Assembly (NCBI RefSeq): GCF_036971445.1
Contig: NC_091470.1
Coordinates: 180,172,001-180,236,000 of the forward strand
DNA from: Narcine bancroftii
Lineage: Eukaryota
DNA: 64,000 nt
Reading direction: 5' to 3'
Positions within the stretch are counted from its first letter, which is position 1, and every line of letters starts with the position of its first letter. The position numbers and the translations under genes are program-made. The notes below the pieces were generated by a model. That model ran no database searches. It was not told the DNA's origin and worked only from the letters and a program-made list of their open reading frames with translations. Below are positions 1 through 64,000 of this stretch, piece after piece.

Positions 1-435
1 CCTGAAGGGCCAAGTTTCATCAGTAAGACACTGAAGTGGCTGATGGAAGTACATCAGTTGTGGATGTCCTGGAACAACAAATCTCTCTTTGAAAATTGAC
101 AAGAACCTTCCTGAGTGGTAACCATTTACCTTTCAAACACCAAAGCCTGGTGAACTTTATAAATGTTAAATTTATAATTTAAATTCTATGCACAGTATAA
201 GAATTGCCTGCAACTAGTGAACTTGGAGGAATGAGAAGTGAGATTGGACTGTGAACCAAAGAACTTTTCTGAACTTACACACACATTACATACACATGCA
301 CTTAGAATTAAAAGGGGTTAAGTTAAAGTTTGATTTTATTTTCATGTTTAAAGATCATTAAAAGCAACTTTTGTTTAAGCAGGTATTTGTCTTGGTGAAT
401 ATCTATTGCTGCTGGGGTCCTCTGGGTTGGTAACA
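1..435 (+). mobile_element. Probable 3' part of an LTR (truncated by window edge)
   Basis: AT-rich non-coding segment with ATTAAA, ending ...GGGTTGGTAACA (LTR-type 3' terminus). 5' end and TSD not visible. Confidence 0.4.
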
Positions 436-449
436 CATGTGAAAACTAA

Positions 450-2000
450 GCCAGCATTCACCACTTCAGCTCGTTCCACACCCCTACCACTCAATATGTG
501 AAGAAATTCCCCCCCCCTAAACTCTCCTTTCACCATGTCCTCTGGTTAGTATCTCATCGAACGTCAGTGGTAAAAGCTGACCTACATTAACTCTGTTCAA
601 GCTCCTCCCAATTTTGTAAACCTTGATCAAATCTCCCCAAATCTCCCCTCGTTTCTCTACATTCCAGGAAATGAAGTCTGAACCTATTTAACCTTTCCCT
701 GTAACTCTGTTCCTGAAGTCTGGACAACATCCTAATAAATCTACTCTACACTCTTTCTATCTTATTGATATTTTCCCTGTAGTTCGGTGACCAAACCTGC
801 ACACAATACCCCAAATTTAGCCTCACCAATGTCTTATACTACTTTACCAGAACAGTCCAAATCCTGAAAATACTTTGATTTATGAAGGCTAATGTGTCAA
901 AAGCTCTCTTTATTACCCTGTCCACCTGTGACGCCACTTTCAGGGAATGATATATCTGTATTCCCGGGTCCCTCTGTCCTCAGTGCCCGGCCATTCACCA
1001 TGTACATCCTACATTGGTTTGTCCTTCCAAAATGCAATACATCACATTGCTGAGAAGGTTCACTGAGGTGTTGCCAGGACTCAAGGAACTGAGGTTAAAC
1101 AGGTTAGGGCCACATTCTCTTCAGTGAGGGGATATTTGATAGAGATGTACAAAATGGTGAGAGGTATTAAACGCAAGTAGGCCAGGGCTTTTATCTTTGG
1201 AGTGATGAGAGGTCTTAATAGGGGTCTACAAGATTCTGAGAGGCAGAGATAGGGTGAGCCTGTTTCCCTAGGGCGGAATCAGCAAACACCAGGGGACATC
1301 TGTACAAAATGAAGGGAGGGAAGTTCAGGGGAGACATCAGGGGAAAGTTTTTTTACTCAGAGAGTTGTGGGGGCCTGGAATGGATTGCTGTGGATGGTGG
1401 TGGAGGCTGGAATATCAAGGACATTTAAAAGGCTCTTAGACAGGTTCCTGGATGGAAGGAAAAATAGAGGGTTACGGGGTAGGGAGAGTTTAATTTCTTT
1501 TTTAGGTATATATGGGTCAGGCCAGCATTGTGGGCTGAAGGGCCTGTGTTATGCTGTTATGTTCAGTGTTTTTTTTCCACTCAGCTTACAAACCAGAGGA
1601 TGTGGGTTAATTGTGTTCATTTCTGGTTACCTCATTACAGGAAGGATGTGGAAGCTGTGGAGAGGGGGCAGAGGAGATTCACCAGGGTGTTGCCTGGATT
1701 GTGAAATATATCCTCTGAGGTTAGGTCAGCAGAGCTGGGACTTTTCTCTTTGGAGCGAAGAGGGATGAGAGGAGACTTGATAGGGGTTGACAAGATTCTG
1801 AGAGGCAGAGATAAGGCAGACGGGCGGGAGAAACACCAGAGGACATCTGTACAAAGTGAAGGGAGGGAAGTTCAGGGGAGACAACAGGGGTGTTTTTTAT
1901 TAAACACAGAGTGTGGCGGGTACATAGATGCAAGAAAAATGGAGGGTTCTGGGTGTGGGGAGGGAAGTGTTAGATTATTGAGCAAGTTTATAAAAAAGGC
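450..2000. mobile_element. Cluster of degenerate CR1 LINE 3' fragments (minus ~450-1045; plus ~1050-2000)
   Basis: Decayed CR1 ORF2 C-terminal motifs (FSLERRGMRGDLI, FRGDIRGKFFTQRVVGAWN) with stops and frameshifts. Confidence 0.75.
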
Positions 2001-2001
2001 A

Positions 2002-2155
2002 AACTTTTTAATTTTTAATTTGGACGTATAGCGCGGTAACAGGCCACTTCAGTCCCCGAGTTCATGCAGGGCTGTCGGTTAATTGGGTGGCACGGACTCG
2101 TGGGCCGAAGTGGCCGGTTACTGCGCTGTACGTCCAAATTAAAATTTTAAAAGTT
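2002..2155. repeat. Inverted repeat formed by two SINE 3' tails (hairpin)
   Basis: Arm 2002-2067 is the imperfect reverse complement of arm 2090-2155 (TTTAATTTGGACGTATAGCGCGGTAAC vs GTTACTGCGCTGTACGTCCAAATTAAA). Confidence 0.8.
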
Positions 2156-3789
2156 GGCTGGGTGTAACACATCATCTCTCAGTGTGGCCTTTGCTGTCAC
2201 CTGGTGGTGGAGGCAAGGAATCCCTGTGATTAGAATTTAGTTGTTTTGTGCCCACGTTTATTGCTATCAATTACATTTCCATCAAGATACTTTTTTGAAA
2301 TATAAATAAATCCATTTAAAAACGTGAGTTCAATGCCCGTTCAGAAATTCTGAGGGCAAAGCCGCCCTTGCGCGGCTGGGTGCTGGCCTTCAGGCCCCTC
2401 TTTCCCGATGGGAGGAGTGAAGCGTGAAAGTCTGACAGACGCCACCATTGTAGTAAAAACACGGGTCCTGCGGCATCCCGGAGGTGGTAACGGGATCCAG
2501 CACATCTCTGATGAACCGAACACCAATCCACCGAGATCCTGAACATCAGAAGGTTTTTTTCGGGGGAGATGTGATGTCATAATTTGGAAAAAAAAAGTTG
2601 GAAATAAATTTACCCACCATGCTCACGTGGGGCCACAGGGGATCAGTTTTACAAAGGAGACATTTACATGTTAAAGGAAAGGACGGGGCTGATTATGTAT
2701 TTATAAATTGCCATTTTTCTTTGCCTTGAGTTAAACTGCAACTTGGTGATGAATTGCTTTCTCAGAATTTGAACTGAATATCGTGCTCTCTCCCCGCTCG
2801 CCTGAGACGCTCCCTCCGTCAAATACCCTTTCAGCAGGGCCACTGAAATTCTGCTGGAGAACCGTCCCTGCGCAATCTCCTACCATTGACAGGCCAGGCA
2901 AGACTTCGGGCTCCCGGGCAGGATTGCCATTGGTGGTGGGGAGGTGTCAGCGACTGGCGACGGCCAATGCAAGTATTCTCCTGATGCCACTGGGCGGCTT
3001 TAGAGAAAATTCCCGAAAAGCCGAAAAATCTGCTGAACCGAGATAGGTCCAGTTCGGGTCATCGGGAACGTGCCGCATTACTTATGTTTTGGACCTGAAC
3101 CCCTCTTAGGGGAGTGAGCAAAGAGCAGGCAGGCATCTGAATTAAATGTCGGGGGGTGGGGGGAGAGGTGGGGCAGTGGGGAGGGGCACAGTCCCACGGG
3201 CAGGAGGTCATAGGTGGAGACCGCACCAGCAAACAGGGGGAGGCAGGGGGGAGCCGCTCTGCGAATAGAGAGAGAAGGGGGGGTTGGGGAGCTGGAGAGC
3301 AGGAGGTAGAGGGACGGGGGAGAGCGGGGAGTGGGCTGGCAGAAACCGGAGAAGTTGGTGTCAATGCATTGGGTCAAGTGCCTGCCTTTTGTTTTTTGCC
3401 TTGCAACTTGGTGAAGGCCTCAGGCCCGAAACATTGGTCGGCCTGGTTGCTGAGCCTCTCCCACTGCACTTGGGCACTGCCCGACAACCCCAGATCCTGC
3501 AAACTTTCCTGTTTCAACAAACTCCTGCTGTTCCTGGAACAAAGTCAATGTTCAGTGTGGTCTCAACAGGCGGATTTCTGTCACCTAGAGGCAGGGACAA
3601 GCATAGCAGGCGCTCACTCTCTCCTGTGATTAGAATTTAGTGTCAGGAATATGTCACGAAATTCGTTGTTTTGCTCCAGCATTATTGCTATAAATTACAT
3701 TTGTATAAATAAAAGAGAAGAAAAGTGGGGTGGGGGGGAGTTATCCACTGGGGTCTCCTCTGCATCGGAGGGACTGGACGCAGACGGGG

Positions 3790-4330
3790 TGGTTGCCTCG
3801 CTAAGCACCTCAGCCCCACCCGCCGCCATCGCGGGGATCTCCCGATGGGTGCCCATTCCAGTTCCCTGCTCCATTCCCCGCCAACACGTCTGCCCATGCA
3901 CTGCCGGACTGAGGCCACCCATAAATTGGAGGAACAGCACCTCATCTTCCGACCGGGACCCCCTCCAACCAGACGACTGTAGCATCGACTTCTCTGGCTT
4001 TTGTTAACCCCCTCACTACTCTCTCCCCTCCCCCCCACCTCCCAGGGCCTTTCCCTATCTCTTTCTCTCTCTCCTTTCTGTCTCCTAACACCTCGTCTCT
4101 TATCACATCCAATTTTTAACACCTTTTGTGGGTCTGGATTCCTCCCGCACTGTCTGAGACATTGTGAGATTTCCTGCATCTGCCTCATTCTGCTTATTCC
4201 TCAAAGAAGGGCTGAGGCCCAAAACATCGGCAACGTACCTTTGTCTCCTATGGACGCTGGAAAGACCGGCTGATTTCGGTCAGTGTTTTTAACTACAATC
4301 ATAGCATCTGCAGCCTTATTAAGTGTCACT
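3790..4330 (+). mobile_element. Penelope-like element 3' fragment (GIY-YIG C-terminus)
   Basis: Encodes KLEEQHLIFR..LQPD..IDFSGF, followed by the GAAGGGCT.AGGCCC.AAAC tail. Similar copies at ~5330-5800 (-), ~20790-21210 (+), ~22720-23140 (+), ~28560-28790 (-). Confidence 0.7.
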
Positions 4331-4654
4331 CTGCGGTTCATTGTCTGTTCAGGAATCCGATGGCGGAGGGGAAAGAAGCTGAGTGCTCGTCTTCATTCTC
4401 CTGTTCCCCCTTCCCAATGGTAGTGATGAGACGAGAGATCAAAGAGTGAAACACGAAAGTCTGCAGACGCGGTGACTGTTGTAAAAACGCAGAAATGCTG
4501 GAGGAACTCGGCAGCGTCCACAGGAGGGAAAGGTATATTAACAACGTTTCGAGCCTGAGCCCTGCCTCATGGGTAAAAAAAAGGCCAGGGAGAGGGAAAG
4601 AAAGGGGGCAGGGGATGAGCACAGACCAGCATCCAAGAGGTCATCATTGGACAT

Positions 4655-5284
4655 TGTTGTTCGGGTTCGTGCGGGTCCCGCAGGTTAAGAACCAGACCAA
4701 AGTTGAGGTACAAAGCATACGTTTATTTCAGGGATGCAAACAGGACAATGGGGTCAATATGCTCGGTGAACCTCTACACACACACACAATACACAGGGGG
4801 TAAATGTACACTTTGGATAACGAGGGGGGAACCGATAGAGAATGGGGGAAATTACACAAACATACACATTCAACAGTCAGGATCTAGGTGATACTACGTG
4901 CCCCCACCCCTTGACCGGTACAGACACGGCTCTTGCTACCTGACCTCAGGACTCATCCCAACCCAGTGCGAAAGGTTGGGAGTCTAAAAGGGGCAGAACA
5001 AGGGGCACGTGGTCCTTTATAGTTCTACAGGCAGTACTGGGGGGGGGGGAAATCACTCGGGGGAGGCCAGCCCTGTTGGCTGCTGTGGCCAAAGGCTCAA
5101 AGCCGAGTGCAGGGACTCAGCCGAGGTGATTCACCTGGGCCAATTGGGTGAAGGTCAGGGCTGGGTCTGGGCGGGCTGCCTGGACTGCAGCACCTAGTGA
5201 TTTAGGTGGGCCCATCGCAAGGGTCATCTTGATGGCTTGGGGTGAGTCTTTGACGTTGATTGGCAGGTAGTGTGTCCCCCAAAC
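4655..5284 (-). mobile_element. Possible solo LTR
   Basis: TGTT...AACA termini, minus-strand AATAAA near 4722, interrupts Penelope-like sequence. No clear TSD. Confidence 0.35.
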
Positions 5285-6744
5285 AGGAGCGCAGCAGCGC
5301 CATCAGGTGGTGGATGCAGCCTCTCCATTGAAGACTTGGAGAGGAAAGGTGAGAATTGATCTGGGGAGCGGGTTGGCTCTGTGAATGCAGAGCTGGGGTG
5401 GGGGTGGGGGGGAGGAAGGAGGCATAGGGATAGGGAAGAGAGATGGGGCGGGAGGCTAAGAGAAACCAGAGAAGTCGATGTTAATGCCACCCGGTGGGAG
5501 GGGGCCCAGATGGAAGACGAGGTGTTGCCCCTCTAATTTGCAGATGGTCTTGGTCTGGCTGTGCATGAGACCCCTGGACGGACACGTTGCCGAGGGAATG
5601 GGACGGGGAATTGAAATGGGCGGTCACTGGGAGATCCAAGGTGCTCGATGAAGCCATCTCCCCATCTCTCCAATGTAGAAGAGACCACAATGGGAGCGCC
5701 AGACACAGTAGACTACCCCCCACCCCCCACCCCACAGATACACAAGGGAAACCTTTCTTCACTTGGAAGGAGCGTTTGGGGCCCCGAATGGCGGTGAGGG
5801 GGAGGAGGTATGGGCGCAAGCGGAGCGTCCCCCGTGGCGAGTCTGACACCAGACCCATCCACATGCATTGGCTCTTTTTGTAGCCACCAAGTTCCCTGTA
5901 ATGGTCAAGTTTATTTAGTTCAGATTTTCTATCTGAGTATACATTTTCTCATGAGATTTGTTCTGTCCTGCAGGCAAGGCAGAATGATCATTTAACAATA
6001 GTGGAAAAATGCACATTTCAACAGATAAAGATCTGTAAATGTAAATACAAGTTCAGTGCTCCTTATCCAAAATGCCCCAAAATCCAAAACTGAGCTTTGG
6101 CACCTGACCTTCCACATGTTCGCTGTTGCTGCCCATTTGTTACTAACCATCGTCAGTGCCAAACCAACCCACGTTACTGCATGTTTTTTTTTGCTTATTC
6201 TCCCCTCTGGTACAAAGGTATTGTTGAAAACAATTAATGGTGAAGTAGGTGAAATTCTTCTGAATCAAGGTAAGTAAAAAACATGTGAAATCAGAAATTC
6301 GTCTTCACCTAAAATGTCAGGTTTGAATGTAATGCAAACAGCAACATTATTGGAGGCAGTTATTCGATTTGTATTTACAATAGATACAGATAGCCTTAGT
6401 TAGAAGGAGGAGGTAAATTAGTAGAGAGAACATTTTACTTCCTTTTCATTATTAAGACTAACAAGTAAAGTGGGTTTTAACCACAAGTCACAGATCATAT
6501 CACAGAACAATGTGATCACATCAGAGAAGTATAAAATATCTTGTGTAAGGGGAATTTTAAGTATTATTTGTATAATTTTTGTATTCAATATAGATTTTGG
6601 ACATAGTATGAGTTATGATTTAATTATTACAATTAAAGAATTTGTTGTCCTGAGCCAAATAAGTTATGGTCACGTTTCTAATTTTCAATTGATAAGTGAC
6701 CAGTATATGATTTGATTTCTGTTATCGATATCGAGGCTGCTTCT

Positions 6745-7260
6745 TTTTACAATATACATCAATGATTTAGATTACGGAGTGAATGGTTTTGTGGCGAAGT
6801 TTGAAGATGGCACCAAGGTGGGTGGTGGAGCAGGAAGGTTGCAGAGAGAAAGAGCTGGATAGTTTGGGAAAGTGAGCCAAGAAATGGCAGATGAGACATG
6901 ACATTGAGAAATGTGCAATTTGGAAGACGAAATCAACAGGAAGATTATCGATTGGATGGGGAGAAAATTCAAAATGTGTTAGTGCAAAGGGACTGGGGGG
7001 GGGGGGTCCTCGTGCAGGATAACCTAAAGGTGAACCACCGGGTTGGATCAGCAGTAAAGAAAGTGAATGCTATGTTGGCCTTCATTTCAAGGGGAATAGT
7101 GTAGAAGAGTAAAGAGGTGTCGATGAGACTCAACAGGGCACTGGTGAGACCTCATTTGGAGTGACTGTGTGCAGTTTTGGGCCCCTTATCTTAGAAGGGA
7201 TGTAATGATGTTGGAGACAGTTCAGAGATTTACCAGGATGATTCCTGGATTGCGAGGATT
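6745..7260 (+). mobile_element. Degenerate CR1 RT fragment
   Basis: YINDLD and AKFEDGTK (decayed FADDTK) motifs, VKKVNAMLAFISRGI. Confidence 0.75.
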
Positions 7261-7511
7261 AGTAAGGGATTGCTTAAGGTGGGATGTGAGTGGAAGGGAA
7301 GGCTGAGAATCCCTGCTCTACACCCAATTGTAACTGAAATATTTTGCTTGAGAAAAATTGTCATTGGCCCATTTCCTTTGGAGTTATGAAGCCCTGCACA
7401 TAACGAGTATGATTTTTTTTAAAAAGTGGCTTTCAAACTTTTTCTTTCCACTCATATACCACCTTGAGCAATCCCTTACTAATCACAGAGCATAGGGAAT
7501 ACTAATAAATG

Positions 7512-8045
7512 TGTGAGAGATAATGGAATATGGGAAGTTAATCAATTGTTAAATAGGAATGAATTAGGATGGGAAGGGATAATGGAATAAGGGAAGTCAA
7601 GCAAGTGCTAAATAGGAATGAATTATGATGGGTTCAATAAGGGTGGAGTAGAATAGAGTGTGAAGAAGGGTTAAGCAAGTATAATAGAATAGGGGTCTTA
7701 TAGCAAGTAGATAGATTTAGCAAGTCCTGGGGGTTGAGGTTTATGAATAAGAAGAAAGACATGACACTTCCTGGTAAACAAGTATATACACAGAAAGGCA
7801 CACAAACTGCACGTAGGCAGAATTACCTAATGCCAAACCAATCCAAGAGGCAGAAAAATGTTAAGGGGTGGGGAAGGTACCTCTGTACTGAAATAGAATG
7901 TATAAAAAGTTGGGTAAGCCCCAGTAAGTGTGTGTATTCCCAGGGTAAGGGGAAGCACCCAACTTTGCACTGTTGTAAAATAAATGTTCTTTGTTCTCAA
8001 TTTTTGTCTCAAGTGAAATCTGTGAAGGCACCTCTGCTTCTCACA
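7512..8045 (+). mobile_element. Solo LTR with 4-bp TSD
   Basis: Termini TGTGAGA...TCTCACA. TSD AATG at 7508-7511 and 8046-8049. TATAAAA at ~7901 and AATAAA at ~7979. Confidence 0.8.
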
Positions 8046-8579
8046 AATGCAAGCATGCTTTTTCCACTTTGGTTCAAGTTTGTAGGTCAATTGGGTGTAA
8101 TTTGGCAGCACGGGCTCGTGAGCCAAAAGGGCTTGTTTCCGTAATGTATGTCTAAATTTTTAAGAAATGTAATTTATATTTAAGACTTTGTAGACAATTA
8201 CTTGATGTCTTGGAGTGTAGTTTCAACAGGTGTACTGTACAGGCATCCTGGCCTGTTGCATCACTCTCTGATAGGTGCCTAGCGGGCACAGATTTCATTC
8301 CATCAAGGACATCCCTATGCCCTCTTCAACACTGCTATGATCAGGAAGGAGATACAGGAGCCTGAAGATGAGCCCTCATGTTCATAACAATAAATCTGAT
8401 TAATTCCTGGCTTGTGTTTTCAATCGCTGATTAATTTAATGACTTCTTTTTCACCCAAATCCTGTCTATTTTAGCACCTGCCACGAACTGCAATTTTTCT
8501 TAGATATAAATCTTGTTCATTGTGGGCTTAATTGTGAATTTGAGCTGTACAGATCAACAAACATTTCGTGGCAATCAAG

Positions 8580-8717
8580 GGCACTTCCGGATAGAAAACG
8601 GCGCCAATTTCTCCTGGGGCGCTATTCGCGAGCGGCCAATCCGGCCAGAACCGGCCGATCACGCGAGCGACCTCGACCCGGACGATGGGGATGGGGATGG
8701 GGATGGGGGGGGGGGGG

Positions 8718-8763
<46 letters not shown>

Positions 8764-8833
8764 ACTCTGACAGCGAGCCAATAGGCAGCGAGCGCCGGCT
8801 GATCCCTGATTAGCATACGGGCAGGCATATAAA
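8580..8833 (+). promoter_or_regulatory. H2B promoter
   Basis: CCAAT at 8604, 8636, 8778; octamer variant ATTAGCAT at 8809-8816 (canonical H2B ATTTGCAT); TATAAA at 8828-8833; CTTCCGG ETS-like site at ~8584. Confidence 0.8.
8684..8762 (+). repeat. Compound microsatellite (GATGGG)4-G16-(AG)21
   Basis: Read directly; lies between CCAAT boxes of the H2B promoter. Confidence 0.95.
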
Positions 8834-8860
8834 GGCGAGCCGACGGGACAGTCAGCAAAG

Positions 8861-9244
8861 ATGCCCGAGAGCGCGGCGAAGAGGATCACCAAGAAAGGGG
8901 TGAAGAAGGCGGCGTCCAAGGTGCCCTCGCAGGGGGAAAAGAAATGGCGGCGGCGGCGGGGCCGGCGGGAGAGCTACGGTATCTACGTGTACAAAGTGCT
9001 GAAGCAGGTGCACCCGGACACGGGCATTTCGTCTAAGGCCATGAGCATCATGAATTCCTTCGTCAACGACGTCTTTGACCGCATCGCTTGCGAGGCGTCG
9101 CGTCTGGCCCAGTACAGCCGGCGGCATACGCTGTCGTCGCGGGAGATCCAGACGGCCGTGCGGCTGCTGGTGCCCGGGGAGCTGGCTAAGCACGCTGTGT
9201 CCGAGGGCACCAAGGCGGTCACCAAGTACACCAGCTCCAAGTGA
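8861..9244 (+). CDS. H2B: Histone H2B, divergent variant (intronless)
   Basis: 127-aa ORF with H2B fold ([20 protein letters not shown]...[17 protein letters not shown]), promoter elements and 3' stem-loop. Confidence 0.97.
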
Positions 9245-9288
9245 AGGGTCCCATCCAGCCCCCAGCTCCTTCCTACTCGCTGTACAAC

Positions 9289-9329
9289 GGCTCTTTTCAG
9301 GGCCAACTCCACATGCTCAGCTCGGAGCT
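9289..9329 (+). promoter_or_regulatory. Histone 3' stem-loop and weak downstream element (H2B)
   Basis: GGCTCTTTTCAGGGCC at 9289-9304 (one G.U pair); CGGAGCT ~18 nt downstream. Confidence 0.85.
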
Positions 9330-10099
9330 TGGCTCCCTTTCCCCACCCCCCTGTCCCTGTATCGCTACTGGGTAAGAACCATAAGACGTCCAGTCGCCTC
9401 CATGATGTCTGGGTCAGACCATTTGCTCCTGCTTTAAATCTGGATCAACTAATTTGCATGTAATTAACGTGCACAGCCCAGACTTTAAATGCCAGCACTT
9501 TATACACCACCCCCTCATTTCAGGGCACCATAAAGTGGGCTTCACAGGGGGTGGTGAAGGGTTCACTCATGTCACATGAATGTTCTTTAACTTTGGTCCA
9601 CCCTGAGGCTGCCTCTTGGTCCAGCACCCCTCATGGAACCCTACAGCACCAGGCAGTCTCCCCTCCAAGTACTGACCAGTCCTGAGCCTGAGATCAGATT
9701 ATTGTGAACATAATTGCTTCCATAGATAAGAGAGCGGGTCTGGCTTCGAAGCTTTTGATCACCTTTGTAGTTGCCATTTTTCAACATGACCAGGGTTGTG
9801 CCGATGAACGTCCAAGAAGGCATTAGGGGGCCGGAAAAAACAAGTAGGAGACACCATCCATCAGTTTGGATCATTGTTAAGAACGAATGGCTCAGTAATT
9901 ACAAAGGGACCAATATTCAACTTTTGGTGGCAGAAGAATTCTCCTCATGAATTCTAACAGATCAGAAACACTCTTCAGGAGGCAAGTGTGACTACTAATG
10001 CCTGCAGAAGACATCAAATTTAAAACTGGAGCACAGGGGGAAATAAAGGGGGGGGGATGTCTTTTTTCCAAACATTATGGAGGGAGGGCACTGTGGAAG

Positions 10100-11160
10100 C
10101 AGAACTAGGCCATTTGGCCCATTTAGTCTGCCCTGCATTAAATCATGAGCAGATTTAATTCCCTAATCAACCCCTCTCTCTGGCCTTCTCCCCATAACCT
10201 TTGATGCCCTGGCTAAACAAGAACACATCAATCTCTGCCTTAAATACGCCCAATGACCCGGCCTCCACAACCGCTTGAGGCAACAAATCACACAGATTCA
10301 CTGCCCTCTGGCTGAAGAAATTCCTCTGTTCTAAGTGGACTCCCTTCACTCCTGAAGTTGTGCCCTCTTGACTTAGACTCTCCCACCATGGGAAGCAACC
10401 TATTCTGTCCACGCCTTTCAACGTTTGAAATGTTTCAATGAGAATTCCCCCTCATTCTCCTAAATTCCAGTGAGTCCAGGCCAAGGGCCGTCAAATGCTC
10501 CTCATACAATAACCCTTTCATTCCCGGAATCCTCCTTGTGAACCTCCTCTGAACCCTCTCCAACATCAGCTCATCCTTTCTTAAACAAGGAGCCCAGAAC
10601 TGATCCTAATTCTCCACGTGAGGTCTCCCCAGGACCTTGTAAAGCCTCAACATCACATCCCTGCTCTTAGATTCTATTCCTCTTGAAATGAACACCAAAT
10701 TTGCATTTGCCTTCTTCACCACCGACCCAACCTGCAAGTTCACCTTCAGGGTATAAGAGCAGGGATGTGATGATGAGGCTTAAGAAGGCCTCACTCGGAG
10801 AACAGGGTACAGTTTTGGGCTCCTCATTTAAGAAAGGATGTGCTGGTGTTGGAGAGGGTTCAAAGAATGATTCCTGGGATAAAAGGATTAGAATATGAGG
10901 AACATTTGATGGCTCTTGCACTGTACTCCTTGATTTTGAGATGGGAGGGAGACCTCATAGGAGTGTTTTGAATGTTGAAAGGTGTGGACCGTAGATGGAG
11001 AAAGGAGTGGAGGGTAAGAGGGCTAAACATCAGGATTTAAAACAGATGTGGAGGGATCAGCAGGGAAAAGAATCTCAGGGTTTTAAGTGGTTATGTTTGT
11101 ACTCTGACAATAAATCTATATCCAACTCGACGGGCCAAATGGCCTACATCTACTCCTATG
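10100..11160. mobile_element. Two oppositely oriented CR1 3' fragments between H2B and H3
   Basis: RNFFSQRAVNL and GVFKAEID on minus (~10100-10750); decayed CR1 on plus (~10750-11160). Confidence 0.75.
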
Positions 11161-11209
11161 TCTTATAGACTCGGTGCCTTTGGCAGAAAGAAAGTCAATG
11201 CAGAAATGA

Positions 11210-11896
<687 letters not shown>

Positions 11897-11926
11897 GACT
11901 GACCCCGCAACCCATCCGCACCCAAA

Positions 11927-11967
11927 GGCTCTTTTCAGAGCCACTGACCTTGCCTGCGAAGGAGCTG
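11927..11967 (+). promoter_or_regulatory. Histone 3' stem-loop and downstream element (H3)
   Basis: AAA-GGCTCTTTTCAGAGCC-AC at 11927-11942; GAAGGAGCTG at 11958-11967. Confidence 0.92.
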
Positions 11968-12264
11968 CAGTCACCCCATTGAGGTGTTACATGCAGAGGT
12001 CATTCAGCTTGTCCTCTGTCCTACATCACCAGCCGATCCACTCTGCCTGGACCTTTCCAATTTCGATGCCACTGGCTTGTGAGACCACAAAGCCTTGTAT
12101 ATGCCCAATAACCTGGCCTCTGCGGCTGCCAACTAGAGGTTCATTGACCCACGTACTAGAGGAGTTGCAGGGAAGAAACTTTGCCACAGCTACTCTGTCC
12201 AGGGCCCTCATTGTGGTAATTGCTTCTACAAGGTTCTCAATCTGAGCTCAAAGGAACAAAAGCA

Positions 12265-12885
12265 GGCCACGGCCCATCAAGTCTGTCCATTAAGCTGCTC
12301 TATCCTAGTTCCAATTTCTGGCTTTTTCCCCATACCCCTTGATGTTCTCACTAACGTGATACTTGTCCATTGTTTAAACACTCCCAGTGATCTGGCTTCC
12401 ACTGCTGCATGTGGCAGCGAGTTCCACAGATCCACGACCCTCTGGCTGAAGTTCTTCCTAACCTCTGTTTTATATGGATAGCTTCTAATTTTCAGACGAT
12501 GATCCCCCCTCCCCTTGTCCTCAATTCACCCACCAAGGGAAACATCTTACCCGCATCCATCCTATCTAAACCTGTCAAAATACCAAATGCCTCTATGAGA
12601 TCTCCTCTCATTCTCCTGGACTCCAATGAATACAACCGCAGAGCTGCCAAACACTCCTTGTACGTTAGCCCTTGCATTCCGGGAATCATCCTGGTAAATC
12701 TCTGCACCCTCTCCAACAACATCACATCCTTTAGGGAGCCCAAAACTGCACACAGTTCTCCAAATGGGGTCTCACCAGTGTCCCATAGAGCCTCATCAAC
12801 ACCTCTTTACTCTTATACACTATTCCTCTCGAAATTAAGGCCAACATAGCATTTGCTTTCTTCACGACCAATTTCACCTGGAATT
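12265..12885 (-). mobile_element. CR1 3' fragment
   Basis: LERVQRFTRMIPGMQGLTY...LYSLESRRMRGDLIE. Confidence 0.8.
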
Positions 12886-13079
12886 TAGTCCAAGAATTGT
12901 CATATCTTCATAAGTAAATCCTTTCATCCAGGAATTATTTATATTTAGACGACCGGCTCAGTAACCATATGATATAGGAGCGGAAATAGGCTGTTCAGCC
13001 CATTAGGTTTGTCCCGCCATTCAATCGTGAGCTGATCCATTTTCCCCATGGCTGGCCTTCTCCCTGTGACCCGGCTAAT

Positions 13080-13460
13080 CCTGGCCAGCTGCGTCACAGT
13101 GGGGTAGAGAAACCAGATTAGCTGTCAATCCACAGGGTCCATTAAAGCGGCAGGGAGGATCTCTGGAGTCTCCCTCCCACCCCCATTGGCGTGATCCACC
13201 GGGGTCGTCGGAAGAGGGCGCGCAGAACCAATGAGGACCCCTTTAAACCCTGCACACAGCATCTTCCAGCTGCTCCCATTGGGGGAAGAGATGCAGGAAG
13301 ATCAGAGCCAGAACCACCAGGCTGAGGAACAGCTTCTTCCCACAGGCAGTGAGAATGCTGAACAACCAAAGGAACCGCTCATACTGACCATCGGAGACTA
13401 ATATTCGTGAAATTATATTTATTTATTTATGTAGATGAAACACTTGTTTGTACGTGTGTT
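13080..13460 (+). mobile_element. Rex1/Babar-like LINE 3' fragment
   Basis: DP..P.HSIFQLLP...RTTRLRNSFFPQAVR motif. Other copies at ~26930-27610, ~32990-33500, ~38280-38730, ~39710-40470, ~53760-54360. Confidence 0.65.
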
Positions 13461-13662
13461 GAACAAATGCAATGTCTTAGCATCAGTATGTGATTAAACA
13501 CACTTAATATAATGTTCCTCCAACTCCCTACGTGATACAGAAAATCTGAAATTGCCTCTGTTCGACTTGAAGTCGTCTGTCACAATCCCCCATAATTTTT
13601 CAGGAATCATATCTTTTTGGGGGGGGGGAACATTTTGTACAGTGTCATAGAAGCAACCGGGT

Positions 13663-13718
13663 TTACACGGCTTGGAATGGTTTTGAGAAAAGTCTGCGAT
13701 AGAGGCGATGTTTCCAAT
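13663..13718 (-). CDS. Candidate terminal coding exon of the lectin gene
   Basis: Pyrimidine-rich acceptor (ccctcctcgtcccgcAG); phase-1 reading DWKHRLYRRLFSKPFQAV*. No homology support. Confidence 0.3.
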
Positions 13719-14804
13719 CTGCGGGACGAGGAGGGTCAAGGGTACAGGGAGGTGGTTCCTTCTCCTTGGGTGAAATCTTGGTCTAATTTGAAACAAAGGC
13801 CCAGTTACCCTGAAAGGGAAGGATGAAATACAGATCAGACAAATCCCCATAGAGTATATTCTGGCACTGCAGAGGCCCTTCGGCCCACAAATTTGTTTCG
13901 ACCTATGTAAACCTACTCAACGTTCTAACCTGTCCCCCCCCTCCCTCACACCCATAACCCTCTATTTTTTATGACAACTGTCTCGGAGTCTTTTGAATGT
14001 CCCTGTTGACCCAGCCTCCACCACCCCTGTGGAGGCCAGGTCGTTGTGTGCATTTAAGGGATTGATGGGTATCTGAATAGTCGGGTCTCAAAGGCTATTG
14101 GGAGCGGGGCAGGGTTGGAGGATGGATCAGCTCACAATGGAATGGTGGGGCGGACTCGTTGGGCCAAATGGCCAACTTCTGCTCCCATATCTTGGGGGGG
14201 GAGGGTTGACTGGTGAGCCGCATGCGGTTCTTTGATTTTAAGAGCTCCTGACTGGAATCTTGCCCAGGATCCAGCCTCCCACTGACCAGAGCTCCGGATG
14301 CCCTGACCGCAGGCTCTCACCCGTGTCCTGGCCGCCCGCCATTTGAGCTCCAACACTACAATGATGCAGGTACTTATTGCGGTCAAAAGTAGTGTGTTAA
14401 TAGTTGACCCCTTAAATTTTAGTCTAAAAATTGGTCCACAAAATTCGACTATTACACGCATATATACAGTGTGTGTACTTTTGATTATTGAAATTAATAC
14501 AAATCAGCAGTTTAAACATGAATAAATATTATTATGTACACGTATTTCTGTATAAGAATGTGTGTAATATTTGGTTGTATTTTGTAGCTTTCAAATGCCT
14601 GAAGTTCATCATGTGTGGCTCTTATGTTGAACAAGTTTGGCCGCACCCAGCTTGTGGTCGACACATGAGAGCCACCATGTTGACCTAGGATCTGCCCCAA
14701 TGGTTCTTCTCCCTCACTGGGACTAACCCATCCCTGAATCCATCTCCCCAACTCCGGCCCAGCGGAGGGGTGCAAAGGGGGGATGGGGTAACGCACACCC
14801 TTGC

Positions 14805-15164
14805 CTGCGTAACAGACGAAAGGGAACTTGAAGTCGCACGGCGTGTCCTTCCATTGGCCGCTGACCACGATGACACAGACCGACATGGCGGTGAAGTCCA
14901 TGGGGTAAAACTGGTCCCAGTAGGAGAAGCTGAACTCATTCCCATTGGACCATGCCCAGCTGCGCTCCGACTGATGCCTGTTGAACAGGCCGATCCACGC
15001 GGGCGAGTCGCTCTGTAACACCTTCGCCACTTGGGCATTCTCTTCCAGCGAAGCAATGCTAGCCAGATCCGTGTGCTCTGCGCGGCAATAGTTTTGGGCG
15101 TCGTTCCATGTCTTCTCGCTCTTAACAAAGATGTAATCCTTTGAGTTGGTCTCGGGGATGGACT
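14805..15164 (-). CDS. Lectin gene CTLD exon E (intact, 360 nt, phase 1/1)
   Basis: KTWNDAQNYCR..HTDLASI..WIGL..WAWSNG..W..C..WKDTPC..FPFVCY; acceptor cttcccacAG; donor is GC type (CAG|GCAAG). Confidence 0.88.
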
Positions 15165-15289
15165 CTGTGGGAAGGCGGGGAGGGGGGAAATCTGAAACAA
15201 GACACCCAACGAAATGCCACAATGAGTTTATTGTCATACACGGGGTGCAATGTACTTATGCAGCGGAATTACATTACAGCATAACAAAC

Positions 15290-17350
15290 AGGCCCTTGAA
15301 GTTTGTACCAAGCTATTATTCTGCCCTGTCCCACTGATCTCCAACCCAGTCCATAGCCCTCCAGACCTCTCCCATCCCGCCCAAATTCTTAAAATTAAAA
15401 TTGAGCCCGCATTCACCATTTCAGCCGACAGCTTGTTCCACTCTCCCCCCACTCTCTATGTGAAAAAGTTCCCCTTAAACCTTTCACCCTTAACCCATGC
15501 CCACTGGTTTGTATCTCACCTACCCTCAGTGGAAAAAAGCCTCCTTGTATTTACTCTGTCTATACCCCTTATAATTTTGTAAACCTCTATCAAATCTACC
15601 CTCGTTCTTCTATGATCCAGGGAACAAGTCCTTAACCTGTCTAACCTTTCCCTGTAACTCAGTTCCTCAAGTCCTGGAAACGTCCCAGTAAATCCTCTCT
15701 GCACTCTTTCTATCTTATTGATACCTCTCCTGTAGCTTGGTGACCAAAACTCCAAATTTGGCCTCACCAATGTCTTAAACAACTTTGTCATAAAATCCCA
15801 TCTGAAACTCAAGACTTTGATTTATGAAGGCCAATGTTTCAAAAGCTCTCTATACCACCCTATCCAGTCCACCTGTGATGCAACAGATCCCTCTGATCTA
15901 CCGCATTCCTCAGTGCCCGATCATTCATCTGTGCGTCCTGTCTTGGTTTGTCCTTCCAAAATGCAACACCTCACACTTTTCTGCATTAAATTCCATCTGA
16001 TGTTTTTCAGCCCATTTTTCCAACTGCAAGCTTTGAAAACCTTCCTCACTGTCCACAATGCCTCCAATCTCAGTGTCATCTGAACACTTGCTGATCCAGT
16101 TTACCACATTATCGTCCAGATCATTGATATCGAGGACAAACAACTATGGTCCCAGCACCGATCCCTGAGGCACAGGCCTCCAGTCTGAGAATCAACCATC
16201 CACCACTACTCTCTGGCTTCTCCCGTCCAGCTATGGTCAAATCCAGTTCACTACCTCACCATGAATACCAAGTGTGTGAACCTTCCTGACTCGCCTCCCA
16301 TGTGGGACCTTGTCAAAGATGTTACTAAAGTCTATGTAGACAACATCCTTCAACTTTCCTGGTAACCTTGAAAAGCTCTAGAAGACGACCTACACAGACA
16401 AAGCTACGTTGACTATCCCAAATCAGACTCTGGCTATCCAAATATTTGTATATCCGATCTCTTGGAATACCTTCCAATAATTTACCAACTATTGACGTCA
16501 GGCTCACCGGGTTACTTTAGGAATCTTTTTAAACAACAGAAAAACTTGAGCTATCCTCCAATCCCGTGGCTAAGGACATATTAAATATTTCTGCCAGAAC
16601 CCCTGCTATTTCTACCCTAACTTCCCTCAAAGCCGAGGGACTACCTTGTCAGGTCCTGGGGGGGTTAACCACCCGCATTTGCTTTAAGGCAGCCAGATCC
16701 TCGGGTTCCATGACCTCACTGCTTGTTTTCCTGACTTCCCATGACTCTGTGCCAGTTTCCTGAGTAAATACTGATGCAAAACAGACATTCAAGATCTCCC
16801 TCATCTCTTCTGACTCCATACAAAGCCAACCACTCTGATCTTCAAGGGACCAATGTTCCTCTTAATACACCTAAAGATTTTCCTTCACATTGTCTGCCAA
16901 AGCAACCTTGTGTCTTCTTTTAACCTTCCTGATTTCCTTCTTAACTATTTTTTACAGCATTCTCTATGCTCCTCAAGTACTTCATTTGCTCCTTGTTGCC
17001 TATACCTGTTATACACCTCTCCCTTCTTCTTAACCAGAACCTCATATCTCTCGAAAACCAAGGTTCCCTATGCCTGGTAACCTTTAATCCTGACCGGAAG
17101 AAACAAACTCTACTCTTATTTTGAAGGCCTTCCACTCACTGAACGCGTCCTTGCCAGAAAATGACTTGTCCCCAATCCACACATTTTAGATCCTCTCTCG
17201 TTTCCTCAGAATTGGCCTTTCTCCAGTTCAGAACCCCAACCCGAGCCCAGACCTATCTTCTCCATAATTAACATCAAACTAATGGTATTCTGATCACTGG
17301 ACCCAAAATCTTTCCCTCCCTACATCTACTTCTGTCGCCTGCCATAGCTC
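15290..17350 (-). mobile_element. Old degenerate CR1 LINE
   Basis: Broken ORF2 pieces SLTSIVGKLLE, INDLDDNVVNWISKCSDDT, LVRPNLE. Confidence 0.85.
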
Positions 17351-17416
17351 AAACCTCAGGCTGAAACTTTGGTTTACGTATCATAGCGGTGATATTACAG
17401 CGGTGATATTACAGCG

Positions 17417-20077
17417 GTGCCTAGGAAGGATAGATTAGAGGGCACATCCACGGAGGCTATTTGGGTGGAACTGAGGAGTAGGAAAGGAGAGGTTACACTT
17501 GTAGGGGTGTATTATAGACCACCCGGAGGGGACCGAGACCTAGAGGAGCAAATCTGTAGGGAGATAGTAGATATTTGTGATAAGCACAGGGTTGTAATTA
17601 TGGGAGATTTTAATTTTCCACATATAGATTGGGAAACACATTCTGTGAAAGGAATGGATGGGTTAGAGTTTGTGAAATGTGTGCAAGATAGTTTTTTACA
17701 ACAATATGTAGAGGTGCCGACCAGAGAAGGAGCAGTGTTAGATCTACTGTTGGCAAATGGGATGGGTCAAGTGACGGAGGTTAGTGTTGGCGAGCACTTC
17801 GGGTCCAGTAATCATAATGCCATCAGCTTCAATGTCATTATGGAAAGAGAGAAATCAGGGCCAAGGATTGAGGTTTTTGATTAGGGAAAAGCTAGATTTG
17901 AGGAGATGCGAAAGGACTTGCAGGGTGTGCATTGGGACAATTTGTTTTATGGGCAGGATGTAGTAGAGAGATGGAAGTCTTTTAAAGATCAGATTTTGAG
18001 AGTGCAAAAGCTTTATGTTCCTGTTAGGTTAAAAGGAGGGGCAAAAGGTTTGAGAGAGCCGTGGTTTTCAAGGAATATTGGAAACTTGGTTCGAAGAAAA
18101 AGGGAGGCGTACATTAGATATAAGAAGCATGGAGTTAAGGAGATGTTTGAAAGATACATTGAATGTAAGAGGAATCTTAAGAGAGGAATTAGGAAAGCTA
18201 AAAGAAGGTACGAGAAAACTATGGCAAGCAGGGTGAAAACTAATCCAAAAGAGTTCTACAAATATGTTAATGGTAAGAGGAAAGCTAGAGACAAAATTGG
18301 TCCCTTAGAAAATCAGAGTGGAAAACTGTGTGTGGAACCTAGAGAAATGGGGGAGATATTGAACAGTTTCTTTTCTTCGGTATTCACTAAGGAGAAGGAT
18401 ATTGGGAGATGTGGGATAAAAAAAGCAAATTGGGTAAATATGGGGAATATAGAGATTACAAAAGGTGTAGTTTTAAGGCTTTTGAAGAATATAAAGGTGG
18501 ATAAGTCTCCGGGACCAGACGGGATCTTCCCCAGGACATTGAGAGAAGTGAAGGAGGAAATAGCAGAGGCTCTGGCGGTAATTTTTCAAATGTCATTAGA
18601 TATGGGGATAGTGCCGGAGGATTGGCGCATTGCGCATGTGGTTCCGTTATTTAAAAAGGGTTCAAGGAGGAAGCCTGGCAACTATCGGCCTGTAAGTTTG
18701 ACGTCTGTGGTAGGTAAATTAATGGAGAAAATTCTTAGAGATAGTACTTATAAACATCTGGATAGACAGGGTCTGATCAGGAGCACTCAACATGGATTTG
18801 TGGGAGGAAGGTCATGTTTGACCAATCTGATTGAATATTTTGAAGAGGTGACTAGGAATGTGGATGAGGGTAGCGCAGTGGATGTTGTCTATATGGACTT
18901 CTGTAAGGCCTTCGATAAGGTACCACATGGAAGGTTAGTTAGGAAGGTGCAGTCTTTAGGTATAAATTTTGAGATAGTCAAATGGATTGAACATTGGGTG
19001 AAAGGGAGAGGCCAGAGAGTGGTAGTGGATAATTGTCTGTCAGGTTGGAGGCCGGTAACCAGTGGTGTGCCTCAAGGATCTGTATTGGGCCCATTATTGT
19101 TCGTTATATACATTAATGATCTAGATGATGGGGTGGTGAATTGGATTAGTAAATATGCAGACGATACTAAGATAGGTGGAATAGTGGATGATGAAGAAGG
19201 TTTTCAAGGATTGCAGAGGGATTTGGCTGCTTAGAAAAGTGGGCTGAAAAATGGCAGATGGAATTTAATGCTGATAAGTGTGAGGTGCTTCATTTTGGTA
19301 AGAAGAATCAGAATAGGACATATGTGGTAAATGGGAGAGCATTGAGGAATACAGAAGAGCAGAAAGATTTAGGAGTGATGGTACATCGTTCCCTGAAGGT
19401 AGAAACTCACGTGAATAGGGTGGTGAAGAAGGCTTTTAGTATGCAGGCCTTAATCAATCATTGCATGGAATATAGGAGTTGGGAGGTGATGTTGAGATTG
19501 TATAAGACGTTGGTGCGGCCTAATTTGGAGTTCTGTGTGCAGTTCTGGTCGCCTAATTATAGGAAGGATATAAACAGAGTGGAGAGAGTGCAGAGAAGGT
19601 TTACCAGAATGTTGCCTGGGTTTAAGCATCTGGAGTATGGGGAGAGATTGGACAGATTGGGTCTTTATTCTTTGGAGCGTAGAAGGTTGAGAGGGGATTT
19701 GATAGAAGTATTTAAGATTATGAAAGGGATAGACAGAATGGATGTGGATAGACTATTTCCGTTAAGAGGAGGAAAGTTTAAAACAAGAGGACATGAGTTA
19801 AGAATTAAGGGGCAGAGGTTTAGAGGTAACATGAGGGGGAACTTCTTTACTCAGAGAGTGGTAGCTGTGTGGAATGATCTTCCGGGAGAAATAGTGGTGG
19901 CGGAGTCAATTGTATTATTTAAGAAAAGGTTGGACAGGTATATGGATGAGAAGAAGATGGAGGATTATGGGCATTGTGCAGGGAGGTGGGATTAGAAAGG
20001 GGTGTTTGGTTCGGTGCGGACTAGAAGGGCCTAATGGCCTGTTTCCGTGCTGTAATTGTTATGTTATGTTATGTTAT
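17417..20077 (+). mobile_element. Young 5'-truncated CR1 LINE, near-intact ORF2 (endonuclease C-half + RT)
   Basis: [36 protein letters not shown]. Only one stop (17882-17884) and one frameshift (~19225). (TTATG)n 3' tail at ~20056-20077. Confidence 0.95.
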
Positions 20078-20390
20078 CTTGGTGGCCTCCTGAGCTTCTC
20101 CAGACATTTTGTGCTCTGAGCCCCCGCAGTTTCTCCAAGAGATTCGCCACTCTCTGGGAGAAGTAGTTCCTCCTCATCTCTGCCTTAACTCTCCTCCCCC
20201 ACCAAATAGTGAGGCGATGTCCCTCATTTCTAATGTCCAAACTTGCCCAAAAAAGATGGCTGCCTGCAAATTCACCTCCCCGCCCTCCTTCTGAAATGCA
20301 CCACTGTCCTCCCCTGTGATCTATCTCGTAGCGAGCTAATCCAAATCAAGGGGCTGGCTCGAATGAGGGAGCCTGCGATAAAGTTCTTAC

Positions 20391-20504
20391 CTCCAGTGGG
20401 ATTCCTTGCTGTAAGCATGGATATCTGTGTTTCCTCATCAACCAACAAAAGCAAATCCAAATCTAATGATGCAAAGGTCTGCTGGTTGGAATCTTGAAGC
20501 AAGT
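20391..20504 (-). CDS. Lectin gene linker exon 4 (114 nt, phase 1/1)
   Basis: Acceptor tcttttattccatcAG, donor GAG|GTAAGA, open frame DLLQDSNQQTFASLDLDLLLLVDEETQISMLTARNPTG. Confidence 0.65.
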
Positions 20505-21615
20505 CTGATGGAATAAAAGAGATTTTCCAGTGAAAAACGACAGTCAGGATTTAGTTACCCACAAACCTCAGGAGGAAAGGCTGTGGATGTTGTCTACCTG
20601 GACTTTAGTAAGGCCTTTGACAAGGTCCCACATGGGAGGTTAGTCAGGAAAGATGCTCATGATGAGGAAGTGAACTAGATTCAACAGTGGCTGAACAGGA
20701 GAAGACAGAGACTACTAGGACCATTGCTGTTTGTCCTCGATATCAATGACCTGGATGATAATTTGGTAAATTGGATCAGCAAGTTTGCAGATTGGGAGAT
20801 CGCTTCGTTGAGCACCTCGTCTCTGTCTGCCAAAATAGCGTGGATCTCCCAGTGGCCGCCCAATTCAAATCCCGCCCCCTTGTCGAAATGTCTGTCTATG
20901 GTCTCGCCTTGACAGACTGAGACCACCTGCAAATTGGAGGAATAACACCTCATCTTCCAACTGGGCCTCCTTCAACCTGTCGACATTAATATTGACTTCT
21001 CTGGTTTTCATTAAACCTTCTTCCCCCCTTCCCCCTCACCTCTCCATTCGCTGCCTCCTTTCACACAGAGATGGTAAATTCTACCTCGACCCTGAGTCAC
21101 GTCCATCTTTTGTTGGTCTGGATTCTTCCCCCATTGTGTGAATTCTGATCTCTCCGACTTCTGCCTTTTTCTGATTTTTTTTCTTCTCCGTGAAGAACAC
21201 CCGAAACGTCACCAATATATCATTGACATTTTTTTACACTGCACTGTTTTCCAGGAAGTTTTTTTCCATTTTCCCGGAGAGCGTGCTGTGTAAACATGTC
21301 GGAACGATATTTTACCACCCAGACCACGCCTCCTTGAACAGCAGGATAATGAATAGCATATATTGATGACATGTATTGCAAGTCCAGCCTCTTCACTTAC
21401 CGTACTTTCGGGATGTGGTCTAAATGTGTGTAAAGAAACGGAGATTTCAAGTGTGAACGACCAATGCCGAGATGTCAGTTGTTCTTCAGACCAGTAAAAT
21501 CACCCAAATTCTATCTTAAAAAAACATATTTGTCTCCTGTAGGTCCTGATTGAAGCAGCTGAATTCCTTCAGATTTTCGGTGCCTTTAACCCCCACCCAA
21601 CTCTTCGCACGTTAC

Positions 21616-21967
21616 CTGTGTAGCAAATGAAGGGCAGTAGGAATTGGCAGGGAGCGTCGATCCAGCGGCTTTCCTCCACGTAAACGCAGTCAGCGAGAGG
21701 AGGCCGTAGTGGTGAGGTTGTCCGGCTTTCCAGCGTGTTTAGGAGGCAGAGCTGCCATCAGACCATCCCCAGCCGTCCACTGACTGCCACTCGTTGTACA
21801 GGCCGCACCAGGCCTGCCCAAGCTGATGGTACAGGGGGCTGGTTGCGTTGTTCTCCCGCTCACTCCAGAAGCTGAGCAGGTCGGTGTGGTGTGCCCAGCA
21901 GTAGTCGCGGGCCTCGGGCCACCTTCTCTCCTCATTGACTGTGTGGTACAGCCTCCTGAGTTCACCG
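21616..21967 (-). pseudogene. Lectin gene CTLD exon D (disabled)
   Basis: RRWPEARDYC..HTDLLS..WCGLY..WGWSDG, then TAA (21739-21741), a frameshift before DCVYVEESRWIDAPCQFLLPFICYT, acceptor shifted by 1 nt; donor CAG|GTAAC intact. Confidence 0.85.
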
Positions 21968-23654
21968 CTTTGGGATAGGCAAACACAGGACCTTTTGATT
22001 TTTTGGGTGTCCTTTATGCGCAGTGGACGGTCCTTGTCCTGCTCTGGCTGGGCCTCATTGGCCTGCATCTGAATTGATGCACTTGCGCCCATACGTCCTC
22101 CCTCCCTTTCGGCGTGGATCACGGAAAGTCACATAACCCCTACCATTCGGAATGTGGATTGTGGAGAGTCATGTGAACTCTCTGTCCTGAACCCGGTCGG
22201 AAGTCACCTCACTTGCCAATCACAGGTTAGATCTGCCCACCTGAGGCTGATGCATGATTGACCCTTGCAGTGGACGTGTTATCGGTCCTCTGGTTGTCAG
22301 GCGGTAGATCTGACCACAGGTGAGGCTGATGTGTGATTGATCACATGCATGCATTGAAGAGCCAGGCATGGAGCCTGCTTGTCCCCTTTTGCCATTGCCC
22401 TGAGAGTCCACATTGCCGGCCACAGACAGATACCGGGGGGCCAACTGGGATGCGACATCCCAGATCCAGACTCATGGTCGATGCTGGAGACCAGATTCAT
22501 TACACTTGCCAGTTGTAATTAATTTACTGTTTATTAGTGTGCTGTGACCATGAGAGACAGTGAGGGTTGGTGGGTATTGAGTGTTCATCCCTTGATACAC
22601 AATTGGGAGTCGAGAAGGTTTAGCAGAGATTTATTTGCACCTGATGTGTAATTATTTGAGTATTATTGGCCTGCGTGAGTGTGAGCCCCTGTTCATAAAT
22701 AAAATCCACTGTTTGTTGATGGTCTCGTGCATGGCCAGACTGAGACCACCCGCAAATTGAAGGAACAACATCTTATCTTCACTGGGCCCCCTGCAACCGG
22801 ATGGCATTAACATGGACTTCTCTGGCTTCTTTAAACCCCCCCCAACTCAATTCTTTCGCCCACCCCCCTCCCCCCAGTTCTGTCCCTCTCCCTTTCAGAC
22901 AGACATAATCAATTCTTTCCTCTCCCCTTATCATATCCAGTTAACCCTGTTTGTTGGTCAAGACTCCTCCCCCCCACTGGCCAGCACTGTGTCTATCCTG
23001 GAATTTTTTTGCTTTTTCCTTGAGGAAGGGCTCAGGCGCGAAACGTCGGCAATGTATCTTTGTCTCCTATGGATGCTGAAAAGACCAGCTGAATCCTTCC
23101 AGCATTTCAGTCGGTGTTTTTTCTGCAGTCACAGCATCTAATTCCACCCCAATCAACCCGTTCCAGATTCCCACTACTCTGTGCAATGTAACTCACCCCC
23201 ACCTTAAATATTCCCACACACCCACCCTGGAGGGCAGAATTCTGACCGCCTCTCCTAATCCCAGATGTGGAACAAGCCACCAGCGGAGGTGGCGGACGCG
23301 GGTTCGACTTGGACTGGTGCATGGATGGGAAGGCTGTGGTCCTGGAGCAGGTCAGCAGGACTCGGCACAGACTAGATGGGCCGAAGGGCTTGAGTGAAAA
23401 GGCAGCAGTGGAGGGGGGAAAGGGATCACAGTGTCTGTGTTTCACTCCAAACTCAGGCACCTTCCTGCTTTTTTTGCTTCTACCTTTGAGGAAGGGCTCA
23501 GGCCCGAACCGTCAGTAACGTATCTTTACCTCCTATGGATGCTGCGAGACCGACTGAGTTCCCCCAGCATCTCTCTGTGTTTTTATTACAATCACAGCAT
23601 CTGCGGATGTTTGTGTTTCACTACAGTTTCTTTCTCTTAGTTGCTTGTTCAACC

Positions 23655-23900
23655 TACTGTATATTCTGTACGCATGTAGCAGTCAAATTTTACAAACTAA
23701 CGTTTAGAGTAAAACTTGGGGGTTGACTATTGCCAGCATACTAATTTTGACCGCGGTAAGTACCTGCATCGTTCAGGTCGTCAAGAGCTCGGATGAGCGG
23801 GTAGCCAGGGGCCTAGGTGAGAGTCTGTGGTCAGGGCATTGGGAACTCAGGTGGGAGAGCGGCCAGGCTCAAAAATAGGGGGGGTCAAATTTTACATGGT
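23655..23900 (+). mobile_element. Tc1/mariner-like non-autonomous element fragment (second copy ~14340-14470, minus)
   Basis: Shared sequence ..CTGTAT..AGTC.AATTTT...GGGGT.GACTATT...TTTTGACCGC..TAAGTACCTGCATC in both places. Confidence 0.45.
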
Positions 23901-23929
23901 ATTAGCCATTACACATTCTTCATCCAGGA

Positions 23930-25142
23930 CAGGGGTGTCAAACTCAAATTCACGGGGGTCCAAAATTAAAAACTTGGACTAAGTCGACGGCTGAACTAAA
24001 TATTTATTGAAAATTTTCAACAACATCTGCATGTTTTCTCTTCTTTCAACATATGTAATGTTAAACTTTAGGATATAACTTTAGGAGGATAATGTTACAG
24101 GTCAGGAGTAGGTAGCTCAAGTTCACCCTTTGCTTGACCTGAGGGAAACATATTTGGTCCCTGCGGAGATGTAGTCAGCATTCACAGGCTGTGTCCATTT
24201 TGGCCTGCATCAGGACTCAGCATTTCCTGCTCACTCCTCAGGCTCTAGGCCTCTATTCACCCTTGACCCACCATCCCTCTACCTGACCAGTCCTTTACTC
24301 AACCTCTACTCACCCCTCAGTCCACTCACTCTGCCTCTACCCACCCCATCCTATACACGCCCCTCTACTGCCTCTCCCCTCAACCTGTTCCTCCCTCTAC
24401 CCATCTCTCATCCTCTAATCACCCCTCCCCTACTCACCCTGCCCCTCCCCTTTTACCTCTTCCCTATCCACCCCTCCTTCTACTCATCCCTCCCTCTAAC
24501 TGCCCCTCGCACCACCATAACTTCCCCTGCCCATTACTCCTCACCTACACCCTCTGCCCACCCCTGCTTACCCACCCATTCAGGCCCAGCGCGCTGCCGA
24601 TCAGCCTTTGCGGAACAGCGAGGGCCATGCGCAGCCTGCCATGTCCGTCGCGCCGACAGGAAATCACAGGCGCTCGCCAATCTGCCGCACCGCTCTACAG
24701 GTGGGAGAAGTGACTGGTTGTGCGGGGAGCCTTCCAACTGGCTTGCCGGCTGATGACATCGACAGACTTCTCGTGTTACAATTTTGTTTTCCCCGTTCTC
24801 AAAGTTTGCACGGTCAACCTGCAACACTCTTGCTCCCTCCGCGTCCCGTGGATCTGATGCCCGGGTGTTGTTAGGATTCACAGCAGAAGGTTTGTGGAAC
24901 TTTACCACTCTGGATTCCTTTTTGAGAATATTCTGGCCATCTTTTAAGGGGGGTGGTTTTAGGGGGGAGGGGATAGTTAGGGGGTGGGGAAGGATGTGCA
25001 ATGAAGGGGGAGGATGGTGGAGGTGACATTACCAAAAAACAGCATCGGCTCTCGCTGCAGGGCGGGCCACCTCTAATACATTTTTGAAATGATCTTGCGG
25101 GCCAAATATATATTGCCCGCGGGCCAGAGTTTGACATGTGTG
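23930..25142. mobile_element. hAT-family non-autonomous DNA transposon
   Basis: TIRs CAGGGGTGTCAAACTC / GAGTTTGACATGTGTG; perfect 8-bp TSD ATCCAGGA (23922-23929, 25143-25150). Confidence 0.88.
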
Positions 25143-25209
25143 ATCCAGGACCAAGTCTGAAGCTGACCCTGCACTCCTCTCTACATGGGAGCAGGAGGTA
25201 GGCCATTCA

Positions 25210-25406
25210 GCCCAAGCTGATGGTACAGGGGGCTGGTTTAGTTGTTCTCCCGCTCACTCCGGATGCTGAGCAGGTCGGTGTGGTGTGCCCGGCAGTAGTC
25301 GCGGGCCTCGGGCCACCTTCTCTCCTCATTGACTGTGTGGTACAGCCTCCTGAGTTCACTGCCTTGGCATAGGCAAACACAGGACCTTTTGATTTTTTGG
25401 GTGTCC
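25210..25406 (-). pseudogene. Truncated duplicate of CTLD exon D 5' half (D')
   Basis: 197-bp colinear near-identical copy of 21816-22012; in-frame TAA at 25238-25240; exon part starts at 25362. Confidence 0.9.
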
Positions 25407-25604
25407 AGCCCACCTTCCCTGACCAGAGCTCAAACTCCATTTGTTTGCCAAACCAGAGGACCTAGACCTGATAAAGGGTCCCGACCCAAAGCGTTGACTG
25501 ACCACACCTTCCCCCCCTGACCTGCTGAGTTCCCCAGCTTCTCATTGTTTACTCGAGATTGCTCAAGTTTGTACAAACCAGAAGGCTGAGTACAGCTGAG
25601 TCTT

Positions 25605-26210
25605 TTCAGAGTGACCTTGGGGTCCAAATCCATACATCTCTCAAAGTCGCCACGCAGGTTGATAGGATGGTTAAGAAGGCCTATGGGATGCTGGGCTTCA
25701 ATATTCAAGGGATTGAGTCTGGTCACCTCATTACAGGAAGGATGTGGAAGCTATGGAGAGGGGGCAGAGGAGATTCACCAGGATGTTTCCTGGATTGGAA
25801 AGGTTAGCAGAGCTGGGGCTTTTCTCTTTGGAGCATAGAAGGATGAGAGGAGGCTTAACAGAGGTCTACAAGATCTGAGAGGCATAGACAGGGTGGACGG
25901 CCAGCACCTGTTTCCCAGGGTGGGATCAGCAAACACCAGAGGATGTCTGTTCAAAGTGAAGGGGGGGAATTTTAAGGGGGACATCAGAGGTAATTTTTTT
26001 TATATATATACAGAGTAGTTGGTGATGGGAATGCCTCATCAGGGGTGGTGATTGGGGCCATTTAAGAGACTCTTAGACAGGCACATGGATGAAAGAAAAA
26101 TAGAGGGTTACGGGGATAGGTCTGAAGGGTTTGGTCCTTTTTTTTAAAAAAAAGGACTATATAATATGGCACAACACCAAGGGCCGAAGGGCCTGTACTG
26201 GGCCGTAGTG
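25605..26210 (+). mobile_element. CR1 3' fragment
   Basis: DLGVQIHTSLKVATQVDRMVKKAYGML and CR1 tail. Confidence 0.8.
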
Positions 26211-26358
26211 TTTTATCTAGGTTCTTTTCCGGCATCCACAGTTTTAGCGTTTCCCTCTCTCCCACCCCCTCCAGCGATGGCTGTAGAAGCCCCTTCCTCT
26301 TAATCAGAACTCCGAATGGAAATCGTTTTCACAGGCAGTGTATGAAATGTGTTCCTAC

Positions 26359-26478
26359 CTATGTTCAAGTCAGTGAGAAGATCCGAGTAATTTCTCAATC
26401 CGTAAGGCATCTCAGTTTTCGCTGATGATCCTAAATTCCCAGATGGGATTGCTGGTGGCCTGGAACTGGGCTTCAGGT
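26359..26478 (-). CDS. Lectin gene linker exon 3 (120 nt, phase 1/1)
   Basis: Acceptor ..taactcaacAG, donor TAG|GTAGGA, open Ser/Pro-rich frame DLKPSSRPPAIPSGNLGSSAKTEMPYGLRNYSDLLTDLNI. Confidence 0.6.
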
Positions 26479-27806
26479 CTGTTGAGTTACAAAGGATCCC
26501 AGAGCTCTCGTTAGTCAGTGGGTTTATTATCATACACATGGTATAATGTACAGATGCACCAAAATTCTTACTGCTGCAACCCAATGGGTACTTTGTAAAA
26601 AACCAATAGTTTATATTTGATATATACAATACGATATATTCATCGATCCGGGTTCGAATCTGGCGCTGTCCGTGACCTACATGGGTTTCCTCCCACGTTC
26701 CAAATGAGTGTTTGCAAAACACCGAATTTCATGACTTGTTCATGACAGTAAATTCTCATCCTGACTTAGTTGGTTAATTGGTCACGTGAGTGGAATTGGG
26801 TGGCACAGGGTCATGGGCTGGATGGGCCGGATACTATCCTGCTCTTCAACGTTTAAATACTAAAGTCATAAACATTCAATTAAAAAGAGCAGATAAATAC
26901 CAAAGGTGATATTCAACAGTGCAAGAAAAATGGCATCTGTTCTCGTTGCTGCCATCAGGAAAGAAGTCTTGGGGCCACGAGACTTGCACCACCAGGTTCA
27001 GGAACAGCTGCTCCCCCTCCACCCTCAAACTCTATCAGGGACTCATTTAAGTATTCTTACTTGACATAGAACATTGCAGCCCAGTTCAGGCTCTTTGGCC
27101 GACAATGTCATCGAGTTTATTGGCACTCGACTGCACAAGTACAGCCCAACGAAACAGCGTTCTCCGGTCCTCGGTGAAAAACACGCAGACACACAACCAG
27201 ATATAGCACACACATGTACAGACAAACAGTACATGTGCAGGACAAGTATTCATATATGCAAATAAATATTGTTTCATGAAGAAGGACAGTGTGAGAAGTT
27301 CCTTTGGTTGTTCTCACTGCCCGTGGGAAGAAGCTGTTCCTCGGCCTCGTGATACTGGGTCTGATCCTCCTGTATCTCTTCCCTGAAGGAAGCAGCTGAA
27401 AGATGCTGTGTGCAGGGTGGAAGGGATCCTCAATGATTTTGCACACGCTCTTCAGAAATCGATAGATCATGTTGATGGGGGTGGGGGAGGAGGGAAACTC
27501 CAGTGATCCTCTTTGCCACTCTTATGGTCCTGTGGATTGACCCATGGTCCTGTGGATTCACCCCTGATCCATATCTATACAAACCTACTCGACAAACTCT
27601 GGTGCTGTCGAATGGTTGACCAATCCTCTCTGCAGGCTAAGACATCTCCTCAACTCCTGGCATTATTACAATCTGGAGATCTCTTTTTTCCAAGACCCTC
27701 AATAGTTTGGGTCTTGTTGAATGGTTGAGCTCCTGCTCCTCTCTCAAAGGACATTGGATGAATTTTGGAGTCAGCGGGAGGCAGGTGCCCGGGGAATTTT
27801 TATTAC

Positions 27807-28163
27807 CTTGGTAACAAATGAAGGGGAACGGGAAGTCGCAGTCGGTCTCGTGCCACTCCGCGTCAAAGACAGCCACGCACAGGGGCAAGCTGCTGTTGAG
27901 GTGGTAGGGGTGCCACAGCCCCCACTTGGAGAAGCCGAAGGGGTCGCCGTTGGTCCACGCCCAGCCGGAGATCCCATCGGTGTAAAGCCCGATCCACCCC
28001 GGCCCGCTTGCCAGCTGGGAGACGGCGCTGGCCTCCTCCGCGTTGCGCACGCTGGCCAGGTTGGTGTAATGGTTACGGCAGTAGCTCCAAGCCTTGGTCC
28101 ACAACTTTTCCTCCTCAATCAGGAAGAATGTCCGGTCCCCGCTCACCATGCTCTGGTTTCCAC
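27807..28163 (-). CDS. Lectin gene CTLD exon C (intact, 357 nt, phase 1/1)
   Basis: KLWTKAWSYCRNHYTNLASV..WIGLY..WAWTNG..W..C..WHETDC..FPFICY; acceptor tttagtgtAG, donor AAG|GTAATA. Confidence 0.88.
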
Positions 28164-28169
28164 CTACAC

Positions 28170-28390
28170 TAAATTTAAAATTTAAATTTAGACATACAGC
28201 ATGATAACAGGCCCACGAGCTCGAGCCACCTTTGAACGGTGGAAGGGAACTGGAGGCCCCAGGGAAATCCCACACAGACTCCGGAAGAGCGTCAAACTCC
28301 TTACAGATAGCGACGGGATTCTAACCCCATTTCTGATCATTGTTACTGTAACAGCATTGCGCTAACCGCTACGACAACCTTGCCGGCCGA
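28170..28390 (-). mobile_element. tRNA-derived V-SINE (HE1-like)
   Basis: CTGTAAGGAGTTTG..GTGTGGGATTTCC..GTTCCCTTCCAC V-domain-like core and TGTCTAAATTTAAA tail. Other copies at ~26645, ~31330, ~39895, ~49630, ~54410, ~55640, ~62290. Confidence 0.7.
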
Positions 28391-29592
28391 TAATGTTCAG
28401 AGCGCTAACCATTATCAAATCTCGGCCGCAGATAAGACCATAAGACATGGCAGCAGAAATAATAAGCCATTCAGCCCATCGAGTCTGCCCCGCCATTTAA
28501 TCGTGAGCTGGTCCATTTTCCCCACTCAGACCCGTTGCCTGATCTTCTTCTGGGATTTGTGGAATCAAGATGGGGCGGCCACCGGGAGATCCGCGCTGTG
28601 GTGGCGGACAGTGCCGAGGTGCTCAGCAAAGCGATCTCCCCGCCTGTGGCCAGTCTCCCTGATGCAGAGGAGGCCGCAGCAGGAGCACCGGATGCCGTAG
28701 ACGTCCCCTGCAGATTCACAAGGGAAACGTTGCTTCACCTGGAAGGACGGTTCGAGGCCCCAAACGGTGGTGAGGGAGGAGGTGTGGGTGCAAGTGGAGC
28801 ACTTCAAAAATGTGTTTTACAACTTTACCCATGAGTGGTCTTCAACAAATCTAACTGCACATGTTAAAAGGTTGTAATAAACTCAGTAGAATGTATAATA
28901 TTCTGAACCCAGTCCCAAATTTCTTGCTTTCTTTTGCATTATTTCATTTCCACTTCTTCCAATCCCTGATCCAATGAGTCCCTTTCTTCACACTCACTTC
29001 TCTCCTTTGAAATTCAAACATTTCTCCACTTCCCCTCACAAATATTACTGCAGAAAAGTAATGGACGGAATAGCCTTCTGGTTGTATTGTGAATCCCTCT
29101 CTGAATATGTTTATTTTAAATTATATTTTGATGCATATATGTGATTATTTTGTGTGTTTGTGGTTTGTACGTGGAGGGATATTCGTGTGCTTGTGAGGGG
29201 TGTTTACCTGTGTGTATGGGGGGGTATTCATGTGTGTGTGTATGTGTGCATGTGAGGGGTGTGTGTGTGTGGGGTTATGAATGTGTGGGTGTATATGTAT
29301 GGATGTGTGGGAGGGGGGAGGTGCGTGTGGGTGAGGGGAGAGGTGCGTGTGCGTGTGGGCCTGTGTATGTGCATGTGAACTGTGGTCCAGAGATACACTG
29401 CTTCATGAGATTGTACATGTACAGTCAACCTTAACTTCTTCCAAACCCCTGGCTTTTACCCCAATCAGTATGGACACTGTACACTGGGGACCTTCTTCTC
29501 ACACTCCAATGCTCAAAGAAAATTTGAACCAAAAAGCTGGCGAATTAAAGGCAAAGTGCATGTTTCCACGTTTAGTCCAAATCTCCTCCTAC

Positions 29593-29703
29593 TTGGCCTG
29601 AAATTCCTTCTGGATACAATATCCCGCAATGTTATATCCTTGTATTCTCCGGCTCGTGGTATGACATCTTCATGAGGAAGTGCTCGACGAGCGATCCCCA
29701 TGT
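29593..29703 (-). CDS. Lectin gene linker exon 2 (111 nt, phase 1/1)
   Basis: Acceptor cttctcttgtatttgaatAG, donor CAA|GTAGGA, open frame DMGIARRALPHEDVIPRAGEYKDITLRDIVSRRNFRP. Confidence 0.5.
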
Positions 29704-29947
29704 CTATTCAAATACAAGAGAAGTTCATTTAAGACCGTAAGACAGGAGCAGAAACAGGCCATTCAGCTCATCAAGTCTTCCCCGCCAGTTAATCATGAGG
29801 GGATTCATTTTCCCACTCAGCCCCACTGCCCAGCCTTCTCCCCATGACCTTTGATGCCCTGGCTAGTCTCTACCGATCACTGAGATTGAGTTCCGGGCTC
29901 AATCGGAATCCACCCCCACCATCACCGTCTCCCCCGTCCCTATTCAT

Positions 29948-30274
29948 CCAGGTAGCAGGTGAAAGGGAGGTGGGCTTCATATCGTGGCATAGACACACAT
30001 CGGCAAGCCATCGGCGCCTCTGTTGGTGTGGGGATGGGGGCCAGTTGGCATACTGGTAGGCATCGCCGTTGGACCAGCTGTCGTCTCCGCTGGAGCTGTC
30101 CGATTCACTCCAACCTCCCCCCTCGGGCCAGAAGGGGACGCACAGCCCCCGACTCCTGCTCGCTCCTCGCGCTCAGAAGGCTGGTGTAGTGGGACCGGCA
30201 GAAATCCCGCCTGCTCTTCGGCTGGTCAGACCGCAAGGGCAACCTGTCCTCTGACTCAGTGTTTTGGACATGCT
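29948..30274 (-). pseudogene. Lectin gene CTLD exon B (heavily decayed)
   Basis: Minus strand reads RDFCRSHYTSLLSARSEQE, *IG (TGA at 30105-30107 in place of W of WIG), SWSNGDAYQYANW, LPMCVY, LPFTCY in shifting frames; acceptor cgtcttttcAG; donor lost. Confidence 0.8.
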
Positions 30275-30429
30275 CTGAAAAGACGGTCGGGAGGTCTCCA
30301 CCCGACCAGGGAACCGTGGAGGTGGGACTGCCATTCAGTCCCTGACCTGCCCTCCCAGTTTCTCAGAGCCCACTTAACTAGTGGCCAATCCTGGACACAC
30401 AACTGCACTTCCTGAGAAAGTGGAGGCGG

Positions 30430-30925
30430 GCAAGCCTGACAGGCCCTTCGGCCCATGATGTTGTGCCAACCTATATACACCTGCTCAACAATCTAAACCT
30501 TCCCTCCCTACCCCATAACCTTCTCTTTTTCTTGTGTCCATATGCCTATTTAAGAATCTTCTAAATGCCCCTCTTGTTCCAGCCTCCACCACCACCATTG
30601 GCAATGCATTCCAAGCACCCACAACTCTCTGAGTATCCCTGACGTCTCCCCTAAACTTCCCTCCCTTCACTTTGTACAGACGTCCTCTGGTGTTTGCTAT
30701 TCTACCCATCTATGCCTCTCGTCGACCTCTATTAAGTCTCCTCTCATCCTTCTATGCTCCAAAGAGAAAAGTCCCAGCTCTGCAAACCTGGCCTCATAAG
30801 ACTTATTTTCCAATCCAGGCAACATCCTGGTGAATCTCCTCTGCACCCTCTCCACAGCTTCCACATCCTTCCTGTAATGAGGCGACCAGAATTGAACACA
30901 ATGGTCCAAGTGTGGTCTCACCATG
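30430..30925 (-). mobile_element. CR1 3' fragment
   Basis: VRPHLDHCVQFWSPHYRKDVEAVERVQRRFTRMLPG. Confidence 0.85.
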
Positions 30926-30994
30926 ACCTCCCGGCTCTTGAACTCAATTCCCCGACTTTAGCTTTCCTTTATCAAAAGCCGACAAGGCGCTCAC

Positions 30995-31129
30995 CTCCAG
31001 AAGATGACAGACTCGTCAGTGCAGCGTCCAGAGACTGGGGCATGTAATCATCACCAGCTGTCTCCAGCTCAGCGGCTGTCCATGAGCTCGATGACGCAGA
31101 TTCCTCGGCACTGGACGGTTCAGGGAATT
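30995..31129 (-). CDS. Lectin gene linker exon 1 (135 nt, phase 1/1)
   Basis: Acceptor cttttacttttgtcAG, donor GAG|GTGAGC, open Ser/acidic frame EFPEPSSAEESASSSSWTAAELETAGDDYMPQSLDAALTSLSSSG. Confidence 0.7.
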
Positions 31130-31599
31130 CTGACAAAAGTAAAAGCATGGTCGTAGGCAGAGCTTCCTCTGAAACCGCCCCCCCCCCCCCCCACCCACAC
31201 ACCTCCTTCCCAAATGGTTTCCCCGCTCAACCTTTCATTCATTCCTCGGGACGAGTCACAGAGCACAGAAATAAAACCTTTGGACTTGCTTGGCCATCAT
31301 TGTCTCGTTGGCTAAAGGCATCTTAAATTTCAAATTCTTAAATTAAATTTGGACATATAGCACGATAACAGACCCACGAACCCGTGCCACCAAATTTACA
31401 CCCAATTAACCTACAACCCCTGGTACGTTTTGAAGGGTGGGAGGAAACCGGAGCTCCCTGGGAAAACCCACGCAGACATGGGGAGAATGTGCAAATTCCT
31501 CATTCGACTCTGTCCATTTTGTTCTCCCAGCAACACCCCCCCCCCCACCAATCCCTGGATTCTCCCACACTGCTCCCTTACATAAATAGATTTTTTTAA

Positions 31600-32100
31600 A
31601 TGGCGGTGTTTCGTTTAAAATCCTGCGACTGCGGGGTCTGTGCCCAAGATGGCGGCACCTGTGTTCAGCAACATCCGTGATGGGTTGATGGCTCGGGGGG
31701 GGGAGCAGTGCAAGGCACCAGTAATGGGGAGAACACCGCCCCCCACCCCGTGGAGGAGCAGAAGCAGGGGAGATGGCCCCTACAGAGATGATGTGACCGC
31801 GGCGGCTGGACCAACAAGGGGCTCAGTGGCTGAGAGGGACCCGCAAGGTATGCGGGTGACCTGAGGTCAGGGGACCGGCTCATGGGAACCAGAGTCTGGA
31901 ATTGGGGCTCGGGAGGGCATAGAGGATAAGAAGGGGCTCCCAAAGGGCCTCGGGCACTGAAGCCTTCCTGATCGTGTCGGAGGCTTGGATCTGGTGGTCA
32001 ACGGATCAAATGGGAATCTGTGCCAGCTGCAGAGACCACGGGAGAACGTTTTGTGTAATATTACATGTTCTGCACCATTACACGATAATAAGGGGATCTT
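31600..32100 (+). mobile_element. Short interspersed element with CAAGATGGCGGC head (related copy ~55930-56600)
   Basis: CTGCGGGGTCTG..CCCAAGATGGCGGC.CCTG 5' end and GACAAT.AA/GATCTTG-type 3' end shared between copies. Confidence 0.55.
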
Positions 32101-32132
32101 GCTCATTGGCGTACTTTTGGTAGTTGGCATAT

Positions 32133-32505
32133 CTGTGTAACAGATGAAGGGCAGTGGAATCTCGCACTGAGTGTCGACCCATCGATCACTGTCAATGTAC
32201 ACGCAGCTGGGAACGGTGGTGCTGACTTGTTGGGCCTTCCAAGGCACCCAGTTGGCATCACTGAACCCCTCTCCCGTCGTCCACCTCCACCCAGCCGTGG
32301 ACCAGTCGTTGCCATATAGTCCAATCCACAGCCACGTGCCTCCAATCACGAGGCGAGCCACAGCCTCCCACTCCTTGCGGCTCAGCAGGCAGGCAAGGTC
32401 TGTGTACCTGTTTCGACAGTAGTCCCGCGCCTCTGGCCAACTCCTCTGCTCTTTGATCAGGTGATAGCCCCCCCCCCACTGACAGTTTCATGGCATGGGA
32501 CAAGC
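32133..32505 (-). pseudogene. Lectin gene CTLD exon A (+1 frameshift in G10 run; expected donor reads AT)
   Basis: YHLIKEQRSWPEARDYCRNRYTDLA..WIGLY..WRWTTG..W..CVYIDSDRWVDTQCEIPLPFICYT. Length 373 nt (3n+1). C10 at 32468-32477 on plus. May be an assembly error rather than a true lesion. Confidence 0.8.
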
Positions 32506-34492
32506 CTTGGAACACATTTAAAATGCACAATGACTTTTTTTTAATGCTAAAGCCCTAAAATCAGATTGGGCTCGCCCAGATTTTTGAATTTTTCAAATAT
32601 TTAAAATTCTGATTTAAGGCAGAATGAAGAAGAGATGAACAGGTAAATTTCGATAGTTTATTTATTAACAAATACAGACGCTTCATTTATAAAATGAGCA
32701 GTTTTAAAGAAAATTAAAGTCAACACCTGACAAAAATGTAAACAATAATTTAAAATGCAAAATGTTTTCCTGGGCAAATCTTAAAAGCTCTCAGCTAATA
32801 CCGTGTCCACCGAGGGTAGGGAGGAATAAAACTAGAAGGCATCAATTTAAGGTGAGAGGGGAAAGATTTAAAAAGGACCAAGGAGCAAGAGGGTGGTGGG
32901 TGTGTGGAGTGAGCTGCCAGAGTGGTTGAAGCGGGCACAATTACACCATTTAAACAGGCCCATGGGTTTCCTGGTTTCTAGAGATTTTGCCAATTTCTAC
33001 AGAGGCGTGGTGTAAAGTGTGCTGACCGGCTCCAATCGCGGCCCGGTACGGGAGCACCAATACCCACCCCGAGCGTAAAGCCCTGCAAAAGGTCGTGGAC
33101 GCAGCCCAGGACAACCCGGGCAAAACCCTCCCCACCATCGAGAACCATCTATGGGGAATGCTGCTGTCGGAGGGCAGCAGCGATCATCAAGGACCCGCAC
33201 CCACCCAGCACGCGGTCTGTTCACACTATCGGACTCGTACCACCAGGTTCAGGAACAGCTGCTCCCCCTCCACCATCAGACTCCTCAACGTCAAACTCAA
33301 TCAGGGAATCATTTAAGGACTTGTGCACTTTATTGATTTTTTAAATTCTCTCTGTATCACAAAGTCAGTTTGTTTATATTTGTTATCTGTTTGCATGGGT
33401 ACCTTTTTTTTGCATTACCAATAAGTGGCAATTCTGCCTCTCCCACAGGAAAAAGAGAATCTCAGGGTTGTATGTGATGTCAGGTGTGTACTCTGACAAT
33501 AAATCTGATGATGGCTCCAGTACACAACTTGGTCAGCACAGTCATGAGGGGTTGAAGGGCCTTATTCTGTGCCTTGTAACAGAGTCCATGATATTTTTGG
33601 GAATGGGATCAGTACCCAAGATCACAGAGATAGGAGCAGAAGTCGGCCCCTTGGATCTGCTCCGCCATTCGAATCACGAGCTGATCCTCATCACTCAGCC
33701 TCACTCCCCGACTTCCTCCCCGTAACCCTTGATTAAACACCGGTCAATCTCTGCCTTAAATACACGCAGTGTCCTCCCTTCCGCGGCCACCCGTGGCTAC
33801 AACTGCCACAGACTGACTAAAGAAACTTTTCCATATCTCTGCTTTAAATTGACACCCTTTTACCTTGAAGTCGTCCCCTCTTGTCCCAGACTCTCCCAGA
33901 AACACCCTTGCCACATCTACTCAGTCAGGCCTTTCAGCATTTGAAGTGCCTCGAAGAGGGGGTGAGACAGAGTAAATGTAGGTTAGCTATTTCCACTGAG
34001 GGGAGGGGAGGTACAAACCAGAGGACACAGGTTAAGGGTGAAAGGGGAAAGGTTTAGGGGAAACTTCTTCACACAGAGAGGGGTGGGGGTGTGGAACAAG
34101 CTGAAGTGGTGAATGCGGGTTCAGTTTTAACATTCAAGAAGAATTTGGACAGGGACGAGGGTGTGGAGGGCGGTGGACTGGGTGCAGGTCAGTGGGACTC
34201 GGCAGAACAAATAGCTCAACACAGTCCGGAAGGGCCTATCTTCCGTGCCGTGATGTTCCAGGAAGACCAGAAGGCAACTCAACGGGGAGGGGAATCGGAG
34301 CCATCGGCTGGTGTTGCCTGAAGCTACCAGCATCTGTGGTTCGTTGTCGCTTTGGCCAACGGGTTTCCCAGAAATTCCCGGTGTAGCTCGGGGCAGGATC
34401 AAGAGGACGTGTTTGGTATGGCCTCCGTCTCCAGTCCCCCCGGTCCCTCAGCCCCTCCTGAGCTTCGCTGAGTGCCAAGAGAGCGAGCTTAC

Positions 34493-34532
34493 CATGAGTC
34501 AAGAAAAGCAGGAGAATCGCGGCCGTGTACAT
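34493..34532 (-). CDS. Lectin gene signal-peptide coding exon (exon 34493-34581 with 5'UTR)
   Basis: MYTAAILLLFLTH-G with phase-1 donor ATG|GTAAGC; upstream acceptor tttatctttgatttttcAG at 34582-34583. Confidence 0.75.
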
Positions 34533-36374
34533 GCCCCCAATGCCTTGGGGGACCCAGATACTCGAAGACACTAAACGGCAACTGAAAAATCAAAGATAAA
34601 AGATAACGGAGCAGCTGTAAGGGATCTGGGAGACCCAACACTGGTCCAAAGGGTCCAACCGCCCGGTCTTGAAAATGGAGCAGACGTTAAACAGCCTGTT
34701 AAAGGAGCCAAAGGCGTTTTTAATCTAAAATCCGGCAGCCGGTTAGCAGCACCTGTGCCCGGCAGCGGCCACGGGAGGTTGCAGACTCCGGGGGTGGGAG
34801 CAGCGGGAGCGGGGAGAATACCCCCCCCCCACACTCCCCTTACACAGAAGAAGAAGCAGGACGTTGACCACGGCGGCGGACCAGCGAGGGGCTCATTGGC
34901 CGAGGGACCCATGCAGGCTGCGTGTGAGCTGTTACAGACTGGATCATGGGAACAGAGCCGGTATTCGAGACATTGCTCATGAATGACCCACAGACCCTAC
35001 CTCACTTCTTTAAAAATAAGTTTTTAATTGTCCGATGTATGTATTGTTTGCCTGTACTATGTCGGGTTGTGTGTCTGCGTGTTTTGCACCGAGGACCAGA
35101 GAAGGCTGTTCAGTCGGGTTGAACGTGCAATCGGATGACAATAAACTTTACGTAATCAGTGGCGGCTTTACCATTAGGCAGAGTAGACTTCAGGTGGGTT
35201 CCCAGTAGGAGCGGAGACCTCAGGTTCCCGGGATGGAGCGGGGACCTCGGATTCTACAATTCTTTTGACTCCAAATGTTCTATCAACACCCCCCCCCTCC
35301 CCACACACACATACCCCAGCGTTTAACCCATTAGGATCACCATGAAGTCATTCAGTCAGAGGAAGAGAAGCAAAAGTCAGTCCCTCCCTACCCACCCCCA
35401 GAGTCACCGAGTGCACGTGGATTCGCCTCCGGTGCTCCCCGCGGCCGCACAGAGTCGAGTCCAAACCCGAGCTCCAGATCCGAACCTCCGACACGGTCAG
35501 GAAGCCCCTTCATCGCCATCGGCGCCCTCTCCCGTCCCAGTTCCGATCCCCGCCAGCCTCCAGCAGAACGCTGTCCTTGACTGCAGTCTGGAGCAGCCTG
35601 CAATGGGGTCCCTCGCCTCGAGCCCGCCACCTGTGAGTGGTGGTGGGGGGAGGGGGGTCCTCTTCAGCCTTAGAGCCCCTCACTAGACACCGGCCTCTGT
35701 TTCTCCCTCTTTCCCATGTTCTGGTGCCCTGCGCGCGTGTTCCACTTCTCTGGAGTCTGCAACCCCTCGATTGAGGACTGATTCGTGCTCTCCTGACTGT
35801 CCACAATCATATCCACAAAATCAAAATTCTGTGACACCTTCCTGACAATAAAACTGGTTTCTGATTCTGATACTCGTCGCAGAGAGGGGTGGTGGTGGTG
35901 GGGGTCCTGGGAAGAACGCGCGCTTAGAACTGACCTGGCCTGAGGATAACCGACGTCCACTTTCAGTCTGGTACCAACCTTCTGCATTCGTGGAGTAAAG
36001 AGAACGAGCATGTGTGTCCAGCGGGAAGACCACCCTTCCCAAGCTCTCCGCCTCCCAGCACCACACTGTGTGAACCCACCCTCTTCACGGCCGTCAGGAG
36101 GGGAGGAGCCACAGTCAAGGTTCAAATCGTTCCAAGGCAAGGCTGGGGGGCGCATTGAAACTCGGTGAGTCAGCAGTGTCCCAGAACACTGGGTGCTCAC
36201 TGGTCCAGGAGTGGTGAAATCCTTGAACAGGACGGACTGCACACCAGGACTTGATTACGTCGCACTCGGCCAAGGAACAGACCGAGACGATCTTGCCTGT
36301 GGTTTGACAAAGGGTTAGCTTTCAAGGTTCAGGTCGTGCGTGAGGTGAAGTTGCATATACTGTCATATACTTAC

Positions 36375-36525
36375 ACAGGCCGGGAGTAGAGCCAGTTGGG
36401 GCTGGGAACCACGTACGAGAACCATGTACGAGAGAGTTATTCGGGGCGGGATGGGGAGAGCGAACAGCGTCTCTTGCACAGAATCGCGTGGGGAGGAGGG
36501 TGGCGGTGACTTGCGAGCCAATGCA
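36375..36525 (-). promoter_or_regulatory. Candidate promoter and non-coding first exon of the lectin gene
   Basis: CCAAT 36518-36522, GC box 36443-36450, consensus minus-strand donor TGT|GTAAGT at 36374. Confidence 0.45.
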
Positions 36526-38952
36526 AGAGGCGTTTAAGGGGTTGTTTCTGACATTCAAGGGGTAGAAGAGAAATGAGGATCGACGGGGCACTGGCGAGAC
36601 CTTATTTGGAGTAACCGTGTGCAGTTTTGACCCCTTATCTTGGAAGGGATGCGATGATACTGGAGAGAGTTCAGTAATTTACCAGGATGTTGCATGGATT
36701 GAGAGGTGAGGTCAGCAGAGCTGGGACTTTTCTCTTTGGAGTCAAGAAGGGTGAGAGGAGACTTAATAGAGGCCGAGGAGGTTCTAAGAGGCAGAGATAA
36801 GGCGAACGGGCAGCTCCTGTTTCCCCTTGGACGGGAGTAGGAAAAGGGAAGGGAGGAAGTTTCTTCCCTTCAGCCATCAGGAGCCCCAGATCGGTGCTGT
36901 CGGTGAACACACAAAATTGTCCGCCGCGGGCGGGGGGGGGGGGGGGGAATATAAATAACCTGCGTTATCGGACCTGAGCCCTTTCATCAAGGTGCGAGCA
37001 AAGAGCGGGCAGGCACCCGGATAAAAAAAAAAGTGGGGAGGGGGAGGAGGACAGACCAACAGCCAAGAGGCCTTCGGACAAGGATCGGAGGGCAGGAGAG
37101 AGGTGAGAGTTGATTTCGACAGGTGGGGGGGGGGGGTGTGAAGCTCTGTGAATGCAGAGCCGGAGGGAAGGAGACGGTGACCGCGGCAGCGGGGCCAGCG
37201 AGGGGCTCTGAGGCTTAAGGACAGGCAGGCAGCGGGGCTGTTGGTGACTCAAGGCGAGGAACCCGTGCTGGTGATTGCGGTCAAGGGGCTCGCCCTCAGC
37301 TGCGGACTGCTGGAGACCTACCGAAGGGGCACCGACCGGGGCATCGGATGCAAGAGGGTCAAGGGGTTCCTGATCCTGTCGGAGGCTTGGATCTGGAGCT
37401 CGGGTCGGCGATGGTTTGGATTGAAGACTGCATGGCCGTGGGAGCTGAGTCCTCGGACACTCGGTGACCCTGGTGTCGGGTCGGGGGGGGGGGGGGGTCC
37501 TCCCTGACTATAAGGGACGCCGGGCAATTTCTGCTGATGGCAAATCTTTGCCCTCAGGAAATGTGGAGAACTTTTACCCATGTGCCAGATGATCCATTTG
37601 GACGCCAGATGGCAGTATTTTCCCATTAGTGGCTGCAGGCCTGTCACACGGCCCAGACTGGAGTCCCGACCACCGGGACGAGGAAGCCACTCTGTCCATC
37701 GCGACTGTCACAGAGCCATTTCCCCTTTCCTAAGATCATCTTTCATTATTTAACCAACTGAGGGTTATTATAATAAGCAGTATTGGAGGCGTGAAACAGA
37801 GGCCATTCGGTCCACTGTCTGTGCTGTCCCATCACAGATCCCATTTGATTCCACCACCCCCTCCCCAACATTCCCATTAAATTTCCCAGATTTTACCGCT
37901 CACTTACACACGAGACGTCCTCTACAGTGGCAATGTAGACATCACCCCCCCCCCCCACACTGTCACAGACCCCGCGGTTACACTGCCAGCTCCTTTAAAA
38001 GGCCATATTCCTCCTTCGCTATTTATTACTATTTTCCCTCTTGCAAAGGGGTCATTTAATGCAAATGTATTGTTTATTATTATATTTTACGGAGAGCTGC
38101 AGCAAATGAGAAGAATGTCAGAACACTTGAACACTGTGCTTGTGTATGATGATGGACTGTCAATGGGTGAGGCATAGATGAATGACACCTGGTCAAAGGT
38201 CAGACGTGATAGAGTTAGGATGGGCTGGTGGGGCCGAAGGCCTCGTGGTCTTGCAATGTGTCTCTGAGATGAAAAGTGTGCTGTCCGTCTGCATCACAGC
38301 CTGGTTAAGGGGGCACCAATACTTCTGAGGGTAGAGCCCCGCGCAAAAACGTTGTAGACACAGCCCAGGACATCAGAGGCCAAAACCCTCCCCACCGTCG
38401 GGAACATCAGCGGGGAACGCTGCCGTCGGAGGGCAGCAGTGATCATCAAGGATCCATACCCCCCCCCCCCCTACAAGACACACCACCAGGTTCAGGAACA
38501 GCGGCTCCCCCTCCATCAGACACCTCAATGACAAACTCAATCGGGGACTCATTTAAAGACTCTTACTTGTGGACTTTGATTTTTTTTTCTCTTGCACAGT
38601 CAGTTTGTTAACATTTCTTTATCTGTTAACATGTATGCACCATGTACAGTGGTAATACCGCCTGGCCCACAGTAAAATAATCTCAGGGTTCTAAGTATAT
38701 CATGTATGTATTTTGACGTTAAATCTGAATCTGTTCCCCACACAGCAAATGACAACAGGCCTGAGCTCGTTCACTTCAAAGCTCTCGGCTCGCAGATGCT
38801 CCCCGTGATCTGGTCACCTCTGTGTGGGAAAGAGGGAACACTGTTTACCAGCTGCTGACAGCTGTCAGCGTGTGGGACAGGCTCAGCTGTCTTCAGTCGC
38901 CCCCGCATTCTGTCTCGCTGACGCTGCCTGTGTTCTCCTCTGGCTGCCCACC

Positions 38953-39040
38953 AGAGGACACGGAGCCTGCCGCCACCATCTCTGCAGCAGAGCTCTGGGG
39001 CGTGGAGCTGCAGAGACCCCGCCCCTTCATCTGCGAGGCG
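38953..39040 (+). pseudogene. Possible relic of a CTLD C-terminal exon
   Basis: Pyrimidine-rich acceptor ..cccaccAG, then (C)ATI..LW..(SC)..RPFICE with the cysteines out of frame. Confidence 0.35.
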
Positions 39041-39847
39041 GCTGGTTCGGGTGGGGGGTTCCACGGGGAGGTGGGGTGGGGGTGGTGTCCCGGGGGGTCT
39101 CCCAGCAGCAATCAGGATCGGGCACACGTGCGTACACACACACACCACACCCTACACACAACCATACTACATGCACACATAAACAACCACAGACACACAA
39201 CCACACACACTCAGACAAAACAGAACAAGAGGAGAACTTTCTTCAGCCAGAGGGTGGTGAATTTACGGAATGTGATGACACAGACAGCTGTGGAGGCCAA
39301 GTTATTGGGTAGCTTTAAAGGAAAGCCTGGTAAGTGGAGTCTCACAGGTTATGGGGAGGATGTGAGAGAAGGGAGGAAAAATAAATCAGCCATGACTTGA
39401 AGAGCAGAGAAGACTTGATGGGCTGAATGGCCTAATTTTAGTCCTGCAAGTTCTGGTCCAGAAGAAATGGTAGAGATGGGGACAGCAGCAAAAGGTCCAT
39501 GGATTGGAAAGGTTTGGACAGATATGAGCCAAACGCAGGCAAGTGGGATAAGTTTGGATGGACCACCTGGCTGCTGTGGAATATCAATGCTTCAGGAAGT
39601 GTTAATGACCTTGAAACAGAGCTTATAAATATCACATGATTTCAACTGATTCTTTCTCTCTCTGCAACATTCTACTCTGCATTATGCTTTACTTTGGTCG
39701 ACCTAAGTCAAGTTTATTGTCATCCGATTGTACAACCTGACGAAGCAGCATCCTCTGGTCCTTGGTGTAAAACATGCAGACACACAACCAGACATAACTC
39801 ACATACAGACAAACAATACAGAGGCAGGACAAGTATTTCATCAATAC

Positions 39848-40143
39848 CAGTGGTTTTCAAACTTTTGCTTTCCAATCATGTACCACCTTATGTAGCGGTC
39901 AGCGCAAAACCTTTACTGTGCCAGTGATGGGTTTGAATTCTGCACTTGTCTGTAAGGAGTTTGTACGTTCTCCCCGTGTCTGTGTGGGTTTTCCCCAGCG
40001 GCTCTGGTTTCCTCCCATCGTTCGAAACATACCAGGGGTTGTGGGTTAATGAGGATATAATCCCTTACTAATCACAGAGCACCTATGGCAAAGGGATTAC
40101 TTAAGGTGGTATGTGAGTGGAAAGAAAAGTTTGAAAACCACTA
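39848..40143. mobile_element. Short hAT MITE interrupted by a SINE, inside a Rex1-like tail
   Basis: TIRs CAGTGGTTTTCAAAC / GTTTGAAAACCACTA; 8-bp TSD ATCAATAC / ATCGATAC. Fragments of the same family at ~7260-7500. Confidence 0.75.
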
Positions 40144-40664
40144 ATCGATACATATAAATAGATATTGTTTAGTAAATATGAGAGTTTCGGAGGGTCAGTA
40201 TGAGCAGTTCCTTTGGTCGTTCAGTGTTCTCATTGCCTGTGGGGAGAAGCTGTTCCTCAGCCTGGTGGAGCTGGCTCTGATCCTCCTGTATCTCTTCCCC
40301 GACAGGAGCAGCTGAAAAGATACTGTGCATCTTTGTGGAAGGGGTCCTCGATAATTTTGCACTGCCATTGGTAGATCACATCAATGTGGGGGGAGACCCC
40401 AGGGATCCTCTTATGGTCTTGAGGTTGACCTCCAATCCATTTCTCTGCAGCAACCGTACCCACACTGTGATGAGTTGGTAGAGGTTGACTTTCCTGAATA
40501 GCACCCAAGATATCTCACTCCCTCTCAGTCAACAATTCAATAATAAAAGTCAACAGTTTCTCCCACCACAAACACTGGACTCAGCGGCACCCCCACCCCA
40601 CAGGATTTAGAGGCCCGTGTTCAGGTTCTGTTTGCTGATTGATGGAGCTTTGGGGCAACTTAAT

Positions 40665-42594
40665 GAGGGAGGGAAGAAAAGAGGAGGGGGAGGGAGAGGC
40701 GGGATGGAGAGAGAAAGGTGGGAGGGAGAAGCGGAGTGAGGGGGAGGGAGAGGGAAAGGCAGGAGGGGAGAGGGGAATAAGGAAGGGGAGGGAGAGGGGG
40801 ATCTGAGGGAAGGGGAGAGAGCGGAGAGGAGAGAGGGTGGGAAAGGTGGGAGTGCGAGGGAAAGGCGGGAGGGGGAGGGGAGAAGGAAAGGGGAGGGAGG
40901 AAAGGTTGGAGGAGGGGGGAGTGAGAAGGGAGGGAAAGGTGGGAGGAGAGGGGTAGTGAGAAGGGAAGGGGAGGGAGGGGGAGAAGGGAAGGGGAGGGAG
41001 GGGGAGAAGGGGAGGGAGGGGGAGAAGGGGAGGGAGGGGGCGAAGGGAAGGGGAGGGAGGGGGCGAAGGGAAGGGGAGGGAGGGGGCGAAGGGAAGGGGA
41101 GGGAGGGGGCGAAGGGAAGGGGAGGGAGGGGGCGAAGGGAAGGGGAGGGAGGGGCGAAGGGAAGGGGAGGGAGGGGGCGTAGGGAAGGGGAGGGAGGGGG
41201 CGAAGGGAAGGGGAGGGAGGGGGCGAAGGGAAGGGGAGGGAGGGGGAGAAGGGAAGGGGAGGGAGGGGGAGAAGGGAAGGGGAGGGAGGGGGAGAAGGGA
41301 AGGGGAGGGAGGGGGAGAAGGGAAGGGGAGGGAGGGGGAGAAGGGAAGGGGAGGGAGGGGGAGAAGGGAAGGGGAGGGAGGGGGAGAAGGGAAGGGAAGA
41401 AGGAAAGGGGAGGGGGTTGTGAGAGGGAAAGGCGGGAGGGAGGGAGAGAGAGGGAAAGGCGGGAGGGAGGGAGAGAGGGAAAGGCGGGAGGGAGGGAGAG
41501 AGAGGGAAAGGCGGGAGGGAGGGAGAGAGAGGGAAAGGCGGGAGGGAGGGAGAGAGAGGGAAAGGCGGGAGGGAGGGAGAGAGAGGGAAAGGCGGGAGGG
41601 AGGGAGAGAGAGGGAAAGGCGGGAGGGAGGGAGAGAGAGGGAAAGGCGGGAGGGAGGGAGAGAGAGGGAAAGGCGGGAGGGAGGGAGAGAGAGGGAAAGG
41701 CGGGAGGGAGGGAGAGAGAGGGAAAGGCGGGAGGGAGGGAGAGAGAGGGAAAGGCGGGAGGGAGGGAGAGAGAGGGAGAGGCGGGAGGGAGGGAGAGAGA
41801 GGGAGAGGCGGGTGGGAGAGAGGGAGAGGCGGGTGGGAGAGGCGGGTGGGAGGGAGGGAGAGGGAAAGGCGGGAGGGAGAGGGAAGGGGAGAATGAATGG
41901 GAGAGAGGGAGAAGATTTATGGGGGAGGGGAGAGGGAAGAGGAGAAGAGAGGGGAAACAGTTAGAGAGGGATGAAGTGAGAGAAGGGTAGGGAGGGGGAA
42001 AATGGGGTGATGAGAGGGAGGGAGGAGGGAGACAGGAGTGAAGGGAAAGTAAAAGGGGTGAGGAAGGAGAACAGAGAGGGAAAATAAGGGAGAGAGGAAG
42101 GCAGAGAGAGGAGCGGATGAGAGGGGAGATATGGGATGAGGAGGCAAGAGAGGGGAGGGGGAGAAAGAAAGGGGGAGTGAATGAGAGGGGAGGGGAGAGG
42201 GAAAGTAGGGGGAAATGCGAGAAGGAGAGGGGGAGAGAAAGGGCGAGTGAATGAGAAAGGAAGAGAAGGGGGAAATGCGAGGAGAGAAAGGGGGAGTGAA
42301 TGAGAGAAGCGGAGGGTTGAGAGGGAGAGAAGGGGAAATGCGAGAAGGAGAGAGAAAGCGGGAGTGAATGAGAGAGAAGGGGAGGGGAGAGAGGGAGAGA
42401 AGGGGGAAATGCGAAAAGGAGAGGGGAGAGAGAAAGGGCGTGAATGAGAGAGAAGGGGAGGGGAGAGAGGGAGAGAAGGGGGAAATGCGAGAAGGAGAGG
42501 GGGAGAGAGAAAGGGCGAGTGAATGAGAGAGAAGGGGAGGGGAGAGAGAGGGACCGCCAGAAAGAGAGAGAGAGAAACGGGAAAAGAGGTGTAG

Positions 42595-42630
<36 letters not shown>
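40665..42630 (+). repeat. ~2-kb polypurine tract with nested minisatellites and a terminal (GA)n
   Basis: ~23-bp GGAGAAGGGAAGGGGAGGGAGGG units, 27-bp GAGAGAGGGAAAGGCGGGAGGGAGGGA units, ~57-bp GGAAATGCGAG..GAGTGAATGAGA units. Confidence 0.95.
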
Positions 42631-42634
<4 letters not shown>

Positions 42635-42639
42635 AGGGT

Positions 42640-43090
42640 CGTGGGGGAGGAGGCGGCGCCAGCCGGAGGAATCGATGCATCGCCAGCCCGGGAAGCGCTC
42701 AGTTGCCGCAGGCAGCACGGAGCGAGCAGGAGTCGCAGACACAAAGGAGAGCGGGCGCCGGCAGGGCGAGCGGACTTGTCGGGGGCCAACACGCCAGCCT
42801 CTCGGCGCTCGGGTCGGAGCAACGGTGCCCGGTCCCGGCACCTGGCCCATGGAGCCGGGGAAGGCTGGCCGCCGCCGCCCGCTCAGCTGGGTCCCGGAGA
42901 GCAGCAGGCAGCCTGCCCGAGGTTAGTCCGTTCACCGGCTCCCGCCGGGCGCTTCGGCCCATCGAGGGCGTGCAAGCCCACAGCTCTCCCCCGTGCACCC
43001 AGGGAGAATGCACAGCTGGAGAGCGTGCAAACTCCACATCGACAGCAGCAGTTCGAACGCTGGTCTCTGGCGCCGCTGTCCCGCTAAGGG
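42640..43090 (+). promoter_or_regulatory. CpG-rich island with candidate first exon (ATG 42849, donor after 42921)
   Basis: High GC and CpG; GGCCCATGG start context; MEPGKAGRRRPLSWVPESSRQPAR then GAG|GTTAGT. Gene not recognised. Confidence 0.45.
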
Positions 43091-43214
43091 TTAGTGTGGA
43101 GGGGTTGGGGGTAACACGGTGAATAGTCACAGTAATAGGCCCTTTGGCCCATTTGGTGTCTGCTAGCCCTCAAATTCCCATCCATACTACTGCTGGTCCC
43201 TAGATTTGGCCCAT

Positions 43215-43365
43215 GGGGGGAGGAGTGAGACAGGGGGAGAGTGAGAGCTAGGGTATGGGAAAGAGGGGGGAGTGAGAGCTGGGGTATGGGAGAGAGGGGG
43301 GAGTGAGAGCTGGGATACGTGGGAGAGGGGGAGTGAGAGCTGGGGTATGTGGGAGAGGGGGGTGG
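43215..43365 (+). repeat. Degenerate ~28-30-bp tandem repeat
   Basis: GGGGAGTGAGAGCTGGGGTATG.GAGAG repeated about 4-5 times. Confidence 0.8.
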
Positions 43366-46300
43366 GAGAGATGGAGTGAGAGAGGGGAAGTGAGGGACTG
43401 TAGAAGAGGGGAGGGTGTATGTGAAGGAGAGGAGGGAAGAATCAGGTGAGAGAGGTGATGAGGAAGGGAGGAGGAAGAGAGGGGAGAATCTGGGGGAGGG
43501 ATGGATGAAAAGGTGGCCCATGTTTTAACCCCCCCCATCCAGTGCAAATACCCACCCTTCACCTTTCCCCAATGTTCTCCAAACTCATCACATCACATTC
43601 CTCCATGCCATTCCTTTGCTGAAGAGTGATCCGATGAATCCCAATCTTCCCTGTCCCTAAACTTAAAACGCATCTGGATCCCCTCCTTCCTCTTCCTTTC
43701 GCCATCCAACCCCATCTTAGTGGCCCACCTGGAGACTGGGAGCTTCACTCTGAATCCCTTCCCCCACCCCCCCTTTGAACCCATGTTCCCAACCGTATGG
43801 ACGTGATCATCCTCTGGACTCCAGAGTTCACCTCGAGCACCAGTTTCACGTTACCTCACTCATGTAAATCTTCTCGAATCTGGGCCAGTGCGATCATCAG
43901 TGTTGAATCATAACCAGCGGAGCAGCAGATCTTCGTCCCACTCACTAAGAGGGTTGCTGCCCGCACCGGGTGATACCATCAGAGGGGATGACCCTAAAAT
44001 GACTGTCTATAAATGTTTGTGTGGTGTTTCAGCAGAAGGTTATTATTTTTTATAACAACAAAAACATTTTCCGTCAGCCCAGCTGACATGTATCAAGGCT
44101 AAAACCCGATGCTCGTTTACGTTTCAAATCTCCGGTCAGAGTTGTCGTTATGACCCAATGACAACGACGCTTCGAAGCCAGTGGTTTCGCCCACATAATC
44201 AAGCGCTGTTGTTTTTGTTGCTGCTGGTGTCTTTACAGTCGCTGCTTTGGTCAAATGTTCTGGTGTTTTAGCTAGAATATTGTGGTCATTAGTAATTGTA
44301 AGCTGTAATCAATCACTTTTTTTGAGAATGAAGTCGTAATTAAAGGAAGAGAAGGGGAAAAAAAAGCTTCAGATCAGTTACTCTGTTATGGGGGAGGTGA
44401 CACCAGGAGTTACCGCACTGGGTGACACCAACCCTCGTGACGCCACTGGTCCCACTGCCATCAGGAAGGAGGTACAGGAGATCAAACTCGGGACCGTCAG
44501 GTTTGGGCACAGGCTGTGAAGTTAATGAACACCATCCTGTAACCTTAACTCTCACAAATGAAATGAGCAAATTATTCTGAAAGGTTTATACAGATATATT
44601 TGATATATCTTGCTATGTGATTATTGTTTGGGCCGTGGTCCGGCTTCGTCTGGTTGTGTTTTGTACAGTCAGATAATAATGAATGAATTGGCGGGGTGGC
44701 TCCCACAGCCCATCCAAGTGATGTCGGGGCATCTTGGTGGCACAGCAGGTCGAGCCGCTGCCTCGGGGAACCCGGGGTTCATCCCCGCTTTCGGCGCCGC
44801 CTGCTTCCCCCCCCCGTGACCTTGTGGGTTTACATCACTGGCCCCCAGTGTGGGGGGGAGGGGGTAGAATCCGCGGAGAACGGGTGGCTGCTGGGAATGG
44901 GTGGGGAAATCCAACAGGAGCAGGGTTGGATGGTGTGGGCTAGCATGGGCATGGTGGGCTGGAGGGCTGTGTGTCTTTATGAGGAATGGGGTGGGGGATT
45001 TGGAGTCCACTGCCAGCACTGCGTGCTTGCATAATGTCTGCATGCGTGTATTTGTCTGTATACACATGCATATTGTGTATTCTGTGTTCAAACACCTGAG
45101 GAGATCTGTGCAAAGTGAGGGGAGGAAAGGTAAGGGAGACATCAGGGATATAGACACCTCTGTTCTCACTGCTGCCATCAGGAAAGAGGTATCAGTGCCA
45201 CCAGACTCGCACCACCAGGTCCAGGAACAGCTGCTCCCCCTCCACCCTCAGACTCCTCAACGACAAACTCAATCAAGGACTCGTTTAAGGACTTCGACTT
45301 CTGCACTTTATTGATTTTCCTCTCTGTATTGCTCAGTCAGTTTGTTTACATTTCTTTATCTGTTTACGCTGTGTGCAGTTTTTTTTGCTCTACCGATAAG
45401 TGGTAATTCTGCCTGGCCCGCAGGTAAAAGAATCCCAGGGTTGTACGCGCTCTGACCATAAATCTGAATATGAAGATTGTGGGGGCTGGGAATGCTTCGC
45501 TAAGGGCTGGGGTGGAGACTGGAACATTCGGGGAATTTAATTAACTCTGAGATGGTCCCATGGATGGAAGCAAAATAGAGGGGGGTTTACAAGTGTGAGG
45601 TAAGGAAGGTTTAGATGGTGAGTTGGTTAATATGGGTCAGCACAACATCACGGGCTGAAGGGCCTGTGCTGGAATGCTCAATGTTTATTGTATGTGTGCG
45701 TACGTTTGTGTGGGTGTGAGAGGGAGAGAGGCAGTGGCAAAGGTAGAGAGAATTCAAGATTCCTTCATTGACATGTAATAAAAACAGTGCTACATTCCAC
45801 GGAATTTGCTTTTGTCTGCATTAAGGCAGATTTGTCTGATGTGCCTCTTACAGTCAGAGAAAGAGAAGCAGACGTTTCCCCCCTCCCCACCCACCAGAGT
45901 TACTGTGTGTCTGAGGATTCGACCCCTCAAACATACAGTACAGAGCCGAGCCTCCGACACAGTCAGGAAGCCTTCAGTTCCCCTCACATCCCGATTCTGA
46001 CACCCGATGCCCCTTCAGCCAGTCTCCGGCAGTCGGCTGCCCGGTGTGAATCCCTTGCCTGCAGCCCCGCGTGGGTCACTCGCCTCGGGAGAATTCCACC
46101 CATCTCTGCCATGTGAAGACAGGTGCTAGTTTGTCCACAGCCAGGATGAACTTTCCAGGGTAAAAATGTCTGCTTCAATATTCAATATATTGTCATGTAA
46201 TAAAGACGGTGTAATATTACACTGAACTTGTTTTCGTCTGCAGTAAGGTGGACGGGTTCGCCGTCGGCAAAAATTGCCTGAGGCGCCCCCCCCCCCACTT

Positions 46301-47479
46301 TACAGTCAGAGAAAGAGAGTTCCCCTCAGAGTCGTCGAGTGTCCGTGGATTCGCCTCCAGTCCAAACCATCGGCAGCCTGAGCTCCAGATCCCAACCTTC
46401 AAGACGATGTGTTACAGGGAAAGGTTCAACAGCTTCATACATTATTCCCTGGAGCGTAGAAGAATGAAGGGAGATTTGCTAGAGGTGTTTAAAATTATGA
46501 GGGGGGGGATAGACAGAGTAAATGTAGGTTGGCTTTTTCCCACTGAGGGTAGGTGAGATACAAACCCATGTCAAGGGTGAAAGGGGAAAAGTTTAGGGAG
46601 AACTTCACTCAGAGAGAACTGAAGTGGTGAACACGGGCTCAGATATAATACAAGAAGAATTTGGACAGGTACGTGGATGGAGGGCTAAGGGCTGGGCAAG
46701 AAAAGAGTGGTTTGGCACGGACTAGAAGGGCCAAAGTGGCCTGTTACTGCACTGTAATTGCTCTATGGTTCTGTGTGTTTGAGAGAGGGGGGATGTGTGA
46801 GGCATGTTTTTTAAGAGCAGTGGGTGCCTCAAACAGGGTCATGGTGGAAGCAGATGTAGTGGCAGCATTTAAGAGGATTCTAGCTCGACATGCGGGTATC
46901 AGAAGGGATGGAAGGATGTGATCGTTTGCAAAGAATCATGTCCAGTACAAATACTGTGGGCAGAAGGGCTTGTCCTGTGTTCTGTGTTTAAAAACTATGA
47001 ACTTGGTCTGCATGGGTTAGAGTTCAGTGGAAGTAAGATCTTGACACAGAAGAAACTCAGCAGGTCAAACTGTGTACATTATAAAGATGTGTTACCAACA
47101 TTTCAGGCTTGAGCCCTTCATCGACGTTGATGCCTCTGGGCAGATTTGGAGGAGGAGAAAGGTCTTTGAGGCTTGGGCGCAAAGCATTCGAAGTAAGGGC
47201 GTGATGAGGCGGGACTGCGATGCTTTCATAGGCAAGGGTATCAGATCATGTCGACGTGTCCCTTCAAACCCACAACCCTCCTGGGTCACCAGAGAGGGGT
47301 TAGACCAAATCAGCCCTGAACTTGGTGCAATATAACAGAGTCCCGTGTCCAGAGGATGGTGTAAAAAGTGCTGTACACGGGAGGGGGAATGGGGAATGCA
47401 ATAGAGACCTGTGTATGTGGGTGATGTAACTGAGCCTTGCATATAGCGTGAGTCAAGATATTACCTTGAACTCAGCAGG

Positions 47480-47975
47480 TCGTGTAATTGAACCCTGCAT
47501 ATAAGGCACGGTGTAATTGAGCCCCGTGTACAAGGCGCAGTATAATTGAGCCCCGTGTATAAGACGCGGTGTAATTGAGCCCTGTGTACAAGACGCAGTG
47601 TAACTGAGCCCTGTGTACAAGGCGTAATGTAATCGAGCCCTGTGTACAAGGCGCGATGTAATTGAGCCCTGTGTACAAGATGCGGTGTAATTGAGCCTTG
47701 GGTTCAGAGGTGCATGTGGCCCTGCATACAAGGGAGTGTATCTGAGCCTTGAGTACAGGGGAATGTATTTGAGCCCTGGGTACAGGGGCGAGTATTTGAG
47801 CCCTGCGTACGGGGGGGTTGTATCTGAGCCCTGCGTACGGGGGGGTTGTATCTGAGCCCTGCGTACGGGGCAGTTGTATCTGAGCCCTGTGTACGGGAGC
47901 ATGTATCTGAGCCCTGCGTACGAGGGCATGTATCTGAGCCCTGCGTACGGGGGGTGTGTCTGAGCCATGCGTACA
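47480..47975 (+). repeat. Degenerate 28-29-bp minisatellite
   Basis: GTAATTGAGCCCTGTGTACAAGGCGC units grading into GTATCTGAGCCCTGCGTACGGGGG units. Confidence 0.9.
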
Positions 47976-48504
47976 ATGGGGTGTGTAATGGACCGTTTTG
48001 TTCAGACGATGACATACTGGAGCCGAGAGCTCAGACGAGAGCAGGATGATGTAACAGACACTGCCCAGCAAGTGGCCGACAGCTGCTCACAGACACTCAA
48101 AGAGCACCCTGTGACAGCAGCCGTCGCTGCATAGTGGGAAGTTGACGTAAGTGCCTTGCACACCTGACCCAGTGGCGTTCCTCCTAAAGGACATGGGGGT
48201 GGGGGGTGTGGAATAGTGCTCCCGGATATCGTGGAGGAGAGGCGGGTGACGGCGTCAGGGCAGACTCCGACACATCAGAAAGAAGAAGCGGTGGCGGGGG
48301 GGGGGGGTGGGGGGGAAGCTCAGACCATCGTCTGTGGAGAAAGACGTTCAGTCAGGGTCAACCCGAAATGTGGGCTGGCCATCTCTCTCTCCATGGAGTC
48401 CCTCCAACCTCCCTCCATCCAGTCTGTGTTTTGTGTGACGTGCGAGAGCATCTGGCATTCGGGATGGGATTGGTTGGAGAATGTGTCAACGCAGGTGGTG
48501 AAGA

Positions 48505-49070
48505 TCTGTACGAACTAATGGTGAGGCCGCATCTGGGGCACTGGGCACAGATCTTGTCTCCGTTCCTGAGGAAGGATGGACTGGCTCTGGAGGCGGTTCC
48601 AGAGGAGGTTGGTTCCACAGATGAGGGGGTTGGCCTATGAGGAGAGATGGAGGCGTCTGGGACTGTACTCGCTGGGATTTGGAAGAACGAGAGAGGATCT
48701 TATAGAAATGTATAAAATTATGAAAGACGTAGATAAGATAGAGGTTGGTATGTTGTTCCCATCGGTGTGGGGAGACCAGAACTAGGGGACACGGTTTCAA
48801 GATCTAGGGTAATGGATTTAGGACGAAGATGAGGAGGAACTGCTTTTCCTGGGGTGGGGTGGGGGGGGGGGGGGGAGTCTGTGGAATTTGCTGCCTGTTG
48901 AAGCAATGGAGGCGACCCCCCGTAAATACATTGAAGTCATTTTAAGGTTGGATGGATTTTTACATATTAAAGGATATGGGGGAAAGGCCGGTCGGTGGAG
49001 ACAAGCCGCATCGAAAGGTGGAGCAGGGCTCGACGGGCGGGATGGCTGACCCCTACTCTTATTTCTCCTG
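48505..49070 (+). mobile_element. CR1 3' fragment
   Basis: LYELMVRPHLGH, LAYEERWRRLGLYSL..EDLIEMYKIMK. Confidence 0.75.
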
Positions 49071-50704
49071 TCCTTTGCGGCTGCTTCTTCCGTTCCGCTG
49101 GCGAGCGAGCCCTCCTCTGAGCTCCTACCCTTCAAAACGTGTCCTCCACCAGCTCCCACCTTGACCAACATTTTACAGGAGCACAGTTGAGAGCGTCCTG
49201 GATGGTAGCTGCAAAGCGTCGGACTGGACGTCAGTGCAGAGGATCGTCAAAAGGTCGAGAAGATCAGTTGGGTCTCCATTTCCTCTGTAGACGAGATTTA
49301 GAACATAGAACACCTCTGCACAGTACAGGCTCTTCAGCCCTCGATGTTGTGCCAACCCATATATTCCTTACAAAATGTACTGAACCCTCCCCACCCCGTA
49401 ACCCTCTATTTTTCTTCCACTCGTGGGCCTGTCTAAGAGTCTCTTAAATGCCCTTAATATTTCAGCCCCCACCACCACCCCATTTACCGGAAGTGTTGTG
49501 TGTAAATGGGGCTCAGGTAATTATTGAAATCCCTTTCCATCCACGACGCAGGATTTTTGACTCTCCCCCACCAGGAAGGAAATGGGGGAGCATCAAAATC
49601 ACGGCTGTCATAACACAACGTGTTAATTTAATTTTTAATATTGGCACGGTCACAAGCCCTTCCGGTCCGTGAGCCCAAGCGTCCCCGATTAACCTACCAA
49701 CCCTATACGTTTTGAAGGGTGGGAGGAAACCGGAGGAAGCCCACGCAGGACACAAACTCCTTGCAGACCATGCCAGATTTGAGTGGGGTAACAGTGTTGC
49801 GCTGACCGCACCTTTGGTGTCTGGTTCGCACTGACTTGGGCACGGTTTGGTGCAGCGATGGAGTGTGGGTTTGCTAAATTGGCTGTCGGGCCTGTTTCCG
49901 TGCTGTCTGGCTCATCTCTGCATCTGGACAGGCAGGCCTGAAACATCGGCGATGTATCTTTGTCTCCTATGGACTCTGAAAGACCGGCTGAGTTCCTCCA
50001 GCATTTCAATGTGCTTTTACTACAATCACAGTGGTTGCAGACGTCTGTGTTTCATTTGCGTCTATACACCACGTCTGGGTCATCATTACAGCCACACGGT
50101 GGTGGATTTACCAATAGCCATACCTTGGGCAGTGAGATGGGGTGTGGGCACCTCACCAACCCACACACTCGTCCGACATCGTGGATACCCCGCGGGACGT
50201 GACTTGGGGGAGGGGGGAGGTTCCCGGGGAATACCTGGGCAAATCCTCGCTTGCTGGGCCCAGGGTGCCAGCAGCGAGAGCGTCCTTCTGGCCTTGGTCG
50301 TCGGATCCCAACCAGCTCCCCCGCCTGGCCCCACTAATCCCCTGATTTGCACGTGGGCTTGCCGATTTTCCGCCACGTGCTGGTGCCAGCCATCCATGAG
50401 AACGGCGCAGGGGAGGAATTTAATGCCTGTCACTTCCCACAGCTCGCTCTGGAACCTGCCAGGTGTTGGGCAGTAGACCAAGCTCTGGAGGGATGCCCAG
50501 CCATCTCCATGTGATCCGTGTGTAGGCAGGGGAAGGGGAGGGAAGGTGAAGAGAGGGGAGGACACTTGGTTCTGTCACTTCTGCTGGAGAGAGAGCGTGG
50601 GACTGATAGTTGCACGCACACTCACCCACAGACATACACGCACACACCCACAGACACGCGCACCCACAGACATGACAGATACCCACACACGCACACCCAA
50701 AGAC

Positions 50705-52123
50705 GCCGCAGCCCCCCGCCGAGCCGCAGCCCCCCGCCGAGCCGCAGCCCCCCGCCGAGCCGCAGCCCCCCGCCGAGCCGCAGCCCCCCGCCGAGCCGCA
50801 GCCCCCCGCCGAGCCGCAGCCCCCCGCCGAGCCGCAGCCCCCCGCCGAGCCGCAGCCCCCCGCCGAGCCGCAGCCCCCCGCCGAGCCGCAGCCCCCCGCC
50901 GAGCCGCAGCCCCCCGCCGAGCCGCAGCCCCCCGCCGAGCCGCAGCCCCCCGCCGAGCCGCAGCCCCCCGCCGAGCCGCAGCCCCCCGCCGAGCCGCAGC
51001 CCCCCGCCGAGCCGCAGCCCCCCGCCGAGCCGCAGCCCCCCGCCGAGCCGCAGCCCCCCGCCGAGCCGCAGCCCCCCGCCGAGCCGCAGCCCCCCGCCGA
51101 GCCGCAGCCCCCCGCCGAGCCGCAGCCCCCCGCCGAGCCGCAGCCCCCCGCCGAGCCGCAGCCCCCCGCCGAGCCGCAGCCCCCCGCCGAGCCGCAGCCC
51201 CCCGCCGAGCCGCAGCCCCCCGCCGAGCCGCAGCCCCCCGCCGAGCCGCAGCCCCCCGCCGAGCCGCAGCCCCCCGCCGAGCCGCAGCCCCCCGCCGAGC
51301 CGCAGCCCCCCGCCGAGCCGCAGCCCCCCGCCGAGCCGCAGCCCCCCGCCGAGCCGCAGCCCCCCGCCGAGCCGCAGCCCCCCGCCGAGCCGCAGCCCCC
51401 CGCCGAGCCGCAGCCCCCCGCCGAGCCGCAGCCCCCCGCCGAGCCGCAGCCCCCCGCCGAGCCGCAGCCCCCCGCCGAGCCGCAGCCCCCCGCCGAGCCG
51501 CAGCCCCCCGCCGAGCCGCAGCCCCCCGCCGAGCCGCAGCCCCCCGCCGAGCCGCAGCCCCCCGCCGAGCCGCAGCCCCCCGCCGAGCCGCAGCCCCCCG
51601 CCGAGCCGCAGCCCCCCGCCGAGCCGCAGCCCCCCGCCGAGCCGCAGCCCCCCGCCGAGCCGCAGCCCCCCGCCGAGCCGCAGCCCCCCGCCGAGCCGCA
51701 GCCCCCCGCCGAGCCGCAGCCCCCCGCCGAGCCGCAGCCCCCCGCCGAGCCGCAGCCCCCCGCCGAGCCGCAGCCCCCCGCCGAGCCGCAGCCCCCCGCC
51801 GAGCCGCAGCCCCCCGCCGAGCCGCAGCCCCCCGCCGAGCCGCAGCCCCCCGCCGAGCCGCAGCCCCCCGCCGAGCCGCAGCCCCCCGCCGAGCCGCAGC
51901 CCCCCGCCGAGCCGCAGCCCCCCGCCGAGCCGCAGCCCCCCGCCGAGCCGCAGCCCCCCGCCGAGCCGCAGCCCCCCGCCGAGCCGCAGCCCCCCGCCGA
52001 GCCGCAGCCCCCCGCCGAGCCGCAGCCCCCCGCCGAGCCGCAGCCCCCCGCCGAGCCGCAGCCCCCCGCCGAGCCGCAGCCCCCCGCCGAGCCGCAGCCC
52101 CCCGCCGAGCCGCAGCCCCCCGC
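50705..52123 (+). repeat. Perfect 18-bp GC-rich minisatellite (GCCGCAGCCCCCCGCCGA) x ~79
   Basis: Uninterrupted identical units flanked on both sides by CA-rich simple sequence. Confidence 0.98.
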
Positions 52124-52377
52124 AGACATCACAGACACCCACATTGATACGCGCACAGACACACATACGTGCATAGACAGACACAGGCATGCACAGATGC
52201 ATGTCCACACAGAGGATCGCACAGACACTTTTTGCAGTCAAGAGTCTTCTTCTGCCTCTCAGTAAACAAACGTGCTGGAGAAACCCAGCAGGTCAGGCAG
52301 CATCCCTGGGAAGTAAAGGGGAAGCAACGTTTCGGTCCTGGGCCCTCCATAAAGGTGCGAGCAAAGAGCAGAGGCAG

Positions 52378-53015
52378 CCTTGGGGTCCAAATCCATACAT
52401 CTCTCAAGGTCGCCACACAGGTTCATCGGATAGTTAAGAAGGCTAATGGGATGCTGGGTTTGATTAGTTCAAGAGTCGAGAGGTCATGTGGCAACACTAC
52501 AAATCTTTGGTGAGACCACACTTTATTACAGGAAGGATGTGGAGGTTATGTCGAGTGGGCAGAGGAGATTCACCAGGATGTTGCCTAGATTGGAGAATAA
52601 GTCTTATGAGGCAAGGTTAGCAGAGCTGGGACTTGTTTCTTTGGAGCGTAGAAGGATGAGAGGAGACTTACTAGAGGTCTAGAAGATTCTGAGAGGCGTG
52701 GATAAGGTGGACGGCCAGTGCCCATTTCCAGGGTGGGGACAGCAAACATCAGAGGACGTCTGTACAAAGTGAGGGGAGGGCAGTTTAGGGGAGACATCAG
52801 GGGGAAGCATTTTTACACAGAGAGTCATGGGGGCCTGGAATGTCTCGCCAGGGGTGGTGGTAGAGACTGGGATATTAGGTGAATTTAAGGGAGGCAGGCA
52901 CATGGATGAAAGAAAAATGGAGGGTGATGAGGTAGGGAAGGTTTAATACTTTTTTGGGGGTAGGAATATATGGGTCAGTACAATAATGAGGGCCGAAGGG
53001 CCTGTGCCGTAGACT
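52378..53015 (+). mobile_element. CR1 3' fragment
   Basis: LGVQIHTSLKVATQV, QRRFTRMLPRLENKSYEARLAELGL. Confidence 0.82.
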
Positions 53016-56000
53016 GTGTTTTTCCCCCGCCCATCAAATTGTCAGGTGTTGAAAAACGCCTCCGTTGGAACTGACTGTCGAGAATGAGGTGGGGGGGGGT
53101 AAGGTTCAGCCCCGCTCTCCACCTCCGCCTTCTCCTTTCAACTTTGGTTCCAGCCAGATTAAATTCCAATCCCCCCACCCCTGCCTCCAACTTCTCCCTC
53201 AGTTTTGTCCATCTCCTGCTTTCCCAACCCGCCCCCCTTCGCTCTGTCTCAAACACAGAGGGATAAGTTCATCGTGGTGGGGTGGGGTGGGGGGGCAGTC
53301 CCAAACGAGGAATGTGTGACTGATGGGTCTCGGTAAGATTAACCAGAGCAGCTGCTGAGAGAAGCAGAGAGAGAGAAACCTCGACCACGGCTGAAGCAGA
53401 TTGTCGGGCCGCTCTTGGGGGCTCCGTGTAACCATTAGCCAATTAATTAGTCATTAAGAAAGGCGACATTAAGTTAATGGTGTGTTGTGAAGGAAATTGC
53501 CTTGAAGGATAGACAAGGCTGAACCTTCGTTATATTTGGCCTTGGTGTGAGACCGTAATTGGAGTGCTGTGTAGAGTTGGTGTCTTTAAGGAATGTGGCA
53601 AATGCATTGGGAACAGTCCAGGGAAGGTTGGCGAGACTGATAATCTTTCAGAATCAGAATTTATTGTTGTGAATGTGTCACAAAGTGATTTTTTTTTTTT
53701 GTGGCAATATTACAGATGCAAAATTGCTGTTAATTGCATTTTAAAAAAATTAGTACATTCCGGAATCTGATGGTGGAGGGGAGGAAGGCCGCCTTGTGCT
53801 GCCAGGCGCTCGCCTTCAGGCTCCTGAATCTCCTTCCCTGAAGATAGCAGAGTGAAGGGGGCCTGGCTTTGAGGGTGGGGTCCTTAAGGATAGAGGCCGC
53901 CTTCTTGAGGCACCTCCTCTTGTCGGCGTCCGTGCCAGAGTGGGGACTTGCGCTCGCAATGGTGCTAGCTGAGTTCACAATGCCCCTCTGTCATCTGTCC
54001 CCCGACCCCATGCATTGGGCGCCTCCAAGGCAGACAGTGATGCGGCCGGCCAGGACGCTCTCCACGGTGCACCTGCGGTAGTTTGCGAGCACCTCTGGTG
54101 ATGCACCGAATCTCCTTGAGCTCCCAATGAAGTGTTGCCTGTGGGCCGAGCCTTCTCCGTGATTGCATCGACATGGAGGCCCCAGGACTGATCCTCGGAG
54201 ATGTTGACACCCAGATATTTTGAAGGTTTTGACCCTCCCCACTGCTGACACCTTGATGGGGACTGATTTGTGGCCTCCTGAGTTCCACAATCACCTCCTT
54301 AGTTTTACTAACGTTGAGTGCAAGGTGGTTGCGGTAACACCACCCAGCAAGCTGATCCATCAGGGAAAATTAAGTATAATTCCTGTTCCCATTCGGGGAA
54401 TCTCCTCAAGAACGGTTAGTGCAATACTGTTACAGTGCCAGCAACCAGGATTCGAACCCCGGAGTTTTTACGCTCTCTCTGAGTCTCCGTGGGTCTCCTA
54501 TGGGTGCTCCGGTTTCCTCCCACCCTTCAAAGCGTACAGGGTCTGTCGGTCAATTTAAAAATAACTCCCGCCAACCATCGATGACGCTCGGAGCCCTCGT
54601 GGGACAATGGTCAGTCGTTCCTGTAGGCCGAGATTGCCTGCCGATTCACGCGCGTCCCCGGCTGTCTGGTGATTGAGTGCGAAGTGGTCCATCAGGCTAC
54701 CTCTGCTCTCCTCCCTTTTCCGGGAAGTGTGGAGGCGAGCTTGACAATCCCCAGGGCTGCAAATCACAGTCAGCCGGCTCCTTTCTGTCTCTCAATGGCT
54801 TTGACGAGGACCTTTCAGGAAGAGAGATGGGGAGAGACTGTGTGTATGTGTCAGTCACACACTCCCCAGAAGGCCTGGTCAGAGCTGTTCAAATGCAGAA
54901 GGGAGCTGGCTGTCCGATTTGCAATCTCCTCTCTATCAGAATCAGGATTTTTTGTCATGGAATCCTGGGTTTTGCAGCTGCGTCACGAGGCAAACATTCA
55001 TGTTATAACCATTTTGCAACATTACTACAAAAAACTTAAAATAATATTGCACAAAAAGTCAGACAGTGTCTTTGGTTCATTGATCGTTCAGAAATCTGAT
55101 GGCGGAGGGGAAGGAACTGTCCTTGTGTCGCTGAGTGCTCGTCTTCAGGCTCCTGTACCTTTTCCCCGAGGATAGAGGCTGCTTTTTTAAGACGCCACGT
55201 CGTGTCGACGTCCTCAATGGAGTGAAGGCTGGTGCCCCTGATGTCGCAGGCCGAGTTAACAGAACAGTGAAATAAGAGGCCCTTCAGCTTACCTGTCTGT
55301 GCCAAGCCCCGTCTGTAGGTGCCAGAATCCAATCCTCTCTCTCTGGTGCGAGAAAGGCTAGCCTGACTGCGGTGAAAAGATGGGAACGCTGGAGGAAGTC
55401 AGCCGGTCTCGCAGCCTCCCTGGGAGGTAAAGGAAAGAAAAAGGCTTTCAAATGACCCTCACACCAGTAATGTTGTGTTAGCTCTGTCCCAGCCCATCAC
55501 TCATCAGAACTTTGCCGTGTTTTTTTTCTCCCCTTACTGTACTATGTATGAGATGGCTCGCCAGACTGATCACCAAACAAACTCTCTCACTGCACCTTGG
55601 TTCATGCGACAATAGACAATTGAAAGCATTTCTCCTTGAGGTTGGCATAGCAGAGAGCACGACGCTGTTATGGCGCCAGCGGCCTGGGTTTGAATCCTGC
55701 AGTGTCTGTAAAGAGTTTGTACGTTCTCCCCGTGCTTGTGTGGATTTCTTCCCACCCTTAAAAATGTACTGGGAGTGGGGAGGGTTTGTGTGGCACGAGC
55801 TCATGGGCCGGAAGAGCTTGTAACCGAGCTGCGTATCTAACTTTAAAAAATAATATCCCACCCATGGATTCAGAAGCCATAGCGGGGCAGCACCGTTCAG
55901 GCTTTAAATGAGCCGATGGTGTTTGTAGGTTAAAACCCTGTGGCTGCGGGGTCTGCCCCCAAGATGGCGGCGCCTGCACTGGCAGCAGACACGGGTTTGG

Positions 56001-57099
56001 AGGTGGAGCAGCGGACCGGCGCAGGGCACCAGAAATGCAGAGAACACCCCTCCCCATGGAGGAGGAGGAGGAGAGGTGACCCTATGGGGATGATGACCGT
56101 GGCGGCCGAGGGATCTGTGCAGACTACAGGTGACCTGCAGTTGAGGGGTGGGTGGGGGAGGGCCCTCCTCACCCACCCCACGTGGGCTGCTGGAGACCGG
56201 CCCGTCAGAGCCGGGATTCGAGAGGGTGCAGAGGGCAAGGCGGGCGCTGAGGGTTACCTGAACATGCCGGAGGTTGGGAGCTGGGGGTTGTGGGGTGGGG
56301 AGGGACTGTGCGGGCTGCTGGAGACTAGCTTATGGGAACCAGGTGTCGGAGCTGGGATTCGAAGGGCTCCTGAAGGCCTCGGGTGCTGAGGGCTTCCTGA
56401 CCATGTTGAAGGTTCAGATCCGGAGTTCAGGGCAGCTGATGGATCGAACAGGCCGCAGAGGTGAATCCACGGACACTCAGTGACTCCGAAGGGACTCTCA
56501 TTGGCTTCTCTCTCTCCTATTGTTGGGGCACTGGGCAACGTTCTTTGTTTGTCTTATGGAACGTTCTATACTAATATGTGACAATCAAATGATCTTGAAC
56601 TCTCTCTCTCTCTCGATCTCACCTGATCTTGAAACCGTGGATTTAACTCAAAAGAGAGAGGTCCTAATGTACCAAGTTATCAGACAACTCAAGGGTGCCA
56701 GCAGCTAACCAAAATTGATATGGGCAGAATGGACACGATTGGGCCATTCACGAGGGATGGGTTTGATTAAGTGCTTTGCCTCGATCTGTTGGCAATTCTT
56801 TATCTCCGATATTGGTTGGCCCACTGAATTTCTCGGGCCAGCTGTACTGTGTTGCAATTGAAAGTGCACCAGGTATGTTGTGCTCAGGCAAGTGTGGGAA
56901 CCTGCCAAATTAAAGCTGAAATTTGAAACGCTCCCCAGTTCTCGTTGCAGCGAGTCTGTGCCTCCCCCTCCTCGTGAGACTGCAGGGCTGCAGATAGAAC
57001 GCATCCCGTTTCTGTCCCCGTACCCCACTGGAGGCCGAGAGAGAACTGTTTGGAGCTCCAGTAGCCGTCCTCCTTGCCACCTTATTTAGCATTCCATCC

Positions 57100-57530
57100 T
57101 GTCCGTAGGAGCAGAAAGGGCCCATTCAGCCCATTGGGTCTGCCCTGCCATTTACTCATGAGCTGCTCCTCCGCCTGGCCTCCTCCCTGTAATCTTTGAT
57201 GTCCTGGCTAATCAAGAACCTATCAATCTCTGCTTTAAATAGACGCAATGACCCGACCTCCACCACCACCCGTGGGAACAAATTCCTGATTCTCTACCCT
57301 CTTGCTGAAGAAATTCCTCTGTTCTAAGCGGACGCCTTTCAATCCTGAAGTCATACCCTCTTGTCCCAGGCTCTCGCACCGTGGGGAACAACCTTTCTAC
57401 GTCTACTCTGTCTCCACCTTTCAGCATTCAAAATGCTTCAATGAGACTAACCCCCCCCCCCCCCCCAATTCTCCTAAATTCCAATGAGTGCAGGCCAAGA
57501 GTGGTCAAATGCTCCTCATATGGTCACCTG
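57100..57530 (-). mobile_element. CR1 3' fragment
   Basis: MLKG.DRVDVERLFP motif and CR1 tail, similar to 10100-10750. Confidence 0.75.
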
Positions 57531-58985
57531 AAATCATCCTCGCGAACCAACTCCAACATCACCACGTCCTGTCTTAATTGGTCTCCTGCTTTTTGCCCTC
57601 TTGAGATCACAGGTCCCCATCTTGAGACGGCCTCTTCCCATCTCTCGCTCTGTGGTGGCCGATTCGGACTCTTCTCCAGATGACGTTGGGCAGGCGGGTC
57701 GTTTTGGTTGTCCGTTTCTCGGAGACCAGCGCAGCACGGAAACAGGCCCTATGACCCATCGAGTCTTCTCTGACCGTCAGCCATGTTGGGCTGCAATGTT
57801 TACTTCAACTTCTTCTGTAGAACATTCCAGCATGGAAATCAGGCCTTTCAGCCCTTCTAGTCTGTGCTGAAATATTATTCGACCCGGTCCCACTCACCTG
57901 CACCCCTCCCATCCATGCAACTATCCAAATTTTACTTAAATGTGAAAATTTGGCCCCCGTATCCACCACTTCAGTTCATACCACACTCCCACCGCTCTCT
58001 GTGAAGAAGTTCCCCCTAATGTTCTGCCTAAACCTTCCCTCTTTTTACCCTGAACTGATGTCTTCCCCAAAGACTGTGCCTCTTGCCAACAATTAGACTT
58101 TCTTAGGGCAATTTAACCCACCTGAATTTGGGAGGGGAGGGGGGACTGGACCACCTGGGGTGGATTCCATGGGTCCAAAGCCAGTGGTGAATGTTCCTCA
58201 TAGGCAGCACCGGATGTCGGGATCGAACCGGATTCTTCGGCGCTGGGACAATCTACACTGCTGCCCCAAAATACCACTTCTGGGTGCTCCTGATTCCGAG
58301 CCTCAGGGTTCCTCAGATCCTGCCTCAGGTCCACCTTCACCACTCACAAGTTTGAGGTCGGCGAGGAACATTCCAGAAGGTGTTTCCTCTCTTCTTTGAT
58401 CGTGTCCCTGCGTCATAAACTCCGACCACCAGGCCAGGGGAAGGGATGGGGTCCTTTATTCTGTTGGCAGCTTTTCTGAGTAAGAGATGTGCTGATGGAA
58501 ATGGGGGGAAGTTTGTAAGCAGCCACATTTACAACTCTCAGCACTTCCCTGGGGTCTTCGACGGAGCAATTCCCACCCCACGCGGTCGGCCCTTTCAACC
58601 CGCTGCGTAAAATGGGATTAACCGGGCAAAAACCCCAGTTATGCGGCAGTTAGAAATGGTCCAACCCAGGTTCCTCGGAGGTAGTCAGGGAACCCAGTTC
58701 AACTTACCTAGGTCTTGTCCATGGCCAAGTCAAAAAGGAAAACGGTCGGCCCACTCATTCTGGTGACGTCAGTGCTTGCGTGCGTGTGTGACTGGGAAGC
58801 CAGCATCCAAACATCTGGCGGTACTTTCGGTGAGTGTGTGGCAAGTCATTGTAGGGGGGGGGGGCGGGATCCCCCCCTTAAATCGCCGGGTGGGCAACTT
58901 AACGGGTCGATTCCCTGCGACTTGAAAGGTGCTGGAAGCACCTTTGCCCCAATAATCACACCCAGATCCCGGGGACTGCGATTTC

Positions 58986-59137
58986 AAGGGGGCCGCGTCT
59001 TGAAGGGGGCCGCGTCTTGAAGGGGGCCGCGTCTTGAAGGGGGCCGCGTCTTGAAGGGGGCCGCGTCTTGAAGGGGGCCGCGACTTGAAGGGGGCCGCGA
59101 CTTGAAGGGGGCCGCGACTTGAAGGGGGCCGCGACTT
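58986..59137 (+). repeat. 17-bp minisatellite, left part (AAGGGGGCCGCG[T/A]CTTG x ~9)
   Basis: Five GTCTT units followed by four GACTT units. Confidence 0.95.
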
Positions 59138-60665
59138 TTTTTTAAATTTTTTATTTTTCACACCATAAATCACATTAGCCATGATATACACTATTTCTTT
59201 TTCACACATATACAGTGACTTTTTCTCCCCCCCCTCCCTCCTCCCAAGCCACCCCCCCACCCCCCCCCTCTCATCCATTTTAGGTATACAATCTAGGTTG
59301 CATTAAGCCAGTCAGACAATGTTGTCATTCAACAAAAATACACCAGAAATTCTACTGAGTCCATTCTTTTCTTTCCTTCTCTTTCCATCAACTTAGGTAA
59401 TGTTTGTCCCCGGTAGGTTTTCGCTATTGTATTTAATGTAAGGCTCCCATACTTGTTCGAATATTTCAATATTATTTCTTAACCTATATGTTATTTTTTC
59501 TAATGGAATACATTTATTCATTTAAATTTAGTAGTTTCTTCCTTTTAATTTGGTTATGTATTCCATTAATATTTAAAGTCATATAGTTCAGCGTAGCCCT
59601 TTTATATTTTGTTTATCTTCTCTTTCCGTTTTTCCATCATTACCTTTCCTCCTTTTCCATTTCTGTTTTCTTATTTTCAACTCTTTATAAGACAACATTC
59701 CTACAACATCCAACATTTTCCTTATTCTCCTATTTCTATCTTATTTATCCCCAATCTCCCCTTCCCCTCCTGAGTTGTCCTTTATCCCTTGTCGGACAAC
59801 CACATCTCCCCTCTCCATTTGGATTTGCGAATCCACTCGCAAGCGTCAACTGATTTTGCAGTGACCGCTATTTCCCCCCACCCCGCCCCCCCAGAAAAGA
59901 TTTCACTTTTCATATGTCACAAAGGTCACTCTTTTAATTCCCTCCTTATTCTCTCTATTCCATTACCTTCCCTTATTAATTCTTGTCTATACTATCTATA
60001 TTTTCCTCTAAGTACAGATACATTCACGTATGCACATTGTCTCTATTCACTCTTATACCTCTTTACCCGCATACATATCAATCGTGATCATTTTTACTCT
60101 CATTACCTGTTTTCATCCCTCAGTCTATTTTTGTCTTTACCCACATACATATCAATCGTGATCATTTTTACTCTCATTACCCGTCTTCCTCCCTCAGTCT
60201 ATTTTTGTAATTGTTCAGCAAATTTTCGTGCTTCTTCTGGATCCGAGAATAGTCTGTTTTGTTGTCCTGGAATAAATATTTTCAATACCGCTGGATGCTT
60301 TAGTATAAATTTATACCCTTTATTCCATAAAATCGCCTTTGCTGTATTGAACTCTTTTCTCTTCTTTAGGAGTTCAAAACTTATATCTGGATAAATGAAG
60401 ATTTTTTGCCCTTTATACTCCAGTGGTTTGTTGCCCTCTCTTACTTTTTCCATTGTCTTCTCCAGTACCTTTTCTCTTGTAGTATATCTTAGGAATTTTA
60501 CTACAATAGATCTTGGTTTTTGTTGTGGTTGTGGTTTAGAGGCCAATACTCTATGTGCCCTTTCTATTTCCATTTCTTGCTGTAGTTCTGGACATCTTAG
60601 GGTCTTAGGGATCCACTCTTTTATAAATTCCCTCATATTCTTGCCTTCTTCATCTTCCTTAAGGC
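59138..60665 (-). mobile_element. 5'-truncated L1-clade element: ORF1 C-half + ORF2 with internal deletion + A-rich tail
   Basis: ORF1 motifs EIERAHR, PRSIVVKFLRY, KIFIYPDISFELLKKRKEF (stop at 60199). ORF2 start ATLNYMTLNINGIHNQIKRKK (59523-59600) abuts ORF2 end LEKITY..FEQVWEPYI (59393-59521). Confidence 0.88.
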
Positions 60666-60666
60666 T

Positions 60667-61438
60667 GGGGGCCGCGACTTGGAGGGGGCCGCGACTTGGA
60701 GGGGGCCGCGACTTGGAGGGGGCCGCGACTTGGAGGGGGCCGCGACTTGGAGGGGGCCGCGACTTGGAGGGGGCCGCGACTTGGAGGGGGCCGCGACTTG
60801 GAGGGGGCCGCGACTTGGAGGGGGCCGCGACTTGGAGGGGGCCGCGACTTGGAGGGGGCCGCGACTTGGAGGGGGCCGCGACTTGGAGGGGGCCGCGACT
60901 TGGAGGGGGCCGCGACTTGGAGGGGGCCGCGACTTGGAGGGGGCCGCGACTTGGAGGGGGCCGCGACTTGGAGGGGGCCGCGACTTGGAGGGGGCCGCGA
61001 CTTGGAGGGGGCCGCGACTTGGAGGGGGCCGCGACTTGGAGGGGGCCGCGACTTGGAGGGGGCCGCGACTTGGAGGGGGCCGCGACTTGGAGGGGGCCGC
61101 GACTTGGAGGGGGCCGCGACTTGGAGGGGGCCGCGACTTGGAGGGGGCCGCGACTTGGAGGGGGCCGCGACTTGGAGGGGGCCGCGACTTGGAGGGGGCC
61201 GCGACTTGGAGGGGGCCGCGACTTGGAGGGGGCCGCGACTTGGAGGGGGCCGCGACTTGGAGGGGGCCGCGACTTGGAGGGGGCCGCGACTTGGAGGGGG
61301 CCGCGACTTGGAGGGGGCCGCGACTTGGAGGGGGCCGCGACTTGGAGGGGGCCGCGACTTGGAGGGGGCCGCGACTTGGAGGGGGCCGCGACTTGGAGGG
61401 GGCCGCGACTTGGAGGGGGCGCGCGACTTGAAAGGGGC
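60667..61438 (+). repeat. 17-bp minisatellite, right part (GGGGGCCGCGACTTGGA x ~44)
   Basis: Identical units to 61414, then a terminal variant GCGACTTGAAAGGGGC. Confidence 0.97.
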
Positions 61439-61464
61439 TAATGACCCACCCCGCCTTCGTAGAT

Positions 61465-61735
61465 TAAAGTATTGAGTATTGGAGTTGGGATGATATGGTG
61501 AAGTTGTATAAGGCATTTGTGAGGCCAAATGTGGAGTACTGTGTGCAGTTTTGGTCACCGAACCATATCAATAAGATGGAACGAGCACAGAGAAGATTTA
61601 CTCAGATGTTGCCCAGACTTCAGGAACTGAGTTACAGGGAAAGGTTAAACTTTATTCCCTGGAGCGTAGAAGAATGAGGGGTGATATGACGGAGGTCTGC
61701 ACATTTAAAATGGGTAGAGACAGAGTAAATGTGAT
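61465..61735 (+). mobile_element. CR1 3' fragment
   Basis: LYKAFVRPNVEYCVQFWSP..QRRFTQMLP. Confidence 0.8.
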
Positions 61736-62557
61736 CCTTTTGGACGGGACACTTTCTGTGGTGTATCTGTAGAAGCGGGGACGTGATTTGGTGAATCAGT
61801 GGTGGCACTGGTGGGCCTCCTTGGCTGATGCAACGACACGGTCCGACCAGGGCAGAGTGTATTCACTCCTGAAGCCATCTGCTGTCTCCACCTCAGCCCC
61901 GTTGATAAGGAACATTGGGTTGAGTCAAAGTACGGTTAGCCAGCAGAGCGATGGTTAAAGACTCCAAGGCTGGGCTTTTGGCAGGTTCTAGTAATGAGAG
62001 GCCTCCTGGAAACTGATAATCTGACAGACGTGTCAAAATTATTGACAGACCAGCATTAAACTTTGTTCAGATATGCATCGGGCTTTCTGATAAATCCAGG
62101 ACAAATCCAAACTTGATTGTGGTGTTTAGTCATGGAGAAAATATTGGCACTTTCACTCACACATTGGTGAGGCCAGACTTGGAGCATTGTGTGCAGTTTT
62201 GGCCACCAAATTACAGGAAAGAGATCAATAAGGTTGAAGGAGGGCAGAGAGGATCTATTAGGATGTTGCCGGGATTTGAGAAACATTTAGAAAATTTTAA
62301 ATGCAGATATATAGGCCGCCCAAAAGGGTGGGATGAAACTGGAGCCTCCTCTGGGGAAAACCCACGCAGACACAGGACGAATGTGCAAACTTCCGTCAGA
62401 CAGCACTGGATTCAAAACCCGGTCCCGATTGCTGTCACAGTGTTGCGCCAACCGCTGAACCCACTGCGCTGCCTGAAAGGTTATAAACAGGTTCATATAC
62501 CTTGAGGAAGGGCTCAAGCCCGAAATGCCAGTTTTTTATATATATATATATAAATAT

Positions 62558-63028
62558 TCAGCATCGAGTCCACGCTGCTGAAGATCCAGCTGCGCTGGGT
62601 GGGTCACGTCTCCAGAATGGAGGACCATCGCCTTCCCAAGATCGTGTTATATGGCGAGCTCTCCACTGGCCACCGTGACAGAGGTGCACCAAAGAAAAGG
62701 TACAAGGACTGCCTAAAGAAATCTCTTGGTGCCTGCCACATTGACCACCGCCAGTGGGCTGATAACGCCTCAAACCGTGCATCTTGGCGCCTCACAGTTT
62801 GGCGGGCAGCAACCTCCTTTGAAGAAGACCGCAGAGCCCACCTCACTGACAAAAGGCAAAGGAGGAAAAACCCAACACCCAACCCCAACCAACCAATTTT
62901 CCCCTGCAGCCGCTGCAACCGTGTCTGCCTGTCCCGCATCGGACTTGTCAGCCACAAACGAGCCTGCAGCTGACGTGGACTTTTACCCCCTCCATAAATC
63001 TTCGTCCGCGAAGCCAAGCCAAAGAAAG
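62558..63028 (+). mobile_element. RTE-clade (BovB-like) LINE 3' end
   Basis: QLRWVGHVSRMEDHRLPKIVLYGEL..R.RG.PKKRYKD and terminal C..C...IGL.SH.R.C; stop at 62973; AAGCCAAGCCAAAGAA tail; flanked by (TA)n. Confidence 0.88.
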
Positions 63029-63047
63029 ATATATATATATATATATG

Positions 63048-63086
<39 letters not shown>

Positions 63087-64000
63087 TCCTACATGACTGG
63101 CCGAGTTCCTCCAGCTTGTCTGTGTTTTTACCACAATTACAGCGTCTGCAGACTTTCGTGTTTCGCTCCTTAAATAGGCGCGGACTTTATTTCCTGGAGC
63201 GTAGAGGGGGGGGGGGGAGATTTACAAAATTATAACAGAATGAATGTCAGTCGGCTTTTCCCACTGAGGGAAGGTGAGGTACAAACCAGAGAATGTGAGG
63301 AAAGGGGAAGAGGTTTAGGGGGAAAATTTCTTCACGCCAAGAGTGGTGGGAGTGTTTAACGAGCTGCCAGCTGGAGTGGTGAAAGTGCAGGATCAACGTT
63401 AACATAGAAAACTTTGCAGCACAATGCAGGCCCTTCGGCCCACAAAGTTGTGCCAAACATGTCCCTGCCTTAGAAATGACCATAGCCCCGGTCCTCCTCA
63501 AGTCCACGATCATCTCCTTTGCCTCGTCCACGTTGAGACTCGGGTTGTTATTACGATTTTGTTCGAAATGAAGCCACATAATTTTGTGGGGGGAGGGTTT
63601 TTTTATTTTGCCTTTTTATTTTGCATAAATTTTTCAACAACCAGTGTTTATTCCACACCGCCCCCCCCACCCTGATTTTTTGCCAGTGAATTGTGAATTC
63701 AACAGGTGCAGATTTCCATTTGCCAGACTACTGTGGCGGGGGGAGGGGGGAGTTGCCAGAGGTTTTCTCCACTTCTCCCTTGCGTTAGGAATGGAAATCA
63801 AGAAAAATTAAATCCCGATGCTGAAAAACTGAAACACAGTTAACGTGGCGTGAGCCAAGTCCACTACAGCACCCGGCAATCCGGATTCGCTGTCCTTAAG
63901 GAGTTTGTATAAACGCACCAAAATGCTAGAGGGACTCAGCCAGACTTTCCAGCATCCACAGGCAACAAAGACACATCGCCGACGTTTCAGGTCTGAGCCC

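Follow-up and report, generated by a model that had tools for sequence, protein, structure and literature searches.

The ray Narcine bancroftii carries an intact, single-copy histone H2B gene belonging to a distinct class of H2B proteins, which we call class A, that is found in sharks and rays and is separate from the variant H2B.K. The gene lies in a 64,000-nucleotide stretch of DNA (the window, C5:180172001–180236000 of the 3.3-Gb genome). An earlier reading of this stretch, made without database searches (the sequence-only reading), had described it as a divergent H2B with an H2B.K-like fold. We propose, with a probability of about one half, that class A is a stem-loop germline variant comparable to mammalian TH2B that arose independently, probably takes the place of ordinary H2B in germ cells and would, by prediction, loosen the nucleosome. 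Features of the gene, its surroundings and related loci are collected in Table 1 and described below.

Table 1. Histone features in the window (window positions) and elsewhere on contig C5 (C5 coordinates)
Feature	Position	Strand	Details
H2B-type promoter	8778..8833	+	CCAAT 8778, octamer-like ATTAGCAT 8809, TATA 8828
Class A H2B reading frame	8861..9244	+	intronless, 127 aa, no stops; Pfam Histone match
H2B histone 3' stem-loop	9289..9304	+	44 nt past stop; one U-G pair
Likely H2B downstream element (U7 site), shortish	9322..9331	+	pairing energy -8.2 kcal/mol
H3 variant promoter	11401..11438	+	CCAAT 11401, TATA-like 11432
Variant H3 reading frame	11486..11896	+	L65M, I74V, L100V, I119V, I124V, Q125H
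H3 variant stem-loop and strong downstream element	11927..11968	+	stem-loop 11927–11942; element 11959–11968
Cluster H4 variant	C5:181.83–182.01 Mb		T54V, A69S
Cluster H2A variant	C5:181.83–182.01 Mb		90% identity; V30I, N38H, A40S, V43I, V87I
Cluster H2B variant (L025)	C5:181.83–182.01 Mb		sister class, long tail
Cluster Arg-rich H1-like genes	C5:181.83–182.01 Mb		49 Arg, 26 Lys in 245 aa; protamine-like
H2B.K exon 1	C5:372112033–372111917	-	
H2B.K exon 2	C5:372103547–372103311	-	first seen as a weaker H2B genome match

A solitary H2B gene with a replication-coupled structure

The sequence-only reading took the reading frame, promoter and stem-loop to be intact, and all of them are present. 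The gene has the CCAAT box, octamer, TATA box, stem-loop and downstream element of a replication-coupled H2B. Its promoter elements follow the same order as those of the clustered H2B genes of this genome, most of which spell the octamer-like element identically, and the region upstream is CpG-rich (observed/expected ratio of 0.95 over 8560–8860). The 3' hairpin has a folding energy of -8.4 kcal/mol (z -2.9), and its spelling recurs in two of 50 cluster stem-loops. The downstream element scored under all 50 histone flanks of the genome on a matrix built from those flanks. However, its pairing energy, for which the guide was the complement of a consensus derived from the same genome's histone flanks, is inside their range, 18 of the 50 being weaker or equal. 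We considered a degenerate U7 site driving read-through and dropped it, because the pairing energy is normal despite the low matrix score. AATAAA signals occur at 10042 and 11109, the nearest about 800 nucleotides beyond the H2B stop.

The multi-copy, clustered arrangement and near-invariant fold of replication-coupled H2B genes are not seen here. Among 48 genome matches to H2B, from 64 candidates scored, the gene occurs as a single copy, the next best being 80% identical, and its promoter-plus-tail DNA has one genome match. It stands alone, outside the main histone clusters on C11, C15 and C17. Over codons 34–125, its fold differs from those of 26 paralogues in the genome with a dN/dS of 0.06–0.14 and a dS of 0.70–1.70 (30 H2B loci were fetched; the gene itself, one locus with stops, one partial locus and one with a deletion were omitted). 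Six canonical H2B pairs of the same genome have a dS of 0.24–0.49. The high dS and low dN/dS indicate an old, constrained gene and not a recent, drifting copy, and a dN/dS far below 1, the ratio that the sequence-only reading had proposed to examine, points to a real, selected variant.

The surroundings are rich in mobile and repeated DNA. Domain exons of C-type lectins lie on the minus strand directly downstream of the H2B gene and a neighboring H3 gene (14515–15255, 21742–22128, 27640–28320 and 31870–32487), long GC-rich tandem arrays with repetitive open frames on both strands occupy 50672–52147 and 60659–61516, and three loci upstream of the window (L074, L079 and L080) hold LTR-retroelement and retrovirus-like gag and pol frames. 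Among the 145 of 728 unmasked frames that were scanned, no plus-strand host gene was found, and the frames recognized were of retroelements and the minus-strand lectin exons. Elsewhere on the contig, another solitary H2B gene, with a canonical fold (L012, C5:103072717–103073076, minus strand), has its stem-loop one nucleotide past the stop and almost lacks a downstream element.

Class A in sharks and rays

Homologues were taken from the best 120 of 6,781 matches (7,992 candidates scored), and the clusters of those matches added further proteins. Among the best 120, shark and ray proteins rank first if models with a doubled domain are disregarded. The class A signature includes G38, V69, D71, C75, S84, R85, H87 and V102 (numbering follows a PDB-derived human-type H2B, P0006). 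Of 252 H2B-like proteins fetched, 21 carry seven to nine of nine signature residues, and the next best score is four. Besides the window protein, they comprise 20 proteins, drawn from 19 named species of sharks and rays, the orthologues that the sequence-only reading had called for, and V102 is confined to exactly these 21 among the 252. The species include sevengill, sawshark, lamniforms, carcharhiniforms, orectolobiforms, horn shark, sawfish, stingrays, devil ray and skates. Database names of the proteins are generic ('H2B 7-like', 'late H2B.L4-like' and similar). Ten sharks are identical over the 91 fold residues, and 78 of the 91 positions are invariant in 20 class A members. The gene structure, intronless with a stem-loop, was checked in the N. 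bancroftii genome alone.

That the gene is a stray canonical copy, its constraint relaxed and without a role of its own, is scarcely credible. Its place off the main clusters, amid repeats and lectin exons, and the additional private changes that rays carry would suit such a copy, but the class-specific residues are fixed in 19 other species, the fold is invariant in ten of them, the dN/dS is low and both promoter and stem-loop are intact.

The fold changes listed by the sequence-only reading (R34, G38, S60, V69, D71, C75, Q82, S84, R85, H87, L89, S90 and V102) were all found, as was the retained K120, although their meaning differs. S60 and S90 are no marks of a variant, because they are the ordinary state in N. 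bancroftii, present in all seven clustered-type H2B proteins tabulated. Neither Q82 nor L89 occurs in any of the 19 orthologue rows, 18 of which have M89; both are private to this ray, as are two additional tail residues that include a Trp. Position 84 is Ser or Thr in 19 of 19 orthologue rows and Ser in the window protein, and two skate orthologues keep E71, for which D71 is a conservative replacement. The protein differs from canonical H2B of its own genome at 13–14 fold positions. Its tail, described earlier as Arg-rich, is mildly so, with six Arg against three to five in seven canonical-type H2B proteins of the genome, but the net charge is equal at +18 and the tail is of the canonical and not the short H2B.K type.

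A second H2B class, class B, is represented by seven shark and sawfish proteins in our tree; it has V61, I81 and mostly C75, and changes faster than class A. Proteins of this sister class (P0049, P0053 and P0267–P0272) also carry T97 and often Cys75 and Cys124. To judge from matching chromosome-length values, classes A and B appear to lie on one chromosome in three cases: sawfish, zebra shark and a record of a bamboo or epaulette shark. The chimaera lineage split off about 400 million years ago. In Data S3 of PMC8857922, an elephant-shark row labeled plainly 'H2B' shows, by eye, both the class A residues G38, V69, D71 and C75 and the class B residues V61, I62, I81 and Q87. This mixture suggests that the A/B lineage is older than the chimaera split. 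None of the bony-vertebrate proteins among the 252 screened has the class signature; a relative that has diverged further might escape this screen, since the chimaera relative is likewise absent from the homologue matches listed.

Class A is not H2B.K

N. bancroftii has an H2B.K gene of its own (loci L031 and L063) on the minus strand at C5:372103311–372112033. Its two exons are separated by a GT-AG intron of 8,369 nucleotides at the KQ|VHP position in the histone fold, and an AATAAA signal lies 23 nucleotides past the stop, with no stem-loop. Its best matches are shark and ray proteins and the coelacanth and teleost 'H2B type 2-K1'. The same strand carries an exon of the ABCF family 360 kb upstream, at C5:372.47 Mb; its best PDB match is yeast Arb1, the yeast ABCF2 orthologue, and we call the exon ABCF2-type. 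No ABCF-family match was found near the window. Human H2BK1 is located downstream of ABCF2 (PMC9526256), and in H2B.K genes an intron interrupts the fold and a poly(A) signal is present (PMC8857922). The coelacanth and zebrafish proteins read identically to the H2B.K rows in the supplement to PMC8857922.

Since the genome contains this separate gene, orthology of the window gene to H2B.K is excluded. The window gene has neither the fold intron, nor a poly(A) signal in place of a stem-loop, nor the position downstream of ABCF2, and it falls outside the H2B.K clade. We built a tree from 47 distinct folds over 91 columns, with no sea-urchin H2B and no mammalian H2B.1 among them. Its H2B.K clade, including the N. 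bancroftii, fish and coelacanth proteins, is supported at 99/96. Class A forms its own clade at 97/88, apart from the canonical H2B proteins, among which the sequence-only reading had asked whether the gene would nest, and in the best tree joins classes B and C at 98/85 and not H2B.K.

The sequence-only reading had offered two origins, a relative of H2B.K with ancestral gene structure or a convergent variant; the second fits the present results and the first is not supported. It is very unlikely that class A is an H2B.K relative, whether sister paralogue or retrocopy, that kept or regained an intronless stem-loop structure and serves in oocytes or at cleavage stages. V69 is common to both, N. 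bancroftii adds Q82 and L89, mammals have intronless retrocopies of H2B.K (PMC8857922), and an AU test of class A joined with H2B.K, over 91 columns, does not reject the join (p 0.206). The fold is short, and on it a deep sister relation of the two classes is unsupported but not rejected. Yet I41, T90 and V94 are present in every one of the 16 H2B.K rows and T75 in 15, and none of these residues occurs in the window protein; the class A fold is 13–17 differences from H2B.K, no closer than the 11–14 that separate it from canonical H2B; its tail is canonical; and a canonical promoter and stem-loop would not come with a retrocopy. The 'H2B.K-like' signature described earlier is for the most part a human one: it leans on C75, which occurs in one of 14 H2B.K rows (human) read in Data S1 of PMC8857922, and on Q82 and L89, which the class A orthologues lack.

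Proteins matching the ray's H2B.K also occur in horn, basking, white, zebra and whale sharks and in three rays. In PMC8857922, H2B.K is reported back to bony fishes, and the elephant shark was probed solely for H2B.K. Its presence in sharks and rays would move its origin from bony to jawed vertebrates. One record that clusters with shark H2B.K, P0275, is labeled Salmonella and is probably a contaminant or mislabeled.

Neighboring histone variants

The variant H3 gene lies 2.2 kb downstream of the H2B gene on the same strand. Its six changes are conservative, four of them to Val, and comparison with 16 clustered H3 genes gives a dN/dS of 0.02–0.04. At C5:182.006 Mb there is a broken copy with the same six changes and 94% DNA identity. 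A homologue search gave canonical-level matches among those listed, the best with 95% identity over residues 60–136 (40 of 6,284 cluster members were read); it is uninformative on conservation, because orthologues would merge with canonical H3. In the window and the 100 kb upstream (164 kb), we found no further histone genes beyond this H3, and a tblastn search of the same region with the genome's own H2A found no H2A near the H2B gene.

A divergent cluster of stem-loop histone genes (loci L091, L086, L084, L089 and L088) lies 1.65 Mb from the window H2B and includes variant H2A, H2B and H4 genes, the broken copy of the H3 variant and Arg-rich H1-like genes (Table 1). Because of this distance, co-use of the H2B-H3 module with the cluster is not implied. 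Several of the cluster genes have a weak downstream element, or AATAAA soon after the stem-loop.

Evidence for transcription

The H2B gene is likely transcribed. Four sequencing runs of one study and organism, which we presume to be RNA, contain 0.68–0.86 of 57 words sampled from 8800–9330; 20 other runs contain 0.07–0.09. RNA extending from just past the TATA box to the stem-loop would give a share of about 0.85, which is consistent with these values and no proof. The contigs show presence and not level. No contig covers 9245–9469, which carries no weight. Between the H2B and H3 genes, at 10484–10959, contigs of all four runs differ from the genome by A>G changes only (9, 3, 8 and 12 places), as would arise from edited plus-strand RNA. 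This is a weak hint of read-through, since the stretch is repeat-rich and some contigs may derive from other copies. The text of a catshark study, PMC13052469, makes no mention of H2B.

Possible function of class A

Class A probably originated by duplication of a replication-coupled H2B before the split of sharks and rays, and probably before that of chimaeras, and the duplicate would then have left the main clusters. Changes appear to have been fixed in two patches, helix 2 facing H4 (V69, D71 and C75) and loop 2 (S84, R85, H87 and M89 or L89); the remaining fixed changes are at positions 38 and 102, and K120 is kept. We predict that these changes loosen H2B-H4 and H2B-DNA contacts, as in mammalian TH2B. 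In human TSH2B, Ser85 loses the contact of Asn84 with H4 Arg78, a water-bridged bond (PMC3976059); dimer exchange in vitro increases when D68, F70 or E71 is mutated (PMC10657182); and loop 2 is a DNA-binding loop (PMC8857922). From these observations we infer a modestly looser nucleosome. An mRNA ending at the stem-loop would tie synthesis to DNA replication, perhaps in the spermatogonial or premeiotic S phase; alternatively, such mRNA may be stored in oocytes in a stem-loop-dependent manner. Candidate partners are the H3 variant next to it and, 1.65 Mb away, the divergent H2A and H4.

The five widespread mammalian H2B variants are all expressed in the germline, and H2B.1 keeps its stem-loop (PMC8857922). 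Together with the protamine-like H1 genes of the divergent cluster, this leads us to the roughly even probability given above for germline use. We saw no sign in the present analysis of cleavage-stage use specifically. Several observations argue against a germline role. The four runs of one study all match, and if they represent four tissues, most would be somatic. The fold evolves very slowly, unlike that of most male-germline variants and of class B, and there is no sperm-type tail, tail length being normal in the orthologues and net charge canonical. E71D is conservative and absent from two skates, and Arg-rich H1 proteins are a mark of nucleated red cells also.

A real though lesser possibility, which we retain on account of the slow evolution, the presence in all four samples and the Arg-rich H1/H5 of red cells (PMC11607694), is that class A is somatic, either a minor replication-coupled subtype of dividing cells or a variant of terminally differentiated cells, nucleated erythrocytes for example, possibly with partly polyadenylated read-through RNA. 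Blood would be in every tissue sample, the A>G contigs in four of four runs hint weakly at read-through, and the two AATAAA signals could serve polyadenylation. However, the contigs speak to presence and not amount, those between the genes may come from other copies of repeats, and the downstream element is in the normal range. S84 and the company of a fast-changing H2B and protamine-like H1 genes suit germ cells better.

If the germline reading is extended to the neighboring variants, cartilaginous fishes may over some 400 million years have maintained a complete alternative germline nucleosome, used before protamine exchange. It would consist of stem-loop variants of H2A, H2B (three classes), H3 and H4 with Arg-rich linker histones in one region, and would have evolved independently of the mammalian TH2A/TH2B/H3.4/H1t set. 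We regard this larger proposal as doubtful.

Relationship to known H2B variants

The closest parallel to class A is H2B.1 (TH2B or TSH2B, the product of H2BC1), which is likewise intronless, carries a terminal stem-loop and has few fixed fold changes, among them Asn84 replaced by Ser and an altered Gly75 (PMC3976059, PMC8857922). In contrast to H2B.1, class A has more fixed fold changes (G38, V69, D71, C75, R85, H87, M89 and V102), and no H2A partner accompanies the gene in the window or the 100 kb upstream, whereas H2B.1 is arranged head-to-head with H2A.1 (PMC8685415). Since H2B.1 arose in mammals (PMC8857922), the likeness is probably convergent. With H2B.K, class A shares V69 and changes around loop 2, joined by Q82 and L89 in N. 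bancroftii only, but the window gene is intronless with a stem-loop where H2B.K has a fold intron, a poly(A) signal and a position downstream of ABCF2. Canonical H2B genes of the same genome resemble it in promoter layout, stem-loop, lack of introns, tail type, net charge and K120; it is unlike them in its 13–14 fold differences, its distance from all 26 paralogues (dS 0.7–1.7) and its solitary position. The sea-urchin rows in the PMC8857922 supplement, of cleavage-stage and sperm H2B, share G38 and V69. However, those rows are without D71, C75, S84, H87 and V102, and class A is without their repeat-extended tail.

We found no prior description of class A in the literature searched, which was mostly outside subscription papers such as the dogfish histone biochemistry of the 1980s. 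Term searches of PMC13396413 and PMC11742582 brought up nothing concerning sharks.

Vertebrate H2B variants have been cataloged almost only from mammals, and H2B.K was until now the one old class. Class A is a second, extending across sharks and rays, and it has both a sister class and a relative in a chimaera. At Ser84 it shows the same change that weakens the H2B-H4 contact in human TSH2B, so that catshark or skate would allow a direct test of convergence in germline chromatin.
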